DNA from: Erythrobacter sp. | GTDB lineage: Bacteria; Pseudomonadota; Alphaproteobacteria; Sphingomonadales; Sphingomonadaceae | Reading direction: 5' to 3' | DNA: 64,000 nucleotides | NCBI GenBank assembly: GCA_009993605.1 | Contig: JAACTB010000007.1 | Coordinates: 771,333-835,332 of the forward strand | In this document: one piece after another, positions 1 through 64,000 of the stretch | How positions within the stretch are numbered: position 1 is the stretch's first letter | Layout: each line of letters opens with the position of its first letter | Translations under genes and position numbers: made by a program | Notes under the pieces: model-generated | Told to the model about the DNA's origin: nothing | Seen by the model: the letters and a program-made list of their open reading frames with translations, nothing else | The model's database searches: none

Positions 1-9
1 TTCGCCGCG

Positions 10-372
10 TTACGAATCGACAGCCTTGAACAGACGGCGCTCCATGGGCGCCAGCACGCCCGCCAGTTCGTGGCCGCGCTTCAGCACCTGGCCGTGTTCG
101 CCGAACAGCGTCCACATGCCTTGCCGCTGGCGGAGCGACGGGCGCTTCTCAACGCGCGCTTGCGGCCGTTCGGCGGCGCGGCGGAAGGCGGCGAAGCTGG
201 CGAAATCACGCGTGAAATCCATCGCATAGTCGCGCCATTCGCCTGCCGCGACCATCCGTCCGTAGAGGTCGAGAATGCGGGTGAGCTCTTCGCGCGTGAA
301 GCCGACCTGATCGGCGTTGCGCGCCGGAAAGGGCAGCACCGACCCGCCGGAATGACCGCCCGGCTGCATCAT
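10..372 (-). CDS. DUF2794-like conserved protein (120 aa)
   Basis: Motif F.R.EL.RIL.LYGRMVAAGEWRDYA recognised as this alphaproteobacterial family; ATGA overlap with the cysE stop. Confidence 0.75.
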   Translation of the reverse strand: MMQPGGHSGGSVLPFPARNADQVGFTREELTRILDLYGRMVAAGEWRDYAMDFTRDFASFAAFRRAAERPQARVEKRPSLRQRQGMWTLFGEHGQVLKRGHELAGVLAPMERRLFKAVDS

Positions 373-1079
373 GTGTTCGACCCGCTACGCTGCGCATCCG
401 CGATATCGGCCGTATCGCTGGCCGCTGATCGTCGAAGCGCCTCCAGTTCGGCGCGCATCTCGGTCAATTGCTGCTCCATCGCCTCGCACCGGCGCATGTC
501 GGGTTCGCTCTGTTCGTTGCAAGGCGTTCCGTAGGGCATGAATTCGCGCATATAGGTTTCGACCGGCACCAGCGTGCTGCGCGCCTTGAAGCCGATCATC
601 GTCGCGCCTTCGGGCACGTCGTCGGTCACGACCGCATTGGCCCCGATCCGCGCCCGCTCGCCCACCACGATCGGCCCGATCACCTGCGCTCCCGACCCGA
701 TGATGACATTGTCCATGATGGTCGGATGCCGCTTGCCCCCGATCCCGTTGGTCGGATTGGTGCCGCCCAGCGTCACGTTCTGGTAAATCGTCACGTCATT
801 GCCGATCACCGCCGTCTCCCCGATCACGGTAAAGCCATGATCGATGAAGAAATTGCGCCCGATCTTCGCGCCCGGATGAATGTCTATCGCGGTCAAAAAC
901 CGGCTGAAATGGTTTACGAACCGGGCGAGGAAATGCAGCTCCGCCTCGAACAGCCAATGCGCGATGCGATGCCAGAACACCGCCCAGACGCCCGGATAGG
1001 TGAGGATCTCCCAACGGCTGCGCGGCGCGGGATCGCGCGCGCGGATTGAATCGAGATAGGCTGTCAGCCGGTCGAACAT
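369..1079 (-). CDS. cysE: Serine O-acetyltransferase (CysE/EpsC type)
   Basis: ARDPAPRS...YPGVWA, IDIHPGAKIG, FIDHG, hexapeptide repeats, KRHPT; start moved from the track's 1193 to ATG 1079 (MFDRL). Confidence 0.9.
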   Translation of the reverse strand: MFDRLTAYLDSIRARDPAPRSRWEILTYPGVWAVFWHRIAHWLFEAELHFLARFVNHFSRFLTAIDIHPGAKIGRNFFIDHGFTVIGETAVIGNDVTIYQNVTLGGTNPTNGIGGKRHPTIMDNVIIGSGAQVIGPIVVGERARIGANAVVTDDVPEGATMIGFKARSTLVPVETYMREFMPYGTPCNEQSEPDMRRCEAMEQQLTEMRAELEALRRSAASDTADIADAQRSGSNT

Positions 1080-1107
1080 GGCGCAGGATTCTCCCACCAA
1101 TCTCGGA

Positions 1108-1719
1108 TCAAAGCAAGCGGCCCTGCTCGGGGCCTTCCACCGCGTCGAGCGCGTCGCGCCAGACCGACATGGTGGCGGGCAGTTTGCGTTCAAGAGAAAG
1201 GCGATCGATTTCGGCGACGACGCGCTCGATCGCGGCGTAGCTGCGCGTCAGTCGCGGAACGAGATAATCCGCCGCGGACGGGGGCAGTTGCAGGCCGCGC
1301 TGTTCGGCGTGGGCCAGGATCAGCTCGCCCGCCATCGCATCGTCGGGCGCGCCGATCGCGAGCTGGAGCGACCCGCCGAGGCGGGAGCGCAGGTCGGCCA
1401 GATCGATCCGCCAGCCATCGGCATCGCTGACCAGCAGCAGCGGCCTCCCATCTTCCTGTGCCCGGTTCCAGCGATGGAACAAGGCGGTCTCGTCCCATCC
1501 ATCCGCCCCGTCGATCGCTTCGCCGTGGCCTGACGAAGCGAACCAGCGCGCCAGCAGCGACTTTCCCGAGCGCGGCGGCCCCACCAGCACGGCGGTGCGG
1601 AACGGCCAGTCCGATGGATCGGCAAGAGCCGCAACGGCAGCGCGATTGCCCTCGCCCACCACGATCCGCACCGGCCTGTCCGATGCGGCGACGGATAGCG
1701 GAAGGGCGATCTGGGACAC
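1108..1719 (-). CDS. hda: Hda/DnaA regulatory inactivator family (short AAA+)
   Basis: N-terminal QIALPL clamp-binding-like motif, [14 protein letters not shown] Walker A, DLRSRL; GTG start; lies near purM as in other proteobacteria. Confidence 0.8.
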
Positions 1720-1744
1720 GGGGTACGCTGCTCGGAACCCGCGC

Positions 1745-3028
1745 CTAGCGGCTGACGGACAGCGCGTTGTTGGCCTGCCGGACCGTGAAGCCCTGACTGC
1801 GCAGGGCCGCGGCGAGCTGGTCGATCGAGCCTTCGAAGCCCACCGTCAGCACCGACGTGCCGCCGATCGCAGTGCTGCGGATACCCGCAGTGCGCACGCC
1901 CGCCGCGCCACGCACCTGCGTCAGCCCGGCATTGAAGGCGGCGGCATCCGGCGTCGCGATCTGGACGGTATAGAGCGCGACCGAGCCCGGCGGCGGCGGC
2001 GTTTCGACCGGCGCGGCCGTCACGTTCGATCCCGGCTCGGCCTCCTGATTTTGGCGCGCGGCCCTTTCGGAGGCGGCGGCGGCACGCTGGCGTTCCGCGT
2101 CGGCACGGCCGAGGTCGATGAGACGCTGGATCGCCGGATCGATCTGAAGATCGCCGAGGTCGAGCGTGGGATCGGGCGCCAATCTTCCGCTCGCCAGCGC
2201 CTGTTCGAAGATTTGGTCGAACCGCGCCACCGCCTTTTCGAGCATGGCAGGCAATTGTTCGGGGTTGGCGGCGGTCATGCGGAAGCCGGCAAGATATTCG
2301 TTATCCGGCCCGTGCCGCGCGGTGAACGTGCCTTCGACGGGCCCGCCGGGGTAGGTGTAGCGCAGGTCAGCGATGGGGACGAGCACGTCGGACGCGCTGA
2401 ACTGGTCGAGCACCGTGCGCCACCACGTCCGGCTGCGCCGCCCGGTCTGGCCGTACGTGATCAGCAGCGAATCGCCGCCCGCACCCGAGGGGCGGACGTA
2501 ATCGATCCGGCTGGAGCCCGACTGGTATTCGGCCCAGGCGCGCTGCCAGGGGTTGCGCATTTCGTAGACCAGCTCGGTCCCGGCCGAGAACGTCACCGGG
2601 ACCAGCAGCATCGGTGCCGAACGACGCGCCTGCTCGCTGCCGCCGAGATAGGCGTTGGCGCGTTGCCGATCGAAGATCACGCCGAGCCGCGCGATATAGC
2701 GGCGCGGGCCCAATTGTTCGCGCTCGATCACGATCGCGGAAACGATGCTCGAAATCTGCGAATCCGACAGCTCTGGGCCCTTCAGCCGTTCCCACGCCTT
2801 GCGCTGCGCCTGCTGCCAGCCATTTTCTCGCGCCTCGTCGCTGGTCTTGCCGGTCGCGTCGACCTCGACCCCCGTGACCGAAATGTCACTCGATGCGGCC
2901 ACCGGAGCGATTCCGCGATCGCCGCCGACCTGGGCGAAAACCGCCACCGCGAGCAGCGCAAGCGCCACGATCCCGGCGAAAACGGGGAGCGGGCGGCGCA
3001 GCCAAGGGAGGGTTCGGGTCAAATGCAT
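1745..3028 (-). CDS. Exported/membrane-anchored protein, DUF2066-like, with small C-terminal alpha/beta domain
   Basis: Real coding part of the 834-aa track ORF starts at MHLTRTLPW (ATG 3028); N-terminal hydrophobic segment; [10 protein letters not shown]...AR..G...AQRKAW; position between purM and hda. Confidence 0.6.
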
Positions 3029-3097
3029 GGGGGAAACCGCGCGCCTTTTGCCCAATGGCTTATGGAAATCCAAGCGCGAATGCGTATGGCAGGCGTC

Positions 3098-4195
3098 ATG
3101 CAGGAAAAGAATTCGTCCTACACCTATTCCGACGCCGGGGTTTCCATCGCCGCGGGCAACGCACTGGTCAAGGCGATCGGGCCGCTGGTGAAGGCCACTG
3201 CCCGCCCCGGCGCCGATGGCGAGATCGGGGGCTTCGGCGGTTTCTTCGATCCCAAGGCGGCGGGCTATGCCGATCCGCTGCTCGTCGCGGCGAACGATGG
3301 CGTCGGCACCAAGCTGAAGCTGGCGATCGACTGTGACCGGCACGACAGCGTCGGGATCGATCTCGTCGCGATGTGCGTGAACGATCTGATCGTCCAGGGG
3401 GCGGAGCCGCTGTTCTTCCTCGATTATTTCGCCACCGGCAAGCTCGAGAACGGCATTGCCGAGCGCGTCATCGCGGGCATCGCCGAAGGCTGCAAGATGG
3501 CGGGCTGCGCGTTGATCGGGGGCGAGACGGCGGAAATGCCCGGCATGTATCAGGCGGGCGATTACGACCTTGCCGGTTTCTGCGTCGGCGCGGTGGAGCG
3601 CGGCGAGCAATTGACGGGCGAGCGGGTGGCACCGGGTCATGTCCTGCTCGGCCTCGCCAGTTCGGGAGTTCACTCCAACGGCTATTCGCTGGTTCGCCGG
3701 CTGGCGGCGGACAAGGGCTGGAAGCTGGACCGTCCCGCCCTGTTCGATAGCGACCAATTGCTGATCGATGCACTGGTCGAACCGACGCGCATCTACGTCC
3801 AGAGCCTGCTCCCGCTGGTGCGCGACGGGCTGGTCGATGCGATGGCCCACATCACCGGCGGCGGCCTGCTCGAGAACATCCCACGCGTGCTTCCCGAAGG
3901 CGCCCATGCTAGGATCGATGCCGGATTGTGGGACCAGCCGCGCCTGATGGCCTTTCTCCAGGCGCAGGGCGCGATCGAGCCCGAAGAGATGGCGCGCACT
4001 TTCAATTGCGGCGTCGGCATGGTGCTCGCGGTCGAACCCGCCAACGTGGAAATCGTCCGGTCCCGGCTGGAAGATGCAGGCGAAACCGTCCTTGCCGTGG
4101 GCGAGATCGTGGATGGCCAGCGCGGCTGCACCGTGCGCGGCGCGGCAGGCGTCTGGTCGGCGCGGGGCGATTGGGAAGCCGTGCACAATGCCTGA
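3098..4195 (+). CDS. purM: Phosphoribosylformylglycinamidine cyclo-ligase
   Basis: [61 protein letters not shown]; start ATG 3098 (3086 possible). Confidence 0.97.
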
Positions 4196-5165
4196 AACGG
4201 CCCCGCAAAGGGCTCGCATCGCGGTGTTCGTGTCGGGTCGCGGGAGCAATATGGCCGCGCTGCTTTATACCAGCCGTCTCGACGATGCGCCTTACGAAAT
4301 CGCGCTGGTCGCCAGCAACGATCCGGGCGCCGAGGCGCTCGCTCTTGCCGAAGCGGAGGGGATCGCGACCTTCGCCCTCTCGCACAAGGGCATGACGCGC
4401 GAGGCGCACGATGCGGCGATGGAGGATGCGGCGCGCAAGGTGGGCGCCGATCACATCGCGCTTGCCGGCTATATGCGCATCCTGACGCCGGATTTCGTCA
4501 AACGGTGGGAGGGGCGGATGCTCAACATCCATCCCTCGCTGCTGCCGAAATATACCGGGCTCGACACCCATGCCCGCGCCATCGCGGCGGGCGACACGCA
4601 TGGCGGCGTTTCGGTCCACCTCGTCACCGAGGATCTCGACGCGGGCGAGGTGCTGGGTCAGATCGCGGTCGCGATCCGGCCCAACGAGACGGCGGAAAGC
4701 CTTGCCGAACGCGTGCGCTTCGCCGAACACCAGCTCTATCCTCGCGTTCTCGCGCGGCATGTCGCGCGCCCCTACGATGCCGGGTGGCTGCTGGACCGGG
4801 TGCGGGACCTGGCCCTTGCCCTGCCCCAAACGCATGAGCGAGAGAGCCACGGTTCGCCGGGATGGCGCGTGGGGACCGAGAAAAGCGGCAAGTACTTCGC
4901 CTATTTTTCCGACCAGCATCACGGCACGCCGCATATCTCGCTGCTGGTGAAATGCGGCGGGATGGACGAGCTCGAGGCGCTGGTCGAGGATCAGCCCCAC
5001 GCCTATCACAAGCCCGCCTATTACGGCGCGAGCGGCTGGCTGGGCGTGATCCTCAACCGGCCCGGCGTCGATTGGGACGCGGTGGCCGAGCGGCTGCACC
5101 GCAGCTGGCAGGCGGTCGCGCCGAAAAGCGCAATGCGGTCGATGGACGCGGCGGACCAGTTCTGA
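4188..5165 (+). CDS. purN: Phosphoribosylglycinamide formyltransferase fused to a C-terminal MmcQ/YjbR-like domain (325 aa)
   Basis: [33 protein letters not shown]; the frame continues about 125 aa past the normal PurN end. Confidence 0.92.
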
Positions 5166-6364
5166 TGCCACCTCGCCCGCACCCTCTTGCCGTGTCGCGC
5201 ACGGCGGACCTGATGAACCGCGCGATCACGACCATGTGGCGGCGCGGGCTGACGGTGCAGCCGCCGCTCGATCCCGATTTTCTTTGGGCGAAGGGTAGCG
5301 AGGGTTTCACGCGCGAGGACGAGATTTCGATCCGCGCGCCGGAGGACGTCGCCGATTTCCGTGCGCGGCTGGAGATCCTGTGCCGCTCGCTGCGGAACGA
5401 GGCGGGGCTCAACGCGCTCGGTCATACGATGGCCTATGGCCAGATCATCGCCGCGATCGAGAAGCGCCATGCGCTGGGCCGGTTATGGCGCGAGCGGCCC
5501 GAACTCGCGCAGACCGATATCGCCCCGCCGATCGCGGTGGTCGGGCAGATGCGCGCGGGCACCACGCGGGTCCACCGCCTGCTCGCCGCCGATCCGCGCC
5601 ATGCGGGGACACGATTCTGCAATGCGGTCGACCCGGTCCCTCCCGCGCCTGGCCGGATCGACTGGCGCCCGCTCAAGACGCGCGCGGGCCTCGCCATCGC
5701 GCGGCTGGTCAATCCCTGGCTCGACAGCCAGCACCCCTTCGGCGCGACGCGGGCGGACGAGGAACTGGGCTGGCTGACGACCGCGCTCGACGTCTGCGCG
5801 TTCGAGGCGCAGTGGCATATCCCGAGCTATGTCCGCTTCAGCGAGGAGCGCGATGCCGCCCCGCTCTATCGCGAATTTGCGCGCATCCTGCGCACCGATG
5901 CCGCCATCATGGGCGATGCAATGCGTCCGCGGGTGCTCAAATGCCCTAAATTCGCTGAGGACGTGCCTGCCCTGCTCGCCGAGCTGCCCGGTACCCGGCT
6001 GATCGTGACGCGGCGCGAACCGGAAGATGTGCTGGCAAGTTCGGTCTCGCTCGTGGCGGCGCAATCCGCCTTTCAGAGCGCGAATCTCTGTCTCGAAAGG
6101 ATGCGCGTGGAATGGGAGCGCAAGCTGGCCCTGCGCGAGGCGCGGATGGCAGCGGCGCTGGAAACGTTCGACGGGCCGCTCGCCAAGGTCGATTTCGTCG
6201 CGCTGGGACGCGACTGGCAGGAAGAGATCGCGCAGATCTATGCCGCGCTGGGCCTGACGCTCACCGATGCGGCGTTACAGGCGATGGGCGCCGAACAGGC
6301 CCGCGCCGCGAACGGCGCGCATCACGCGCACCGTTCGCAGATCGCGGGCTTTTCGGCGTCCTGA
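5165..6364 (+). CDS. Sulfotransferase family protein
   Basis: 5'-PSB-like VVGQMRAGTT, VLKCP, 3'-PB-like IVTRREP..VLAS; TGATG coupling to purN. Confidence 0.75.
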   Translation: MPPRPHPLAVSRTADLMNRAITTMWRRGLTVQPPLDPDFLWAKGSEGFTREDEISIRAPEDVADFRARLEILCRSLRNEAGLNALGHTMAYGQIIAAIEKRHALGRLWRERPELAQTDIAPPIAVVGQMRAGTTRVHRLLAADPRHAGTRFCNAVDPVPPAPGRIDWRPLKTRAGLAIARLVNPWLDSQHPFGATRADEELGWLTTALDVCAFEAQWHIPSYVRFSEERDAAPLYREFARILRTDAAIMGDAMRPRVLKCPKFAEDVPALLAELPGTRLIVTRREPEDVLASSVSLVAAQSAFQSANLCLERMRVEWERKLALREARMAAALETFDGPLAKVDFVALGRDWQEEIAQIYAALGLTLTDAALQAMGAEQARAANGAHHAHRSQIAGFSAS

Positions 6365-6365
6365 C

Positions 6366-6788
6366 TTACCCGACGATTTCGTCTTCGTTGAAGAAGAAGG
6401 CGATTTCGGTCTTCGCGTTCTCGTCCGAGTCCGAACCGTGGACCGAATTGGCTTCGATGCTTTCGGCATAGGCCTTGCGGATCGTGCCGTCTTCGGCATC
6501 GGCCGGGTTGGTGGCGCCCATCACGTCGCGGTTGCGCTTCACGGCGTCTTCGCCTTCCAGCACCTGGACCACGACCGGGCCGCTGATCATGAAGTCGACC
6601 AGTTCGCCGTAGAACGGACGTTCGGCATGCACTTCGTAGAACTTCTTCGCCTGGTCTTCGCTCATCTGGATGCGCTTGGACGCGACGACGCGCAGGCCGG
6701 CTTCTTCCAGCATCTTGGTGACCGCGCCGGTCAGGTTGCGGCGGGTGGCATCGGGCTTGATGATCGAAAAGGTGCGGGTGACCGCCAT
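6366..6788 (-). CDS. ndk: Nucleoside diphosphate kinase
   Basis: [36 protein letters not shown]. Confidence 0.98.
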
Positions 6789-6871
6789 GGGGAATTCCTT
6801 GGATATAGGGGATGGAATGAAGGGGGTGGAATGCGCGCGCCCGTAGCCGCGCGGGGGGACAACGGCAAGCG

Positions 6872-7405
6872 TCAGTTGCGCGGCCGCCCTCCGGTGAGCT
6901 GATCCACGCTGAGTTGGCCTACGGTCAGCTGGCCGACCGTCTCGTTATCCTCGCGCGCGGCCTGGAAAGTGAAATGCGTCCCATCCTCGCCCCTTCCGCC
7001 GATCATCGAGAGCGTATCGGTGGCAAGCTCGACATCGACTGCGACGCCCGCCGCCTCCGCCTCGGCGCGATAAAAGGCGATCATGTCCGCCGGTGGCGCA
7101 TCGCTGGCGAGCGTCATTGTAACCGATCGCCGCTCGCCGCGCCCGACTATGACGGTGGAGCGGAGATCGGCGTCGGGATAGAGAGTGAAGCCGGTCGGAA
7201 GCTCGGCTTCCGCACCTTCCTCGCCGTCCGCCGTGCGCAGGATCGTCGTGCCGTCCTCGTTCGTGATCGAAGCGCGCGTCGCCCCGGTCTCGGGATCGAC
7301 GACGTAATGGCCCTTGGGCTGCGTGTCCTCGCGCGGCGGCTCATCCTCGGACGCACCGCAGGCGGCGAGCAGGGACAGGGCAGCGATGGAACCGGCGATA
7401 CGCAA
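6872..7405 (-). CDS. Hypothetical lipoprotein
   Basis: TTG start with GGAGG RBS at 7411-7418; lipobox LLAAC; acidic body. Confidence 0.65.
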
Positions 7406-7437
7406 GAAAAGCCTCCTCCCCCACCAACAGGTGGGCG

Positions 7438-7887
7438 TCACAGAGGGTTCCAGCCGCCTTCCTCGTTCTGGCGGAAGGCACCGAATTCCACCGCGTCTTC
7501 GGTTGCGGCGCGCGCCTTCAGATCGCGCCAGAGCGCGCGGGCCGCATCGGTCTGGTCGGGGCCGAACAATAGAAATGTGCGGGCGAACCCGTTCGCCTCC
7601 TCGCGCCAGACGCCGTCCGCGAGCAGGAGGAAGCGCGCTTCGTTGGGCGCAACGCAGGCGTCGGACAGCAGGATCGGCTGGCGCGCGGCGTGGGGCTCTG
7701 TCGCTTCGCCATTGGCGAGGAAATGGGCCGGGCCGTCCTTCCACAGCGCCTCGGCTATCGCACCGCGCTGCTCGTTGGCCGCGCTCACGACCAGCATCCG
7801 CTCGCCCGCCTGCAGGGTCTTCCTCGCCAGCAGGGGAACGACCTGCTCGACCGGGTCGCGCGTCAGCTGGTAGAAATCGACCCGCAT
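7438..7887 (-). CDS. holC: DNA polymerase III chi subunit
   Basis: MRVDFYQL, LW....FLANG, QPILLS, AR..WR; downstream of pepA as is typical. Confidence 0.85.
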   Translation of the reverse strand: MRVDFYQLTRDPVEQVVPLLARKTLQAGERMLVVSAANEQRGAIAEALWKDGPAHFLANGEATEPHAARQPILLSDACVAPNEARFLLLADGVWREEANGFARTFLLFGPDQTDAARALWRDLKARAATEDAVEFGAFRQNEEGGWNPL

Positions 7888-7891
7888 CGGT

Positions 7892-8044
7892 TCAGGCGTT
7901 CCCGCTTGCGGATTTCGCCGAGCGGCGGCAGCGGTCGGAACAGTATTTCACGTTGTCCCAGTCTCGCTCCCACTTCTTCCGCCAAGCGAAATCGAGCCCG
8001 CAGGCGGCGCAGGTCTTGTGCGGCAGGTCGCCCTTGCGCCGCAT
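7892..8044 (-). CDS. DUF2256-like small zinc-ribbon protein
   Basis: [34 protein letters not shown]; start exact position uncertain (8044 or 8077). Confidence 0.8.
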
Positions 8045-8092
8045 CTTGCCCGTCCCCTTGCTCGGGCCGCCGCCCACGACGCGCTAACCCGC

Positions 8093-9547
8093 TCAGCTTT
8101 CGATCGTGTCGGCGACCAGCCGGTCGATCAGGCGCACGCCGAAGCCGGTCGCGCCCTTGCCCCAGGTGGCGCCGGGCTTCTCGCTCCAGACGGTGCCCGC
8201 GATGTCGCAGTGCGCCCAGGGAGTGCCGTCCTCGATGAAGCGGTGGAGGAACTGCGCCGCCGTGATCGATCCTGCGCCCTTGCCACCGATATTCTTCATG
8301 TCGGCGATCGGGCTGTCGATCAGCTTGTCGTAGGCCGGGCCGATGGGGAGGCGCCACACCTTGTCGCCGCTGGCATTGCCCGCATCGGCGAGGTCCTTGG
8401 CCAGAGCATCGTCATTCGAGAACAGGCCCGCGTGCTCGTTGCCAAGCGAGACGATGATCGCGCCCGTCAGCGTCGCGAAATCGACGATCCGCGCGGGCTT
8501 GAATTCCTTCTGCGTCCAGTGGAGCGCGTCGCACAGCACCAGGCGGCCTTCGGCGTCGGTGTTCAGCACCTCGATCGTCTGGCCGGACATGGAGGTGACC
8601 ACGTCGCCGGGGCGCTGGGCGTTCCCGTCGGGCATGTTCTCGACCAAGCCGACCACGCCGACCACATTGGCCTTGGCCTTGCGGCGGACCAGCGCCAGCA
8701 TCGCGCCCGCGACCGCGCCCGCGCCGCCCATGTCCCACTTCATGTCTTCCATGCCGGGTCCGGGCTTGATCGAGATGCCGCCGGTGTCGAAGGTCACGCC
8801 CTTGCCGACGAAGGCGATCGGCGCGTCACCATCCGTGCCGCCGTTCCAGCGGATGGCGAGGATGCGCGAATCGCGAGCCGAGCCCTGTCCGACGCCGAGC
8901 AACGCGCCCATGCCGAGTTCTTCCATCTTCGCTTCGTCGAGCACGATCAATTCCGCCCCGCTGCCTTCGAAGCGCTGCTGGCAGCGTTCCACGAACGTTT
9001 CGGGATAGATGACATTGGCCGGCTCGGTGACCAGTTCGCGGGTGAATTCGATACCGTCGGCGAGATGCGCGGCTTCGCCCCAGGCGTCTTCCGCACCCTC
9101 GGTCGCGTTCAGGACGACAACGCGCTTCAGCGTCACCTTGTGCTCGTCCTTCATCTTGGTGCGATAGATATCGTAGCGCCAATTGCGCAGCCGCAGGCCG
9201 AGCAGGACATGGGCGAGATCCTCGGCGGCGAGCCCGGTCGCATCGAGCGCGATCGTCTCCTCGCCTGCCGACTGGTATTTGCCGGAAATCGCGGCACCCG
9301 CCTTCTCGCAATTCGCGGCCCGCCCCTCGGCATCGGCAGCGCCTGTGCCGACCAGGACGAGGCGCTGGACCGCGCCGTCGCGCTCCACGAAGCCGTCGAA
9401 CAGCTGGCCCGCCGAGCCCTTGAAGCGAGCGGCCCTCGCGCCTTCTTCCATGGCGCGCTCCAACCCTTCGGGCAGCGCGCCTTTGGTGGTGGCCTGGACA
9501 AGGATGCGAACCGCTTCGGGGCGCGATTGGCTGAATTCGATCTGCAT
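8093..9547 (-). CDS. pepA: Leucyl aminopeptidase (M17)
   Basis: VGKGVTFDTGGISIK, MKWDMGGA, NTDAEGRLVL, ATLTGA. Confidence 0.95.
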   Translation of the reverse strand: MQIEFSQSRPEAVRILVQATTKGALPEGLERAMEEGARAARFKGSAGQLFDGFVERDGAVQRLVLVGTGAADAEGRAANCEKAGAAISGKYQSAGEETIALDATGLAAEDLAHVLLGLRLRNWRYDIYRTKMKDEHKVTLKRVVVLNATEGAEDAWGEAAHLADGIEFTRELVTEPANVIYPETFVERCQQRFEGSGAELIVLDEAKMEELGMGALLGVGQGSARDSRILAIRWNGGTDGDAPIAFVGKGVTFDTGGISIKPGPGMEDMKWDMGGAGAVAGAMLALVRRKAKANVVGVVGLVENMPDGNAQRPGDVVTSMSGQTIEVLNTDAEGRLVLCDALHWTQKEFKPARIVDFATLTGAIIVSLGNEHAGLFSNDDALAKDLADAGNASGDKVWRLPIGPAYDKLIDSPIADMKNIGGKGAGSITAAQFLHRFIEDGTPWAHCDIAGTVWSEKPGATWGKGATGFGVRLIDRLVADTIES

Positions 9548-9661
9548 GGAGAGCTCCCGCAAGTAATAGGTGTGGCGCGGTCGCGACGCGATTTGAGGCA
9601 ATGCGCGCGACCGCTCGTGAACGCGATTGCAGTTAGGGAGCGGCGATGCGATAGGCAAGCC

Positions 9662-12043
9662 ATGCACTCGCCCAGCGTATCCGCGCCCGATTTGCGCCGC
9701 ATCCGGGCGGGCTTTTCCTTGTCCAGCGCGCTAAGCATCTGTCTGATCGCCGGTTTCCACGCCGCGCCCGCCTCCGCGCAGGATGGCGCGGCCACAGGCA
9801 TGGCGACCGCGCAGGAACAGGCCGACAGGCCCGACCCGGACCGGTTCGACGACGAGGAAGACGGCGCCGATCTGGGCCAGCGCCCGGCGGAAACCGCGCC
9901 GCAGGACACGGTCGACCTCCCTCCCGGCCAGATCGCGGGCGAGGACCAGATCGCCTTCGAAGCGGATACGTTGAGCTACGATTCGCCCAGCGATACCGTC
10001 ACCGCCAGCGGCAATGTCGTGCTGCGCAGCGGCGATCGCTCGGTGCGCGCGGATCGCGTGACCTGGAACCGCAATAGCGGCGAAATCCTCGCCAATGGAC
10101 GCGTGCGCTTCGTGGACGAGAACGGCAACCAGCTGTTTTCGGACAGCGTGACGCTGACCGACGAATTCGAAGCGGGCGCGATGGAGAACCTCTTGCTGGC
10201 CCTGCGCCAGGGGGGGCGGCTCGCGGCGGAGACCGGATCGCGCGCGGCGGACGGCACGGTCGAGCTGGAGCGCGCGGCCTATACCGCCTGCGCCGTCACC
10301 ACGCCCGAAGGCTGCGACAAGGCGCCGAGCTGGCGCATCACCGCCGATCGGGTGACTTACGACCCGGACGACAGCCGGGTCAGCTTCCGCAACGCCTATC
10401 TCGAACTGTTCGGCGCGCGCATCCTGCCTCTGCCCGGGCTCGCCATCCGCACCGACGGGGGACCGGTCGCGGGCTTTCTTGTGCCCGATCTGCGCGTTTC
10501 GAAAAGCAACGGGCTGGAGGTCAGCGGCAGCTATTACTGGCGATTGGGTCCAAATCGCGACGCGACGCTCAGCGCCTATCTCTTCACCGAAGCGCTGCCG
10601 ATGGTGAGCGGCCAGTATCGCCAGCTCGCGGACAAGGGCGCGTTCCAGATCACGGGTTACGGCACTTATAGCCGCCGCATTTCGAACCTGACGGGCAATC
10701 GCGTGGGCGAACGCGATTTTCGCGGCTACGTCTTTGCCAACGGCCAGTTCCAGTTCGATCCCAATTGGAGCGTGACCGGATCTGCGCGGCGCGCGAGCGA
10801 CCGGACCTTCCTGCGCCGGTACGACATCAGCCGGGACGACCGGCTGCGCTCCACGATCGATGTCGAGCGGATCGACCAAAATTCCTATCTCTCGATCGCC
10901 GGCTGGGCGACGCAGACCCTGCGCCTCGGCGCCGATCAGGGCCAGGTGCCGCTGGCCCTGCCCGCGATCGACTATCGCCGTCGCCTTCCCGATCCACTGC
11001 TGGGCGGCAAGGTCGAATTGCAGGCCAACAGCCTCGCCATCCTGCGCAGCGACGGCCAGGACACCCAGCGCGCCTTCGCCCGCGCCAAATGGGATATGCG
11101 GCGCATTACCGGCATGGGCCAGCTAGTCACGCTGACCGGCCTCGTGCGCGGCGATGTCTATCATTCGAGCGACAACGCACTCACCGAAACCCCGCTCTAT
11201 CGCGGCAATCCGGGGTGGGAGACGCGCGGGATCGCGGTCGCCGCGGTGGATGTGGAATGGCCGCTGGTCGGCGAATTTCTGGGCGGCCAGCAGGTGCTGA
11301 CGCCCAGAGTCCAGTTCGCCGCCAGCCCGCCGATCCGCAATCTCGCCATCCCGAACGAGGATTCGCGCGCGATCGACCTCGAGGATTCAAACCTCTTCGC
11401 GCTCAATCGCTTCCCCGGTTACGACCGGGTCGAGGATGGCGCCCGCATCACCTACGGCCTCGACTGGCAATTGCGCGCGCCGGGATGGGACGTGAACACG
11501 ACCGTGGGGCAGACCTATCGCCTGGACAAGGATCCCGGCGTATTCGTCGACGGGACCGGCCTTTCGGAACGCGTCTCGGACGTGGTCGGCCGCACCCAGG
11601 TCCGCTTCCGCGATTTCGTCAAGCTGACGCACCGCTTCCGGCTCGACAAGGACAATCTCGCCGTGCGCCGCAACGAGCTCGATGCGACGGTGGGCAGTGC
11701 ACGAACCTATGCCGAAATCGGTTATCTGCGCCTCAATCGCGATATCACCCAGGTGGAGGATTTGCAGGATCGCGAGGAATTGCGCGCCGCCGCCAGAGTC
11801 GCATTCCGTACCTATTGGTCGGTGTTCGGTTCGGGCGTCTTCAACCTCACCAATCGCGACGAGGACCCGACGCTCGGCTCCGACGGTTTCCAGCCCATCC
11901 GCACACGCCTCGGCGTCGCCTACGAGGACGACTGCCTCGAAATGGGCCTGACCTGGCGGCGCGACTATCTCGATACCGGCGATGCGCAGCGGGGCGACAC
12001 CTTCCAGGTCTATTTCGCCCTGCGAAATCTCGGCTTCCGCTGA
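9662..12043 (+). CDS. lptD: LptD/OstA outer-membrane assembly protein
   Basis: Signal-like N-terminus, FEADTLSYD OstA domain, YTAC...C...PSW, EDS.NLF..NRF.GYDRVE.G, beta-barrel ending in LRNLGFR; precedes surA-pdxA-rsmA. Confidence 0.88.
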   Translation: MHSPSVSAPDLRRIRAGFSLSSALSICLIAGFHAAPASAQDGAATGMATAQEQADRPDPDRFDDEEDGADLGQRPAETAPQDTVDLPPGQIAGEDQIAFEADTLSYDSPSDTVTASGNVVLRSGDRSVRADRVTWNRNSGEILANGRVRFVDENGNQLFSDSVTLTDEFEAGAMENLLLALRQGGRLAAETGSRAADGTVELERAAYTACAVTTPEGCDKAPSWRITADRVTYDPDDSRVSFRNAYLELFGARILPLPGLAIRTDGGPVAGFLVPDLRVSKSNGLEVSGSYYWRLGPNRDATLSAYLFTEALPMVSGQYRQLADKGAFQITGYGTYSRRISNLTGNRVGERDFRGYVFANGQFQFDPNWSVTGSARRASDRTFLRRYDISRDDRLRSTIDVERIDQNSYLSIAGWATQTLRLGADQGQVPLALPAIDYRRRLPDPLLGGKVELQANSLAILRSDGQDTQRAFARAKWDMRRITGMGQLVTLTGLVRGDVYHSSDNALTETPLYRGNPGWETRGIAVAAVDVEWPLVGEFLGGQQVLTPRVQFAASPPIRNLAIPNEDSRAIDLEDSNLFALNRFPGYDRVEDGARITYGLDWQLRAPGWDVNTTVGQTYRLDKDPGVFVDGTGLSERVSDVVGRTQVRFRDFVKLTHRFRLDKDNLAVRRNELDATVGSARTYAEIGYLRLNRDITQVEDLQDREELRAAARVAFRTYWSVFGSGVFNLTNRDEDPTLGSDGFQPIRTRLGVAYEDDCLEMGLTWRRDYLDTGDAQRGDTFQVYFALRNLGFR

Positions 12044-12181
12044 GGCGCTATGCGTCGCGCCCGTTGGCAGCGTGGCTCCGATGCGCTAATCGCCGCGGCC
12101 AATCAGCTACGGTTAAGCCGCGCGGCGGCAAAGCCGGGCCATATCCGGGCGCAATCATCGCGCCGCTATTGGGCTATCTCT

Positions 12182-13534
12182 GTGAACCGCAAACCTGTTT
12201 CCTCCCTCGTTTCCCTCGCTGCGGTGCTTGGCCTGCTGGCCGCGCCGATGCCCGCTTTGGCGCAGGTCCAGGCGAATGCGCCCGAGGCGGACAATCCGCT
12301 GGGCCTGCCCGAATCGGTGACGTTGCTGGGTGAAAGCAATCCCAATGTGCGCACCGCCACCGCCGTGGTGAACGGCGATGTCATCACCGGGACCGACGTC
12401 GATCAGCGCGTCGCCCTGGTCACGGCCGCGAACGATCAGGAATTGAGTGCGGAAGATACCCAGCGGCTCAAGATGCAGGTGCTGCGCAATCTGATCGACG
12501 AGACCTTGCAGATCCAGGAAGCCGCCGCGCAGGAGATCGAGGTCACCGATGCCGAGGTGGAGCAGCGTTACGCCGCTGTCTCGCAGCAGAATTTCGGGCA
12601 GCGCGACGGAGCGATGAACGCCTATCTCCAGGAGATCGGCTCGTCGCCCAACTCGCTGAAGCGCCAGATCAAGGGCGAACTGGCATGGCAGCGTCTGCTG
12701 CGCCGCAACGTTGCCCCGTTCGTCAGCGTGTCGGGTGAAGAGGTCAACGAACAGCTCGAACGATTGGAGGCCTCGCGCGGGACGGAGGAATACCGGGTGG
12801 GGGAAATCTACCTTTCCGCCACACCCGAATCGCAGGCGACGGTTGAGCAAAACGCGCGCAGTATCGTCGAGCAATTGCGGCAGGGCGGCAGCTTCGTCGC
12901 GTATGCCCGGCAGTATTCGGAAGCCACCACCGCCGCGGTCGGCGGCGATCTCGGCTGGGTGCGGCCTGGTCAGCTTCCGGCGGCCCTGGCCGAAGTCGTC
13001 GTACAGATGCAGCCGGGCCAGCTCGTCGGCCCGGTGCCGATTCCCGGTGGGCTCTCGATCCTCTATCTGATTGACCAGCGCCAGGTCCTCACCGCCGATC
13101 CGCGCGATGCTGTGCTCAGTCTCAAGCAGATTTCTATCGGCTTCGAACCGGGCACCACGCAGGCCCAGGCGACTTCGCGCGTCGAAAGCTTCGCGCGCGG
13201 CGTTTCGCAGATTCGCGGCTGCGGCGATGCGGAGAACGCGGCGGCAGCGCTCGGGGCCAGCATCGTCACCAACGATCAGATCCGCGTCCGCTCTCTCCCC
13301 GACGCCTTGCAGAACGCCATCCTGCAATTGCAGATCGGGCAGGTCACCCCGCCCTTCGGCAGCGTGGAGGACGGCATCCGCGTGCTGATGCTGTGCGGTC
13401 GCGACGATCCCCAGCAGAGCGCCGGACCCGATTTCGAAACGCTGATGAACCAGATCGAGGACGAGCGCATTGGCAAGCGCGCCCAGCGCTATCTGCGCGA
13501 CCTGCGCAACGACGCCTATATCGAGTATAACTGA
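12182..13534 (+). CDS. surA: SurA-type peptidyl-prolyl isomerase/chaperone
   Basis: AVVNGDVIT..DV, LIDETLQIQEA, parvulin motif ARQYSEA..A..GGDLGWV; GTG start inferred. Confidence 0.85.
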   Translation: MNRKPVSSLVSLAAVLGLLAAPMPALAQVQANAPEADNPLGLPESVTLLGESNPNVRTATAVVNGDVITGTDVDQRVALVTAANDQELSAEDTQRLKMQVLRNLIDETLQIQEAAAQEIEVTDAEVEQRYAAVSQQNFGQRDGAMNAYLQEIGSSPNSLKRQIKGELAWQRLLRRNVAPFVSVSGEEVNEQLERLEASRGTEEYRVGEIYLSATPESQATVEQNARSIVEQLRQGGSFVAYARQYSEATTAAVGGDLGWVRPGQLPAALAEVVVQMQPGQLVGPVPIPGGLSILYLIDQRQVLTADPRDAVLSLKQISIGFEPGTTQAQATSRVESFARGVSQIRGCGDAENAAAALGASIVTNDQIRVRSLPDALQNAILQLQIGQVTPPFGSVEDGIRVLMLCGRDDPQQSAGPDFETLMNQIEDERIGKRAQRYLRDLRNDAYIEYN

Positions 13535-13535
13535 C

Positions 13536-14534
13536 ATGCTCCCTCTCGCCGTATCGCTTGGCGATCCGGCGGGGATCGGGCCGGAGATCATCGTCGAAAG
13601 CTGGGCGAGACGGCATGAGAAAGGGCTCGCGCCCTTCTTCGTGACCGGCGGGCCGGGCCTACTGGAGCAAGCCAGTACCGCGCGCGGCATCGAATGCCCG
13701 ATCCTGCGCATCGACGATCCGGCAAAAGCGGTTGAGTGCTTCGACGAGGGGCTTCCCGTCTTGGGGCAGGAGGATGCCTCCTATCGACCTGGAATGCCCG
13801 ACGATGCCGGGGCCGCGCTCGCACTGGGATCGCTGGCCGAGGCGGTGCGGATGGCGCTGCTCGGCAAGGCCTCCGGCGTCGTCACCGCGCCCGTCGCCAA
13901 GGCACAATTGGCGCGGGTCGGGTTCGAATTTCCCGGCCAGACCGAATTTCTCGCCGCCGCCTGCGGGTTGGGGCCGGACGAGGTGGTGATGATGCTCGCC
14001 GGGCCGAGCCTGCGCGCCGTTCCGGTGACGGTCCATTGCGCGCTTGCCGACGTGCCGCGCCTGCTCGATACGGAAAAAATCGCGGCCAAGGCGCGGATTG
14101 TCGCCAGCGCCCTCTCCCGCGATTTCGGCATCGAGGCGCCGAGCATCGCGGTCTGCGGCCTCAATCCCCATGCCGGCGAGGGCGGCAAGTTCGGCCACGA
14201 GGAGCGCGACATCATCGCACCCGCCATCGAAATCGTGCGCAGCGAGGGGATCGCCATAACCGGCCCGCACCCCGCCGATGCTCTCTTCACGCCGCGCGCG
14301 CGCCAGACCTATGACGCGGCGCTGGCGATGTATCACGATCAGGCGCTGGTTCCCTTGAAAGCGCTCGATTTCGACGAGGGTGTCAATGTCACGCTCTGCC
14401 TTCCCATCGTGCGGACCTCGCCCGATCACGGGACGGCGTTCGACATTGCGGGCAAGGGCCTCGCCGATCCGGGCGCGATGATGGCGGCGCTTCGGATGGC
14501 GAGCGCGATGGCCGAACGTCGGGCGATTTCCTGA
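13536..14534 (+). CDS. pdxA: 4-hydroxythreonine-4-phosphate dehydrogenase
   Basis: GDPAGIGPEI, TAPVAK, FPGQTEFL, GLNPHAGE, MYHDQ, RTSPDHGTAFDIAGKG. Confidence 0.96.
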   Translation: MLPLAVSLGDPAGIGPEIIVESWARRHEKGLAPFFVTGGPGLLEQASTARGIECPILRIDDPAKAVECFDEGLPVLGQEDASYRPGMPDDAGAALALGSLAEAVRMALLGKASGVVTAPVAKAQLARVGFEFPGQTEFLAAACGLGPDEVVMMLAGPSLRAVPVTVHCALADVPRLLDTEKIAAKARIVASALSRDFGIEAPSIAVCGLNPHAGEGGKFGHEERDIIAPAIEIVRSEGIAITGPHPADALFTPRARQTYDAALAMYHDQALVPLKALDFDEGVNVTLCLPIVRTSPDHGTAFDIAGKGLADPGAMMAALRMASAMAERRAIS

Positions 14535-15370
14535 TGCCCGACCTTCCCCCCTTGCGCGAGGTAATCGCGCGCCACGGCCTGTCCGCGAGCAAGGCGCTGG
14601 GCCAGAATTTCCTGTTCGATGAACAGCTGCTCGACCGGATTGCGGCGATCCCCGGCGATCTCGCGGGCCGACAAGTACTGGAGATCGGCCCTGGCCCCGG
14701 TGGCCTTACCCGCGCGCTGTTGCGGGCGGGCGCACGCGTCACCGCGATCGAGATGGATTCGCGTTGTCTTCCGGCCCTCGCCGAACTCGAAGACGCTTTC
14801 CCCGGTCAGCTCACCGTGATCCATGGCGACGCGATGAAGATGGACCATGCCGAGTTGATGGGTGGCGAGGCTTTCGAGGTGGTCGCGAACCTGCCCTATA
14901 ATGTCGGCACCGCCCTGTTCGTGCGTTGGCTTTCGGGCGAGGATTGGCCCCCGCTCTGGACCGGGCTGACGCTGATGTTTCAGCAGGAGGTCGCCCAACG
15001 CATCGTCGCCTCGCCGGGAGGTTCGGCTTATGGGAGGCTCGCGGTGCTGGCGCAGTGGCGCGGTGAGGCGAAGCTGGCGATGAAGGTCCACCGCAGCGCC
15101 TTCACGCCCCCGCCCAAGGTCATGAGCGCGATCGTCCATGTGACGCCCACGTCCATGCCAGACGGCGTCAGCGCCCGCACGCTCGAACGCCTGACCGAGG
15201 CCGCCTTCGGCCAGCGCCGCAAGATGCTGCGCCAGAGCCTGAAGGGCGTGCCTGGCGCGATCGAGGCGATGGAAACGCTCGGTATCGATTCGCAACGGCG
15301 GGCCGAAACCTTGCGCGTCGCCGATTTCGTCGCACTGGCGAGGCAGGTGGACGGGGCGACGAAACGATAG
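14534..15370 (+). CDS. rsmA: 16S rRNA dimethyladenosine transferase
   Basis: KALGQNFL, LEIGPGPGGLT, VANLPYN, FQQEVAQR, FTPPPKV, AFGQRRKML. Confidence 0.96.
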   Translation: MPDLPPLREVIARHGLSASKALGQNFLFDEQLLDRIAAIPGDLAGRQVLEIGPGPGGLTRALLRAGARVTAIEMDSRCLPALAELEDAFPGQLTVIHGDAMKMDHAELMGGEAFEVVANLPYNVGTALFVRWLSGEDWPPLWTGLTLMFQQEVAQRIVASPGGSAYGRLAVLAQWRGEAKLAMKVHRSAFTPPPKVMSAIVHVTPTSMPDGVSARTLERLTEAAFGQRRKMLRQSLKGVPGAIEAMETLGIDSQRRAETLRVADFVALARQVDGATKR

Positions 15371-15410
15371 CGTCTCGCCATGCATTGACGGGGTGAAGGA
15401 GAATATTTCC

Positions 15411-16025
15411 ATGTCCGTCAAAGCCATCGCCATCAATTGTTCGCTCAAGAAAAGCAGCGGCGAGCCCAGTTCGACCGACGCGATGATCGCATTGCTGAAA
15501 GGAAAATTCTCCGATCACGATGTCGAGATCACCGAAACGCTGCGGGTCGCGGACTACAATGTGCTGCCCGGGGTCACCTCCGACGAAGGCGACGGAGACG
15601 ACTGGCCGGAATTGCGCGAGAAGATTCTTGCGCATGATATCCTGATCTTCGGCGGGCCAATCTGGATGGGCCAGATCGGATCGATCGCGAAACGCGTGCT
15701 CGAACGTATGGATGCCTTCCTCGGCGAAACCGACGACAAGGGTCGCATGCCCAGTTCCGGCAAAATTGCGGTAGCTGCAATCGTCGGCAACGAGGATGGC
15801 GCGCATTGGAGTTCGGCGCAGCTCTTCCAGTCGCTGAACGACACCGGCTGGACCATCCCTGCCGCTGCCGCCTGCTATTGGGTCGGAGAAGCCATGGGCA
15901 GCATCGATTTCAAGGATCTCGATCAGGTGCCCGACAAGACGGACGTCACTGCGACCACAGTGGCCGCGAATGCCGCCCATCTTGCCAGATTGCTGAAGAA
16001 CGAGCCCTATCCGGGCACGAACTGA
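15411..16025 (+). CDS. Flavodoxin-fold / NADPH-dependent FMN reductase family protein
   Basis: CSLKKS..SST, HDILIFGGPIWMG, VGNEDGA; GGAGA RBS upstream of ATG 15411. Confidence 0.75.
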   Translation: MSVKAIAINCSLKKSSGEPSSTDAMIALLKGKFSDHDVEITETLRVADYNVLPGVTSDEGDGDDWPELREKILAHDILIFGGPIWMGQIGSIAKRVLERMDAFLGETDDKGRMPSSGKIAVAAIVGNEDGAHWSSAQLFQSLNDTGWTIPAAAACYWVGEAMGSIDFKDLDQVPDKTDVTATTVAANAAHLARLLKNEPYPGTN

Positions 16026-16028
16026 GTT

Positions 16029-18125
16029 TCAGCCCGCCGCCTTCTTGACCCGCCGCCATTCATGCAGCAGCGGTTCGGTGTAGCCGCTTGGCTGGGAAAC
16101 GCCCTTGAAGATCAGATCCTTCGCGGCTCTGAAGGCAGGCGCGTCCCGGTTCTCCAGCAAGGGTTCGTAAGCCGGATCGCCCGCATTCTGCGCATCGACT
16201 TTGGCTGCCATGCGGGTGAGCGCGTCCATAACCTGATCCTCGCTCACGACTCCGTGCAGCAGCCAGTTGGCGATATGTTGCGACGAAATGCGCAGCGTCG
16301 CCCGGTCCTCCATGAGGCCGACATCGTTGATATCGGGCACCTTGGAACAGCCGACGCCCTGATCGATCCAGCGCACCACATAGCCGAGCAGGCCCTGGCA
16401 GTTGTTGTCGAGCTCCTCGCGGATTTCCTCGTCCGACCAGTTGACGCCGCTCGCCAGCGGGATCGTCAGCAACTCGTCCAGCTTCGCCGCATCGGCTAGG
16501 CCTTTCTGGATTTCGAACACGTCCTCGCGGTGATAATGGATCGCGTGCAGGGTCGCTGCGGTCGGGCTCGGCACCCAGGCGGTGTTGGCACCTGCGCGCA
16601 GATGGCCGATCTTTTCGATCATCATCTGCCCCATCAGATCGGGCGCGGCCCACATGCCCTTGCCGATCTGCGCCCGGCCAGAAAGCCCGTGCGCCAGCCC
16701 GATCCCGACATTGCGCGCCTCGTACGCCTTGAGCCAGGGCGCCGCCTTCATCGCGCCCTTGCGCAGCATCGGTCCGGCGCGCATCGAAGTGTGCATCTCG
16801 TCGCCCGTCCGGTCGAGGAAGCCGGTATTGATAAACACCACGCGGTCCGTCACCGCATGGATGCAGGCGCCGAGATTGGCGGATGTGCGCCGTTCCTCGT
16901 CCATCACGCCGACCTTCATGGTGTGGCGCGACAACCCGAGCAGATCCTCCACCGCGTCGAACAGGTCGTTGGTGAAAGCGCATTCCTCCGGCCCGTGCAT
17001 CTTGGGCTTCACGATGTAGATCGAGCCTGTGCGCGAGTTTCCGAACCGCGTCTTGCCCGCCACGTCGAGCGCGCCGATCGCTCCGGTGACGACCGCGTCC
17101 ATGATGCCTTCGGGAATCTCGCCGCCGTCCCACAGCATGGCGGGATTGGTCATCAAGTGCCCGACATTGCGGACGAACATGAGGCTGCGGCCCGGAAGTC
17201 GTTGGTCGGCCCCATCCGCATCGCGATAAATCTTGTCCGCGCACAGCCGCCGCGTCTGCTTCGCCCCGCCTTTCTCGAAACTTTCCTCGAGATCGCCCCG
17301 GATCACGCCGAGCCAGTTGCGATAGCCGAGCAGCTTGTCCTCGGCATCGACCGCCGCAACCGAATCCTCGAGATCGGCGATGGTGGTGAGCGCCGCTTCG
17401 AGGACGATATCGCTGATTCCGGCCTCGTCGGTGCGCGCGACCGGGTGATCGGCTGCGAACTGCACCTCGATATGGAGACCGTTGTGTTTGAACAGCCTAC
17501 CGGCATCGGTCCGACCGACAAAAGCGGTCTCATCGGCCAGACGGATGTCGTCCACGCCGGAAATGTCGCGCCAGCTGCCGTCCGCAAGCGGCAGGATTTC
17601 GTCGAGAAAGCGGCGGCCCTCCGCGATCACGGCATCGCCGCGCTTCTGATCGTATCCTCCCGGAACCGGCGGCGGCGCGTCGAGCGCGTCGGTGCCGTAG
17701 AGCGCATCGTAAAGGCTGCCCCAGCGCGCATTGGCGGCGTTCAGCAGGAACCGCGCATTGAGGATCGGCACGACCAGCTGCGGGCCCGCCATGGTCGCGA
17801 TTTCGGAATCGACGTTTTCGGTCCCGATCGTGAAGGGAGCGGGCTCGGGAACAAGGTAGCCGATCTCTTCCAGAAAGGCGCGATAGGCCTTGGCATCGTG
17901 CGCTTGTCCGGCGCGTTCGGAATGCCAGTCGTCGATCTTCGCCTGAAGCTCTTCGCGCGACTGCAGCAAGCGGCGGTTGCGCGGGGCGAAACTGCCCAGA
18001 AGGGATGCGAAGCCCTGCCAGAACGCATCCGCGTCCTTCTCCAGCGCGTTGAGGATCTCGGTCTCGATGAAGTCGGCCAGAGCGGGATCGACCTCGATCC
18101 CGGCGCGGTTCACGTATTCGGTCAT
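16029..18125 (-). CDS. glcB: Malate synthase G
   Basis: [61 protein letters not shown]. Confidence 0.97.
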
Positions 18126-18310
18126 GTAAGAAAACTCACCCGTAATCTGCTGAAACAGTCTGCTGAAATTCGAAAAGCGGATCCCGGGGAGGAGATGGCA
18201 GGATTATGCGGACGCAGGCAAGGCTTTGCAAGAGGGGCTTGGCGATCGCTTCAAAAGCCCGAAGGCACCGGGCTGGCAAACCCCACGCACCGCCGCTAAG
18301 CCCCCATGCG

Positions 18311-19510
18311 ATGACCAGACACGCTGACCTTCTCGACCGTATCGATGCCAAGACCATGCTCGACCAGACCCTCGATTGGGCGTCGATCAACACCGGTACC
18401 GCCAATCTCGAAGGGCTGGCGACGATGGCGGAAAAGCTTTCCGCCGCCTTCTCCAGTCTTCCGGGCGAAATCGAACTGGTCGAGCCGGCCGAGGTCAGCG
18501 CCATTGCCGCTGACGGGACCGAGTTCGAAAAGCCTCATGGCCGCCACATGGTCCTGCGCGTCCGCCCCGAAGCGGAGCGGCGCGTGGTGCTGACCGGGCA
18601 TATGGACACCGTCTATCCCGCCGATCATCCCTTCCAGGACAACACCTGGCTCGACGACGAGACCGTGAACGGTCCCGGCACCGCCGACATGAAGGGCGGG
18701 CTGTGCGTGATCCTCCACGCGCTGACAGCGTTCGAGGCGAACGGAGGCGCACATCGGCTCGGTTACGACGTCATGATCAATTCGGATGAGGAAACCGGCA
18801 GCCTGGCGAGCCGCCCGCTGATCGAGCAATTGGCGCGGGGCAAATACGCGGCGCTGACTTACGAGCCCAGCGCGCTTCCCGACGGCACGCTCGCCCATGC
18901 GCGCGGCGGCACCGGAAATTACTCGATCACCCTGCGCGGCCGCAGCGCCCATGCCGGGCGAAATCCGCAGGACGGGCGCAACGCCATCGTCGCCGCGTCC
19001 GATCTCGTGATGCGGATCGTCGAACTGGCGAAGGACGACATCACGATCAACCCGGCAAAGATCGAAGGCGGGGCGGCCAACAACGTCGTGCCCGACCTTG
19101 CGATCCTGCGCTTCAACATCCGCCCCAAATCGACCGACGCCATGGAGCGCTTCGACGGCGAGCTCGCGCCCATCCTCGCCGCGATCGAGGCGCAGCACGA
19201 GGTTTCCGCCCATCGCCATGGCGGAGTGACCCGCCCGCCCAAGCCGGTCGATGACCGCGCCCAGAAGTTGTTCGATCTCGTCAAAAGCTGCGGCGCGGAA
19301 CTCGGCCAGACCATCGGCTGGAAGCCGACCGGCGGCGTGTGCGACGGCAATAACATCGCTTCGTGCGGCGTCCCCGTGGTCGACACCATGGGGGTCAGAG
19401 GCGGCGCCATCCATTCGCCAGACGAATTCATGATCGTCCCCTCGCTTCCCGAGCGGGCCGCGCTGTCGGCTCTGGTGCTTGAAAAACTCGCCAACGGAGA
19501 CCCGCTTTGA
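18311..19510 (+). CDS. M20-family metallohydrolase (ArgE/DapE/CPG2-like)
   Basis: GHMDTV, GPGTADMKGG, SDEE, HAG, GG.CDGN, C-terminal HSPDE metal ligands; overlaps the astA start. Confidence 0.85.
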   Translation: MTRHADLLDRIDAKTMLDQTLDWASINTGTANLEGLATMAEKLSAAFSSLPGEIELVEPAEVSAIAADGTEFEKPHGRHMVLRVRPEAERRVVLTGHMDTVYPADHPFQDNTWLDDETVNGPGTADMKGGLCVILHALTAFEANGGAHRLGYDVMINSDEETGSLASRPLIEQLARGKYAALTYEPSALPDGTLAHARGGTGNYSITLRGRSAHAGRNPQDGRNAIVAASDLVMRIVELAKDDITINPAKIEGGAANNVVPDLAILRFNIRPKSTDAMERFDGELAPILAAIEAQHEVSAHRHGGVTRPPKPVDDRAQKLFDLVKSCGAELGQTIGWKPTGGVCDGNNIASCGVPVVDTMGVRGGAIHSPDEFMIVPSLPERAALSALVLEKLANGDPL

Positions 19511-20523
19511 CCTTTCGCCTGCGTGCCGCCCGGCCCGAAGATATCGAACCGCTCTACGAAATGGCGAAGCTGACCGGCGGCGGCTTCACCAACCTCCCCG
19601 CCGATCGCAACGCGCTGGAGGCCAAACTGGCCCGCGCGCAGGCGGCCTTCGCACGCGACGACGACGAGCTGGGCGACGATCAGTTCGTGCTGGTGCTGGA
19701 AAACACCGAAAATGGCCAAGTGCGCGGCACGTGCCAGTTGTTCACGCAGGTCGGCCAGCAATGGCCGTTCTATTCCTATCGCCTGACTACCCTGACCCAA
19801 CACAGCCAGGAACTCGACCGCACGGTACGCGCCGAATTGCTGAGCCTCGTCACCGATCTGGAAGGGTCGAGCGAGGTGGGCGGCCTGTTCCTCCATCCCA
19901 ATGAGCGCGCAGGCGGGTTGGGCCTGCTGCTTGCGCGCAGCCGCTACCTGTTCATCGCCATGCATCGCCTGCGCTTTGCTCCGCGCATCCTCGCCGAACT
20001 GCGCGGCATTATCGACGATGCCGGCGGATCGCCGTTCTGGGACGGGGTCGCGGGGCGGTTCTTCGGGATGAGCTTCCAGGAGGCCGATTATTTCAATGCC
20101 ATCAACGGCAACCAGTTCATCGCCGATTTGATGCCGAAACACCCGGTCTATGTCGCCATGCTGGACGAGGCGGCGCGCAAGGTGATCGGCCTGCCCCACC
20201 CCACCGGGCGCGCGGCGATGCGGATGCTGGAGCAGGAAGGCTTCGCCTTCGAAAACTACGTCGACATCTTCGATGGCGGGCCGACCATGACCGCGCGCAC
20301 CAACCAGGTGAAGAGCATCGCGGAAGCCAAGCCCTCCACGGTGAGCGATATTTCGCTCGACATCGGAGAACGCGCGCTGATCGCCACCGGCTCCCTCGCC
20401 GATTTCCGCTGTGCCTATGGCCGGCGCGAGGTGGGCGATGACGGGACGATCGCCATCGATCAAACCTGTGCGCGCACGCTTGAACTCGATGTCGGCGACG
20501 AGGTCTGGAGCGTGGCGCGATGA
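19507..20523 (+). CDS. astA: Arginine N-succinyltransferase
   Basis: GFTNLP, SEVGGLFLHP, LLARSRYLFIA, AELRG, SPFW, YVDIFDGGP; TTG start. Confidence 0.93.
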   Translation: MTFRLRAARPEDIEPLYEMAKLTGGGFTNLPADRNALEAKLARAQAAFARDDDELGDDQFVLVLENTENGQVRGTCQLFTQVGQQWPFYSYRLTTLTQHSQELDRTVRAELLSLVTDLEGSSEVGGLFLHPNERAGGLGLLLARSRYLFIAMHRLRFAPRILAELRGIIDDAGGSPFWDGVAGRFFGMSFQEADYFNAINGNQFIADLMPKHPVYVAMLDEAARKVIGLPHPTGRAAMRMLEQEGFAFENYVDIFDGGPTMTARTNQVKSIAEAKPSTVSDISLDIGERALIATGSLADFRCAYGRREVGDDGTIAIDQTCARTLELDVGDEVWSVAR

Positions 20524-21770
20524 GCCTGGTCGAGATCAATTTCGACGGGATCGTCGGCCCGTCGCACAATTACGCCGGGCTCAGCCTCGGCAATATCGCC
20601 AGCGCCAGTCACAAGGGCGACGCGAGCTTTCCGCGCGCCGCCGCTCTCCAGGGCATCGCGAAGATGCGCGGGAATATGGAGCGCGGTCTGGCGCAGGGCT
20701 TCCTGCTGCCGCTGCCGCGCCCGAATTACGGATTGCTGCGCGATCTGGGCGCCGATGGGAATTTGGACGGCCCGCTGCTCGCCGCCGCCTGGTCGGCGTC
20801 CAGCATGTGGACCGCCAACGCCGCCACGGTCAGCCCGGCGCCCGATACCGGGGATGGCCTTTGCCATCTGACCCCCGCCAATCTCATCACCATGCTGCAT
20901 CGCGGGCAGGAATGGCGCGACACCAAGCGCCAGCTCGACCTCGCCTTTGCCGATCCGCGCCATTTCAAGGTCCATGATGCGGTTCCGGCCAGCTTCGGTG
21001 ACGAAGGCGCGGCCAACCACATGCGCTTTTGCGAAGGCCACGGATCGCCCGGCGTCGAAGTGTTCGTCTGGGGCCGCCAGGGCGGTAAATTCCCCGCGCG
21101 CCAGCACGAACAGGCCAGCCGCGCAGTGGCGCGGTTGCACCAGCTCGACCCGGATGCCTGCGTCTTCATCGAACAGAACCCCGAAGCGATCGCGGCAGGC
21201 GCCTTCCACAACGATGTGGTCGCGGTCGCCAACGAGCGCGTTCTGTTCACCCACGCCCGCGCCTTCGCGGACCAGCAGGGCGCCTATGCGGCGATCTGCG
21301 CCGCCTTCCCCGCGCTGGAAGTTGTGGAGGTTCCCGAGGATGCGGTAAGCCTCGAAGAAGCGATCCGCACCTATCTCTTCAACGCGCAGCTCCTCACTCT
21401 CCCCTCGGGCGAAATGGCCCTGGTCGTGCCGAGCGAATGCCAGGAAAGCCCGTCGGTCCGGTCGTGGTGCGAAAAGATGCTGGCGAGCAACGGTCCGATC
21501 CGCCAGGTCATCCCCGTCGATGTGCGGCAGTCCATGGCCAATGGCGGCGGCCCCGCCTGCCTCCGGCTGCGCGTGGTGACCGATCCCGCGACGGTGGATG
21601 CCCGCTTCCTGCTCGACGAGGCGAAGGCGACGCGGATCGAGGCGGTGGTGGCAGAGATGTGGCCCGAACGGATCGAACCGTCCGAGATCGGGAGCGAGAC
21701 GCTCGCCGAGCGGGTCATGGATGCGCGCGAGGCCCTGCTCGGCGTGCTGGCGCTCGACGAATTGCTGTGA
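20520..21770 (+). CDS. astB: N-succinylarginine dihydrolase
   Basis: EINFDGIVGPSHNYAGLS.GN.AS, SASSMWTANAATV, GDEGAANH, FHNDV, SMANGGGPACLRLRV. Confidence 0.96.
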   Translation: MSLVEINFDGIVGPSHNYAGLSLGNIASASHKGDASFPRAAALQGIAKMRGNMERGLAQGFLLPLPRPNYGLLRDLGADGNLDGPLLAAAWSASSMWTANAATVSPAPDTGDGLCHLTPANLITMLHRGQEWRDTKRQLDLAFADPRHFKVHDAVPASFGDEGAANHMRFCEGHGSPGVEVFVWGRQGGKFPARQHEQASRAVARLHQLDPDACVFIEQNPEAIAAGAFHNDVVAVANERVLFTHARAFADQQGAYAAICAAFPALEVVEVPEDAVSLEEAIRTYLFNAQLLTLPSGEMALVVPSECQESPSVRSWCEKMLASNGPIRQVIPVDVRQSMANGGGPACLRLRVVTDPATVDARFLLDEAKATRIEAVVAEMWPERIEPSEIGSETLAERVMDAREALLGVLALDELL

Positions 21771-21854
21771 TCGGAGGCGATGCCATCCCGCTAGTGTCGG
21801 AAAGGTTTACAACCGCTCCTTCGTTAACCATGACAAGCCGCAGAAACCCTGGTC

Positions 21855-21870
21855 TGGCACGGCTCTTGCT
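21855..21870 (+). promoter_or_regulatory. Sigma54 (-24/-12) promoter
   Basis: TGGCACGGCTCTTGCT matches consensus TGGCACG-N4-TTGC(A/T); intergenic and upstream of a small CDS. Confidence 0.7.
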
Positions 21871-21903
21871 GCCATAATGGTTAAGAAAGGATCGCGTCCT
21901 CAA

Positions 21904-22146
21904 GTGCTGCAAAAGATCAAGCGTCTCTTCGTGATCAAGAACCGCTTCGAAGCGTATCTGATCATCTTCGCGCTCGCTCTGGGCGCGATGACGCGTGGGG
22001 CCCACTATACCGAGATCTATCCCGGCCCTATGGGATACGTCCTGATGGCGGCCACCGCAGGCGCGGTGTTTCTCGGTGGGGCGAAGATCCTCGATTGCCT
22101 GCGCTACGAGCGCGAAGCGAAGGCGGCGGAAATTTCGGAAAATTAA
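21904..22146 (+). CDS. Small membrane protein (80 aa, two hydrophobic segments)
   Basis: MLQKIKRLFVIKNRFEAYLIIFALALGA...GAVFLGGAKILD; GTG start with AAAGGA at 21886-21891; in-frame ATG at 21877 is an alternative. Confidence 0.75.
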   Translation: MLQKIKRLFVIKNRFEAYLIIFALALGAMTRGAHYTEIYPGPMGYVLMAATAGAVFLGGAKILDCLRYEREAKAAEISEN

Positions 22147-22148
22147 GT

Positions 22149-22265
22149 GGGGTTTCTGTTGCTAGCTACCCGTGTTTTTCTCTCGGGGGGGCGAGGACCG
22201 TTCCGCTCTTGGAAGAGCGGGTCTCTCAAGCTAGCGAAGGTGGGGGTTTCTGTTGCTAGCTACCC
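22149..22265. repeat. 23-bp exact direct repeat (22149-22171 and 22243-22265)
   Basis: GGGGTTTCTGTTGCTAGCTACCC occurs twice, read directly. Confidence 0.9.
22203..22220. terminator. Hairpin downstream of tmRNA, between convergent units
   Basis: CCGCTCT-TGGA-AGAGCGG; no strong U tract. Confidence 0.4.
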
Positions 22266-22590
22266 CCGGAGCCCCGGAATCCGCTTCTGTTGCCCGGTGG
22301 GTCCAACCGCGCTTTAGCTTTGTAAGATCAGGGCGTTAGCCCATCAGATTACGCAGCGAGAGCGAGTGCTTCGTTATCGTTGGCACTTGTGTGTTGCGAA
22401 CAGTTTTACGGGTTACTCAGCCCGGGCGAAAATACCGTCTTTCAGCACACGTCGATCCTAGTTCGGCCCCGTCATTACCTGCGAAAATCCGCAGGTTATG
22501 GTGGAGCCGCCGGGTACTGCCCCCGGGTCCGTTGTACCTATTGCACGGCACCATTTATCGCCATAGTCGGTAGAGACCGACAGACCCCAT
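22228..22590 (-). ncRNA. ssrA: Two-piece (circularly permuted) tmRNA gene
   Basis: Minus strand: acceptor piece ending GGACCCGGGGGCAGTACCCGGCGGCTCCACCA (CCA ends at 22499); 28-nt intervening hairpin 22471-22498; coding piece starts GGGGCCGA at 22470; tag ORF 22384-22349 encodes ANDNEALALAA-stop. Outer boundaries approximate. Confidence 0.95.
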
Positions 22591-22605
22591 ATAGGCGCTT
22601 TCGCC

Positions 22606-23097
22606 TTAATGTGAAGTGGATGAAGGACCGGATTTGCCGTCCTTCAGCTCCGCCAGGATCTTCTTCAGCACGTCCAGCTGGGGATCGGTCGGAACCTCCG
22701 GATTGGTCGAGCTATCTTCGGTTTCCGCCTGTTTGCGCTGGATTTCCTCGGTCACCTTGTTGACGCTGCGGACCAGCATGAACAGCGCGAAGGCGACGAT
22801 CAGGAAATTGATCATCGCGGTTATCAGCGCGCCGTAGCCGATCATGGCCACGCCCGCTTCCTTCAGCTGCTCGTAATTGTCGAGCGCGCCCTCGTACCCC
22901 TCGGGCACCTCGCCCAGCATCAGGAACCAGTTCGAGAAATCGATATCGCCGAAGATCCATCCGATCAGCGGCATCAGGACCGCTTCGGTCAGTTGCGTGA
23001 CGATACCGCTGAACGCCGCGCCGATCACGACGCCGACCGCAAGATCGATCACATTGCCGCGCGCGATGAATTTCCTGAATTCGGTTCCCAGTGCCAT
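22606..23097 (-). CDS. mscL: Large-conductance mechanosensitive channel
   Basis: EFRKFIARGNVIDLAVGVVIGAAF, YGALITAMINFLIVAF, LLxEI-like tail (VLKKILAEL). Confidence 0.95.
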   Translation of the reverse strand: MALGTEFRKFIARGNVIDLAVGVVIGAAFSGIVTQLTEAVLMPLIGWIFGDIDFSNWFLMLGEVPEGYEGALDNYEQLKEAGVAMIGYGALITAMINFLIVAFALFMLVRSVNKVTEEIQRKQAETEDSSTNPEVPTDPQLDVLKKILAELKDGKSGPSSTSH

Positions 23098-23241
23098 GCT
23101 TATCCTCCGTTGGACTGACCCGCGATCCATCTGCCCGCTCGAATGCTCGCGATCAAGCGGGGGAATCCCGTCGATCGCGCTTGAATGGGCGGGCGGGTGT
23201 GCTAACTTCCCAAGACACTCATTCAGGAGACCGACGACACC

Positions 23242-23892
23242 ATGAACCGCACTGCCATCTTTCGCACCGCAATCGTAGCGATGGCCGCGCTCGCGCTGTC
23301 GGCTTGCGGGATCAATTCGGTCCCGACCAAGGAAGAAGCGGCAAAGGCACAATGGGGCAATGTCGAAACCGCCTTGCAGCGGCGTTCGGACGTGATCCCC
23401 AATCTCGTCTCGGTCGTCCAGGCCGCGGCGATCTCCGAACAGAACATCCTGCAAGGGGTTGTCGACGCCCGCGCGCGGGCGACCTCGATCAACATCACGA
23501 CCGACGATTTGTCGAACCCCGAGGAATTCCAGCGCTTCAACGAGGCGCAGAACCAGCTGACGCAGGCGCTGGGACAACTGCGCACCGTGGTCGAAAACTA
23601 TCCGCAGCTCGCCAGCCAGCCGCGCTTCGGCGACCTGATGGTCGCGATCGACGAGGCGAACAACCTGATCAACACCGAACGCGTGCGCTACAACGAGGCG
23701 GCGCGCGACTATAACACGGAGATCCGCACCTTCCCCTCCACCATCGGGGCGAACATCATCCATGGCGCCGAACCACTGGAATATTTCGAAGCCGACGCCG
23801 CGAGCCGCGCCAATCCCGAAGTCGACATGAGCGGCATCACCGGTAACGGCGGAGCTGCTGGACAGACCGCCGGAACGACAGGAGCGAACTGA
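23242..23892 (+). CDS. lemA: LemA family lipoprotein
   Basis: Lipobox LSAC, GINS, LQRR.D.IPNLV, VENYPQL, RYNEA...YN..IR.FP. Confidence 0.92.
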   Translation: MNRTAIFRTAIVAMAALALSACGINSVPTKEEAAKAQWGNVETALQRRSDVIPNLVSVVQAAAISEQNILQGVVDARARATSINITTDDLSNPEEFQRFNEAQNQLTQALGQLRTVVENYPQLASQPRFGDLMVAIDEANNLINTERVRYNEAARDYNTEIRTFPSTIGANIIHGAEPLEYFEADAASRANPEVDMSGITGNGGAAGQTAGTTGAN

Positions 23893-23900
23893 GCGGCGCC

Positions 23901-24764
23901 ATGATGCGCCTGTTCCTGACCTGCTGGCTGCTGCTGGCAAGCATTTGCGCCGCGCCCGCCTGGGCCCAGGCCGACCTGCCGCCGCGCCCGGACGGGCCGG
24001 TCTATGACGGCGCCGACATGCTGTCGGCGCAGACCGAGGCCGCGCTCGACCAGCGGCTTCGCGCCTACAACCAGGAAACAGGTCGCGCGATCGTGGTGGC
24101 GACCGTGCCCTCGCTCGGGGGCGAGACGATCGAGCCCTACGCGACGCGCCTGTTTGAAACCTGGGGCATTGGCGGCGAACAGCGCGATACCGGCCTGCTT
24201 TTGCTCGTCGCGCGCGACGATCGGCGAATGCGGATCGAGGTCGGCTACGGGCTCCATCCCTATTTCGGCGGCATCATGGCTGGACGGGTCGTCAACGATG
24301 TCATCACGCCGCGCTTCAAGGCGGGGGATTTCGATGGCGGAGTGACCCAAGGCGTCGACGCCATTCTCGATCACCTGGCGAACAGCCCCGAAGATGCCGT
24401 CGCGATCGAGGAAGCGCAGCAGGCGGCGGAACAGGCGCGGCAGTCGCGCGATGGCGGATTTCCTATCGGCGCGGTGATCTGGATCGCGTTCATCCTGTTC
24501 TTCTTCATCCTGCCGATGCTGCGCGGACGCGGGCGCAAGCGGCGCTTCGGCGGCGGCAGGCGCGGTCGCGCCGGTCCGTGGGGCAATGCCGCGCGCGACA
24601 TCATCCTGTGGGAAGCGGGCAAGGCGATCGCACGCGGGCTTTCGGACGGAGACGACTGGGGCGGAGGTGGCGGCTTCGGGGGCGGCGGCTTCGGTGGCGG
24701 AGGCGGCTTCGGCGGCTTTGGTGGCGGCATGTCCGGTGGCGGCGGCGCGTCGGGAGGCTGGTAG
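23901..24764 (+). CDS. TPM-domain protein with Gly-rich tail
   Basis: V.D.ADML, IVVATV.SL.G..IE.YA..LF..WGIG, RIEVGYGL; ends GGGMSGGGGASGGW. Confidence 0.9.
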   Translation: MMRLFLTCWLLLASICAAPAWAQADLPPRPDGPVYDGADMLSAQTEAALDQRLRAYNQETGRAIVVATVPSLGGETIEPYATRLFETWGIGGEQRDTGLLLLVARDDRRMRIEVGYGLHPYFGGIMAGRVVNDVITPRFKAGDFDGGVTQGVDAILDHLANSPEDAVAIEEAQQAAEQARQSRDGGFPIGAVIWIAFILFFFILPMLRGRGRKRRFGGGRRGRAGPWGNAARDIILWEAGKAIARGLSDGDDWGGGGGFGGGGFGGGGGFGGFGGGMSGGGGASGGW

Positions 24765-25439
24765 ATGGCGTATCTCTCCGAAACCCAGCACCGGCTGGTC
24801 TCCGACGCGGTCGGCGAGGCCGAGCGGAACACCAGCGGCGAAATCGTCACCGTGCTGGCCGATCGCAGCGACGGCTATTCCGATGTCGTGCTGGTCTATG
24901 CGGCGGGGATGGCGTTCACCGCGATGAGCGTCTTCGCCGCGCTGCCGCGCCCCTTTCTCGATCTGTGGGATGCGCTTGTCGGCGGGTGGGGGCACGATTG
25001 GTCCACGGGCGAGCTTGCCAGCATGACGATCGCGCTCGGCCTGGTGGCGTTCGCGGCAAGCTGGGTGGCGCTGAGTTTCGACGCGCTGCGCTTCGCGCTC
25101 GTACCCAAACCGGTCAAGGCGGCGCGCGCCCGCGATGCCGCTGTCCGCCATTTCAAGGTCGGCGCGGAAAGCCGCACCCACGGGCGCACCGGCGTCCTTC
25201 TCTATCTTTCCATGCGCGAACACCGTGCGGAGATCGTCGCCGATGCGACCATTGCCTCGCAAGTTCCCGCGGAGGTCTGGGGTGAGGCGATGGCCGACAT
25301 GCTGGGCGAAATCCGCGAAGGGCGCGTGGCCGAAGGGCTGGCGGCAGGCATCCGCGATGTCGGCGTGGTCTTGGCGGAACGCTTCCCGCGCGACGCGGAG
25401 GACACCAACGAACTACCTGACAGGCTGATCGAGGTATGA
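24765..25439 (+). CDS. TPM-domain membrane protein (second type)
   Basis: V..AE.NTSGEIV, T.GRTGVLLY.S..E..AEIVAD, NELPD. Confidence 0.88.
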   Translation: MAYLSETQHRLVSDAVGEAERNTSGEIVTVLADRSDGYSDVVLVYAAGMAFTAMSVFAALPRPFLDLWDALVGGWGHDWSTGELASMTIALGLVAFAASWVALSFDALRFALVPKPVKAARARDAAVRHFKVGAESRTHGRTGVLLYLSMREHRAEIVADATIASQVPAEVWGEAMADMLGEIREGRVAEGLAAGIRDVGVVLAERFPRDAEDTNELPDRLIEV

Positions 25440-25975
25440 CGCCCGACCAGGACGCGCCCGAACGGATCGAATGGCAGGGCAAATACATCACCGCCAAGAC
25501 CCGCGGGCGCTGGGAATATGTCGGGCGCGCTCGCAATATCCGGGCCGCGGTGATCCTGCCGCTGATCGGAAACGACGTGATCCTGGTCGAACAATATCGC
25601 GTGCCCCTCGGCCGCAATTGCATCGAACTGCCCGCCGGCCTGATCGGAGACGAGGACGGCAAGGCCGACGAGGATGACCTGTCCGCCGCAGGGCGCGAGC
25701 TGGAGGAGGAGACCGGCTATCGCGCAGCGAAACTCGAAGAGATCGGCCAGTTCTTCTCATCGCCCGGCATGGTCAGCGAAAGCTTCACGCTCGTCCGCGC
25801 CACCGAGCTGGAACGGGTTGGCGAAGGCGGCGGGACGCCGAGCGAAGACATCGCCGTCCACCGCGTCGCGCGGGCGGGCCTGAAGGAATTTCTCGACCGG
25901 AAACGCGCCGAAGGTTGCGGCGTCGACGTGCGCCTGCTCTTGCTTCTGGGACAGGACATAATCGCAGGAGAGTAA
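25436..25975 (+). CDS. NUDIX hydrolase (ADP-ribose pyrophosphatase-like)
   Basis: VEQYRVP, IELPAGLI, Nudix box with A.RELEEETGY, SSPG. Confidence 0.9.
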   Translation: MTPDQDAPERIEWQGKYITAKTRGRWEYVGRARNIRAAVILPLIGNDVILVEQYRVPLGRNCIELPAGLIGDEDGKADEDDLSAAGRELEEETGYRAAKLEEIGQFFSSPGMVSESFTLVRATELERVGEGGGTPSEDIAVHRVARAGLKEFLDRKRAEGCGVDVRLLLLLGQDIIAGE

Positions 25976-25977
25976 AG

Positions 25978-26772
25978 GTGGCGGAAGCGAAAAACGGCAG
26001 GTGCGCGGGCAAGCTGGCGCTGGTGACGGGCGCGGCGCAGGGTCTGGGGCGCGCCCATGCGACGCGGCTGGCCGAAGAAGGCGCGCGCGTCCTCTGCACC
26101 GATCGCAATGGCGAAGGCGCGGAAGAAACCGCGCGGCTGATCGACGAGAAGCTGGGCAGCGGCACGGCCTTCGCCTGCGCGCACGACGTCACCGATATCG
26201 ACGCATGGGCCAATGCCGTCGAACTGGCGCGCGACAAGATGGGCGGGTTGAACGTGCTGGTGAACAATGCCGGGATCGGCGTTGGCGGCAATATCGAGAC
26301 CTGCGATTTCGACGACTGGAAGCGCTGTTTTTCGGTCAATGTCGATTCGATCTTCCACGGCTGTCGCGCGGCGTTGCCGCTGATGCGCGAGCATGCGCCG
26401 GGCTCGATCGTCAACATCTCCAGCATCGCCGGGCTGATCGCCAGCGATACGATGCCCGCCTATAATTCGTCTAAGGCGGCGGTGTGGATGCTGTCGAAGT
26501 CGATCGCGCTCCACTGTGCCAAGAACCGGATGGATATCCGCTGCAATTCGATCCACCCCACCTTCGTGGATACGCCGATCCTCGACGGGACGGCCAAGAA
26601 CCACAATCTGGACAAGGATGTGCTGCTGGAAAAGCTCGCGCGGCAAATTCCGCTCAGGAAAGTCGGCGAGCCAAACGATATTGCCGATGCGGTGGTCTAT
26701 CTCGCCAGCGACGAGAGCAAGTTCATGACCGGGGCCGAGCTGAAGCTCGACGGCGGTATTTCGGCGATGTAA
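25978..26772 (+). CDS. Classical SDR oxidoreductase
   Basis: TGAAQGLG, LVNNAGI, SIVNISS, YNSSK, IRCNSIHP; GTG start with AGGAG RBS. Confidence 0.92.
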   Translation: MAEAKNGRCAGKLALVTGAAQGLGRAHATRLAEEGARVLCTDRNGEGAEETARLIDEKLGSGTAFACAHDVTDIDAWANAVELARDKMGGLNVLVNNAGIGVGGNIETCDFDDWKRCFSVNVDSIFHGCRAALPLMREHAPGSIVNISSIAGLIASDTMPAYNSSKAAVWMLSKSIALHCAKNRMDIRCNSIHPTFVDTPILDGTAKNHNLDKDVLLEKLARQIPLRKVGEPNDIADAVVYLASDESKFMTGAELKLDGGISAM

Positions 26773-26785
26773 TTTTCTTCTCTCG

Positions 26786-26900
26786 CGGCGGATCGCTTCG
26801 CGATCGCCTCCGAGGGGGCGGCCTGACGGTCGACGCGCAGTCGCGCTTGCGGGCCGTTCCGGCCCGTTTGGCGAGGGGAGGAGAGCAAACTCCCCTCCCC
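26786..26900. repeat. Intergenic multi-hairpin element plus terminator-like stem
   Basis: Stems GGCGGATCGC-TTC-GCGATCGCC, CGGGCC-GTTCC-GGCCCG and GAGGGGAG-N9-CTCCCCTC between convergent genes. Confidence 0.45.
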
Positions 26901-27117
26901 TCAATCCGCGATCAGGCCGATCGCGAGGTAGATCAGCAGGAAACTGCCGAAGCCGAGCAGCGTGCCGAGCACGAAACCGACCCGCACCAGCGTCACGTCG
27001 ATCCCGAAATGGCGGGAGATGCCGCTGCAGACGCCCATGATCTTGCGGTTCTGGCGGTCGAGCGCGAAGCCCTTGCTTGGGGGTGCCGCCGACGGATGAA
27101 GTGCGAAGGTCGTTCAT
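26901..27117 (-). pseudogene. PspC-domain membrane protein with a 1-nt frame disruption (pseudogene, programmed recoding or sequence error)
   Basis: One frame gives GFALDRQNRKIMGVCSGISRHFGIDVTLVRVGFVLGTLLGFGSFLLIYLAIGLIAD-stop (PspC pattern R...K..GVC.G...FGID..LVR). ATG 27117 to the stop is 217 nt (72 codons + 1). Confidence 0.7.
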
Positions 27118-27227
27118 GCCAGCATTCCGTTCGGCGAGGCGGGGATGATTGCGGTGGCGAAGAACACGGCCGAGATGGCCAGCGAGAAGGCGGCTGCGAA
27201 CAGCTTGCTGCCGTCGAAGTCGAACAT
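27114..27227 (-). CDS. 37-aa hydrophobic peptide B (MFDFDGSKLFAAAFSLAISAVFFATAIIPASPNGMLA)
   Basis: ATG with AAAGGAG RBS; ATGA overlap with the PspC start; paralog of peptide A. Confidence 0.8.
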   Translation of the reverse strand: MFDFDGSKLFAAAFSLAISAVFFATAIIPASPNGMLA

Positions 27228-27251
27228 TGGAAACTCCTTTCGTGGGATGGG

Positions 27252-27365
27252 TCAGGCGATGAGGACGGAGGGGCTGGCGGGCACGATCGCGGCGGCCATG
27301 CAGAGCGCCGAGATGGCGAAAGCGGCGATGGCGGCGAAGGCGTTGTTGGCTTTGAAAAGAGACAT
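27252..27365 (-). CDS. 37-aa hydrophobic peptide A (MSLFKANNAFAAIAAFAISALCMAAAIVPASPSVLIA)
   Basis: ATG with AAAGGA RBS; GC3-rich codons; same length as peptide B, 17/37 identical without gaps. Confidence 0.8.
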   Translation of the reverse strand: MSLFKANNAFAAIAAFAISALCMAAAIVPASPSVLIA

Positions 27366-27418
27366 GATCAGTTTCCTTTTTCCCTGAACCCGGCCTTTCC
27401 GGGTGACGAAGAAATGAT

Positions 27419-27434
27419 TGCAACCGCCGTGCCA
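27419..27434 (-). promoter_or_regulatory. Sigma54 (-24/-12) promoter for the peptide A-peptide B-pspC unit
   Basis: Minus strand TGGCACGGCGGTTGCA is a full consensus match, about 54 nt upstream of the peptide A ATG. Confidence 0.78.
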
Positions 27435-27445
27435 AACGCGAGGAT

Positions 27446-27526
27446 TGGCGGAATTCCGCCATTCGACTAGCCCACGATGCTGACAGCTTTGTTCATCAAT
27501 CCGAAAGGTTGGGAATTTTCGCCATT
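27446..27526. promoter_or_regulatory. Candidate activator sites: perfect palindrome and related distal site
   Basis: TGGCGGAATTCCGCCA (27446-27461); the half-site T[CT]CGCCATT recurs 63 bp away in TGGGAATTTTCGCCATT (27510-27526). Confidence 0.45.
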
Positions 27527-27589
27527 TCTTGGATAGCGCCCTATTCAGGTGGATAGGATCGCGCGCACGAGCTATTGCCCGGACCGTCC

Positions 27590-28681
27590 ATGGCGCTCGA
27601 CCGCATCTCCCTTTCCGGCTTCCGCAACCACATCGATACCGCGATCGAAGGCACGCGGGCGGTCAATCTGCTCGTCGGCACTAATGGCGCGGGCAAGACG
27701 AATGTTTTGGAAGCACTCTCGCTCTTCGCGCCGGGTCGCGGAATGCGCCGTGCGGCGCTTGCCGAAATGGCGCGACACGATGGCGGCGGTGGGTTCGCGA
27801 TCGGCGCCGATCTGGCCGCGGCTCAAACTGGAGAGAGCGAGCCGGTCCGCCTCGGCACCTATACCGAACCCGCGCAGCCGGGCCGCCGCCGGGTGCGGAT
27901 CAACGGTGCGGAAACGAGCGCGGTGGCGCTTGGCGAGTGGCTTGCGGTCGGCTGGCTGACCCCGGCGATGGACGGGCTGTTCACCGGGCCAGCGCAGGAC
28001 CGAAGGCGCTATCTCGACCGGCTCGCGCTCGCGCTCGACCCCGAACACGCCAGCCGCGCCAATCGCTACGAAGCCGCGCTGCGTGAGCGCAACCGATTGC
28101 TTTCGGACGATCGCGAGCCCGATCCCGTCTGGCTCGACGCCATCGAAGCGCAGCTGGCCGAACACGGCGCGGCCCTGTCGCGCGGGCGCGCGGCACTGAT
28201 CGATGCGATGATGGCGGAAATCGTAATCCAGCCCGAAGCGCCCTTCCCCCGCCCCGCCCTCAGCTACGCGCCCGGCGGCCCGCAAGGGTTCGAGGCGCTG
28301 TCCCAGGCGCTTCATGACGGGCGCCGCCGCGACCGGGCGGCGCAGCGCACGCTCACCGGACCGCACCGCGACAATGTCGAGGTGCTCTACGCCGCCAAGC
28401 GGATGCCCGCAGCGGCCTGTTCGACCGGAGAGCAGAAGGCGCTGCTGCTGGCGATGACGCTGGCCCATGCGGCTCTCGCCGCGAAAGGACGCGCCTCGCT
28501 CTTATTGCTGGACGAGGTAGCCGCCCATCTCGATCCCGACCGGCGCGTCGCCCTGTTCGACCGCCTGCGCAGCGGCGGCGCGCAGGTGTGGATGACGGGG
28601 ACGGAGATCGCCCCCTTCGAAGCGATAGCGGGCGAGGCGGCCGTCTGGGAGGTGCGAGGCGGCGCGGTTTCGCCTCGTTGA
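27590..28681 (+). CDS. recF: DNA replication/repair protein RecF
   Basis: FRNH, GTNGAGKTNVLEALS...PGRG.R, WLTPAMDGLF, GPHR, STGEQKALL, LLLDEVAAHLD. Confidence 0.95.
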   Translation: MALDRISLSGFRNHIDTAIEGTRAVNLLVGTNGAGKTNVLEALSLFAPGRGMRRAALAEMARHDGGGGFAIGADLAAAQTGESEPVRLGTYTEPAQPGRRRVRINGAETSAVALGEWLAVGWLTPAMDGLFTGPAQDRRRYLDRLALALDPEHASRANRYEAALRERNRLLSDDREPDPVWLDAIEAQLAEHGAALSRGRAALIDAMMAEIVIQPEAPFPRPALSYAPGGPQGFEALSQALHDGRRRDRAAQRTLTGPHRDNVEVLYAAKRMPAAACSTGEQKALLLAMTLAHAALAAKGRASLLLLDEVAAHLDPDRRVALFDRLRSGGAQVWMTGTEIAPFEAIAGEAAVWEVRGGAVSPR

Positions 28682-28694
28682 GCGAGCCTCGACC

Positions 28695-29399
28695 TTACTC
28701 GGCGGGCGGCAGCGCCTCGGCCACCTCCACCACCGTATCGTTCGCCAGCACCTGCAAGCCTTCTTCCGTCGGATGGATGCGATCGTCCTGGAACAGTTCG
28801 GGACGCTGATAGACCGTCTCCAGCCAGAACGGAATCAGCTCTGCACCGTATTCCTGCGCCAGATCGCCATAGAGCGCGTCGAAATCGCGCTGGAATTCCG
28901 GCCCGTAATTGGGCGGCGCGCGCATACCCATCAACAGCACCGGAATGCCACGATCGCGCAATTCGCCCAGCATCGCTTCGAAATTGGCGCGCGTCTCCGC
29001 TGGCGAAATCCCGCGCAACAGATCGTTGCCGCCCAGTTCGAGAATGACGAGATCGATGTTCTCTTGCTTGTCGAGGACGAAGGGGAGGCGCTGGCGGCCC
29101 GCCCCGCTGGTGTCGCCCGATACGCCCGCATTGACGATCCGCGCGTCGATCCCGCGTGCGCGCAGGGCCGCTTCGAGCTTGGCCGGATAGCTGTTTTCCG
29201 TGCCCACTCCGTATCCCGCGAACAGACTGTCCCCGAAGGCGAGGATGCGGCGTTCCGGCCCGCTGACGGGGATTTCCGGCGTGTCGTCATTTGCCGCGAC
29301 AGGTGCGACTTCGCGCTGTTGCGGCGCGGGATCGGCGCTCTGCCCACATGCGGCGAGCGCCATCAGCAGCGGAATGATCGACAGACGGACGAATTGCAC
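28695..29399 (-). CDS. GDSL/SGNH arylesterase lipoprotein (TesA-like)
   Basis: Lipobox LAAC, FGDSL, NAGVSGDT, LGGND, QDDRIHP. Confidence 0.92.
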   Translation of the reverse strand: MQFVRLSIIPLLMALAACGQSADPAPQQREVAPVAANDDTPEIPVSGPERRILAFGDSLFAGYGVGTENSYPAKLEAALRARGIDARIVNAGVSGDTSGAGRQRLPFVLDKQENIDLVILELGGNDLLRGISPAETRANFEAMLGELRDRGIPVLLMGMRAPPNYGPEFQRDFDALYGDLAQEYGAELIPFWLETVYQRPELFQDDRIHPTEEGLQVLANDTVVEVAEALPPAE

Positions 29400-29446
29400 C
29401 GGCGAGGCTCCTTGTGGGGGACAACACCCTGTGCCATCGCAGCGAA

Positions 29447-30136
29447 GTGACCAATTCTCAAGCTGCGATCTCCGCCCGCAACCTCACTCTCACGCTCGGC
29501 ACCGCCGAAGCTCCGGTCGAAATCCTGCGCGGCGTCGATCTCGACGTGATGCCGGGCGAGACCCTCGCGCTACTCGGCCCGTCGGGATCCGGCAAGAGTT
29601 CGCTCATGGCGGTGCTGTCGGGCCTCGAACGCGCGACCGGAGGAACGCTTCAAGTCGCGGGTCAGGATTTCAACGGGATGGACGAGGATGCGCTGGCCCA
29701 TGCGAGGCGCGGGCGGATCGGGATCGTGCTTCAGGCCTTTCACCTGCTCCCGACCATGACGGCGCAGGAAAACGTCGCCACGCCCATGGAACTGTCGGGC
29801 GAGAGCGATGCGCAGGCGCGCGCCCGTGCCGAATTGGAAGCGGTCGGCCTCGGCCATCGGCTCGATCATTATCCGCAGCAATTGTCGGGCGGCGAGCAGC
29901 AGCGCGTCGCCATCGCTCGCGCCATCGCGCCAAGGCCGGACCTGATCTTCGCCGACGAGCCGACCGGCAATCTCGACGCCGCGACCGGCCACGAAATCGT
30001 AGACCTCCTCTTCGCGAGGCGGGCCGAGACCGGAGCGACCCTGCTGGTCATCACCCACGATCCTGAACTGGCGAAGCACTGCGACAGGGTGATCCAGCTG
30101 GGCGACGGGGTGATCGCGAGCGACACGAAACGATGA
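29447..30136 (+). CDS. ABC ATP-binding protein (YbbA/LolD-like)
   Basis: GPSGSGKS, LSGGEQQRV, ADEPTGNLD, ITHD. Confidence 0.93.
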   Translation: MTNSQAAISARNLTLTLGTAEAPVEILRGVDLDVMPGETLALLGPSGSGKSSLMAVLSGLERATGGTLQVAGQDFNGMDEDALAHARRGRIGIVLQAFHLLPTMTAQENVATPMELSGESDAQARARAELEAVGLGHRLDHYPQQLSGGEQQRVAIARAIAPRPDLIFADEPTGNLDAATGHEIVDLLFARRAETGATLLVITHDPELAKHCDRVIQLGDGVIASDTKR

Positions 30137-32640
30137 GCTGGACCGAAGCCTGGCGCATCGCACGCCGCGATCTCAATGCGCGCTTCAAGGGCCTGCGCCT
30201 GCTGCTGGTCTGCCTGTTCCTGGGCACTGGGGCGCTGGCGGCGATCGGGACTCTGACTGCGGCGATCGAGGGAGAGATCGCTTCGAGCGGGCAGGAACTG
30301 CTCGGCGGCGATCTCGAGATCGAATTGTGGCAGCGCGCTCTCAACCCTGAAGAGGATGCCGCGCTTGGCGAATACGGATCGCTGACGCGCGGTTATCGCT
30401 TGCAGGCGATGGCCCGAAACGGCGATCAGGCGGTGCCGATCGGATTGAAGGCGGTCGACGACGCCTATCCGCTCTACGGTGCACTGACGCTGCAAGACGG
30501 TCGCAACGCCGGTGCACCTGCGCTGGGCGAGGCATGGCTCGATCGCGGGGCCGCCGAACGGCTCGGCGTGGGGCCGGGCGATACGATTTCCATCGGAACG
30601 CGCAGTGTGACGGTCGGCGGGATCATCGCGACCGAGCCCGACAAATTGAGCGAGGGGTTCCAACTCGGCCCGACCGTGATCGTGGCCGAGGGCCTGCCCG
30701 AAGCGGCGGGGCTGCTGGCGCCCGGCTCGATGTTCCAGAGCAAGACCCGCGTCGCCTTCGACACTCCGCGCGATCCGCAAACCGTGCGTGATGAGTTGGA
30801 GGACCGCTTCCCCGAGGCCGGCTTTGATTTCCGCACCGCCGATCGCGCATCGCCCGGCGCGGATCGCTTCGTCAGCCGGATGAGCGAATTTCTGACTCTG
30901 GTCGGCCTCGCCGCGCTCGTCATCGCCGGTATCGGGATCGGCGGAGGGGTGACCTCGTATCTCGACGCGCGGCGACAGGCGATCGCGACCCTTAAGATCC
31001 TCGGCGCGACCAGCACCGATATCGCGCGGATTTACGCACTTCAGATCGGGGCGGCGGCGCTTGCGGGCAGCGTTGCAGGACTGCTGGTGGGCGTGGCGGT
31101 GACGCCGCTGCTGGCGGTCGCGCTGTCAGGCCTGCTCCCGGTCGAGACCGGTCTCGTCGTCGATCCGCTCGCGCTCCTCACCGCTCTGGCCTACGGTTTG
31201 CTGGTCGCCTTCGTCTTCGCCGCACCGCCGCTGCTGCGCGCGCGGCATTTTCCCGCCATGGCGCTGATGCGGGCGCGGATCGCGCCGCTGGCGCAGGACC
31301 GACAGGCGCTGATCGCGGTCGGGTTGGGGCTCGCGGCGATTGTCGCGCTGGCGCTCCTGACCGCGAGCAATTGGCAATTGTCGGGCCTGTTCCTGGTTGG
31401 CGCGGCGGTGGCGCTGGGTCTCCTCGCTCTGCTCGGTCTCGCGATCCGCAAGCTTGCCGGCGCCCTGCCCCGCCCGAGCAACCCGATCGCGCGCAATGCG
31501 CTCGCCAATCTGCACCGCCCCGGGTCCTCCACCGGCGCGCTCGTCACCGCGCTCGGCTTCGGGCTCGCCGCTTTCGTCCTGCTCGCTGCGGTCCAGTCCG
31601 CCATCGACGGGAATATCGAACGCCGCGTGCCCGAGCAGGCGCCCGACTATTTCGTGCTCGACGTGCCGCGCGATTCCATCGCGGATTTCGAGGCTTTGGT
31701 GCGGGAGGAAGACCCCGCCGCCGATATCCGCACCGTCCCAGCCTTGCGCGGCGCGGTTCTCGCCTTCGGGTCCGAGGGCGCGATGACCCGCACGGCGGAT
31801 CTCGAGGAAATTCCCGACGGCGCCTGGGCCCTGCGCGGCGAGCGCGGGCTGACCTATGCCGACGAGGTTCCGCCCGGCAACACCATCGTCGAAGGCGAAT
31901 GGTGGGGGCCGTTCCACGAGGGCGAACCGCTGGTCAGCGTGGACCAGGAATTCGCCGAGGCTGCGGGGCTCGAAATCGGCGACCTGCTGGCCTTCGGCGT
32001 GCTTGGGACCGAGCGCACCGCCCGCATCGCCAATCTGCGCACGATCGATTGGGAGAGCCTCGGCTTCAACTACGTCTTCGTCCTCAGCCCGAATGCGCTC
32101 GACGACGTGCCGCACAATCTGGCCGCGACGATCGAACTCGCGCCCGGAACGCCCACCGCGCCGATCCTGCAAGGGCTGGTGCGCGAATTTCCCTCCTCCT
32201 CGGTGATCGAGGTCGGCGGCATCTTGGAACAGGCGCGCACGCTGCTCGAACAGGTCGGCCTCGCCACGCTGGCTGCGGCAAGCGTGGCCGTGCTGGCGGG
32301 CCTCGCGGTCCTGCTCGGCGCGATCGCGGCGGCGCGGGCCGCGCGGACCTACGACACGGTGATCCTGCGCGTTCTGGGCGCGGACCGGCGGCAGGTCTTG
32401 ATGATGCAGCTGATCGAATACGGCGTGCTGGCTCTGGCGCTCGCCGTGGTGGCGCTGGGGCTCGGCAGCCTGCTCGCCTGGCTGGTGATCACCCAATTGT
32501 TCGAATTCGATTGGCTGCCCGATTGGGGCGAGATCTTCGCAGTGCTCGGAATGGGGCTCGCCGTCGTGATGGGCTTTGCATTGGGCGGATCGTTGCCGCT
32601 GCTGCGCGCCAAGCCGGCGCAGGCGCTTCGGGCTCTATAG
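30133..32640 (+). CDS. ABC permease, YbbP/FtsX-like (835 aa)
   Basis: AW..ARRDL, LLGGDL, two FtsX-type TM blocks, PDYFVLD; ATGA overlap with the ATPase. Confidence 0.9.
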   Translation: MSWTEAWRIARRDLNARFKGLRLLLVCLFLGTGALAAIGTLTAAIEGEIASSGQELLGGDLEIELWQRALNPEEDAALGEYGSLTRGYRLQAMARNGDQAVPIGLKAVDDAYPLYGALTLQDGRNAGAPALGEAWLDRGAAERLGVGPGDTISIGTRSVTVGGIIATEPDKLSEGFQLGPTVIVAEGLPEAAGLLAPGSMFQSKTRVAFDTPRDPQTVRDELEDRFPEAGFDFRTADRASPGADRFVSRMSEFLTLVGLAALVIAGIGIGGGVTSYLDARRQAIATLKILGATSTDIARIYALQIGAAALAGSVAGLLVGVAVTPLLAVALSGLLPVETGLVVDPLALLTALAYGLLVAFVFAAPPLLRARHFPAMALMRARIAPLAQDRQALIAVGLGLAAIVALALLTASNWQLSGLFLVGAAVALGLLALLGLAIRKLAGALPRPSNPIARNALANLHRPGSSTGALVTALGFGLAAFVLLAAVQSAIDGNIERRVPEQAPDYFVLDVPRDSIADFEALVREEDPAADIRTVPALRGAVLAFGSEGAMTRTADLEEIPDGAWALRGERGLTYADEVPPGNTIVEGEWWGPFHEGEPLVSVDQEFAEAAGLEIGDLLAFGVLGTERTARIANLRTIDWESLGFNYVFVLSPNALDDVPHNLAATIELAPGTPTAPILQGLVREFPSSSVIEVGGILEQARTLLEQVGLATLAAASVAVLAGLAVLLGAIAAARAARTYDTVILRVLGADRRQVLMMQLIEYGVLALALAVVALGLGSLLAWLVITQLFEFDWLPDWGEIFAVLGMGLAVVMGFALGGSLPLLRAKPAQALRAL

Positions 32641-32679
32641 TCTTACCGCTCGAACCGGTCAGCGAGGCGGGACAAAGAA

Positions 32680-32701
32680 AAGGGGGCCCGAAAGCCCCCT
32701 T
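32680..32701. terminator. Bidirectional intrinsic terminator
   Basis: AAGGGGGC-CCGAAA-GCCCCCTT with an A-run on the left, between convergent genes. Confidence 0.8.
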
Positions 32702-32728
32702 CCCCTTTATCGATGTAACGCGATCCGA

Positions 32729-35377
32729 TCAGAACCGCATCCGCGCCGTCACGCCGTAAGTGCGCGGCTGGCTGGGATAGCCCGAGATCGAACCGGCCTG
32801 CGCGGTGCTCGGGAAGATCTGGGTGAGATACTGCTCGTTGCCGAGATTGCGGACATAGCCGCTCAGTTCGAACCCGTTCTCCATCGCGAAGGTCAGCGAG
32901 GCGTTCACCTGATTGACCTCGCGCGTGTAGTTGCGGGCGATCGCACGCTGCTGTTCGAACGTGCCGAAGCCCGGAACGCCTTCGAGCAGCTGGGTGTCGC
33001 TTTCGTGATAATAGTCGACACGGCCGATCAGGAGGTTCCCGCTCGATCCCAGTTCCTGCGTGTAGGTCGCCGAGGTGGCGATCGTGAACGAGGGGATACC
33101 CGCCGGGCGCGTACCCGTCAGATCGCCGACAGCCGAATTGGTGAAGCTGTCGTAGATCGGGTCGAGATGGGTCAGCGCGAAGGTGAAGACCAGCGCGTCG
33201 GTCGGGCTGATCGTGCTGTCGAGCTCGAAGCCGCGGGTCGACTGTTGGCCCGCATTCGCCAGCGCGAAGCCGGTGCCGGTGAAGACGTTCGACTGGAAGC
33301 CGTCCAGCGTCTGGTCGAACAAGGCGAGATTGAGCGCGAAGCCCGGATAATCGAGCTTGATGCCGAGTTCGTAGACTTCCGATTCTTCCGGCCCGGCAAA
33401 GCGCGAACCGGTGCCGAGATTGGGGACAGCGATGCCCGCGTCGCGGATCGGCGAGGACGGCGCGAGGATCAGGCTGCCGCGCGGACCGGGCGTGAAGTCG
33501 GAGGCCAGCGGACGGCTGTCACGCGACAGGTTGACCGAGCTGGCCTTGAAGCCGGTGGCATAGGTGAAATACGCGTTGATATTGTCGTTCACCTCGTAGG
33601 CGATGCGGCCAGTATAGCTCCAGTCGTCATCCTCGGTCTGACCCGGTTCGACCGCGTTCGGCACGCCGAGGAAGGGCGGGATGAACTGGAGGGGCTGGAG
33701 CGCGAGCAGCGGGTTGACCGCCGGGTTGAGTGCGGCGTTCGTGATCGCGCCGAAGGCCGGTCGCGTCGCGGGATTGGTCGCGAAGCCGTTGATGACCGCG
33801 GGAGTCACTGCGCCGGGTGCCACGTTCAGCGCACGCGCGATCTGGCCGACGATGAACGCGTCGACAAGATTGACGTTCGCCAGCGGATCGAAGGATTGCT
33901 GCGAGAGGGTGAAGTCCTTCTCGTCCTTGGTGTAGTTGAAGCCGCCGGTAATGGTAATCCGGTCGGTGACTTCGAAATCCACCGTTCCGAAGATCGAGTA
34001 GCTCTCGTTCTGAAGGGTGAAGGCTTCACGCGACAGTGGGCCGGCGGCGAAGCTGCCGCCCACAGGAATGCCCAGACCGACTTCGGCCGCCGGAAGCGCG
34101 CCGCCCGCCAGCACGTTGAAGAACGGCCGCGCCGCTGCGCCATTGTCGAGGCCGCTGGTCTGCACCACGTCTTCATTGAAATAGAACCCGCCGAGCAGGA
34201 AGTTCAGCGGCCCGTCGAAATCCGACGTCAGGCGCAGTTCCTGCGTGAAGGTGTCGACCGCCTGGTCGCGGAATTCGCTGACCACGTCGGCGCTGGTGAA
34301 ATCGACGTCCTGCTGGTTGAAAGCGCGTAGTTCGCGATAGGCAGTGATCGAGGTCAGCGCGATCGCACCGATCTCGTATTCCGCCTGGAGCGAGCCGCCA
34401 TAGCTTTCGATGTCGTTGGTCGGCAGCCGGTTCAGATAGGCTTCGTAGCTGAACGGATCGTTCGCCCCGACATTGCCGCCGACCGCACGGGTGGCCGCGA
34501 AGGTCGGCCCGGCGAGGACGTTGCCGGCAAAGCAGCAATTCTCGTCGATTTTGGAATAATCGCCGATCGCGCGGACGGTCAGCGGACCGCCATTGTCGAA
34601 CAGCAATTGGGCACGCGCGCCCCAGCGATCGCGATCGTTGATCTTTTCGTCGAGATTGACGACGTCGACGTAACCGTCGCGGGTGTTGTAATTCCCCTCG
34701 ACCGAGAAGGCCAGGCTGTCGGTGATCGGCCCCGTCACGTCGCCGCGCACGACGATGTTGTCGTAATTGCCGTAGCTGAGCGACGCGCTGCCGCCGAAAT
34801 CGAATTGCGGCTCGCGCGTGACGACCGAGATGATGCCGGCGCTGGCGTTCTTGCCGAACAGGGTCGACTGCGGCCCACGCAGGACCTCGATGCGGGCGAC
34901 GTTGGCGAGATCGTTGATCTGCGCCGCCGACCGCGAACGATAGACGCCGTCGATGAACACGCCGACCGAAGGTTCGACGCCGACATTGTTGGCGCCGTTG
35001 CCGAAGCCGCGGATGAAGAAGGTGGTGTTGGCCGAGCTCTGCAACTGGCTCACGCGCAACGAGGGCGCGACGGTCTGAAGATCGAGCAGGTCGCGGATTT
35101 CCGCGCGCTCCAGCGTCTCGCCGGTGGTCACGCTGACCGAGACGGGCGTTTCCTGAAGCGTCTGCGCGCGCTTGGTGGCGGTGACGATGATCGTGTCGGC
35201 GCCCGCGGCGGGGGCCACGTCGGGCTCGCCATCGGTCAGATCGGCATCGTTATCGAGCGTCGTCGTGTCTTCTTCGATCGCCTGTGCGGCAGCGGCGCTG
35301 GGCATGAGGGCGATGGCGGCGACACCGGCGAACAGGCCGGCAGATACGCCGCGCGAAAACGAACGCGAAAAATTCAT
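32729..35377 (-). CDS. TonB-dependent receptor
   Basis: Signal peptide, TonB box TIIVTATKR, plug RIEVLRGPQSTLFGKN..AG, ends RTYGVTARMRF; AGAGAGG RBS supports ATG 35377. Confidence 0.95.
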   Translation of the reverse strand: MNFSRSFSRGVSAGLFAGVAAIALMPSAAAAQAIEEDTTTLDNDADLTDGEPDVAPAAGADTIIVTATKRAQTLQETPVSVSVTTGETLERAEIRDLLDLQTVAPSLRVSQLQSSANTTFFIRGFGNGANNVGVEPSVGVFIDGVYRSRSAAQINDLANVARIEVLRGPQSTLFGKNASAGIISVVTREPQFDFGGSASLSYGNYDNIVVRGDVTGPITDSLAFSVEGNYNTRDGYVDVVNLDEKINDRDRWGARAQLLFDNGGPLTVRAIGDYSKIDENCCFAGNVLAGPTFAATRAVGGNVGANDPFSYEAYLNRLPTNDIESYGGSLQAEYEIGAIALTSITAYRELRAFNQQDVDFTSADVVSEFRDQAVDTFTQELRLTSDFDGPLNFLLGGFYFNEDVVQTSGLDNGAAARPFFNVLAGGALPAAEVGLGIPVGGSFAAGPLSREAFTLQNESYSIFGTVDFEVTDRITITGGFNYTKDEKDFTLSQQSFDPLANVNLVDAFIVGQIARALNVAPGAVTPAVINGFATNPATRPAFGAITNAALNPAVNPLLALQPLQFIPPFLGVPNAVEPGQTEDDDWSYTGRIAYEVNDNINAYFTYATGFKASSVNLSRDSRPLASDFTPGPRGSLILAPSSPIRDAGIAVPNLGTGSRFAGPEESEVYELGIKLDYPGFALNLALFDQTLDGFQSNVFTGTGFALANAGQQSTRGFELDSTISPTDALVFTFALTHLDPIYDSFTNSAVGDLTGTRPAGIPSFTIATSATYTQELGSSGNLLIGRVDYYHESDTQLLEGVPGFGTFEQQRAIARNYTREVNQVNASLTFAMENGFELSGYVRNLGNEQYLTQIFPSTAQAGSISGYPSQPRTYGVTARMRF

Positions 35378-35682
35378 GGACAACCTCTCTCAAACAGGCG
35401 CGGATCTGTCCGATCCGCCTCTCTCCCGAGCGTGCCTTGAGCTACACTCGTCGGGGGGCGACCCCCTACTTCTCCTACGCGATTGGAACAAGCGCGATCC
35501 CCCGTTTTCCAAGAGCTTCGGGCCGTGTTGCAGCGCCGCCACAGTTTCCGCTACGGCTTTGCGGAGATAGACGCACCTCTGTTTACTTGCCGCATTGCAG
35601 CAAGTGGGCTAGGGGGCGCGCGCACCGGGTGTTCGATCGCCCGTTCCCCTTTTTCCCGACCCTCACGAAAGCACCCCGCCCC

Positions 35683-37512
35683 ATGTCCCGCGACCTGCGC
35701 AACGTCGCCATCATCGCCCACGTCGATCACGGCAAGACCACTCTGGTGGACCAGCTGTTCCGCCAGTCCGGCACCTTCCGCGAAAACCAGCGCGTGGAAG
35801 AACGCGCGATGGATTCGGGCGATCTCGAAAAGGAACGCGGGATCACCATCCTCGCCAAGTGCACCAGCGTGGAATGGGAGCATGAGGGCAAGACCACCCG
35901 CATCAACATCGTCGACACCCCCGGCCACGCCGATTTCGGCGCCGAGGTGGAGCGTATCCTCAGCATGGTCGACGGGGTGATCCTGCTCGTCGACGCCGCC
36001 GAGGGGCCGATGCCGCAGACCAAGTTCGTGACCGGCAAGGCGCTGGCGCTGGGCCTCAAGCCGATCGTCGTCGTCAACAAGATCGACCGCAGCGACGCGC
36101 GCCCCGACGAGGTGCTCGACGAGTGCTTCGAACTCTTCCTCAGCCTCGATGCGAATGACGAGCAGCTCGACTTCCCCTCGCTCTGGGCCTCGGGCCGCGA
36201 TGGCTATGCCAGCCCCGATGCGACCGCGCGCTCGGGCGATCTCGAACCTTTGTTCAAGCTGATCGTCGACCACGTGCCCGCCCCCGGCCTCGACACCGAC
36301 GGGCCGTTCAGCTTCCTCGCCACCCTGCTCGACCGCGACAATTTCATGGGCCGCGTCCTGACGGGCCGGGTCCAGTCGGGCACGGTCAAGATCAACGATC
36401 CGATCCGCGCGCTGGATGCGGACGGCAATGTCGTCGAAGTCGGCCGCGCGACCAAGCTGATGAGCTTCGACGGGCTCGACCGCGTGCCGGTCGAAAGCGC
36501 GCAGGCGGGCGACATCATCGCGATGGCGGGCCTCGAAAAGGCGACCGTGTCAAACACCATCGCCGATCCGGCGGTGACCGAACCGATCGCCGCGCAGCCG
36601 ATCGACCCGCCGACGCTGGCCATGCGTTTCTCGGTCAATGACAGCCCGCTTGCCGGGCGCGAGGGATCGAAGGTGACGAGCCGCATGATCCGCGACCGCC
36701 TAATGCGCGAGGCGGAAACCAATGTCGCCATCCGCGTCACCGAAAGCGACGACAAGGACAGCTTCGAAGTCGCCGGGCGCGGCGAATTGCAGCTCGGCGT
36801 CCTCATCGAAACGATGCGCCGCGAAGGCTTCGAACTGGGCATTTCGCGCCCGCGCGTCTTGTTCCGTGAAGAGAACGGCCAGCGCATGGAGCCGTTCGAA
36901 ACGGTCGTCATCGACGTGGACGACGAGCATTCGGGCACGGTCGTCGAGAAAATGCAGCGCCGCAAGGCCGAGCTGACCGACATGCGCCCTTCCGGCGCCG
37001 GCAAGACGCGCGTCACCTTCTCCGCCCCCAGCCGCGGCCTGATCGGCTATCACGGCGAATTCCTTTCCGACACGCGCGGCACGGGGATCATGAACCGCTT
37101 GTTCGAGAAATACGACGCGCACAAAGGCCCGATCGAAGGCCGCCAGAACGGCGTGCTGATCTCGATGGTGGCGGGCGAGGCGACCGGTTACGCCCTGTTC
37201 GCGCTGGAAGATCGCGGCGAATTGTTCATCAGCGGCGGCGCCAAGATCTATGAAGGCATGGTCATCGGCGAGAACGCCAAGCCGCAGGACCTCGAAGTCA
37301 ATCCGCTGAAGTCCAAGCAGCTTACCAATTTCCGCTCGACCGGCAAGGACGATGCGATCCGTCTGACGCCGCCGCGCGTAATGACGCTGGAACAGGCGAT
37401 CGCCTATATCGACGACGACGAGATGGTCGAAGTGACGCCGCAGACCATCCGCCTGCGCAAGGCGATCCTCGATCCGCACGAGCGCAAGAAGGCCAAGCGC
37501 AAGGACGGCTGA
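35683..37512 (+). CDS. typA: Translational GTPase TypA/BipA
   Basis: [46 protein letters not shown]...LEQA. Confidence 0.98.
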
Positions 37513-37533
37513 GAACCGCCCGCCGGGGTCCGA

Positions 37534-38076
37534 TCAGTCCGGGCAGCGGCGCAGCACGAATCCGTCCCTGGTATCGTAGCGCGCCCGCATCCGGTCCGGA
37601 CCTTCCAGCGCCATATAAAAGGCGTATCGGGTGCCCGGGCCGTCGCCATATTGTTCGAAGATGGTCGCAGCGGCGTAGTCGCCGCGAACCCGCACCGTAC
37701 GCACGATGCCGGTGCTTTCGAAAAAGCCGATGCGGCTCGCTCCGATATTGTAGCGCTGGTGTCCGGGCACGCCGCAATGGTCGAGATCTTCCGACCAAAG
37801 CCCGTGGAAGCGCGCCGGTATCGTGTCCTGCACGGAAGCCCCGGGAACGCTCCTCTCCTCTTCTGTTTGCGGAGCCGGGCTTTCGGTACGCTGCGATTCC
37901 GCAGAGCTGGACGGGTCAGGCGAAGCGACCTCGCCCGGTTCGGTGCGCGCAATGACCTCTCCGGAATTCCGGTCGTTCTGCGAGTTTGGCGGATCGTTCG
38001 AACACGCCGCTAGCAAAACAAGTGCGGCGAGCGAACCGAAGCGAAGCGGCGGCGCGATGATAGGTCGATGGCCCAA
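37534..38076 (-). CDS. Hypothetical lipoprotein
   Basis: Lipobox LLAAC, Pro/Glu-rich linker, C-terminal IPARFHGLW....C domain; start uncertain. Confidence 0.6.
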   Translation of the reverse strand: MGHRPIIAPPLRFGSLAALVLLAACSNDPPNSQNDRNSGEVIARTEPGEVASPDPSSSAESQRTESPAPQTEEERSVPGASVQDTIPARFHGLWSEDLDHCGVPGHQRYNIGASRIGFFESTGIVRTVRVRGDYAAATIFEQYGDGPGTRYAFYMALEGPDRMRARYDTRDGFVLRRCPD

Positions 38077-38078
38077 AG

Positions 38079-38867
38079 TCAGTCGCCGAGCGCCATGAAA
38101 TTCGGCTGCCCGTTCGACGCGCTGACCCCGCCATCGACCGGCAGGTTGGCCCCCGTCACGAACCGCGCATCTTCGCTGGCGAGGAAGGCGACGACGCTCG
38201 CCACATCTTCCGGTTCGCCGACGCGGCCCAGCGGAATGCGACGCAGAAACGCGTCCATCAAGTCCTTATTGTCGCGAATGCCCTCGCTCATCTCGGTCCG
38301 GGTCAGCGAAGGCAGGACAGCATTCACGCGGATGCCCTGCGCGCCCAGTTGGAGGGCGAGGCCACGCGTCAGATTGGTCACCGCGCCCTTCGATGCGTTG
38401 TAGATCGGCATGGTCCAGTCGCCGCCGCTGCCCGATACGCTGGAGGTGTTGACGATCGACGCGCCGCCCGCAATTTCGCTCTTCGCAAGTTCGGGGATCG
38501 CCGCGCGGCACATATAGAGCATGCCCTTCACGTTGATATCGATCACGCTCTCGATATCGTCCTCGTCCGCCTCGGCCAAAGGACCGGCGGCGGCGATGCC
38601 GGCATTGTTGATCAGCACGTCGAGCCCGCCGAAGCGGTCGACCGTCTTCTCGATGATTTCCTTCGCGAAATCGGCGCCTCCGATTGCGCCCTCGACGATC
38701 AATGTGCGCTCGTCGGGCATATTCTCCGCCACCTTTTCGAGATCCTCGCGTGTGCGTGAATTGAGGACGACATTGGCGCCCTCTTCGGAAAAGCGGCGCG
38801 CGATGGCGGCGCCGATGCCGGAAGACGAGCCGGTGACGATGACGGTGTTGCCGGAAAAGCGGTTCAT
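38079..38867 (-). CDS. Classical SDR oxidoreductase
   Basis: TGSSSGIG, LINNAGI, NTSS, YNASKGA, IRVNAV.P, DGG. Confidence 0.93.
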   Translation of the reverse strand: MNRFSGNTVIVTGSSSGIGAAIARRFSEEGANVVLNSRTREDLEKVAENMPDERTLIVEGAIGGADFAKEIIEKTVDRFGGLDVLINNAGIAAAGPLAEADEDDIESVIDINVKGMLYMCRAAIPELAKSEIAGGASIVNTSSVSGSGGDWTMPIYNASKGAVTNLTRGLALQLGAQGIRVNAVLPSLTRTEMSEGIRDNKDLMDAFLRRIPLGRVGEPEDVASVVAFLASEDARFVTGANLPVDGGVSASNGQPNFMALGD

Positions 38868-38950
38868 AATTCGGGCCTTCTAAGTGGTCGGGGAAGAATT
38901 CGGGGTTTCGCCCATGAAACCCGCGCCACCTTCGGAAGGTCCTCGAAACA

Positions 38951-39700
38951 TCACGCGGCGAGATAGAATTCCGCCAGCACCAGCCCCGCATACAGAACCG
39001 TGCCGCTCAGGAACGGCCAGAAGCTGCTTTCGCGTTCCTCCGGCAATTCCTCTTTCAGGATGACCAGAATCATCGCCCCGCCCACGAAGGCGAATAGGCA
39101 ACCGATCGCGATCTCGGGCAATTCCACGAACAGCCCTGTGATCCATCCCGCCAGCGTCGCCGCGACAAGCGCCCAGCGGCCTGCGTGGTCGTAGATTTCG
39201 GGATGATCCGCTCGGCTGGCGAAATCGGCGGTGACGAAATGCAGCAGTAGCGCGACGAAGAACAGGGCGAGCCCGCCCACACTCGCATCCTCGCGGTGGT
39301 TGAGAAGGTAGGCGACGATGAAGATCAGCAAGCCGCTCGCGGCGATATGCAGCCAGAAGATCCCGCTACGGGGGCGGGTGTCGCGTCGTTCGCGCCCGCC
39401 GCGCGAGACCACCAGAGCGCGCTCGATCCCGTAGAACAGCGCGAGGCCCGCCAGCGACAGGGTGTAGACCCAGGCTTCCGCCGCGCCGCGCGCCAGGCCC
39501 GTCGCGCGCTGAAACGTCGCGCCATGCGCGCCCAGTTCGGGCAGGATGTGGAGGAAGACGTAAGCGACCGCCACGCCGCCCGCGAAGCTCAGCCAGCGGC
39601 TGCGCGGCTCGACATCGAGGAAGCGCAGCCGTCCGACGAACAGATGCACCGCGCAAAAGGCGAGCGCCATGAAGGCGGTGACGGGCTCGATCGCGGGCAC
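38951..39700 (-). CDS. Polytopic membrane protein, divergent ZIP-transporter-like
   Basis: About 7-8 hydrophobic segments; FLHILPEL and AFVGGAM...KEELPE resemble ZIP family motifs. Confidence 0.5.
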   Translation of the reverse strand: MPAIEPVTAFMALAFCAVHLFVGRLRFLDVEPRSRWLSFAGGVAVAYVFLHILPELGAHGATFQRATGLARGAAEAWVYTLSLAGLALFYGIERALVVSRGGRERRDTRPRSGIFWLHIAASGLLIFIVAYLLNHREDASVGGLALFFVALLLHFVTADFASRADHPEIYDHAGRWALVAATLAGWITGLFVELPEIAIGCLFAFVGGAMILVILKEELPEERESSFWPFLSGTVLYAGLVLAEFYLAA

Positions 39701-39731
39701 GAAAGCGGCCTAGCGCGCACGGGCCGATGCC

Positions 39732-39765
39732 GAAAGGGGCGGGCTGTCAGCCGCCCGCCCCTTTC
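39732..39765. terminator. Intrinsic terminator after the TonB-dependent receptor
   Basis: 13-bp perfect inverted repeat GAAAGGGGCGGGC / GCCCGCCCCTTTC. Confidence 0.8.
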
Positions 39766-39776
39766 TTGACGCTCGA

Positions 39777-42098
39777 TCAGAAGCGGACTTTCGCGCTCAC
39801 CCCGTAAAGCCGCGGCTCGGCGGGAATGAAGGTCGGGATGCCGAACGCGCCGCCGGTATTGCCGGCATCGAGCAGGTAATCCTCGTCGGTGGCGTTGCGG
39901 ATGAAGCCCGCGATCTCGAACCGGTCGTCGCCGAAGCTGACGCCCGCACGCGCGTTCACCAGCGTCACGCCTTCCTGCGAGATTAGCGGATTGTTCGGCA
40001 CTTCGAAGAAGATGCGGCTGCGATAAGTCACGCTGGGCGTGGCGAAGACGCGCATGCCGTTGCCGAGCGGGTAGTCGATCGTGAAGCCGCCCGCCGCCTG
40101 CCATTCGGGCTGGAGGCGGAAGCGGTCGCCCGCGAAGACGCCGTTCTCCGGCTTGTCGTCGATCCCGCCGTCGATATAGCCGACATTGCCGAACACATTG
40201 AGCCAGTCGGTCGGGTTCACCGCCAGTTCCGCCTCGACCCCCAGATTGCTGGCGCTGCCCGCGCTTCTTGTGACGCTGGTGCCGTCGGGCTGGGTGATGG
40301 TGACCTGGAAGCCCTCATATTCCTGGTAATAGACGCCCAGCGAACCCGACACGACGCCGCTGGCGAATTTCAATCCGCCCTCGTAATTCCAGACCGTCTC
40401 TTCGGGGACGGGTTGCAGATTGGGGACGACCGCCCCGCCTGCGCGCCGCGCGCTCAACTGCACCACCGGCGAGCGGCGGCCTTTCGAGACGGTGGCGAAG
40501 ACGTTGAGATCGGGGGTCAGGCGATAGAGCGCGTTGAAGCGCGGCAGGACGGCGGAATAGCTGGCATCGGCTTCGAACACGCGCCCGCCGGTATTGAGCT
40601 GGCCGGGGATCAGCGGAGCGCCGGTCAGGACCGAATTGGGCACGTTCGTGACATAACCCGACTTCCTCTGCTCGATCAGCAGGCGCGCGCCTGCGGTCAG
40701 CTCCAGCGCGGGCACGGGAATGAAGGTGACGTCGGCGAAGGTCGAATAGCTCTGATTGTCGCCGCGGTTCTCGAACACCGAGGAATAGGGAATATTGGTC
40801 AGCCCTAGCCAGGGCACGCTGCCATCCGGAGCCACGCATGGTAGCGCGCCGAACGGGCGCCCCGCCGCCGGAACTCCGAACAAGCCAGTGAGACACTGGA
40901 GAAACGTGCCCTCCTCGGTCGAGAAGGGGACGTTTTGATTGCCCTTCTCGGTGAAGAAATTCCAGCCGAAGGCGGCGCGCCACATCGGATCGACATAGCT
41001 GAAGCGGCCCTCATGGCTGAACTGCCACCCTTCCGCGATCTCCGCGAATTCAAGGAAAGGCGCCGGGCCGCCATCGGCGTCGAACACCTCGGCGCTGTCG
41101 AATTCGCGATATCCGTTGACCGTGGTGAAGGTCCAACTGTCGCCGAATTCGTATTCCGCGGTCAGATTGGCATCGTACACCTCGCGGTCGAGGCCCAGTT
41201 GCGCATCGCCCAGCGCGGCTTCGGAATAGGGCGATCCGCCCAATTGCGCGTCTCCGAACGGATCGGCCGGGCCGTTCGCGGTCGGGAATCGGCCCGAAAT
41301 GAACGGCGTGCCGCCATTGCGCTGGCGGTCGAACGTGCCGATCAGATCGACGGTCAGGCGGTCGGTCGGCGTGAACCGCAGCGATGCGCGCACGCCGAGA
41401 TTGTCCTGCGCATACAGCTCTTCCTCCTGCGAGGCGGCGAGATTTTCGACATAGCCGTCGCGCGTGCGCCATTCGAAAGCCACGCGCCCGGCGAGCACGT
41501 CCGACCCGGCATTGACGTATCCCGACAGGAGCGTCGCATCGAAATTGCCGTAGCCGCCCGCGATTTCGCCGGAGAAGCCGGGGCGCGGCCGGGCGCTGAC
41601 GAGACTGATTGCCCCCACCGCGCTCGCCGTTCCGAACAGAGTTGCCTGCGGGCCCTTGATAACCTCGACCCGGTCGAGATCGTAGATCGCCTGATAGGAT
41701 CCGCGCGAACGCGAGATGTCGACGCCGTTGTAATAGAGCGTGACGCGCGGCCCCTGCTGCGAGGAGCCCGAATCCGACGTGATCCCGCGGATGACGACGC
41801 CGGGATTGTTGGCGCTCTGTTCCTGGATATTGAGACCGGGCACGTAGTTCGACAATTCGTCGAGATCGGTGACGCCCAATTCCTCGATGCGCTCCCCGCG
41901 CAGGGCCGAGATCGTGATCGGCACGTCGGCGGCGCGCTGTTCGATCTTCTGGGCGGTGACGATGATCTCGTTCGCCGAAGAGGGCTCGGGTTCCTCCACC
42001 TGATCCGGCTGGGCGGCGGCCTGCGCCTGAAGAGAAGCGACGGGGACGAGCGCGCTGGAAAGGGCGAGCAGGCGGATTACGGAACGCGAAGGCGACAT
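39777..42098 (-). CDS. TonB-dependent receptor
   Basis: Signal peptide, EIIVTAQK, DRVEVIKGPQATLFG, ends RLYGVSAKVRF. Confidence 0.95.
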   Translation of the reverse strand: MSPSRSVIRLLALSSALVPVASLQAQAAAQPDQVEEPEPSSANEIIVTAQKIEQRAADVPITISALRGERIEELGVTDLDELSNYVPGLNIQEQSANNPGVVIRGITSDSGSSQQGPRVTLYYNGVDISRSRGSYQAIYDLDRVEVIKGPQATLFGTASAVGAISLVSARPRPGFSGEIAGGYGNFDATLLSGYVNAGSDVLAGRVAFEWRTRDGYVENLAASQEEELYAQDNLGVRASLRFTPTDRLTVDLIGTFDRQRNGGTPFISGRFPTANGPADPFGDAQLGGSPYSEAALGDAQLGLDREVYDANLTAEYEFGDSWTFTTVNGYREFDSAEVFDADGGPAPFLEFAEIAEGWQFSHEGRFSYVDPMWRAAFGWNFFTEKGNQNVPFSTEEGTFLQCLTGLFGVPAAGRPFGALPCVAPDGSVPWLGLTNIPYSSVFENRGDNQSYSTFADVTFIPVPALELTAGARLLIEQRKSGYVTNVPNSVLTGAPLIPGQLNTGGRVFEADASYSAVLPRFNALYRLTPDLNVFATVSKGRRSPVVQLSARRAGGAVVPNLQPVPEETVWNYEGGLKFASGVVSGSLGVYYQEYEGFQVTITQPDGTSVTRSAGSASNLGVEAELAVNPTDWLNVFGNVGYIDGGIDDKPENGVFAGDRFRLQPEWQAAGGFTIDYPLGNGMRVFATPSVTYRSRIFFEVPNNPLISQEGVTLVNARAGVSFGDDRFEIAGFIRNATDEDYLLDAGNTGGAFGIPTFIPAEPRLYGVSAKVRF

Positions 42099-42394
42099 GA
42101 TGAGAAATTCCCGTCGTTGAAAGACGCCAGCCCCATCGTCGCTCCGCATGACCGGGGCGTGTCGGTTGCGTTTCGTATTGGTGAAACCGAGCCGTTTCTG
42201 AAGGTCGAGGCGGATCGGTGTGCCATTTCGGACACGCCTGCCTGCGGTCGGATGGCAGAAAGCCAGGGCAAGGATGCTTCGATCGCAGTTGCGCTGTCGC
42301 ACAGATATTAGCCGCCCGACCCGCGCAACCTAGCCATCGATCAAATTCGCCCCGCAAGGATGACAGCGCGCCTCTGGTCTGTATGTATCGCCTC

Positions 42395-43870
42395 ATGCAG
42401 ACGGGAACACTCATCACGCTCGCCCTCTATTTTCTCCTGATGATCGGGATCGGCCTGTTCGCCTGGAAGCGATCGACCGACACCAGCGAAGGGTACATGC
42501 TGGCGGGGCGGAACCTGCACCCTGCCGTCGCGGCGCTGAGCGCGGGGGCATCCGACATGAGCGGGTGGTTGCTGCTGGGCCTGCCCGGCGCGCTCTATGC
42601 GGCCGGCCTCGTCGAAGCGTGGATCGGGATCGGGCTGTTCGTCGGCGCGGTCGCGAACTGGATCATCGTCGCGCCGCGGCTGCGCCAGCAGACCGAGGAC
42701 CTGGGCAATGCGCTGACCATCCCCGAATTCCTGGCCAATCGCTTCCCCGACAAGGCGAAGACGCTGCGCGTCGTCTCGGGCCTCGTGATCGTCGTGTTCT
42801 TCACCGTTTACACCGCGGCGGGTCTCGTCGGCGGGGGCAAACTGTTCGAGACCGCCTTCGCCAATATCCTGCCCGCGAGCGGGATGAGCGACTACATGAT
42901 GGGCATCTGGATCACCGCGCTGGTTGTCCTTGCCTATACGATGGTCGGCGGGTTCCTGGCCGTCAGCCTGACCGACTTCGTCCAGGGCTGCATCATGGTG
43001 GTCGCGCTCGTCCTGATGCCGCTGGTCGTAATGTTCGGCCCCGGCGGCACGGCGGGCGGATCGATCGAGGCGGTCGCGGCGAGCCAGCCGGGCTTCCTGA
43101 GCCTGACGCAAGGTCTGACCTTTCTGGGCTTCGTCAGTGCGGTGACCTGGGGGCTCGGCTATTTCGGCCAGCCGCATATCATCGTGCGCTTCATGGCGAT
43201 TTCCTCGGTCGAAAAGGTCAAGGTCGCGCGCAATATCGGGCTGGCTTGGATGGCGGTGGCGCTGGTCGGGGCACTCGGCGTTGGGATTGCAGGCCGCGCC
43301 TATGCGCAAAGGAACGGCATCGTGCTCGACGATCCCGAAACGATCTTCATCGTGTTGTCGGACCTGCTTTTCCACCCGCTCATCACCGGCTTCCTGTTTG
43401 CAGCCCTGCTCGCCGCGATCATGAGCACGATCAGCTCGCAGCTGCTCGTATCCTCCAGCTCGCTGACCGAGGATTTCTACCGCCTGTTCCTGCGCAAACA
43501 CGCCAGCGAGCGCGAGGCGGTCAATGTCGGGCGCGTCTGCGTCGCGCTGGTTGCGGTGGCCGCGATCTTCATCGCGCGCGATCCGAACAGCGAGGTTCTC
43601 GGCCTCGTCGCGAACGCCTGGGCCGGGTTCGGCGCAGCCTTCGGCCCGCTGATCATCCTCGCGCTGACCTGGGACCGGATGACCGGTGCGGGCGCGGTGG
43701 CCGGGCTTCTGACGGGCGCGGCGGTGGTCGGCCTGTGGATCGCGCTTGGCCTCAACAGCGACTTCATCAACGGCCAGGGCCTCTACGAGATCGTGCCCGG
43801 CTTCATCGCGTCGTGGCTGGCGATCGTGCTTGTCAGCAAGGCCACGGGAGGCCACAAAGCTCCCGCCTGA
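42395..43870 (+). CDS. putP: Sodium:proline symporter (SSS family)
   Basis: YMLAGR.L.P.VAALSAGASDMSGWLLLGLPG, GLGYFGQPHI..RFM, LAAIMST..SQLL. Confidence 0.9.
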   Translation: MQTGTLITLALYFLLMIGIGLFAWKRSTDTSEGYMLAGRNLHPAVAALSAGASDMSGWLLLGLPGALYAAGLVEAWIGIGLFVGAVANWIIVAPRLRQQTEDLGNALTIPEFLANRFPDKAKTLRVVSGLVIVVFFTVYTAAGLVGGGKLFETAFANILPASGMSDYMMGIWITALVVLAYTMVGGFLAVSLTDFVQGCIMVVALVLMPLVVMFGPGGTAGGSIEAVAASQPGFLSLTQGLTFLGFVSAVTWGLGYFGQPHIIVRFMAISSVEKVKVARNIGLAWMAVALVGALGVGIAGRAYAQRNGIVLDDPETIFIVLSDLLFHPLITGFLFAALLAAIMSTISSQLLVSSSSLTEDFYRLFLRKHASEREAVNVGRVCVALVAVAAIFIARDPNSEVLGLVANAWAGFGAAFGPLIILALTWDRMTGAGAVAGLLTGAAVVGLWIALGLNSDFINGQGLYEIVPGFIASWLAIVLVSKATGGHKAPA

Positions 43871-43885
43871 TTGGGAGAGAATTCA

Positions 43886-45655
43886 ATGCGTTTCCTTACC
43901 GCCGCGGCCATCCTGGCCCTGATTGCCCACCCCGCCACGGCGCAAGATGCGAAACCCATAGAAGAGCAGATCGGCGGCGGCGGACGCCCGGTCGGCGCAA
44001 ACTGGTCGCACAGCCCGGTGATCGCGGAAAACGGCATGGCCGCCACCGCGCATCCGCTGGCGACCCAGGTGGCGCTCGATACGTTGAAGGCTGGCGGCAG
44101 CGCGGTCGATGCGGCCATTGCCGCCAATGCGGCGCTCGGCCTGATGGAGCCGACCGGCAACGGCATTGGCGGCGATCTGTTCGCCATCGTGTGGGACCCG
44201 AAGACCGAAAAGCTTTACGGCCTCAACGGCTCGGGCCGCAGCCCCAGCGGGCAGACGCTGGCGCAGCTCAAGGAAAAGCTCGGCGATGCGACATCGCTGC
44301 CCGCCTATGGCCCCCTCCCCGTAACCATTCCCGGCACGGTCGATGCCTGGTTCGAACTGCACGATCGCTTCGGCAAGCGGACCATGGCGGAAAACCTCGC
44401 CCCCACCGTGCGCTATGCCCGCGAAGGCCATCCGGTCGCCCCGGTCATCGCGATGTATCTCGACCGTTCGCTCGCCGCCTATTCGCGGCGCGAGGACGAA
44501 TTCGATTTCTCGAATGCGCGCAAGGTCTGGTTCGCGGACGGGAGCGCTCCGGAAGCGGGCGAGATTTTCAGGAACCCCGACCTCGCCAATACTTTGGAGA
44601 CGATCGGACGCGAAGGGCGCGATGCGTTCTACGACGGCGCGCTGGCCGAAACGATGGTGAACTATCTCCAGCGTCAGGGCAGCGCCTTCACCCGCGCCGA
44701 TTTCGCCGCGCATGACAGCGAATGGGTCGATCCCGCCTGCGCGACCTATCGCGACGGGTTCGAACTGTGCGAGCTGCCGCCCAACAGCCAGGGCTTCGCC
44801 GCCTTGCAGATGGTTAATATCCTCAAGAACGTGGACCTAGCGCAATGGGAGCGCGGCAGCCCCGAGGCCATGCATTACATGACCGAAGCGAAGCGCTTGG
44901 CTTACGAGGATGTCGCGCGGTTCTATGCCGATCCGGACTTCTCGCCGACGCCGATGGACCTCTTGAGCGAGCGTTACGGGCGTGAGCGGTTCGCGCTGAT
45001 CGATCCGGCGAAAGCCACCGCCTATGGCCCCGGCGAACCCAAGCTGGAGGGCGAAGGCGACACCACCTATCTGACCGTGGTCGATGGCGATGGGATGATG
45101 GTGAGCCTCATCCAATCGAACTATCGCGGCATGGGCGGCGGCTTGGTGCCCGACGGCCTCGGCTTCATGTTCCAGGACCGGGGCGAGCTCTACAGTCTCG
45201 ATCCCGCCCACCCCAACGCCTATGCGCCCTCCAAGCGCCCCTTCCAGACCATCATTCCCGCTTTCGTGAAGAAGGACGGCGCGCCTTACATGACGCTCGG
45301 CCTGATGGGCGGCGGAATGCAGCCGCAGGGCCACGTCCAGGTGCTCGTCAACATCGTCGATTACGGGATGAACCTGCAGGAAGCGGGCGATGCGGCGCGC
45401 TTCAACCACGATGGCGGACGCCAGCCGACCGATAGCGTCAGCGGCCCGATCGAGGACCCGATGGGCACGCTGTTCGTCGAACCCGGCATCCCCGCCGCCA
45501 CGATCGAACGGCTGCGCGCGATGGGCCACAAGGTCGAAGTGGTCGATAACGGGATCATGTTCGGCGGCTATCAGGCGATCGCGCGCGATCCTGAAACCGG
45601 CGTCCTCACCGGCGCGACCGAAATGCGCAAGGACGGGCAGGCCTCCGGCTACTGA
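43886..45655 (+). CDS. ggt: Gamma-glutamyltransferase (secreted)
   Basis: Signal peptide, GGSAVDAAIA, EP.GNGIGGD, PGTVDAW, autocleavage Thr in GDTTYLTVVD, KRPFQTI, GG..QPQGH. Confidence 0.9.
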   Translation: MRFLTAAAILALIAHPATAQDAKPIEEQIGGGGRPVGANWSHSPVIAENGMAATAHPLATQVALDTLKAGGSAVDAAIAANAALGLMEPTGNGIGGDLFAIVWDPKTEKLYGLNGSGRSPSGQTLAQLKEKLGDATSLPAYGPLPVTIPGTVDAWFELHDRFGKRTMAENLAPTVRYAREGHPVAPVIAMYLDRSLAAYSRREDEFDFSNARKVWFADGSAPEAGEIFRNPDLANTLETIGREGRDAFYDGALAETMVNYLQRQGSAFTRADFAAHDSEWVDPACATYRDGFELCELPPNSQGFAALQMVNILKNVDLAQWERGSPEAMHYMTEAKRLAYEDVARFYADPDFSPTPMDLLSERYGRERFALIDPAKATAYGPGEPKLEGEGDTTYLTVVDGDGMMVSLIQSNYRGMGGGLVPDGLGFMFQDRGELYSLDPAHPNAYAPSKRPFQTIIPAFVKKDGAPYMTLGLMGGGMQPQGHVQVLVNIVDYGMNLQEAGDAARFNHDGGRQPTDSVSGPIEDPMGTLFVEPGIPAATIERLRAMGHKVEVVDNGIMFGGYQAIARDPETGVLTGATEMRKDGQASGY

Positions 45656-45720
45656 CACGCGAGATAAAGGTCGGGTTTTCTTCGGCCTGCGTTAACCAAA
45701 TGGGCGGCATAGCGGGGGGC

Positions 45721-46407
45721 ATGTTCCGCCGTGCCGCCGCCCGTTTCTCGACTCTGGCTCTCCTCGCCCTCCTCGCCGCCTGCAATGCGCTGCCGACGGG
45801 CCGCGCGCCCGAGCGGATACCGACCGGGCCGATCTCGCGCCCCGCCGTTCCGCCCGAACCGACTCGCGAGGCGCGCCAATGCCTCGCCGAACTGGCGAAA
45901 GACGGTACCCGCTTCGCCGTCCAGCCCGACGCCTTCTACGGGGCGGGCTGTTCGACCGTGAACACCGTGCGGATCGAAGGCCTTACCAGCGATGCGGACA
46001 CGATTGCGGTCACCAATCTCGGCGCGGTGACCTGCCCCTTGGCGCGCACGTTCGGCGGCTGGGCGCGCTATGGCGTCGATCGCGCGGCGCGCCAGATACT
46101 CGGGAGTGCGCTGATCCGCATCGAGACGATGGGCAGCTATTCCTGCCGCAACGTGGCCGGGACGGGCCGCCGCTCGGCGCATGCGCGCGCCGAAGCGATC
46201 GATGTCGCGGCCTTCGTACTGGCCGACGGGCGCAGGATCAGCGTGCTCGGCGACTGGAATTCAGGCGAGGCGGACGAGCGCGAATTCCTGCGCACCGTGC
46301 AGCGCAGCGCCTGCAAGCGCTTTGGAACGGTGCTGGGACCCGATTACAACGCCGCCCACGCCAATCACTTCCACCTGGAAGAAGGCAATGGCAGCTTCTG
46401 CCGGTAA
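45721..46407 (+). CDS. Extensin-like C-terminal domain lipoprotein
   Basis: Lipobox LAAC, GSYSCRNV, SAHA...AIDV..F.L.DGR, CKRFGTVLGPDYN..H.NHFH. Confidence 0.85.
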   Translation: MFRRAAARFSTLALLALLAACNALPTGRAPERIPTGPISRPAVPPEPTREARQCLAELAKDGTRFAVQPDAFYGAGCSTVNTVRIEGLTSDADTIAVTNLGAVTCPLARTFGGWARYGVDRAARQILGSALIRIETMGSYSCRNVAGTGRRSAHARAEAIDVAAFVLADGRRISVLGDWNSGEADEREFLRTVQRSACKRFGTVLGPDYNAAHANHFHLEEGNGSFCR

Positions 46408-46408
46408 T

Positions 46409-47161
46409 CTATTCGGGATCGGGCTGGTAGAAGCTGTAATCCGGTAGCGAATGGAAGGCGTGCTTCAGCGCATCGCCCCAGCCTGCGGAGATCGCCTGGA
46501 AATAGGGATCGTCGTAGGCGATCCGCTCGGTATGGGTCGCTTCGAAGGTGTCGCGCGGGATCACCATCAGATCGAGCGGCAGGCCGACCGAAAGATTGGC
46601 CTTCAGCGTCGAATCGAAGCTCACCATCAGCAGCTTGACCGCATCTTCCATGCTCATTTCGCGGTCGTATCCGCGCAGGATGATGGGGCGGCCGTATTTG
46701 GTCTCGCCGATCTGGAAGAACGGCGTGTCCGCGCTTGCCTCGATGAAATTGCCTTCGGGGTAAACGAGGAAGAGGCGCGGCTCCATGCCGGCGATCTGGC
46801 CCGCCACGATGATCGAGGCGGTAAAGCGCCCGCGCCCGCGATCGCCGTTTTCCTGCTGGCGATTGCCGACCGTATGGCGCAACAAACGACCGATCTCGCT
46901 CGCGACCTGGAACATGGTCGGCGATTTCAGCAGCACGTTGTCGCGCTCGTCCGGGGCTTTCATCCGCTCTTCGAGCTGGCTCACCACCGCCTGCGTCGTG
47001 GCGAGATTGCCTGCGGTCATCACCGTGATGATCCGCTCCCCCTCGACTCTCCAAGAGAACATCTTGCGGAACACCGAGATGTTGTCGACGCCCGAATTGG
47101 TCCGGGTGTCGCTCATCAACACGAGGCCCTTGTCGACCATCATGCCTACGCAATACGTCAT
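46409..47161 (-). CDS. Proteasome-beta-like Ntn protein (Anbu)
   Basis: MTYCVG (Thr exposed after Met removal), SDTRTNSGVD, AGNLATTQ, QIGETKYGRPI, DST..ANLSVG.P. Confidence 0.9.
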   Translation of the reverse strand: MTYCVGMMVDKGLVLMSDTRTNSGVDNISVFRKMFSWRVEGERIITVMTAGNLATTQAVVSQLEERMKAPDERDNVLLKSPTMFQVASEIGRLLRHTVGNRQQENGDRGRGRFTASIIVAGQIAGMEPRLFLVYPEGNFIEASADTPFFQIGETKYGRPIILRGYDREMSMEDAVKLLMVSFDSTLKANLSVGLPLDLMVIPRDTFEATHTERIAYDDPYFQAISAGWGDALKHAFHSLPDYSFYQPDPE

Positions 47162-47184
47162 TGAAATCCCCAGCCCCTCGGGCG

Positions 47185-48000
47185 TTACTGCTGTACCTGT
47201 CGCTGCTCCACCGCCACCTCGACCTCCAGCTCCTGCGAGGCGGTGCCGAAGCTGATGCCGGTGACGGGAGCGGCATCGCGGTAATCGCGGCCCGTGGCAA
47301 CCCGGACGTAGCGCTGATCGGGGCTGATTCCGTTCGAGATATCGAACCCGACCCAGCCAAGGCCTTCGACATAGGCTTCGGTCCAGGCGTGGGTCGCGTC
47401 CTGTTCGACCCGGTCGTCCATCATCAGATAGCCGCTGACATAGCGCGCCGGAATGTCGAGCATCCGGGCCGCGCCGATGAAGATATGGGCATGGTCCTGG
47501 CAGACCCCGGCCCCCTTGCCGAGCGCCTCTTCGCCTTTCGTGTCGACCCCGGTGCTGCCGATCCTGTATTCGACGCGATCGAGAATCTCAGCCGACAGGG
47601 CATGAAGCATGTCGAGCGGTCCGAGATCGCGACCGCGCAACTCCGTGGCGAGCGCACGCATCTTGGGGCCGGGCCGGGTCAGGTCGCTCTGGCTGCAAAA
47701 GCTCCATAGCGGCAGGTGCCCCGCATGCTGCCCAATCACGCCGGCATGGTCGCTGGTGTTGACTTCCCCCCGGCAGGTGATCGTGACGATCGACGCCTCG
47801 CTATCGACCGAGACCAGCGTGGTCGTGTTGTGGTGCTGATCCTCGTAAGTCAGTTCGGGCGAGGCGTTGTCGTATTCCATCTCCCAAGACACGATTTCCT
47901 GCCCCTGGGTTTCCTTGGGCGTCAGGCGCAACCGCTGGAGTGCGTGGACGACCGGTTCGGAAAAACGATAGCGGGTGGTGTGGCGGATCGAGAGGCGCAT
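47185..48000 (-). CDS. Transglutaminase-like protein
   Basis: IRHTTRY N-domain; catalytic triad GVCQDHAH / HAW / GWVGFD; GRDY.DA.P. Confidence 0.92.
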   Translation of the reverse strand: MRLSIRHTTRYRFSEPVVHALQRLRLTPKETQGQEIVSWEMEYDNASPELTYEDQHHNTTTLVSVDSEASIVTITCRGEVNTSDHAGVIGQHAGHLPLWSFCSQSDLTRPGPKMRALATELRGRDLGPLDMLHALSAEILDRVEYRIGSTGVDTKGEEALGKGAGVCQDHAHIFIGAARMLDIPARYVSGYLMMDDRVEQDATHAWTEAYVEGLGWVGFDISNGISPDQRYVRVATGRDYRDAAPVTGISFGTASQELEVEVAVEQRQVQQ

Positions 48001-48944
48001 CAGGACAGGAACCTGTAATCTTCGGAAATGGCCGCGCCGATCGCCGCGTTCGACGCCATGAACTGGCGCAGGAATTCGTGGAGGCCTTGATCGAAGATCG
48101 AATCGATCGTGCGTTCGCTCAAGGAAATGTCGGCGCTGCGCATCAGCATGTTGCTCTGCCCCTCGCTCCCGCGCATCCGCGCGAGCGCGGCGAGGTTTTC
48201 CCGCAGCGCGGTCTGGCAATAGGAGAGGCTTCGCGGGAAGCGCTCGTCCAGCACCAGGAATTCGACGATGCCGCGCGCGTCGATCTGTCCGGCATTGAGC
48301 CAGCGATACGAGCGATCGCCCGAAACCGCGCGCAGGACCGTGTCCCATTGGCCGGTATCGAGGCTGGAGCCGACATAGGACAGCGACGGCAGCAGCAGGT
48401 AATATTTCATGTCGAGAATGCGCGCGATGCTGTCGGCGCGTTCGATGAAGGTACCCGCGCGGGCGAAATGGAAGCTTTCGTCGCGCAGCATCGTGCCGAT
48501 CACCGCGCCATGGGTCAGCGTGCCCGCGCGGCGCACTGCCGCAACCACTTCGCCGACCCGCTGTTCGCCGACCGGGCGCTCCAGCATCTCGCTGATCTGC
48601 AACCAGCTGTCGTTGACCGCCTCCCAAACCTCGCCGGTGATGACGTTGCGCGACTGGCGCGCATTCAACCGCACATTGCCGAGCATGGCGAGGACGCTGG
48701 CGGGATTGTCCTTGTCGCGCAGGACGTAATTCCAGGCCTGCATCCCCGTATAGCTGGCGTTCTTCGCCTCGTATCCCGGCTGCTGCCCGGCGGTGAGGAT
48801 GACCGAACGCCACTCCTCCTCCGCGCTCACCACGTCGCGCGTCAACGCCATGCGCAGGCCCGTGTCGAGCAGGCGCGCGGTGTTCTCCGCCCGCTCGAGA
48901 TAGCGGAACATCCAGAACAGCGAATTGGCGGTGCGCGCTAGCAT
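48000..48944 (-). CDS. Alpha-E domain protein
   Basis: MLARTANSLFW..RY.ERAENTAR, second ERAD..ARILD repeat, FPRS. Confidence 0.9.
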   Translation of the reverse strand: MLARTANSLFWMFRYLERAENTARLLDTGLRMALTRDVVSAEEEWRSVILTAGQQPGYEAKNASYTGMQAWNYVLRDKDNPASVLAMLGNVRLNARQSRNVITGEVWEAVNDSWLQISEMLERPVGEQRVGEVVAAVRRAGTLTHGAVIGTMLRDESFHFARAGTFIERADSIARILDMKYYLLLPSLSYVGSSLDTGQWDTVLRAVSGDRSYRWLNAGQIDARGIVEFLVLDERFPRSLSYCQTALRENLAALARMRGSEGQSNMLMRSADISLSERTIDSIFDQGLHEFLRQFMASNAAIGAAISEDYRFLS

Positions 48945-50368
48945 CAGTCCTTCAACACCCACGTATCCTTGGTTCCGCCGCCCTGGCTGGAATTGACCAC
49001 CAGCGAACCTTTCTTGAGCGCGACCCGCGTCAGCCCGCCCGGCGTGATATCGACATTGTCAGGCGAGACGAGCACGAAGGGCCGCAGATCGACATGGCGC
49101 GGGGCGAGACCCTGTTTGGTGTAGATCGGGCAGGTCGACAGCGACAGGGTCGGCTGGGCGATGTAATTTTCGGGCCGCGCCTTCAGCTTGTCGCGGAATT
49201 CGGCGATCTCGCGCTTCGATGCGGTCGGGCCGATCAGCATGCCGTAGCCGCCCGATCCGTGCACTTCCTTGACCACCAGCTCCGACAGATTGTCGAGCAC
49301 GTATTTGAGACTGTCCTCTTCGGCACAGCGCCATGTCTCGACATTGGGAAGCAGCGGCTTCTCGCCGGTGTAGAATTCCACGATCTCGGGCATGAAGCTG
49401 TAGATCGCCTTGTCGTCGCACACGCCGGTTCCGGGTGCGTTGGCGATCGTGACCCGGCCCGCGCGATAGACGTCCATGATACCCGGCACGCCCAGAACGC
49501 TGTCGGGATTGAAGGTCAGCGGATCGAGGTATTCGTCATCGACCCGGCGATAGATCACGTCGACCGGCTTGTAGCCTCCCGTGGTGCGCATCTGCACACG
49601 CCCGCCGACGACGCGCAGATCGCTGCCCTCGACCAGCTCCGCGCCCATCTGGTCGGCCAGGAAGGCGTGTTCGAAATAGGCTGAATTGTAGATGCCCGGC
49701 GTGAGCACGGCGATCACCGGCTTGCCTTCGGTGCAATCGGGCGCACAAGCCGCCAGGCTGCGCGCGAGGCGGCGCGGATAGTTCGAGACCGCTTCGACCG
49801 GAACGCGCATGAACAGTTCCGGGAACATCGCCATCATCGTCTCGCGGTTCTCCAGCATGTAGGAGACGCCGCTGGGCGTGCGCGCATTGTCTTCCAGGAC
49901 GAAAAACTCGTCCGGCCCGGTGCGGACCAGATCGATACCGACGATGTGGGTGTAGACTCCACCCGGCGGCGTGAAGCCGACCATGTTGGGCAGCCAGGCG
50001 GCGTTGTTGCGGAACAGGCGTTCGGGCACGCGGCCGGCGCGGATGATCTCCTGCCGGTGGTAGAGATCGTGCATGAAGGCGTTGAGCGCCGAGACGCGCT
50101 GTTCGATCCCGCGCGTCAACCGCCGCCATTCGCCCGCATCGATGATGCGCGGCACCATGTCGAAGGGGATCAGCCGTTCCTCGGCCTCGTCCTCGCCATA
50201 AACGTTGAAGGTGATACCCGTGCGCCGGAAGGCCTGCTCGGCGTCGCGATGCTTACGCTTGAGAAACGCGCTGTCCTGATCCGCGAACCATTCCTGATAC
50301 CCGCTATACGCGTGGCGCACATTGCCGTCGGCATCGTGCATTTCGTCGAATTGGTCGCTAGCGGCCAT
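48944..50368 (-). CDS. Circularly permuted type-2 ATP-grasp (glutathione synthase-like) ligase
   Basis: GITF.VY, ERLIPFD..PR, VLEDNARTPSGVSY, YRRVDD, ANAPG.G..DDK, GSGGYGM, VNSSQGGG.KDTW. Confidence 0.93.
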   Translation of the reverse strand: MAASDQFDEMHDADGNVRHAYSGYQEWFADQDSAFLKRKHRDAEQAFRRTGITFNVYGEDEAEERLIPFDMVPRIIDAGEWRRLTRGIEQRVSALNAFMHDLYHRQEIIRAGRVPERLFRNNAAWLPNMVGFTPPGGVYTHIVGIDLVRTGPDEFFVLEDNARTPSGVSYMLENRETMMAMFPELFMRVPVEAVSNYPRRLARSLAACAPDCTEGKPVIAVLTPGIYNSAYFEHAFLADQMGAELVEGSDLRVVGGRVQMRTTGGYKPVDVIYRRVDDEYLDPLTFNPDSVLGVPGIMDVYRAGRVTIANAPGTGVCDDKAIYSFMPEIVEFYTGEKPLLPNVETWRCAEEDSLKYVLDNLSELVVKEVHGSGGYGMLIGPTASKREIAEFRDKLKARPENYIAQPTLSLSTCPIYTKQGLAPRHVDLRPFVLVSPDNVDITPGGLTRVALKKGSLVVNSSQGGGTKDTWVLKD

Positions 50369-50450
50369 GGTCCCCCGATTGTGATTGCCCCATCCCCGGC
50401 GGGGCGGATCGTTCTGGTGCGGTGCAGCACCGCCATACCTTAACAAAGGA

Positions 50451-51236
50451 TCAGACGCGGTCCAGTTCCCTCAACACGGTTTCGATCGCTTCGGGCGTGT
50501 TGACGAATCCCATATGCGTGCAGCGCAGGCAAATTGTCCGATCGCGCTCTCCCGGGCGGCCACAGGCGCTGCGCGGGCTGACCACGCCGTCGCGCGGGCT
50601 CCACAGGGCGATGGTCTCGACCGGAGGCTTTTCGGATGGGGTCGCGTCGAATTCGGGCTCGTCCACGCGGTGCCCCGCGATCGCCTGATAGGCGCGCCAG
50701 CCATTATTGGCGCGCGGGCTGCCGGAAAAGGGCGATCCCATGGTGATGATCTTGGCGACCTTGTCGGGATGCAGTTTGGCGATCTCGCGCGCCATCACGC
50801 CGCCGAGGCTCCATCCGACGAGGACGACCGGCTCGCCCGTCCGTTCGAACAGGTCGATCAATCGGCGCTCGACCTTGCGGAACCGATCCTCGGTCGCGCC
50901 GAAATTGTAACCGACGCCCCACCGCTTGGCCGTGTGGCCCGCCTTTTCCAGCTGCCGCGCCATATAGCGCATACGGATCGGGTGCGCGCCAAACCCGGGC
51001 AGGAGCATGACGGTGCGCTTGTGCCTCGCCTCGGCGATGTCCAGCGTCGGGCGGAACAGGCGCTTCACCGGCTCCGCCACCCAGCCCAATTCGCCGAGCA
51101 GCAGCTTGGCGCGCGGGGCCGATACCTCTTCCGCGCACGGTTCGCTCGCCAGCGCCCACCGCCGCGCCAGCTCGGCTTTGTGCTGGAGAGCGGTTTCGCG
51201 CAGCGCGATGTCTTTGAACGGTAACGTTGCCATCAT
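50451..51236 (-). CDS. Alpha/beta-fold hydrolase (lipase/esterase-like)
   Basis: LLPGFG oxyanion, GWSLGG nucleophile elbow, DGVV, H at CTHMG; real coding part of the 1053-aa track ORF. Confidence 0.85.
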
Positions 51237-51383
51237 GGCTTCATAACGCGCAGATCCGCCGAACCGATCCCGAAACGCGCGCGATCTTTCGGGCGTCATA
51301 AAACCGTAACATCCCCTCACCCGCGCCCGACCAATTGCCGTCGCCCGTTGCCTCGGGCAGAAGCGTTCCCCATATGTGCGCCC

Positions 51384-53579
51384 ATGGCTGAACTCGTAAT
51401 CCGCAGGGGGCTGGAAGAGCCCGACACAACCGGGCAGTTCGTGCCCCACAAGCCCAGCCGCCCGGAGAAATCCATGGGCGGCAGGCGCTTCGAACTGGTC
51501 AGCGACTACACTCCTGCGGGCGATCAGCCGACCGCCATCGCCGAGCTGACCGAAAGCGCGCGTGAGGGCGAACAGACGCAGGTGTTGCTGGGCGTGACCG
51601 GAAGCGGCAAGACCTTCACCATGGCTAAGGTGATCGAGGAATTGCAGCGCCCCGCCCTGATCCTGGCGCCCAACAAGATCCTCGCCGCGCAGCTCTACGG
51701 GGAGTTCAAGAGCTTCTTCCCCAACAACGCGGTCGAATATTTCGTCAGCTATTACGACTATTATCAGCCCGAAGCCTACGTCCCCCGCTCGGATACATAC
51801 ATCGAGAAGGAAAGCTCGGTGAACGAGGCGATCGACCGGATGCGCCATTCGGCCACCCGCGCGCTTCTGGAGCGCGACGACGTGATCATCGTCGCTTCGG
51901 TTTCGTGCCTTTACGGGATCGGGTCGGTCGAGACCTATTCGGCGATGATCTTCGACATCGAGAAAGACGAGACCGTCGATCAGCGCGAACTGATCCGCAA
52001 GCTTGTCGCACTCCAGTACAAACGCAACGATGCGGGTTTCGCGCGCGGCAATTTCCGCGTGCGCGGCGACAATCTCGAACTCTTCCCCAGCCACTTGGAA
52101 GACACGGCCTGGCGGATCAGCTTCTTCGGCGACGATATCGAGGAGATAGCCGAGTTCGATCCGCTGACGGGCAAGAAGGGCCAGATCCTCGACAAGGTGC
52201 GCGTCTATGCGAACTCGCACTACGTCACGCCTGGCCCGACGATGAAACAGGCCAGCGCCGCGATCAAATTCGAGCTGGAAGAGCGGCTTAAGGAGTTGAA
52301 CGAGGAAGGCCGCCTTCTGGAAGCGCAGCGTTTGGAACAGCGCACCAATTTCGACCTCGAAATGATCGCGGCCACCGGCAGTTGCGCGGGGATCGAGAAT
52401 TATTCGCGCTTCCTGACTGGCCGCCTTCCCGGCGAACCGCCGCCCACCCTGTTCGAATATTTGCCCGAAAACGCGCTGCTTTTCGTCGACGAGAGCCACC
52501 AGACCGTGCCGCAGGTCGGCGCGATGGCGCGCGGCGACCATCGCCGCAAGATTACGCTCGCCGAATACGGCTTCCGCCTGCCGAGCTGTATCGACAACCG
52601 GCCGCTGCGTTTCAACGAATGGGACGCGATGCGCCCGCAGACCTTCTGCGTATCCGCCACACCCGGCGGCTGGGAGATGGAGCAGACTGGCGGCGTCTTC
52701 GCCGAACAGGTCATCCGACCCACCGGCCTGATAGACCCGCCGGTCAACATCCGCCCCGTTGAAGATCAGGTGCAGGACTGCATCGAGGAGTGCAAGAAGA
52801 CCGCCGCCAAGGGTTATCGCACGCTGGTGACCACGCTCACCAAACGCATGGCCGAAGACCTGACCGAGTTCATGCACGAGGCGGGCGTCAGGGTCCGCTA
52901 CATGCACTCCGACGTCGAGACGCTGGAACGCATCGAGCTGATCCGCGACTTGCGGCTCGGGATCTACGACGTCCTCGTCGGCATCAACCTCCTGCGCGAA
53001 GGGCTCGACATTCCCGAATGCGGCCTTGTCTGCATTCTCGATGCGGACAAGGAAGGCTTCCTGCGCTCCGAAACCTCGCTGATCCAGACGATAGGCCGCG
53101 CCGCCCGTAACGTCGATGGGCACGTGATCCTCTATGCCGATCGCATCACCGGATCGATGGAACGCGCGATGGCGGAAACGGGCCGCCGCCGCGAGAAGCA
53201 GCGCGAATACAATGAAGAACACGGGATCACCCCGCAGACGATCAAGCGCCAGATCGCCGACATCGTGGCGCACGCCGCGGCGGGCGACGGGGTCACCGTC
53301 GACACCGGGGACGACGAGCGCAACAATCTCGTCGGACACAATCTGCGCGCCTATATCGAGGATTTGGAAAAGCGGATGCGCAACGCCGCCGCCGATCTCG
53401 AATTCGAAGAGGCCGGGCGTCTGCGCGACGAAATCCGTCGCCTCGAAAACGACGAACTCGGCCTCGGCGACAGCGAGAAGAAGGCCCCGCTGGTCGGGCG
53501 CAGCAACGAAGGCAAGCCGGGCACGCGCAAGACGCGCTATGGCAAGACGCGCTACAAGAAGATGGGTGGGAAACCGTAA
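51384..53579 (+). CDS. uvrB: Excinuclease ABC subunit B
   Basis: [60 protein letters not shown] domain. Confidence 0.98.
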
Positions 53580-53621
53580 CGGCGCATTTACCGGCACGGC
53601 CCGCGCTGTCATAGCGGCCCC

Positions 53622-55121
53622 ATGGTAGTTCGCACTGCACTGGCCGCTGTTCTTCTTGCCGCCGCACCGTCCGCGCTGATCGCGCAGGAAAAACCCGCCA
53701 CCGATACCGCCGCGCCGGCCGATATCGTCCCGCAGGTCAAAAGCCGCGACCTGAGCGGCACGTTCGGCGGGCAGCGCGTGGTCTATACCGCCACGGTCAA
53801 GGAGAACGTCCTGTTCTCCGACGACGGGACCAAGCCCGAGGCGGTGATCGTCACCACCAGCTATGTCGCCAATCCGCGCGACACCTCACGGCCCGTCTTC
53901 TTCCTGTTCAATGGCGGGCCGGGATCGGGTTCGGTCTGGTTGCAGATGGGCGCTTTCGGACCCAAGCGGGTCGCGATCCCCGGCGATGCGCGCGACGATG
54001 GCGCGCCGCCCTATCCCATCCTCGATAATCCCGACAGCCTGCTCGACGTCGCGGACCTCGTCTTCATCGATCCGCCGGGCACCGGCTTCAGCTATCTGAC
54101 CAAAGGGACCGATCCAAAGAAATATTACGGCCTCACACAGGATGCGCGCGCCGTGGCGGACGTGATCCGGTTGTGGCTGAACGAGAACGGGCGGTGGAAC
54201 AGCCCCAAATATCTCGGCGGGGAAAGCTACGGCACCACCCGCACCGCCACCGTGGTCAACGAGCTGGAGGCGGGCACGTTCAACGATGTCGGCCTCAACG
54301 GGCTGGTGCTGATCTCCACCATCCTCGATTTCGCCGGGCGCGAGCCGACGCCGGGGAACGAGATGGCCTATATCGTGACGCTGCCCAACATGGCGGCGGC
54401 GGCCTATTATCACGGCAAGGTTCAGGCCCCTTCGGTCGAAGCGATCGTCGAAGAGGCGCGGCAATTCGCCATCGGGCCTTATGCCTCCGCGCTGTTGAAA
54501 GGGCAGGACCTGCCCGCCGCCGAGCGCGCCTCCGTCCGCGCGGAGCTGTCGCGGCTGACCGGCCTGTCCGAGACCTATCTCGACCAGGCCGAATTGCGCG
54601 TTACCGATCAGCGGTTCTACAAGGAATTGCTGCGCGATCGCGGGCTCACGATCGGGCGGCTGGATTCTCGCTATACGGGCCGCGATTACGATGCGGCGGG
54701 CGAGACGCCCGATAACGATCCCAGCTTCTACGGCATCGATGCAGGCTATACCGCCGCGATCAACAGCTGGCTGCGCGAGACGCTGGGCTTCGAGACGCGC
54801 CGCGAATACCAGTCGATCGGGTTCGAGCCGGGCCGCAATTGGGACTGGACGCTCGGCCAGGGTCGCGGCGCCTATCTCAACGTCGCGCCCTATATCAGCC
54901 AGGCGATGCGCGAGAATTCGGGCCTCAGGACCTTCGTCGCGCAGGGCTATTACGATTTCGCCACGCCCTTCTTCGGGGCCGAATATTCGCTCAACCGCGT
55001 GGGTATCCCGCAGGACCGGGTCCAGTTCCATTATTACGACGCGGGTCACATGATGTATGTGCGGGACGAGGACCGGGCGAAGCTGTCGCGCGATCTGCGC
55101 GCCTTCATCCGCGCGCGCTAG
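53622..55121 (+). CDS. Secreted serine carboxypeptidase (S10 family)
   Basis: Signal peptide, FNGGPGSGS, FIDPPGTG.S, GESYG nucleophile, D.ATPF, GHM.Y. Confidence 0.9.
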   Translation: MVVRTALAAVLLAAAPSALIAQEKPATDTAAPADIVPQVKSRDLSGTFGGQRVVYTATVKENVLFSDDGTKPEAVIVTTSYVANPRDTSRPVFFLFNGGPGSGSVWLQMGAFGPKRVAIPGDARDDGAPPYPILDNPDSLLDVADLVFIDPPGTGFSYLTKGTDPKKYYGLTQDARAVADVIRLWLNENGRWNSPKYLGGESYGTTRTATVVNELEAGTFNDVGLNGLVLISTILDFAGREPTPGNEMAYIVTLPNMAAAAYYHGKVQAPSVEAIVEEARQFAIGPYASALLKGQDLPAAERASVRAELSRLTGLSETYLDQAELRVTDQRFYKELLRDRGLTIGRLDSRYTGRDYDAAGETPDNDPSFYGIDAGYTAAINSWLRETLGFETRREYQSIGFEPGRNWDWTLGQGRGAYLNVAPYISQAMRENSGLRTFVAQGYYDFATPFFGAEYSLNRVGIPQDRVQFHYYDAGHMMYVRDEDRAKLSRDLRAFIRAR

Positions 55122-55189
55122 GGCGCACGGGTCCGGCACCGGAATGGCAGGCTTGCATGACAAGAACGATCAAGCCTAGCGCGGGCGCG

Positions 55190-55762
55190 ATGCGTCACTT
55201 GCTTCCTTTCCTGCCGCTGCTTGCGCTCGCCGCGTGCAAGCCGCCCGCCTCGGACGATTATGTCGCCCGCGTCCCGATCGAGGAGCGCGCCGCCCCTTCG
55301 GAGCCGATCCTTTCGCCCGACACCGAAGGCGCCGCTTGGGTCTTGGGCCAACCGCGCGAGGGCGCGGTGGAGCGCATCATCTACGGCACGCCCGGTCAGC
55401 GCCCGCTGATGGCGCTGTCCTGCCTCGATTCCGGTGAGGAGGTGCGCATCGGATACGAACGGCTGGTCCGCGCCGATCCCCGCGCACAGGCGATCCTGGC
55501 GCTCATCGGCAATTCGCACGTCACGCGCCTGTTTGTGAACGCTGTGAAGACCGGCGATGCCTGGACATGGCGCGGCGCGGTTCCGGCGGACGAGCCGGGG
55601 CTGGATGCGCTGACCGGCGGACGCTCGGTCGAGGCGACGGTGCCCGGCGCGGGATCGGTAATCCTGAATGCCAGCCCGCTGCCGGGCGAACTCATCGATC
55701 GCTGCCGGGAACGCCAGCGGGCTGAGGAGCGCGCGCGAGATCGGGAAGAGTCTCCGGCGTGA
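55190..55762 (+). CDS. Hypothetical lipoprotein
   Basis: MRHLLPFLPLLALAAC lipobox; 3' end overlaps the dsbD-family gene. Confidence 0.65.
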   Translation: MRHLLPFLPLLALAACKPPASDDYVARVPIEERAAPSEPILSPDTEGAAWVLGQPREGAVERIIYGTPGQRPLMALSCLDSGEEVRIGYERLVRADPRAQAILALIGNSHVTRLFVNAVKTGDAWTWRGAVPADEPGLDALTGGRSVEATVPGAGSVILNASPLPGELIDRCRERQRAEERARDREESPA

Positions 55763-57773
55763 GCACCTGCGGCAATTGCCGCGCCTCGCCCCCCGGCGGA
55801 TACCAAAGATAGAGCGGAACCCCCGCCGCGCCCTGATCGGCAAGGAAGCTGGCGATCGCCTCGTCACGCCGGGTCCAGTCGCCGCGCAGGCTTACGACAC
55901 CAGCCTCGTCGAAGGCCGCGCGCGTCGCCTCGCGTTCTATCGCGACGCTTTCATTGACCTTGCAGGTCACGCACCAATCGGCGGTGAACCAGACGAAGAC
56001 CGGGCGGCCCGAAGCGCGCGCTTCCGCCAATGCTGCTTGCGAGAAGGGTTCGGGATCGAGCAGGCTTTCGGTAGCTGACGCTTCGCGCGCAATCGGTTGC
56101 GCCGCGCTCCACCACCCAAGCACCAGAGCGGCAACCAGCGCGGCCCAGCCGAGCCTGCTCCTGCGCCCTAGGAGGACGATGGCCCCCACCACGACCAGAC
56201 CCGCGACCAGCACTGCGAGCGCGAGGAACGACCATCCGCCGAGCCGCCAGACCAGCCATGCGAGCGCCGCCACGGTCAGGCCCATCGGAAGCGCCATCCA
56301 TCTGCGGAACCGTTCCAGCCACGGTCCGGGGCGCGGCAGGCGCCGCCTGATCGCAGGCACGAACCCGATGACAAGGAACGGCAAGGCAAGGCCGAATCCC
56401 AGCGCGGCGAAGATCGCCATCCCTTCCATGGGCGCGAGCACGAGCGCCGCACCCAGCGCCAACGCCATGAACGGCCCGGTGCACGGCGTCGCGACGAAGG
56501 CCGCGAGCAGGCCGGTGGCGAAGGAGCCGCCGGTGCTCGAACCCCGGCCGGAAATCGCGAAACCGGGGAGTTCGAACAGCCCGCTGAAATTGGCCGTGAT
56601 TGCTGCGGTCAGCGCGAACAGGGCCAGCACTACGCCCGGTTCCTGCAACTGGAATGCCCAGCCGACCTGCTGGCCTCCTGCGCGCAGGACCATGACCAGT
56701 GCGCCCAATCCCGCACAGGCGAGCACCACACCTGCCGTATAAGCCAGCGCATCGCGCCGTGCCGCCGTCTCGTCACCACCCGCTCTGGCGAGGGCGAGCG
56801 CCTTGAGGCTCAGGATCGGGAACACGCAGGGCATGATGTTGAGGATGAGCCCACCTGCGAAAGATGCCAACAGCAACAGCCAGAGCGACGGCAGGGCCGC
56901 AGCGTCGGAGGTAAGAGGCCGCGCGCCGTCGAGCGGGATCGCCTGCGGTGTGGCCTCGAACCGCAGGCCCTGGCCGTCGCCGAACCCGATAATGCCGGAG
57001 AGATTGGCAATCCCTCCTTCGCCTGGTCCGGCCCCAGCCAACGGAATTTCCGCAACCAGCAGGTTGCCTTTGCGCAGAAAGCGCTGCGAAGCCGCGTAAT
57101 CGACGCGCGCTCCGCCGCCCAGATCGTCCTCCCGCACGAAAACATGCGGATCGCCGAGAGCGAGGTCGGCGGGAAGCGGGATCGCGATCCGCAGGGTTTC
57201 GCCGACGAGCTCGAACCCGCCTTCGCGATCGAGGAGAGGCGCGACCTCTGCCCGCCACCGTGCGAAATCGCCGCCTTGCCTGGCCTCGAGCCGCGCATCC
57301 TGCGGCACGCAAATCCGATCCGTGCAGGCGAGATAGCTGACGAACCCGGTCAGCGGAGCGCGCGCCAGCGCGTCGGCATCCGCCCCTACCCGTACCTGCA
57401 CCAGCACAGTATAATCGCCTTCGTAGATATGGTTCATCAGCCCCGCGATCACCAATCGCTTGGGCACGGGATAAATCGGCTCACCCATCGTCCAGCCGTC
57501 CGGCAGGTCGAGTGTCAGGTCCATGCCCTGCCCCGCATCGCCCGGATTGGCGTAATAGCCGTGCCATTCGGGCGCGCTGGGCCGGAAGCGCAAAGCGAGC
57601 ATCCATTCCTCGCCCGCCTGCGGCGCGCCGTCAACGAAGAGCGACACCGCCATGTTCTCGTCGCCGAAGCGCGGTTCCTGGGCGCGCAGGCCTGGCGCGG
57701 CCAGCACCGACAGCGCCATCAGCAGCAGCGCCAGCGCGGCGCGGAATTCCCGCAATATCCTTGCCTCGATCAC
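55692..57773 (-). CDS. DsbD-family thiol:disulfide interchange protein
   Basis: WHGY..NPGDAG N-domain with C..C (ACTDRIC); TM block LNIMPCVFPILSLK and ATPCTGPF; thioredoxin FTADWCVTCK. Confidence 0.9.
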   Translation of the reverse strand: MIEARILREFRAALALLLMALSVLAAPGLRAQEPRFGDENMAVSLFVDGAPQAGEEWMLALRFRPSAPEWHGYYANPGDAGQGMDLTLDLPDGWTMGEPIYPVPKRLVIAGLMNHIYEGDYTVLVQVRVGADADALARAPLTGFVSYLACTDRICVPQDARLEARQGGDFARWRAEVAPLLDREGGFELVGETLRIAIPLPADLALGDPHVFVREDDLGGGARVDYAASQRFLRKGNLLVAEIPLAGAGPGEGGIANLSGIIGFGDGQGLRFEATPQAIPLDGARPLTSDAAALPSLWLLLLASFAGGLILNIMPCVFPILSLKALALARAGGDETAARRDALAYTAGVVLACAGLGALVMVLRAGGQQVGWAFQLQEPGVVLALFALTAAITANFSGLFELPGFAISGRGSSTGGSFATGLLAAFVATPCTGPFMALALGAALVLAPMEGMAIFAALGFGLALPFLVIGFVPAIRRRLPRPGPWLERFRRWMALPMGLTVAALAWLVWRLGGWSFLALAVLVAGLVVVGAIVLLGRRSRLGWAALVAALVLGWWSAAQPIAREASATESLLDPEPFSQAALAEARASGRPVFVWFTADWCVTCKVNESVAIEREATRAAFDEAGVVSLRGDWTRRDEAIASFLADQGAAGVPLYLWYPPGGEARQLPQVLTPETLPDLARAPQPAGVPGSDR

Positions 57774-57828
57774 GCAGCAGCCTCTACTGCCGAGAGGTCC
57801 GCCGCGCAACGAGCTAGGGAGCCCCGAT

Positions 57829-59049
57829 ATGGCCGAGAACGATACGAAAGACCTGCTCATCATCGGTGGCGGGCTGGTCGGCATGACGCTGGCGCTGGCG
57901 GCGGCGAAGAAGGGGATGACCAGCCATGTGGTCGACCGCGCCGATCCGGCGGATTTGACCGCGGAGGGCTTCGACGGGCGCGCCTCCGCTATCTCGACCG
58001 CGAGCTGGCGCCTGTTCCGCCATATCGGTCTGGGCGAGGCGCTCGAACCGTTCGGCTGCCCGATCGAATCGATCGCGGTGACCGACCAGATGAAGCCGGG
58101 CCGGATCGATTTCACGCCCGAACCGCACGAGGGATCGCTGGGGCGCATGTTCGCCAATCGCCAGCTGCGTCTCGCTCTCTTCGAAGCCGCCCGGGCCGAA
58201 CCCATGATTGCATGGCACGAACGAGCGGAGATTAAGTCGCGCGAGCGCGGCGAACATGGCGTCTCGGTCACGCTCGCGGATGGCAAGGTATTACGCGCCG
58301 TACTAATGGTCGGCGCGGAGGGGCGCGGATCGCCCACGCGGGAGGATGCGGGCATTGCCATCGCCCAATGGCAATACGATCACCGCGCGATCGTTTCAGG
58401 GCTTACCCACGAAAAGCCGCATGACGGCGTGGCGTGGGAAATCTTTTATCCCGCCGGGCCCTTTGCCCTGTTGCCGATGCGCGACGCAGAGGACGGATCG
58501 CATCGCAGCGCCTTGGTCTGGACGGTGGACGAGAAGTATGCGGCAGGCACGCTGAAACTGGGCGATCGCGCGTTCCTGGCCGAGGTCGAAGCGCGGATGC
58601 ACAATATTCTGGGCCGGATCACTGCCGCCGGCCCCCGCTCCAGCTTTCCGCTCGGCTTCCATCACACGGCCACAATCACCGACCAGCGGCTCGCACTGAT
58701 AGGGGATGCCGCGCACGGTATCCATCCGATCGCGGGCCAGGGCCTCAATCTCGGCCTGCGCGATGTCGGCGCTCTGGTGGAAGTGCTTGAAGAGGCGCTG
58801 CGTCTGGGTCTCGATCTCGGCGATGCGCAGATCTTGGCGCGCTACGAACGCTGGCGCGGGCTCGACAGCTTCATGGTGGCGCTGGCGACCGACGGGTTGA
58901 CGCGCCTGTTCGGCGTGCCGGGCAAAACCGCCTCGGCGGTTCGCAGGCTGGGCATGGGCGGCGTCCAGCGCATCGGCCCCTTGAAGGACTGGTTCATGGA
59001 CGAAGCGCGCGGGATTACGGGCGACCTGCCGGACTTGCTGCGCGCCTGA
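57829..59049 (+). CDS. UbiH/UbiF/Coq6-family FAD-dependent hydroxylase
   Basis: GGGLVG Rossmann motif, DGRASA, GAEG..S..R, GDAAH.IHP.AGQG.NLG.RD. Confidence 0.9.
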   Translation: MAENDTKDLLIIGGGLVGMTLALAAAKKGMTSHVVDRADPADLTAEGFDGRASAISTASWRLFRHIGLGEALEPFGCPIESIAVTDQMKPGRIDFTPEPHEGSLGRMFANRQLRLALFEAARAEPMIAWHERAEIKSRERGEHGVSVTLADGKVLRAVLMVGAEGRGSPTREDAGIAIAQWQYDHRAIVSGLTHEKPHDGVAWEIFYPAGPFALLPMRDAEDGSHRSALVWTVDEKYAAGTLKLGDRAFLAEVEARMHNILGRITAAGPRSSFPLGFHHTATITDQRLALIGDAAHGIHPIAGQGLNLGLRDVGALVEVLEEALRLGLDLGDAQILARYERWRGLDSFMVALATDGLTRLFGVPGKTASAVRRLGMGGVQRIGPLKDWFMDEARGITGDLPDLLRA

Positions 59050-59064
59050 TTTTTTAGGCCGCGC

Positions 59065-60003
59065 TCAGACTTCGGGCGCGCCCTGCACGGGGCTTGCCTG
59101 CTCGATCCGGTTGCCCGCCCCGTCGCGCAGGCGGCGCGGTTCGAGGACGGCGGCGGTCTCGATCAGGTCGAGCGCGCGCTGGGTCGCCGCATAGCGTTCG
59201 GCGCGCGCGATCCACTGCGTCGCATTGTCCGCGCCGGGCAGGTTGCGCACTTCCGCGATCGCTGCTTCGGTGCGCCCGCTTTCGAGGAACATGCGCGCCC
59301 GATCGAGCCGCCGCTGCGGCTGGGGCGACGGCGTGCTTTCGCGCCGCACGACGAAAAGCTGCGACAATTCGCTGCGCACGAGGTCCCAGCTAAAACGCTT
59401 GTCGGGCTCCGCGAGACTGGGTGCCAAACCATCGAGCCGCGCGGTCAGCATATCGAGCGTGATCGGATCGCGCGAACTGTCGATGATGGTGCGCACCGCA
59501 TTGGGCATGGCATCGCCGAACCGCAGGCGTAATTGATCGGCGAGGAAGCCTAGTTCCGCCCCCTTCTCGATCGCGCGCCGCGTGGCGAAGGCGATCAGCA
59601 GGCCTTCAGCACGCGCCGTGTTGCCCGCAGTCGCCTGCGCCTGCAAATCGAGCCGCGCGAGCCGCTGTTCGGCGGCGGCGAGGCGCTGGTCGATCCCGCC
59701 CTGCTGGTCCACCACCCGCTCCACCGCGGCGGCTTGGCGCGCGGCGTTGGTGGCGCTGGCACGCGGCGTCGGTGTCGGCGAAGCGGTTGCGAGGTCCGCC
59801 GGTTGCGCTTCGCCGGAGAGCAGCACGTTATCCCGCCGCTCGCCATCGCTCGCCGCCTCGCCCTGCGCGTCGAGATAGCGGTAGGTCCCGTAACCGATCA
59901 CCGCCCCGCCCAGCAGAAACGATGCCGTCAGCGCAATCAGCACCGGGCGATAGGAGGTGCGCGCGCGTTTGGTGCTCGCAATAGAATTGGTGGTGTCGTT
60001 CAT
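59065..60003 (-). CDS. Mitofilin/Mic60-like (COG4223-type) membrane-anchored coiled-coil protein
   Basis: One N-terminal TM, coiled coil, C-terminal F.VRRE.....A...L..G....A..EV mitofilin-like pattern; immediately downstream of hemD. Confidence 0.6.
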   Translation of the reverse strand: MNDTTNSIASTKRARTSYRPVLIALTASFLLGGAVIGYGTYRYLDAQGEAASDGERRDNVLLSGEAQPADLATASPTPTPRASATNAARQAAAVERVVDQQGGIDQRLAAAEQRLARLDLQAQATAGNTARAEGLLIAFATRRAIEKGAELGFLADQLRLRFGDAMPNAVRTIIDSSRDPITLDMLTARLDGLAPSLAEPDKRFSWDLVRSELSQLFVVRRESTPSPQPQRRLDRARMFLESGRTEAAIAEVRNLPGADNATQWIARAERYAATQRALDLIETAAVLEPRRLRDGAGNRIEQASPVQGAPEV

Positions 60004-60072
60004 TCAGGTCCGTTTGCGATCCCGCGCTGTTGTCCCTTCAAGGCCCCCTGACCGAGATGCATCGGCCCGCCT

Positions 60073-60759
60073 TTACCCGACCTTACTACACACTTGTGCC
60101 GCCAAGGCCAGCAGAGCGGCATCGTCCGGGCGTTCGGCGATGTGGATGGCGCGCCAGCCATCGCCTGCCGCAGGTACGAGACGCGGGCCGATCAGCACTG
60201 CATCCAATTGAGCGCGAGACAGATTTAGCCGCTCGCATTCCGCCCCGAAATGGCGCGCGAGTTCGGCGGAATGGAGCAGGACGACGCCGCCTCGACCAAG
60301 ATTGTCCGCGAGCGCCGGGCCGATCGGGAGGTGACGTAGCCGATAGACGACTGCGTCGGTCACCTCGATTCCCGCAGGCGGGTCGAGCACGATCCGCGCT
60401 TCGCCGCCGGGGCGCAGAAGATTCAGCCTGCGTCCTGCGAGCAAGGCAACGACATTGGCGAGGCCACCATGCCCGACGGTCTCGACCGTGAAGCCGCTCG
60501 CGCGCGCCGCGTCGGCGGTGGTCTCGCCGACGCAATGGACGGGCAGATCCCACAAAGTCTCGATAAGTGGAGCGCCGTGCCGAAACACGTTCGCGCTACC
60601 GACCAAAAGGCCGTCGAAGCGCCGATCGGGGATCTGCCAAGCGACCGCCTCGACCTGGGCGAGCGGTTCCCCTTCCAATGTCAGGCCGATGGACCGAGCG
60701 GCGGCGGCGCTCGCGCTCCAGCCGGGTTCGGGTCGGAGCAGGAAGGCCGGTCGGCTCAC
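60073..60759 (-). CDS. hemD: Uroporphyrinogen-III synthase
   Basis: LLRPEPG...S, SANVF, VGETTA, VY, HS; GTGA overlap with the hemC stop. Confidence 0.85.
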   Translation of the reverse strand: MSRPAFLLRPEPGWSASAAAARSIGLTLEGEPLAQVEAVAWQIPDRRFDGLLVGSANVFRHGAPLIETLWDLPVHCVGETTADAARASGFTVETVGHGGLANVVALLAGRRLNLLRPGGEARIVLDPPAGIEVTDAVVYRLRHLPIGPALADNLGRGGVVLLHSAELARHFGAECERLNLSRAQLDAVLIGPRLVPAAGDGWRAIHIAERPDDAALLALAAQVCSKVG

Positions 60760-61709
60760 GCGGCCCCGTCGAACAGCGATCGGACCTGTTCCGGCGCGTC
60801 TTTCAGCAGCGAAAGGGCGAGAGCGCGCGCGGCTTCGCGATCCGTTCGCGCGAACCGCGCCTCGTCCTCGATGCGGATCGCACCCTCGGCACTGTAGATC
60901 GCGGCGCGCAGGACCAATTCCTCGCCCTCGATGCGGCTCAAGGCGGCGACCGGGCTGTGGCACGATCCACCCAATCCTTCGAGCAGTGCGCGCTCCGCCA
61001 TCACCTCGTCATGGCTCGGCGCATGATCGATCGCGGCGAAGATCGCCTGCATTCGCTCGTCGCCCGCGCGGCATTCGATCCCGATCGCAGCCTGCCCCGG
61101 CGCGGGCAACCAGTCTTCGGGCGCAAGCCGCGTGCCGACCGCGTCCTCGCCCAATCGATTGAGCCCGGCGGCGGCGAGGAAGGTGGCATCGACCTCGCCC
61201 GCAGCCAGCTTAGCCATGCGGGTCGCGACATTGCCGCGAAAGGTGACGACGCGGCAATCGGGTCGGCGATGGAGCAATTGCGCCGCGCGGCGCGGGGCGC
61301 TCGTGCCGATGGTCGCGCCTTGCGGCAGGGCGATCACCGATTCCGCGCCCAGCAGCCGGTCGGCGCGATCCTCTCGCTTCAGGATCGCGGGAATCGCGAA
61401 GCCTTCGGGGCGGAGCGTCTCGACATCCTTCATCGAATGGACCGCCCCGTCGATCCAGCCTTCCTCCAGCCAGATATCGAGCTCGCGCGTCCACAGGGCC
61501 TTGCCGCCGATCTCGGCTAGCGGCCGGTCCTGTATCCGGTCTCCGCTGGCGATCACCGGCATCAGATCGACCGCGCTCTCGTCCCAGCCATGCGCCGCGC
61601 ACAGGCGCGCCCGCGCCTCGCTCGCCTGCGCCATCGCGAGGGGCGAACGGCGGGTGCCGAGGCGGATCGGTCGATCGAGAGGAGTGGATTTCGAAACGGG
61701 GGCTGGCAT
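60756..61709 (-). CDS. hemC: Hydroxymethylbilane synthase
   Basis: RLGTRRSPLAMAQ, GDRIQD..L..IGGKALWT.EL, AVHSMKD, GTSAPRR, RGNV.TR, GSC.SP. Confidence 0.97.
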   Translation of the reverse strand: MPAPVSKSTPLDRPIRLGTRRSPLAMAQASEARARLCAAHGWDESAVDLMPVIASGDRIQDRPLAEIGGKALWTRELDIWLEEGWIDGAVHSMKDVETLRPEGFAIPAILKREDRADRLLGAESVIALPQGATIGTSAPRRAAQLLHRRPDCRVVTFRGNVATRMAKLAAGEVDATFLAAAGLNRLGEDAVGTRLAPEDWLPAPGQAAIGIECRAGDERMQAIFAAIDHAPSHDEVMAERALLEGLGGSCHSPVAALSRIEGEELVLRAAIYSAEGAIRIEDEARFARTDREAARALALSLLKDAPEQVRSLFDGAA

Positions 61710-61754
61710 CGCGTCGCCTTGCCCTAGCGGTGTGGGTCGCTAAGGGAAAGCGCG

Positions 61755-62795
61755 ATGGGCCTGGTACTCGGGATAGAATCGAGCTGCGACGAAACCGCGG
61801 CGGCGCTGGTGACGAGCGATCGCACGATTCTGGCGCAGCGGATCGCGTCGCAGGATGCCGAGCACGCGCCTTATGGCGGCGTGGTGCCTGAGATCGCGGC
61901 ACGTGCCCATGCCGAACGGCTGGCCCCCATGATCGCGGCTGTCCTGAAAGATGCGGGCAAGACGCTGGACGATTGCGACGCGATCGCGGCGACTGCCGGG
62001 CCAGGCCTCATCGGCGGCGTCATGGTCGGGCTGGTCAGCGCCAAGGCGCTGGCGATGGCGAGCGACACGCCGCTCATCGCGATCAACCATCTCGAAGGCC
62101 ACGCCCTGTCGCCGCGCCTTGCCGATCCGACGCTGGATTTCCCGTATCTCCTGCTGCTCGCTTCGGGCGGGCATTGCCAGATCCTGCTGGTGGAAGGTGT
62201 CGGACGCTACACCCGGCTCGCCACGACGATCGACGATGCGCTGGGCGAGGCTTTCGACAAGAGCGCCAAGGTGCTGGGCCTCGGCTATCCCGGCGGCCCG
62301 GCGGTAGAGCGGCTGGCGAAGGAGGGCGATGCCACGAAGGTGCCCCTGCCCCGTCCCCTGCTGGGATCGAAGGAACCGCATTTCTCCTTCGCAGGGCTCA
62401 AGAGCGCGGTGCTGCGTGCCAAGGAAGCGGGCACATACGCCGACGCCGATATTGCGGCGAGCTTCCAACAGGCGGCGCTCGATTGCGTGCTCGACCGGCT
62501 GACGTTCAGCTGCGAACGTATCGACACAGTTCCGGCGCTGGTCGTGGCGGGCGGCGTCGCGGCCAATCAGGCGATCCGCGCCGGCCTCGAACGTTTTGCT
62601 GCGGAGCGCGCGATGCGCTTCGTCGCTCCGCCGCCGAAATTGTGCACCGACAATGCGGCGATGATCGCCTGGGCTGGCTGCGAACGGCTGGCGCTGGACG
62701 GATTCCGGCCCGATCCGCTCGACATTGCCGCGCGCCCGCGCTGGCCGCTCGACCCGGCGGCCGAACCGGCGCGCGGGGCGGGAGTGAAGGCATGA
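61755..62795 (+). CDS. tsaD: tRNA N6-threonylcarbamoyltransferase
   Basis: [60 protein letters not shown]. Confidence 0.97.
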
Positions 62796-63787
62796 ATGCG
62801 CCAGCGAAGATCGGCGTCCTCGGCGCGGGCGCCTGGGGCACGGCGCTCGCCCAGATGCTGGCGAGCGACGGGCGCGAGGTCCTGTTGTGGGCACGCGAGG
62901 AGGCATTGGTCGAGGAGATCAATACCGCGCGGACCAATTCGCTCTATCTCCCCTCGGCTCGGCTCGCCCCCTCGATCCGCGCGACCAGCGACTTGGCCGC
63001 GATGGCCGCGCTCGATATCGCGCTCGTCGTCACTCCCGCGCAGCACATGGGCAGCGTGCTCGGCGCCATGCCGGATCATCCCGGCGATCTGGTGCTCTGC
63101 TCCAAGGGGATCGAGGCAAGCAGCGGGAAACTGATGAACCACGTCGCGCGCGACGTGGCACCCGGCGCAGCCATCGCCGTCCTGTCCGGGCCGACCTTCG
63201 CGCACGAGGTGGTGGACGGCCTGCCTACGGCGGTCACGCTGGCTTGCGATGGAGGGGAAGACCAATGGGAGCGGCTCGCGCCCGCCATCGCACGGCCCGC
63301 CTTCCGCCCCTATTATTCCGACGATGTTGCGGGTGCCGAGATCGGAGGGGCGGTCAAGAACGTGCTCGCCATCGCCTGCGGCGTCGTCGACGGGCTGGAC
63401 CTCGGCCAGAACGCCCGCGCCGCCCTGATCGCGCGCGGCTACGCCGAAATGCTGCGGTTCGGCGAGGCACTGGGCGCGCGGGCGGAAACATTGGCGGGCC
63501 TGTGCGGATTGGGCGATCTGGTCCTCACCTGCTCGTCCACCTCCAGCCGCAATTTCTCGCTCGGCAAGGCGCTGGGCGAAGGGCGCAGCGCCGCCGATCT
63601 GATGGCGGATCGCCGGACGGTGGCCGAAGGCGCGCACACCGCACCAGTGCTCGCCCGCATGGCGCGCGAGATGGATATCGCCATGCCGATCGTCGACGCG
63701 GTGGAGCGCCTGCTGGAGGGCGCAGAGGCGCGCGGCGTGGTCTCCGACCTGCTCGCCCGGCCGCTACGCGCGGAACGCGGCGCCTGA
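62792..63787 (+). CDS. gpsA: NAD(P)H-dependent glycerol-3-phosphate dehydrogenase
   Basis: [52 protein letters not shown]. Confidence 0.97.
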
Positions 63788-63789
63788 GC

Positions 63790-64000
63790 GTGAGCCTGCC
63801 GCCCCGGATACCGCCCGGCTCGCCCGCAGCCGCTGGCCTGCCGCCATCCGGCACGCCCGATGGCCCCGATGGCGATATCGCCGCGCTGGCAAAGGGCGGG
63901 CGCACCAATTTCTTCGGTTTCCTGCTGCGCCTCGCCGCGCGCATCCCCTTCCTGTTCATCGCCGGGCGTCTCTACGGCGCGGCCGAGCTGGGGCGCTTCG
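63790..64000 (+). CDS. Polysaccharide flippase / MATE-like protein, 5' fragment running off the window
   Basis: Open frame from GTG 63790: ...DIAALAKGGRTNFFGFLLRLAARIPFLFIAGRLYGAAELGRF; typical first TM of oligosaccharide flippases; start uncertain. Confidence 0.6.
   Translation, partial: MSLPPRIPPGSPAAAGLPPSGTPDGPDGDIAALAKGGRTNFFGFLLRLAARIPFLFIAGRLYGAAELGRF

Follow-up and report, generated by a model that had tools for sequence, protein, structure and literature searches.

Paired membrane microproteins encoded by a putative satellite unit of the phage-shock regulon beside recF in Erythrobacter and related bacteria

Introduction

To which regulatory system does a compact sigma-54-type transcription unit beside recF in an Erythrobacter genome belong, and what might be the role of the two very small membrane peptides that it encodes ahead of a broken pspC gene? 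The unit lies in a stretch of 64,000 nucleotides of an Erythrobacter sp. contig (JAACTB010000007.1), all of which is referred to here as the window, and it was brought to attention by a first-pass annotation that described it as a satellite envelope-stress module. The phage-shock (Psp) response has been well studied in the enterobacteria, where its regulon consists of pspABCDE and pspG. In E. coli, PspF binds UASs (enhancers) at pspA, which has two of them, and at pspG, which has one (PMC3709507). A survey of the partners of the PSP system lists PspB duplicates and PspC fusions and no microproteins of the kind considered here (PMC11237479), and our literature search turned up no publication that treats these peptides or, in the Sphingomonadales, mini-PspC units. 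The reading that we favor, and consider probable, is that the locus is a satellite transcription unit of the Psp envelope-stress regulon that supplies stress-induced membrane microproteins. If this is true, a second PspF-type unit, distributed family-wide and carrying a microprotein family for which there is no Pfam or NCBIfam model, would bring new effectors into the regulon.

Organization of the unit

The unit is read from the minus strand and consists, in order, of the promoter motif TGGCACGGCGGTTGCA (27434-27419), a 54-nt leader, ORF A, a 24-nt spacer that contains AGGAG, ORF B and an ATGA overlap with pspC. It adjoins recF in what is a Qipengyuania/Erythrobacter-type bacterium; recF is on the plus strand and divergent from the unit, with a start near 27590, and the true RecF corresponds to the 368-aa ORF at 27575-28681 (+). 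On the other side, a short-chain dehydrogenase gene (25915-26772) converges on the unit. Between these convergent genes, a terminator-like hairpin of 13 pairs without a U-tract (26902-26873, minus strand) starts within the pspC stop codon; its folding energy is -30.8 kcal/mol (z -3.7), and an equally good fold was obtained in none of 200 shuffles. A second hairpin, at 27388-27404 (minus strand), lies near the 5' end of the predicted transcript (ACCCGG and CCGGGT around an AAAGG loop), and in an RNAalifold analysis of 24 loci each of its 6 predicted pairs has at least one sequence that is changed on both sides with the pairing retained. Two long plus-strand ORFs across the region (26484-27470 and 27145-27387) were rejected as coding sequences, since they have no Pfam match and are antisense to a Pfam-supported gene.

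The whole arrangement was found again in all 24 of the same-genus genomes searched, and 22 of the 24 have the promoter followed by A (37-41 aa), then B (37-42 aa), then a PspC of 71-73 aa that begins at the ATGA. This recurrence, together with the rarity of the strict promoter motif in the genome (see below), indicates that the arrangement is more than the product of chance.

Traces of the unit are also present in RNA libraries. A 212-nt contig from a marine metatranscriptome, with 5 differences, spans 27184-27395, an interval that runs from the 5' UTR through the whole of A into the first part of B; its edge at 27395 lies 13 nt inside the predicted transcript, and the same run has no contig over recF or over 26917-27183. 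In addition, 31-mers of 27114-27434 are present in 15 runs listed as RNA, which are marine and lake-water metatranscriptomes from several studies. As the contigs carry no strand information and could stem from contaminating DNA, these traces are suggestive of transcription of the operon.

The microproteins

Microprotein A (27365-27252, minus strand; MSLFKANNAFAAIAAFAISALCMAAAIVPASPSVLIA) and microprotein B (27227-27114, minus strand; MFDFDGSKLFAAAFSLAISAVFFATAIIPASPNGMLA) are each 37 aa long and are paralogues with a single predicted transmembrane helix, A ending in AIVPASPxxxIA and B in FATAIIPASPNGxLA. The first-pass annotation had pointed to them as two unlisted ORFs with ribosome-binding sites of their own, and both are there, with sites of the GGA/AGGAG type 6-10 nt ahead of each ATG. 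A recount on the translations likewise gave the 17 identities in 37 ungapped positions that had been claimed (46% by a separate measure), and the pattern FAA..AISA..A.AI.PASP is common to both peptides. That A and B are real genes is indicated by comparison with relatives. Neither frame is interrupted by a stop in any of 23 same-genus loci, and one alternative frame is interrupted in 9-11 of the 23; over a 29-codon core of these loci A has a dN/dS ratio of 0.42 and B one of 0.31, and variability and entropy by codon position follow the order third, first, second. Conserved orthologues, synteny and purifying selection, on which the earlier proposal had been staked, are thus all in evidence among the relatives. 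The A-type (..MAAAIVPASPAGFIA) and B-type (..FATAIIPASPNGLIA) signatures remain distinct from one another in 22 same-genus genomes, and the duplication is therefore older than the genus.

Among 5.8 billion proteins searched with a profile there are more than 777 homologues of 37-39 aa, none of which has a Pfam domain. Those that have a name belong to Qipengyuania and Erythrobacter and are labelled "recombination protein F" by both NCBI and UniRef; these entries of 37-39 aa match the A/B family at 76-64 bits. The label is plainly a propagated annotation error, probably carried over from the adjoining recF gene, and hundreds of such entries are due for renaming. Gene callers that skip ORFs of fewer than 40 aa overlook genes of this kind altogether. 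Scans of both peptides against Pfam and NCBIfam gave nothing above cut-off, and a search of the ESM Atlas gave unnamed clusters only.

In each peptide the N-terminus is short and polar, and a conserved Lys or Arg immediately precedes the single helix; one face of the helix is made up of small residues (A11, S15 and S19), and after the helix comes the nearly invariant tail AI(V/I)PASPxG, with the strongest conservation around PASP. From the position of the Lys or Arg we infer that the N-terminus is cytoplasmic (N-in), which would place the PASP tail at the outer face of the membrane.

These features bear on a suggestion of the first-pass annotation, namely that the peptides resemble bare signal peptides, and on its extension to exported pro-peptides that would be cleaved near VPA|SP and release a short, Phr-like C-terminal peptide to the periplasm. 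An n-region, a hydrophobic region, small residues and a tail of 5-8 residues could be read in this way, as could the peak of conservation around PASP, and PhrC_PhrF matches were obtained below threshold (E 0.035 and 0.0054). The resemblance has no other basis than such a sub-threshold match (14 bits, where the cut-off is 25), which does not support the suggestion: B reaches 14.1 bits with the Phr-type pro-peptide profile (PF11131) and A has no match, and the Phr matches as a whole, at 14-17 bits, probably reflect composition. The hydrophobic stretch of about 20 residues is of transmembrane length, the tail is hydrophobic and variable, and there are no genes for processing or export nearby, all of which makes export and cleavage very unlikely when compared with the membrane microproteins that we propose.

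The suggestion that the peptides are PspB-like fared no better, at least as a matter of descent. Like PspB, they are small single-pass membrane proteins encoded directly ahead of pspC, with coupled translation; unlike PspB, they are of half the length and lack the cytoplasmic coiled coil, and neither has a PF06667 match at E values up to 10, so that they are not PspB homologues. The true PspB of this genome, encoded elsewhere, matches PF06667 at 67.5 bits (E 1.1e-18).

The half-size pspC gene and its frameshift

The third gene of the unit (26901-27117, minus strand) encodes 71-73 aa in relatives; in this strain its frame is shifted by an additional A at 27077/27078, directly after a run of five C residues (27083-27079). 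The PspC domain (PF04024) is recognized at 64.2 bits (cut-off 25, E 9.7e-18) solely in the frame 27113-26901, after the shift; with the equivalog model TIGR02978 the score is 54.2 bits, below the cut-off of 104. According to the first-pass annotation, the stop of B overlaps the ATG of a PspC-domain gene. The overlap is indeed there, as ATGA at 27117-27114, but the ATG at 27117 leads out of the PspC frame, and the 72-aa reading that it opens (MNDLRTSSVGGTPKQ...) has no Pfam match. From the ATGA, relatives read M(N/S)DLKFRDDD..PSKSFRLDRxNGKLMGVC... through an intact and well conserved gene, and the window has MNDLRTSSVGGTPKQ in the frame of the relatives and continues as ..PPSKGFALDRQNRKIMGVC in the next. 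Within the PspC-domain frame there is no ATG, GTG or TTG upstream of consensus residue 27, and the sole in-frame start, the ATG at 27038, lacks a ribosome-binding site and would yield a 45-aa stub. Barring rescue, the product of the ATG at 27117 would be out of frame in this strain, and only A and B would be expected to be made. The domain frame is also that of peptide B, beyond its TGA, and we considered a B-PspC fusion made by UGA readthrough; it was rejected because a 1-nt insertion after an ATGA overlap automatically creates a common frame, and there is no evidence of recoding.

The insertion does not appear to be an error of one assembly. A 925-nt contig from an aquifer and an independent 540-nt contig from a hot spring show no difference or gap with respect to the window, the insertion included, and it is therefore real in this lineage; contigs of close marine relatives have one base fewer at 27077 (depth 106.6 of 145.7). 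Since the codons of the PspC domain downstream of the insertion are still consensus-like, the insertion must be recent.

As an aside on the organism itself, aquifer and hot-spring metagenomes, each from a different study, contain DNA identical to 26700-27700 at the low depth of 5-8x, and groundwater runs contain 48-79% of the sampled words of this interval in a word index; we are dealing either with a cosmopolitan organism or with a contaminant that recurs.

The mini-PspC resembles canonical PspC (TIGR02978/PF04024) in having a clear PspC domain, and its promoter and enhancer are laid out like those of the genome's own pspA promoter. It differs in size, with 71-73 aa as against 124, in that it ends right past the membrane helix and has no C-terminal half, and in its setting, as the unit differs from canonical pspABC in having neither pspA nor pspB and, in this strain, a frameshifted pspC. 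The unit thus offers a simple system in which to ask what a bare PspC domain does without the PspA-binding half.

The sigma-54 promoter

A full -24/-12 match 54 nt ahead of A had been reported, and we find it as described: TGGCACGGCGGTTGCA, at 27434-27419 on the minus strand, ends 54 nt before the ATG at 27365 and reads TGGCAC-N5-TTGCA, with GG at -24 and GC at -12 and a predicted transcript start near 27408. The strict motif TGGCAC-N5-TTGCW occurs at only 6 sites on both strands of the 2.99-Mb genome. All 6 are followed by an ATG or GTG, at most about 90 nt into the downstream flank, and another of them precedes a glnB/glnK-like PII gene. The GG-N10-GC core is retained in all but one of the same-genus loci, with a variable spacer. 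The genome has rpoN (Sigma54_DBD, 225 bits) and six full-length genes for bEBPs (Sigma54_activat), and no sigma-70-like promoter was found in 26700-27650.

Directly upstream of the -24 element, at 27447-27460 (-52 to -39), is a perfect 14-bp inverted repeat, GGCGGAATTCCGCC, for which the alignment of relatives shows the conserved form ATGGC.GAATTC.GCC; the repeat is too near the -24 element for a usual enhancer and is not IHF-like. A T-rich proximal block of similar kind, cgTTTTTC.aGTTTGGCAC, is present in the pspA promoters. Elsewhere in the window there is a second strict sigma-54 motif, TGGCACGGCTCTTGCT (21855-21870, plus strand), just past an astB-like gene; next come AAGGA and the GTG start of an ORF of about 80 aa, which includes a hydrophobic helix.

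An enhancer in common with pspA

The proposed tie of the unit to the phage-shock system is supported by three features of the genome, these being rpoN, a pspF/pspABC locus and a palindrome at a fixed distance of 74 nt from both promoters. The canonical psp locus is on another contig (C20), where pspF is divergent from the pspA promoter TGGCATACAGCTTGCT, which drives, in order, a 50-aa single-helix ORF, pspA, pspB, pspC (124 aa) and two weakly PspB-like ORFs. The PspF candidate is a protein of 342 aa (L035:1474-2502) with an AAA+ domain and an HTH and without a receiver domain.

Upstream of the peptide promoter, at 27509-27524 (minus strand), is the palindrome TGGCGAAAATTCCCAA, centered about -109 from the predicted start and probably a PspF site. 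It reads TTGGGGAAATTTCCCAA in relatives and ends exactly 74 nt before TGGCAC in all 24 of the peptide promoters; ATAGGGAAATTTCCCCAA ends the same 74 nt before TGGCAC in 12 of 14 pspA promoters that stand beside pspF. A PWM of the 16-nt core was built from relatives only and scored on the interval from -160 to -1 of all 11 sigma-54-like sites of the genome. The scores were 19.9 bits for the peptide promoter and 12.3 bits for the pspA promoter of this genome, in each case exactly at 74 nt, and the nine other sites reached at most 3.8 bits anywhere in the interval; scores of at least 12 bits occur 74 times among 5.98 million positions. As the same palindrome and the same spacing are found only at these two of the 11 sites, the unit is very probably a satellite of the PspF regulon. 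In a relative, a second peptide pair, located between ruvC and an arsC-like gene and without pspC, has the same palindrome at 74 nt, which assigns the site to the peptide promoter rather than to recF.

It might be argued instead that the unit is driven by some other enhancer-binding protein, in a response unrelated to phage shock. The six bEBP genes include five full-length ones besides that for PspF, and a 22-nt PWM with the flanking bases is unspecific and gives no genome-wide cross-detection of the two promoters, so that the case for the enhancer rests on the 16-nt core and the fixed spacing. Moreover, an intact unit and enhancer are retained in a genome of the same genus, G002, for which marker genes indicate 99% completeness, and neither PspA nor a PspF orthologue was found in it, through either deletion or an assembly gap; a synteny comparison for the pspF/pspA region gave almost no DNA matches there. 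On the other hand, the palindrome at 74 nt is found elsewhere in this genome only at the pspA promoter, abutting pspF, the unit itself carries a PspC-domain gene, and PspA and PspC matches co-occur perfectly in 151 genomes of the family, the 13 without PspA being exactly the 13 without any PspC match (a descriptive count, as the genomes are related). We therefore regard a different activator as rather unlikely and retain PspF as the candidate regulator.

Membership in the regulon would make the unit comparable to pspG of E. coli and Yersinia, which is likewise a sigma-54 unit outside the psp operon, with a single PspF enhancer and a small inner-membrane protein as its product. There is no sequence relation between the two, and the unit described here differs in encoding two 37-aa single-helix paralogues along with a PspC-domain gene, in being confined to one alphaproteobacterial family and in that its regulation is read from sequence.

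Distribution among relatives

The peptide profile matches 54 of 301 genomes of the order, all of them within the window's own family, and includes 23 of 23 genomes of its own genus and 16 of 16 of a second genus; 14 of 86 genera are represented overall, with arrays of up to six copies. There was no match in nine other families of the order and none in 349 genomes of other Alphaproteobacteria. The architecture reaches beyond the profile, as is seen at 30 mini-PspC loci, which represent about 29 genera of the family, the Sphingomonadaceae taken broadly. The promoter TGGCAC-N5-xTGCA is present at 28 of these loci, and one to three single-helix ORFs of 35-46 aa lie between promoter and pspC at 29; most of the ORFs ahead of mini-pspC match the peptide profile at 19-51 bits, and some are too diverged.

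There are also pairs of 36-40-aa paralogues that stand alone behind a sigma-54 promoter of their own, at four loci: L028:1310-1660 (-) in G014, L027 in G009, L064 and L065. No pspC was found within 800 nt after the promoter (L027 and L028) or in the rest of the locus, about 1.8 kb (L064 and L065). The pairs at L027 and L028 have ..AIVPASPAVFA; L028 is the pair between ruvC and the arsC-like gene, with the enhancer at 74 nt, and L027 is cut by the end of a contig.

Stand-alone pairs are of consequence for the possibility that the ORFs are mainly regulatory leader peptides, comparable to MifM and SecM, which set the coupled expression of pspC and have no function as stable proteins. Their very small size, their hydrophobicity, their position upstream of pspC and the ATGA coupling of B would all suit such a role. 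It is nevertheless hard to reconcile with pairs that have the same promoter and no downstream pspC, or with a strain in which pspC is broken and both peptides are intact, and conservation extends to the very C-terminus, with the A and B types kept apart throughout the genus. We judge a leader role to be distinctly improbable, and from the same two observations, the pairs without pspC and the intact peptides beside a broken one, it follows that the peptides are not simply accessories of the adjoining PspC. We argue, in keeping with the microprotein reading, that they work without a PspC encoded beside them.

The pattern of inheritance speaks to a further reading, in which the peptides are membrane-damaging type I toxins akin to TisB, Ibs and Sho, with mini-PspC or the Psp system as protection. 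Their size and hydrophobicity are typical of such toxins, and a link to membrane stress is compatible with it. Against this, no antisense RNA gene or promoter was seen, the genes are chromosomal, syntenic and vertically conserved across the family, they have strong ribosome-binding sites and occur in two to six tandem copies, and the peptides are kept where pspC has been lost. A toxin function is thus extremely unlikely, and we return to the satellite unit of the Psp regulon.

A model for the unit

In the model that we propose, a PspF-type activator, encoded on another contig beside pspA, would bind the palindrome about 109 nt upstream and turn on sigma-54 RNA polymerase at TGGCAC-N5-TTGCA. 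The resulting transcript would start near 27408 with the conserved hairpin and would encode A and B and, in relatives, the half-size PspC, translated by coupling through the ATGA. The microproteins may then serve as stress-induced, oligomerizing components of the membrane, perhaps as A/B pairs and perhaps together with the glycine-rich helix of mini-PspC, and could either tune Psp signalling or have a direct effect on the membrane. Prediction of a complex of A, B and mini-PspC, for which the alignments of relatives were used, gave a score of 0.00, which is uninformative either way. A bolder and more tentative idea, which we hold to be possible and less than likely, is that A and B are the founders of an undescribed class of Psp-regulon effectors that hetero-oligomerize and act on the membrane by themselves, with mini-PspC as an optional partner; the stand-alone pairs of other genomes and the two intact peptides beside a broken mini-pspC in this strain speak for it. 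The frameshift in pspC makes this strain a natural experiment on the dependence of the peptides on PspC.

Small reading frames at the canonical psp locus

The canonical psp operon has small ORFs of its own. It opens with the 50-aa single-helix ORF mentioned above (MYDRSFFRTQLGQAA...QVEIA; C20, L040:2388-2579 (-) and L073:1197-1346 (-)), the stop of which overlaps the next start as ATGA or GTGA; the pspA that follows has a long N-terminal extension, and the ORF is present in 14 of 14 same-genus loci. Homology of A and B with this pspA leader was looked for and not detected, with an hhalign probability of 0.3% and HMM scores of at most 11.5 bits for the divergent peptides against the family of this ORF. 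Downstream of the canonical pspC (L040:136-761 (-)) are the two further ORFs, which are about 100 aa long and have in common an N-terminal helix and the motif ERIVTD(K/R)GY; one of them has a weak PspB match (E 0.013), and the two may be diverged PspB duplicates.
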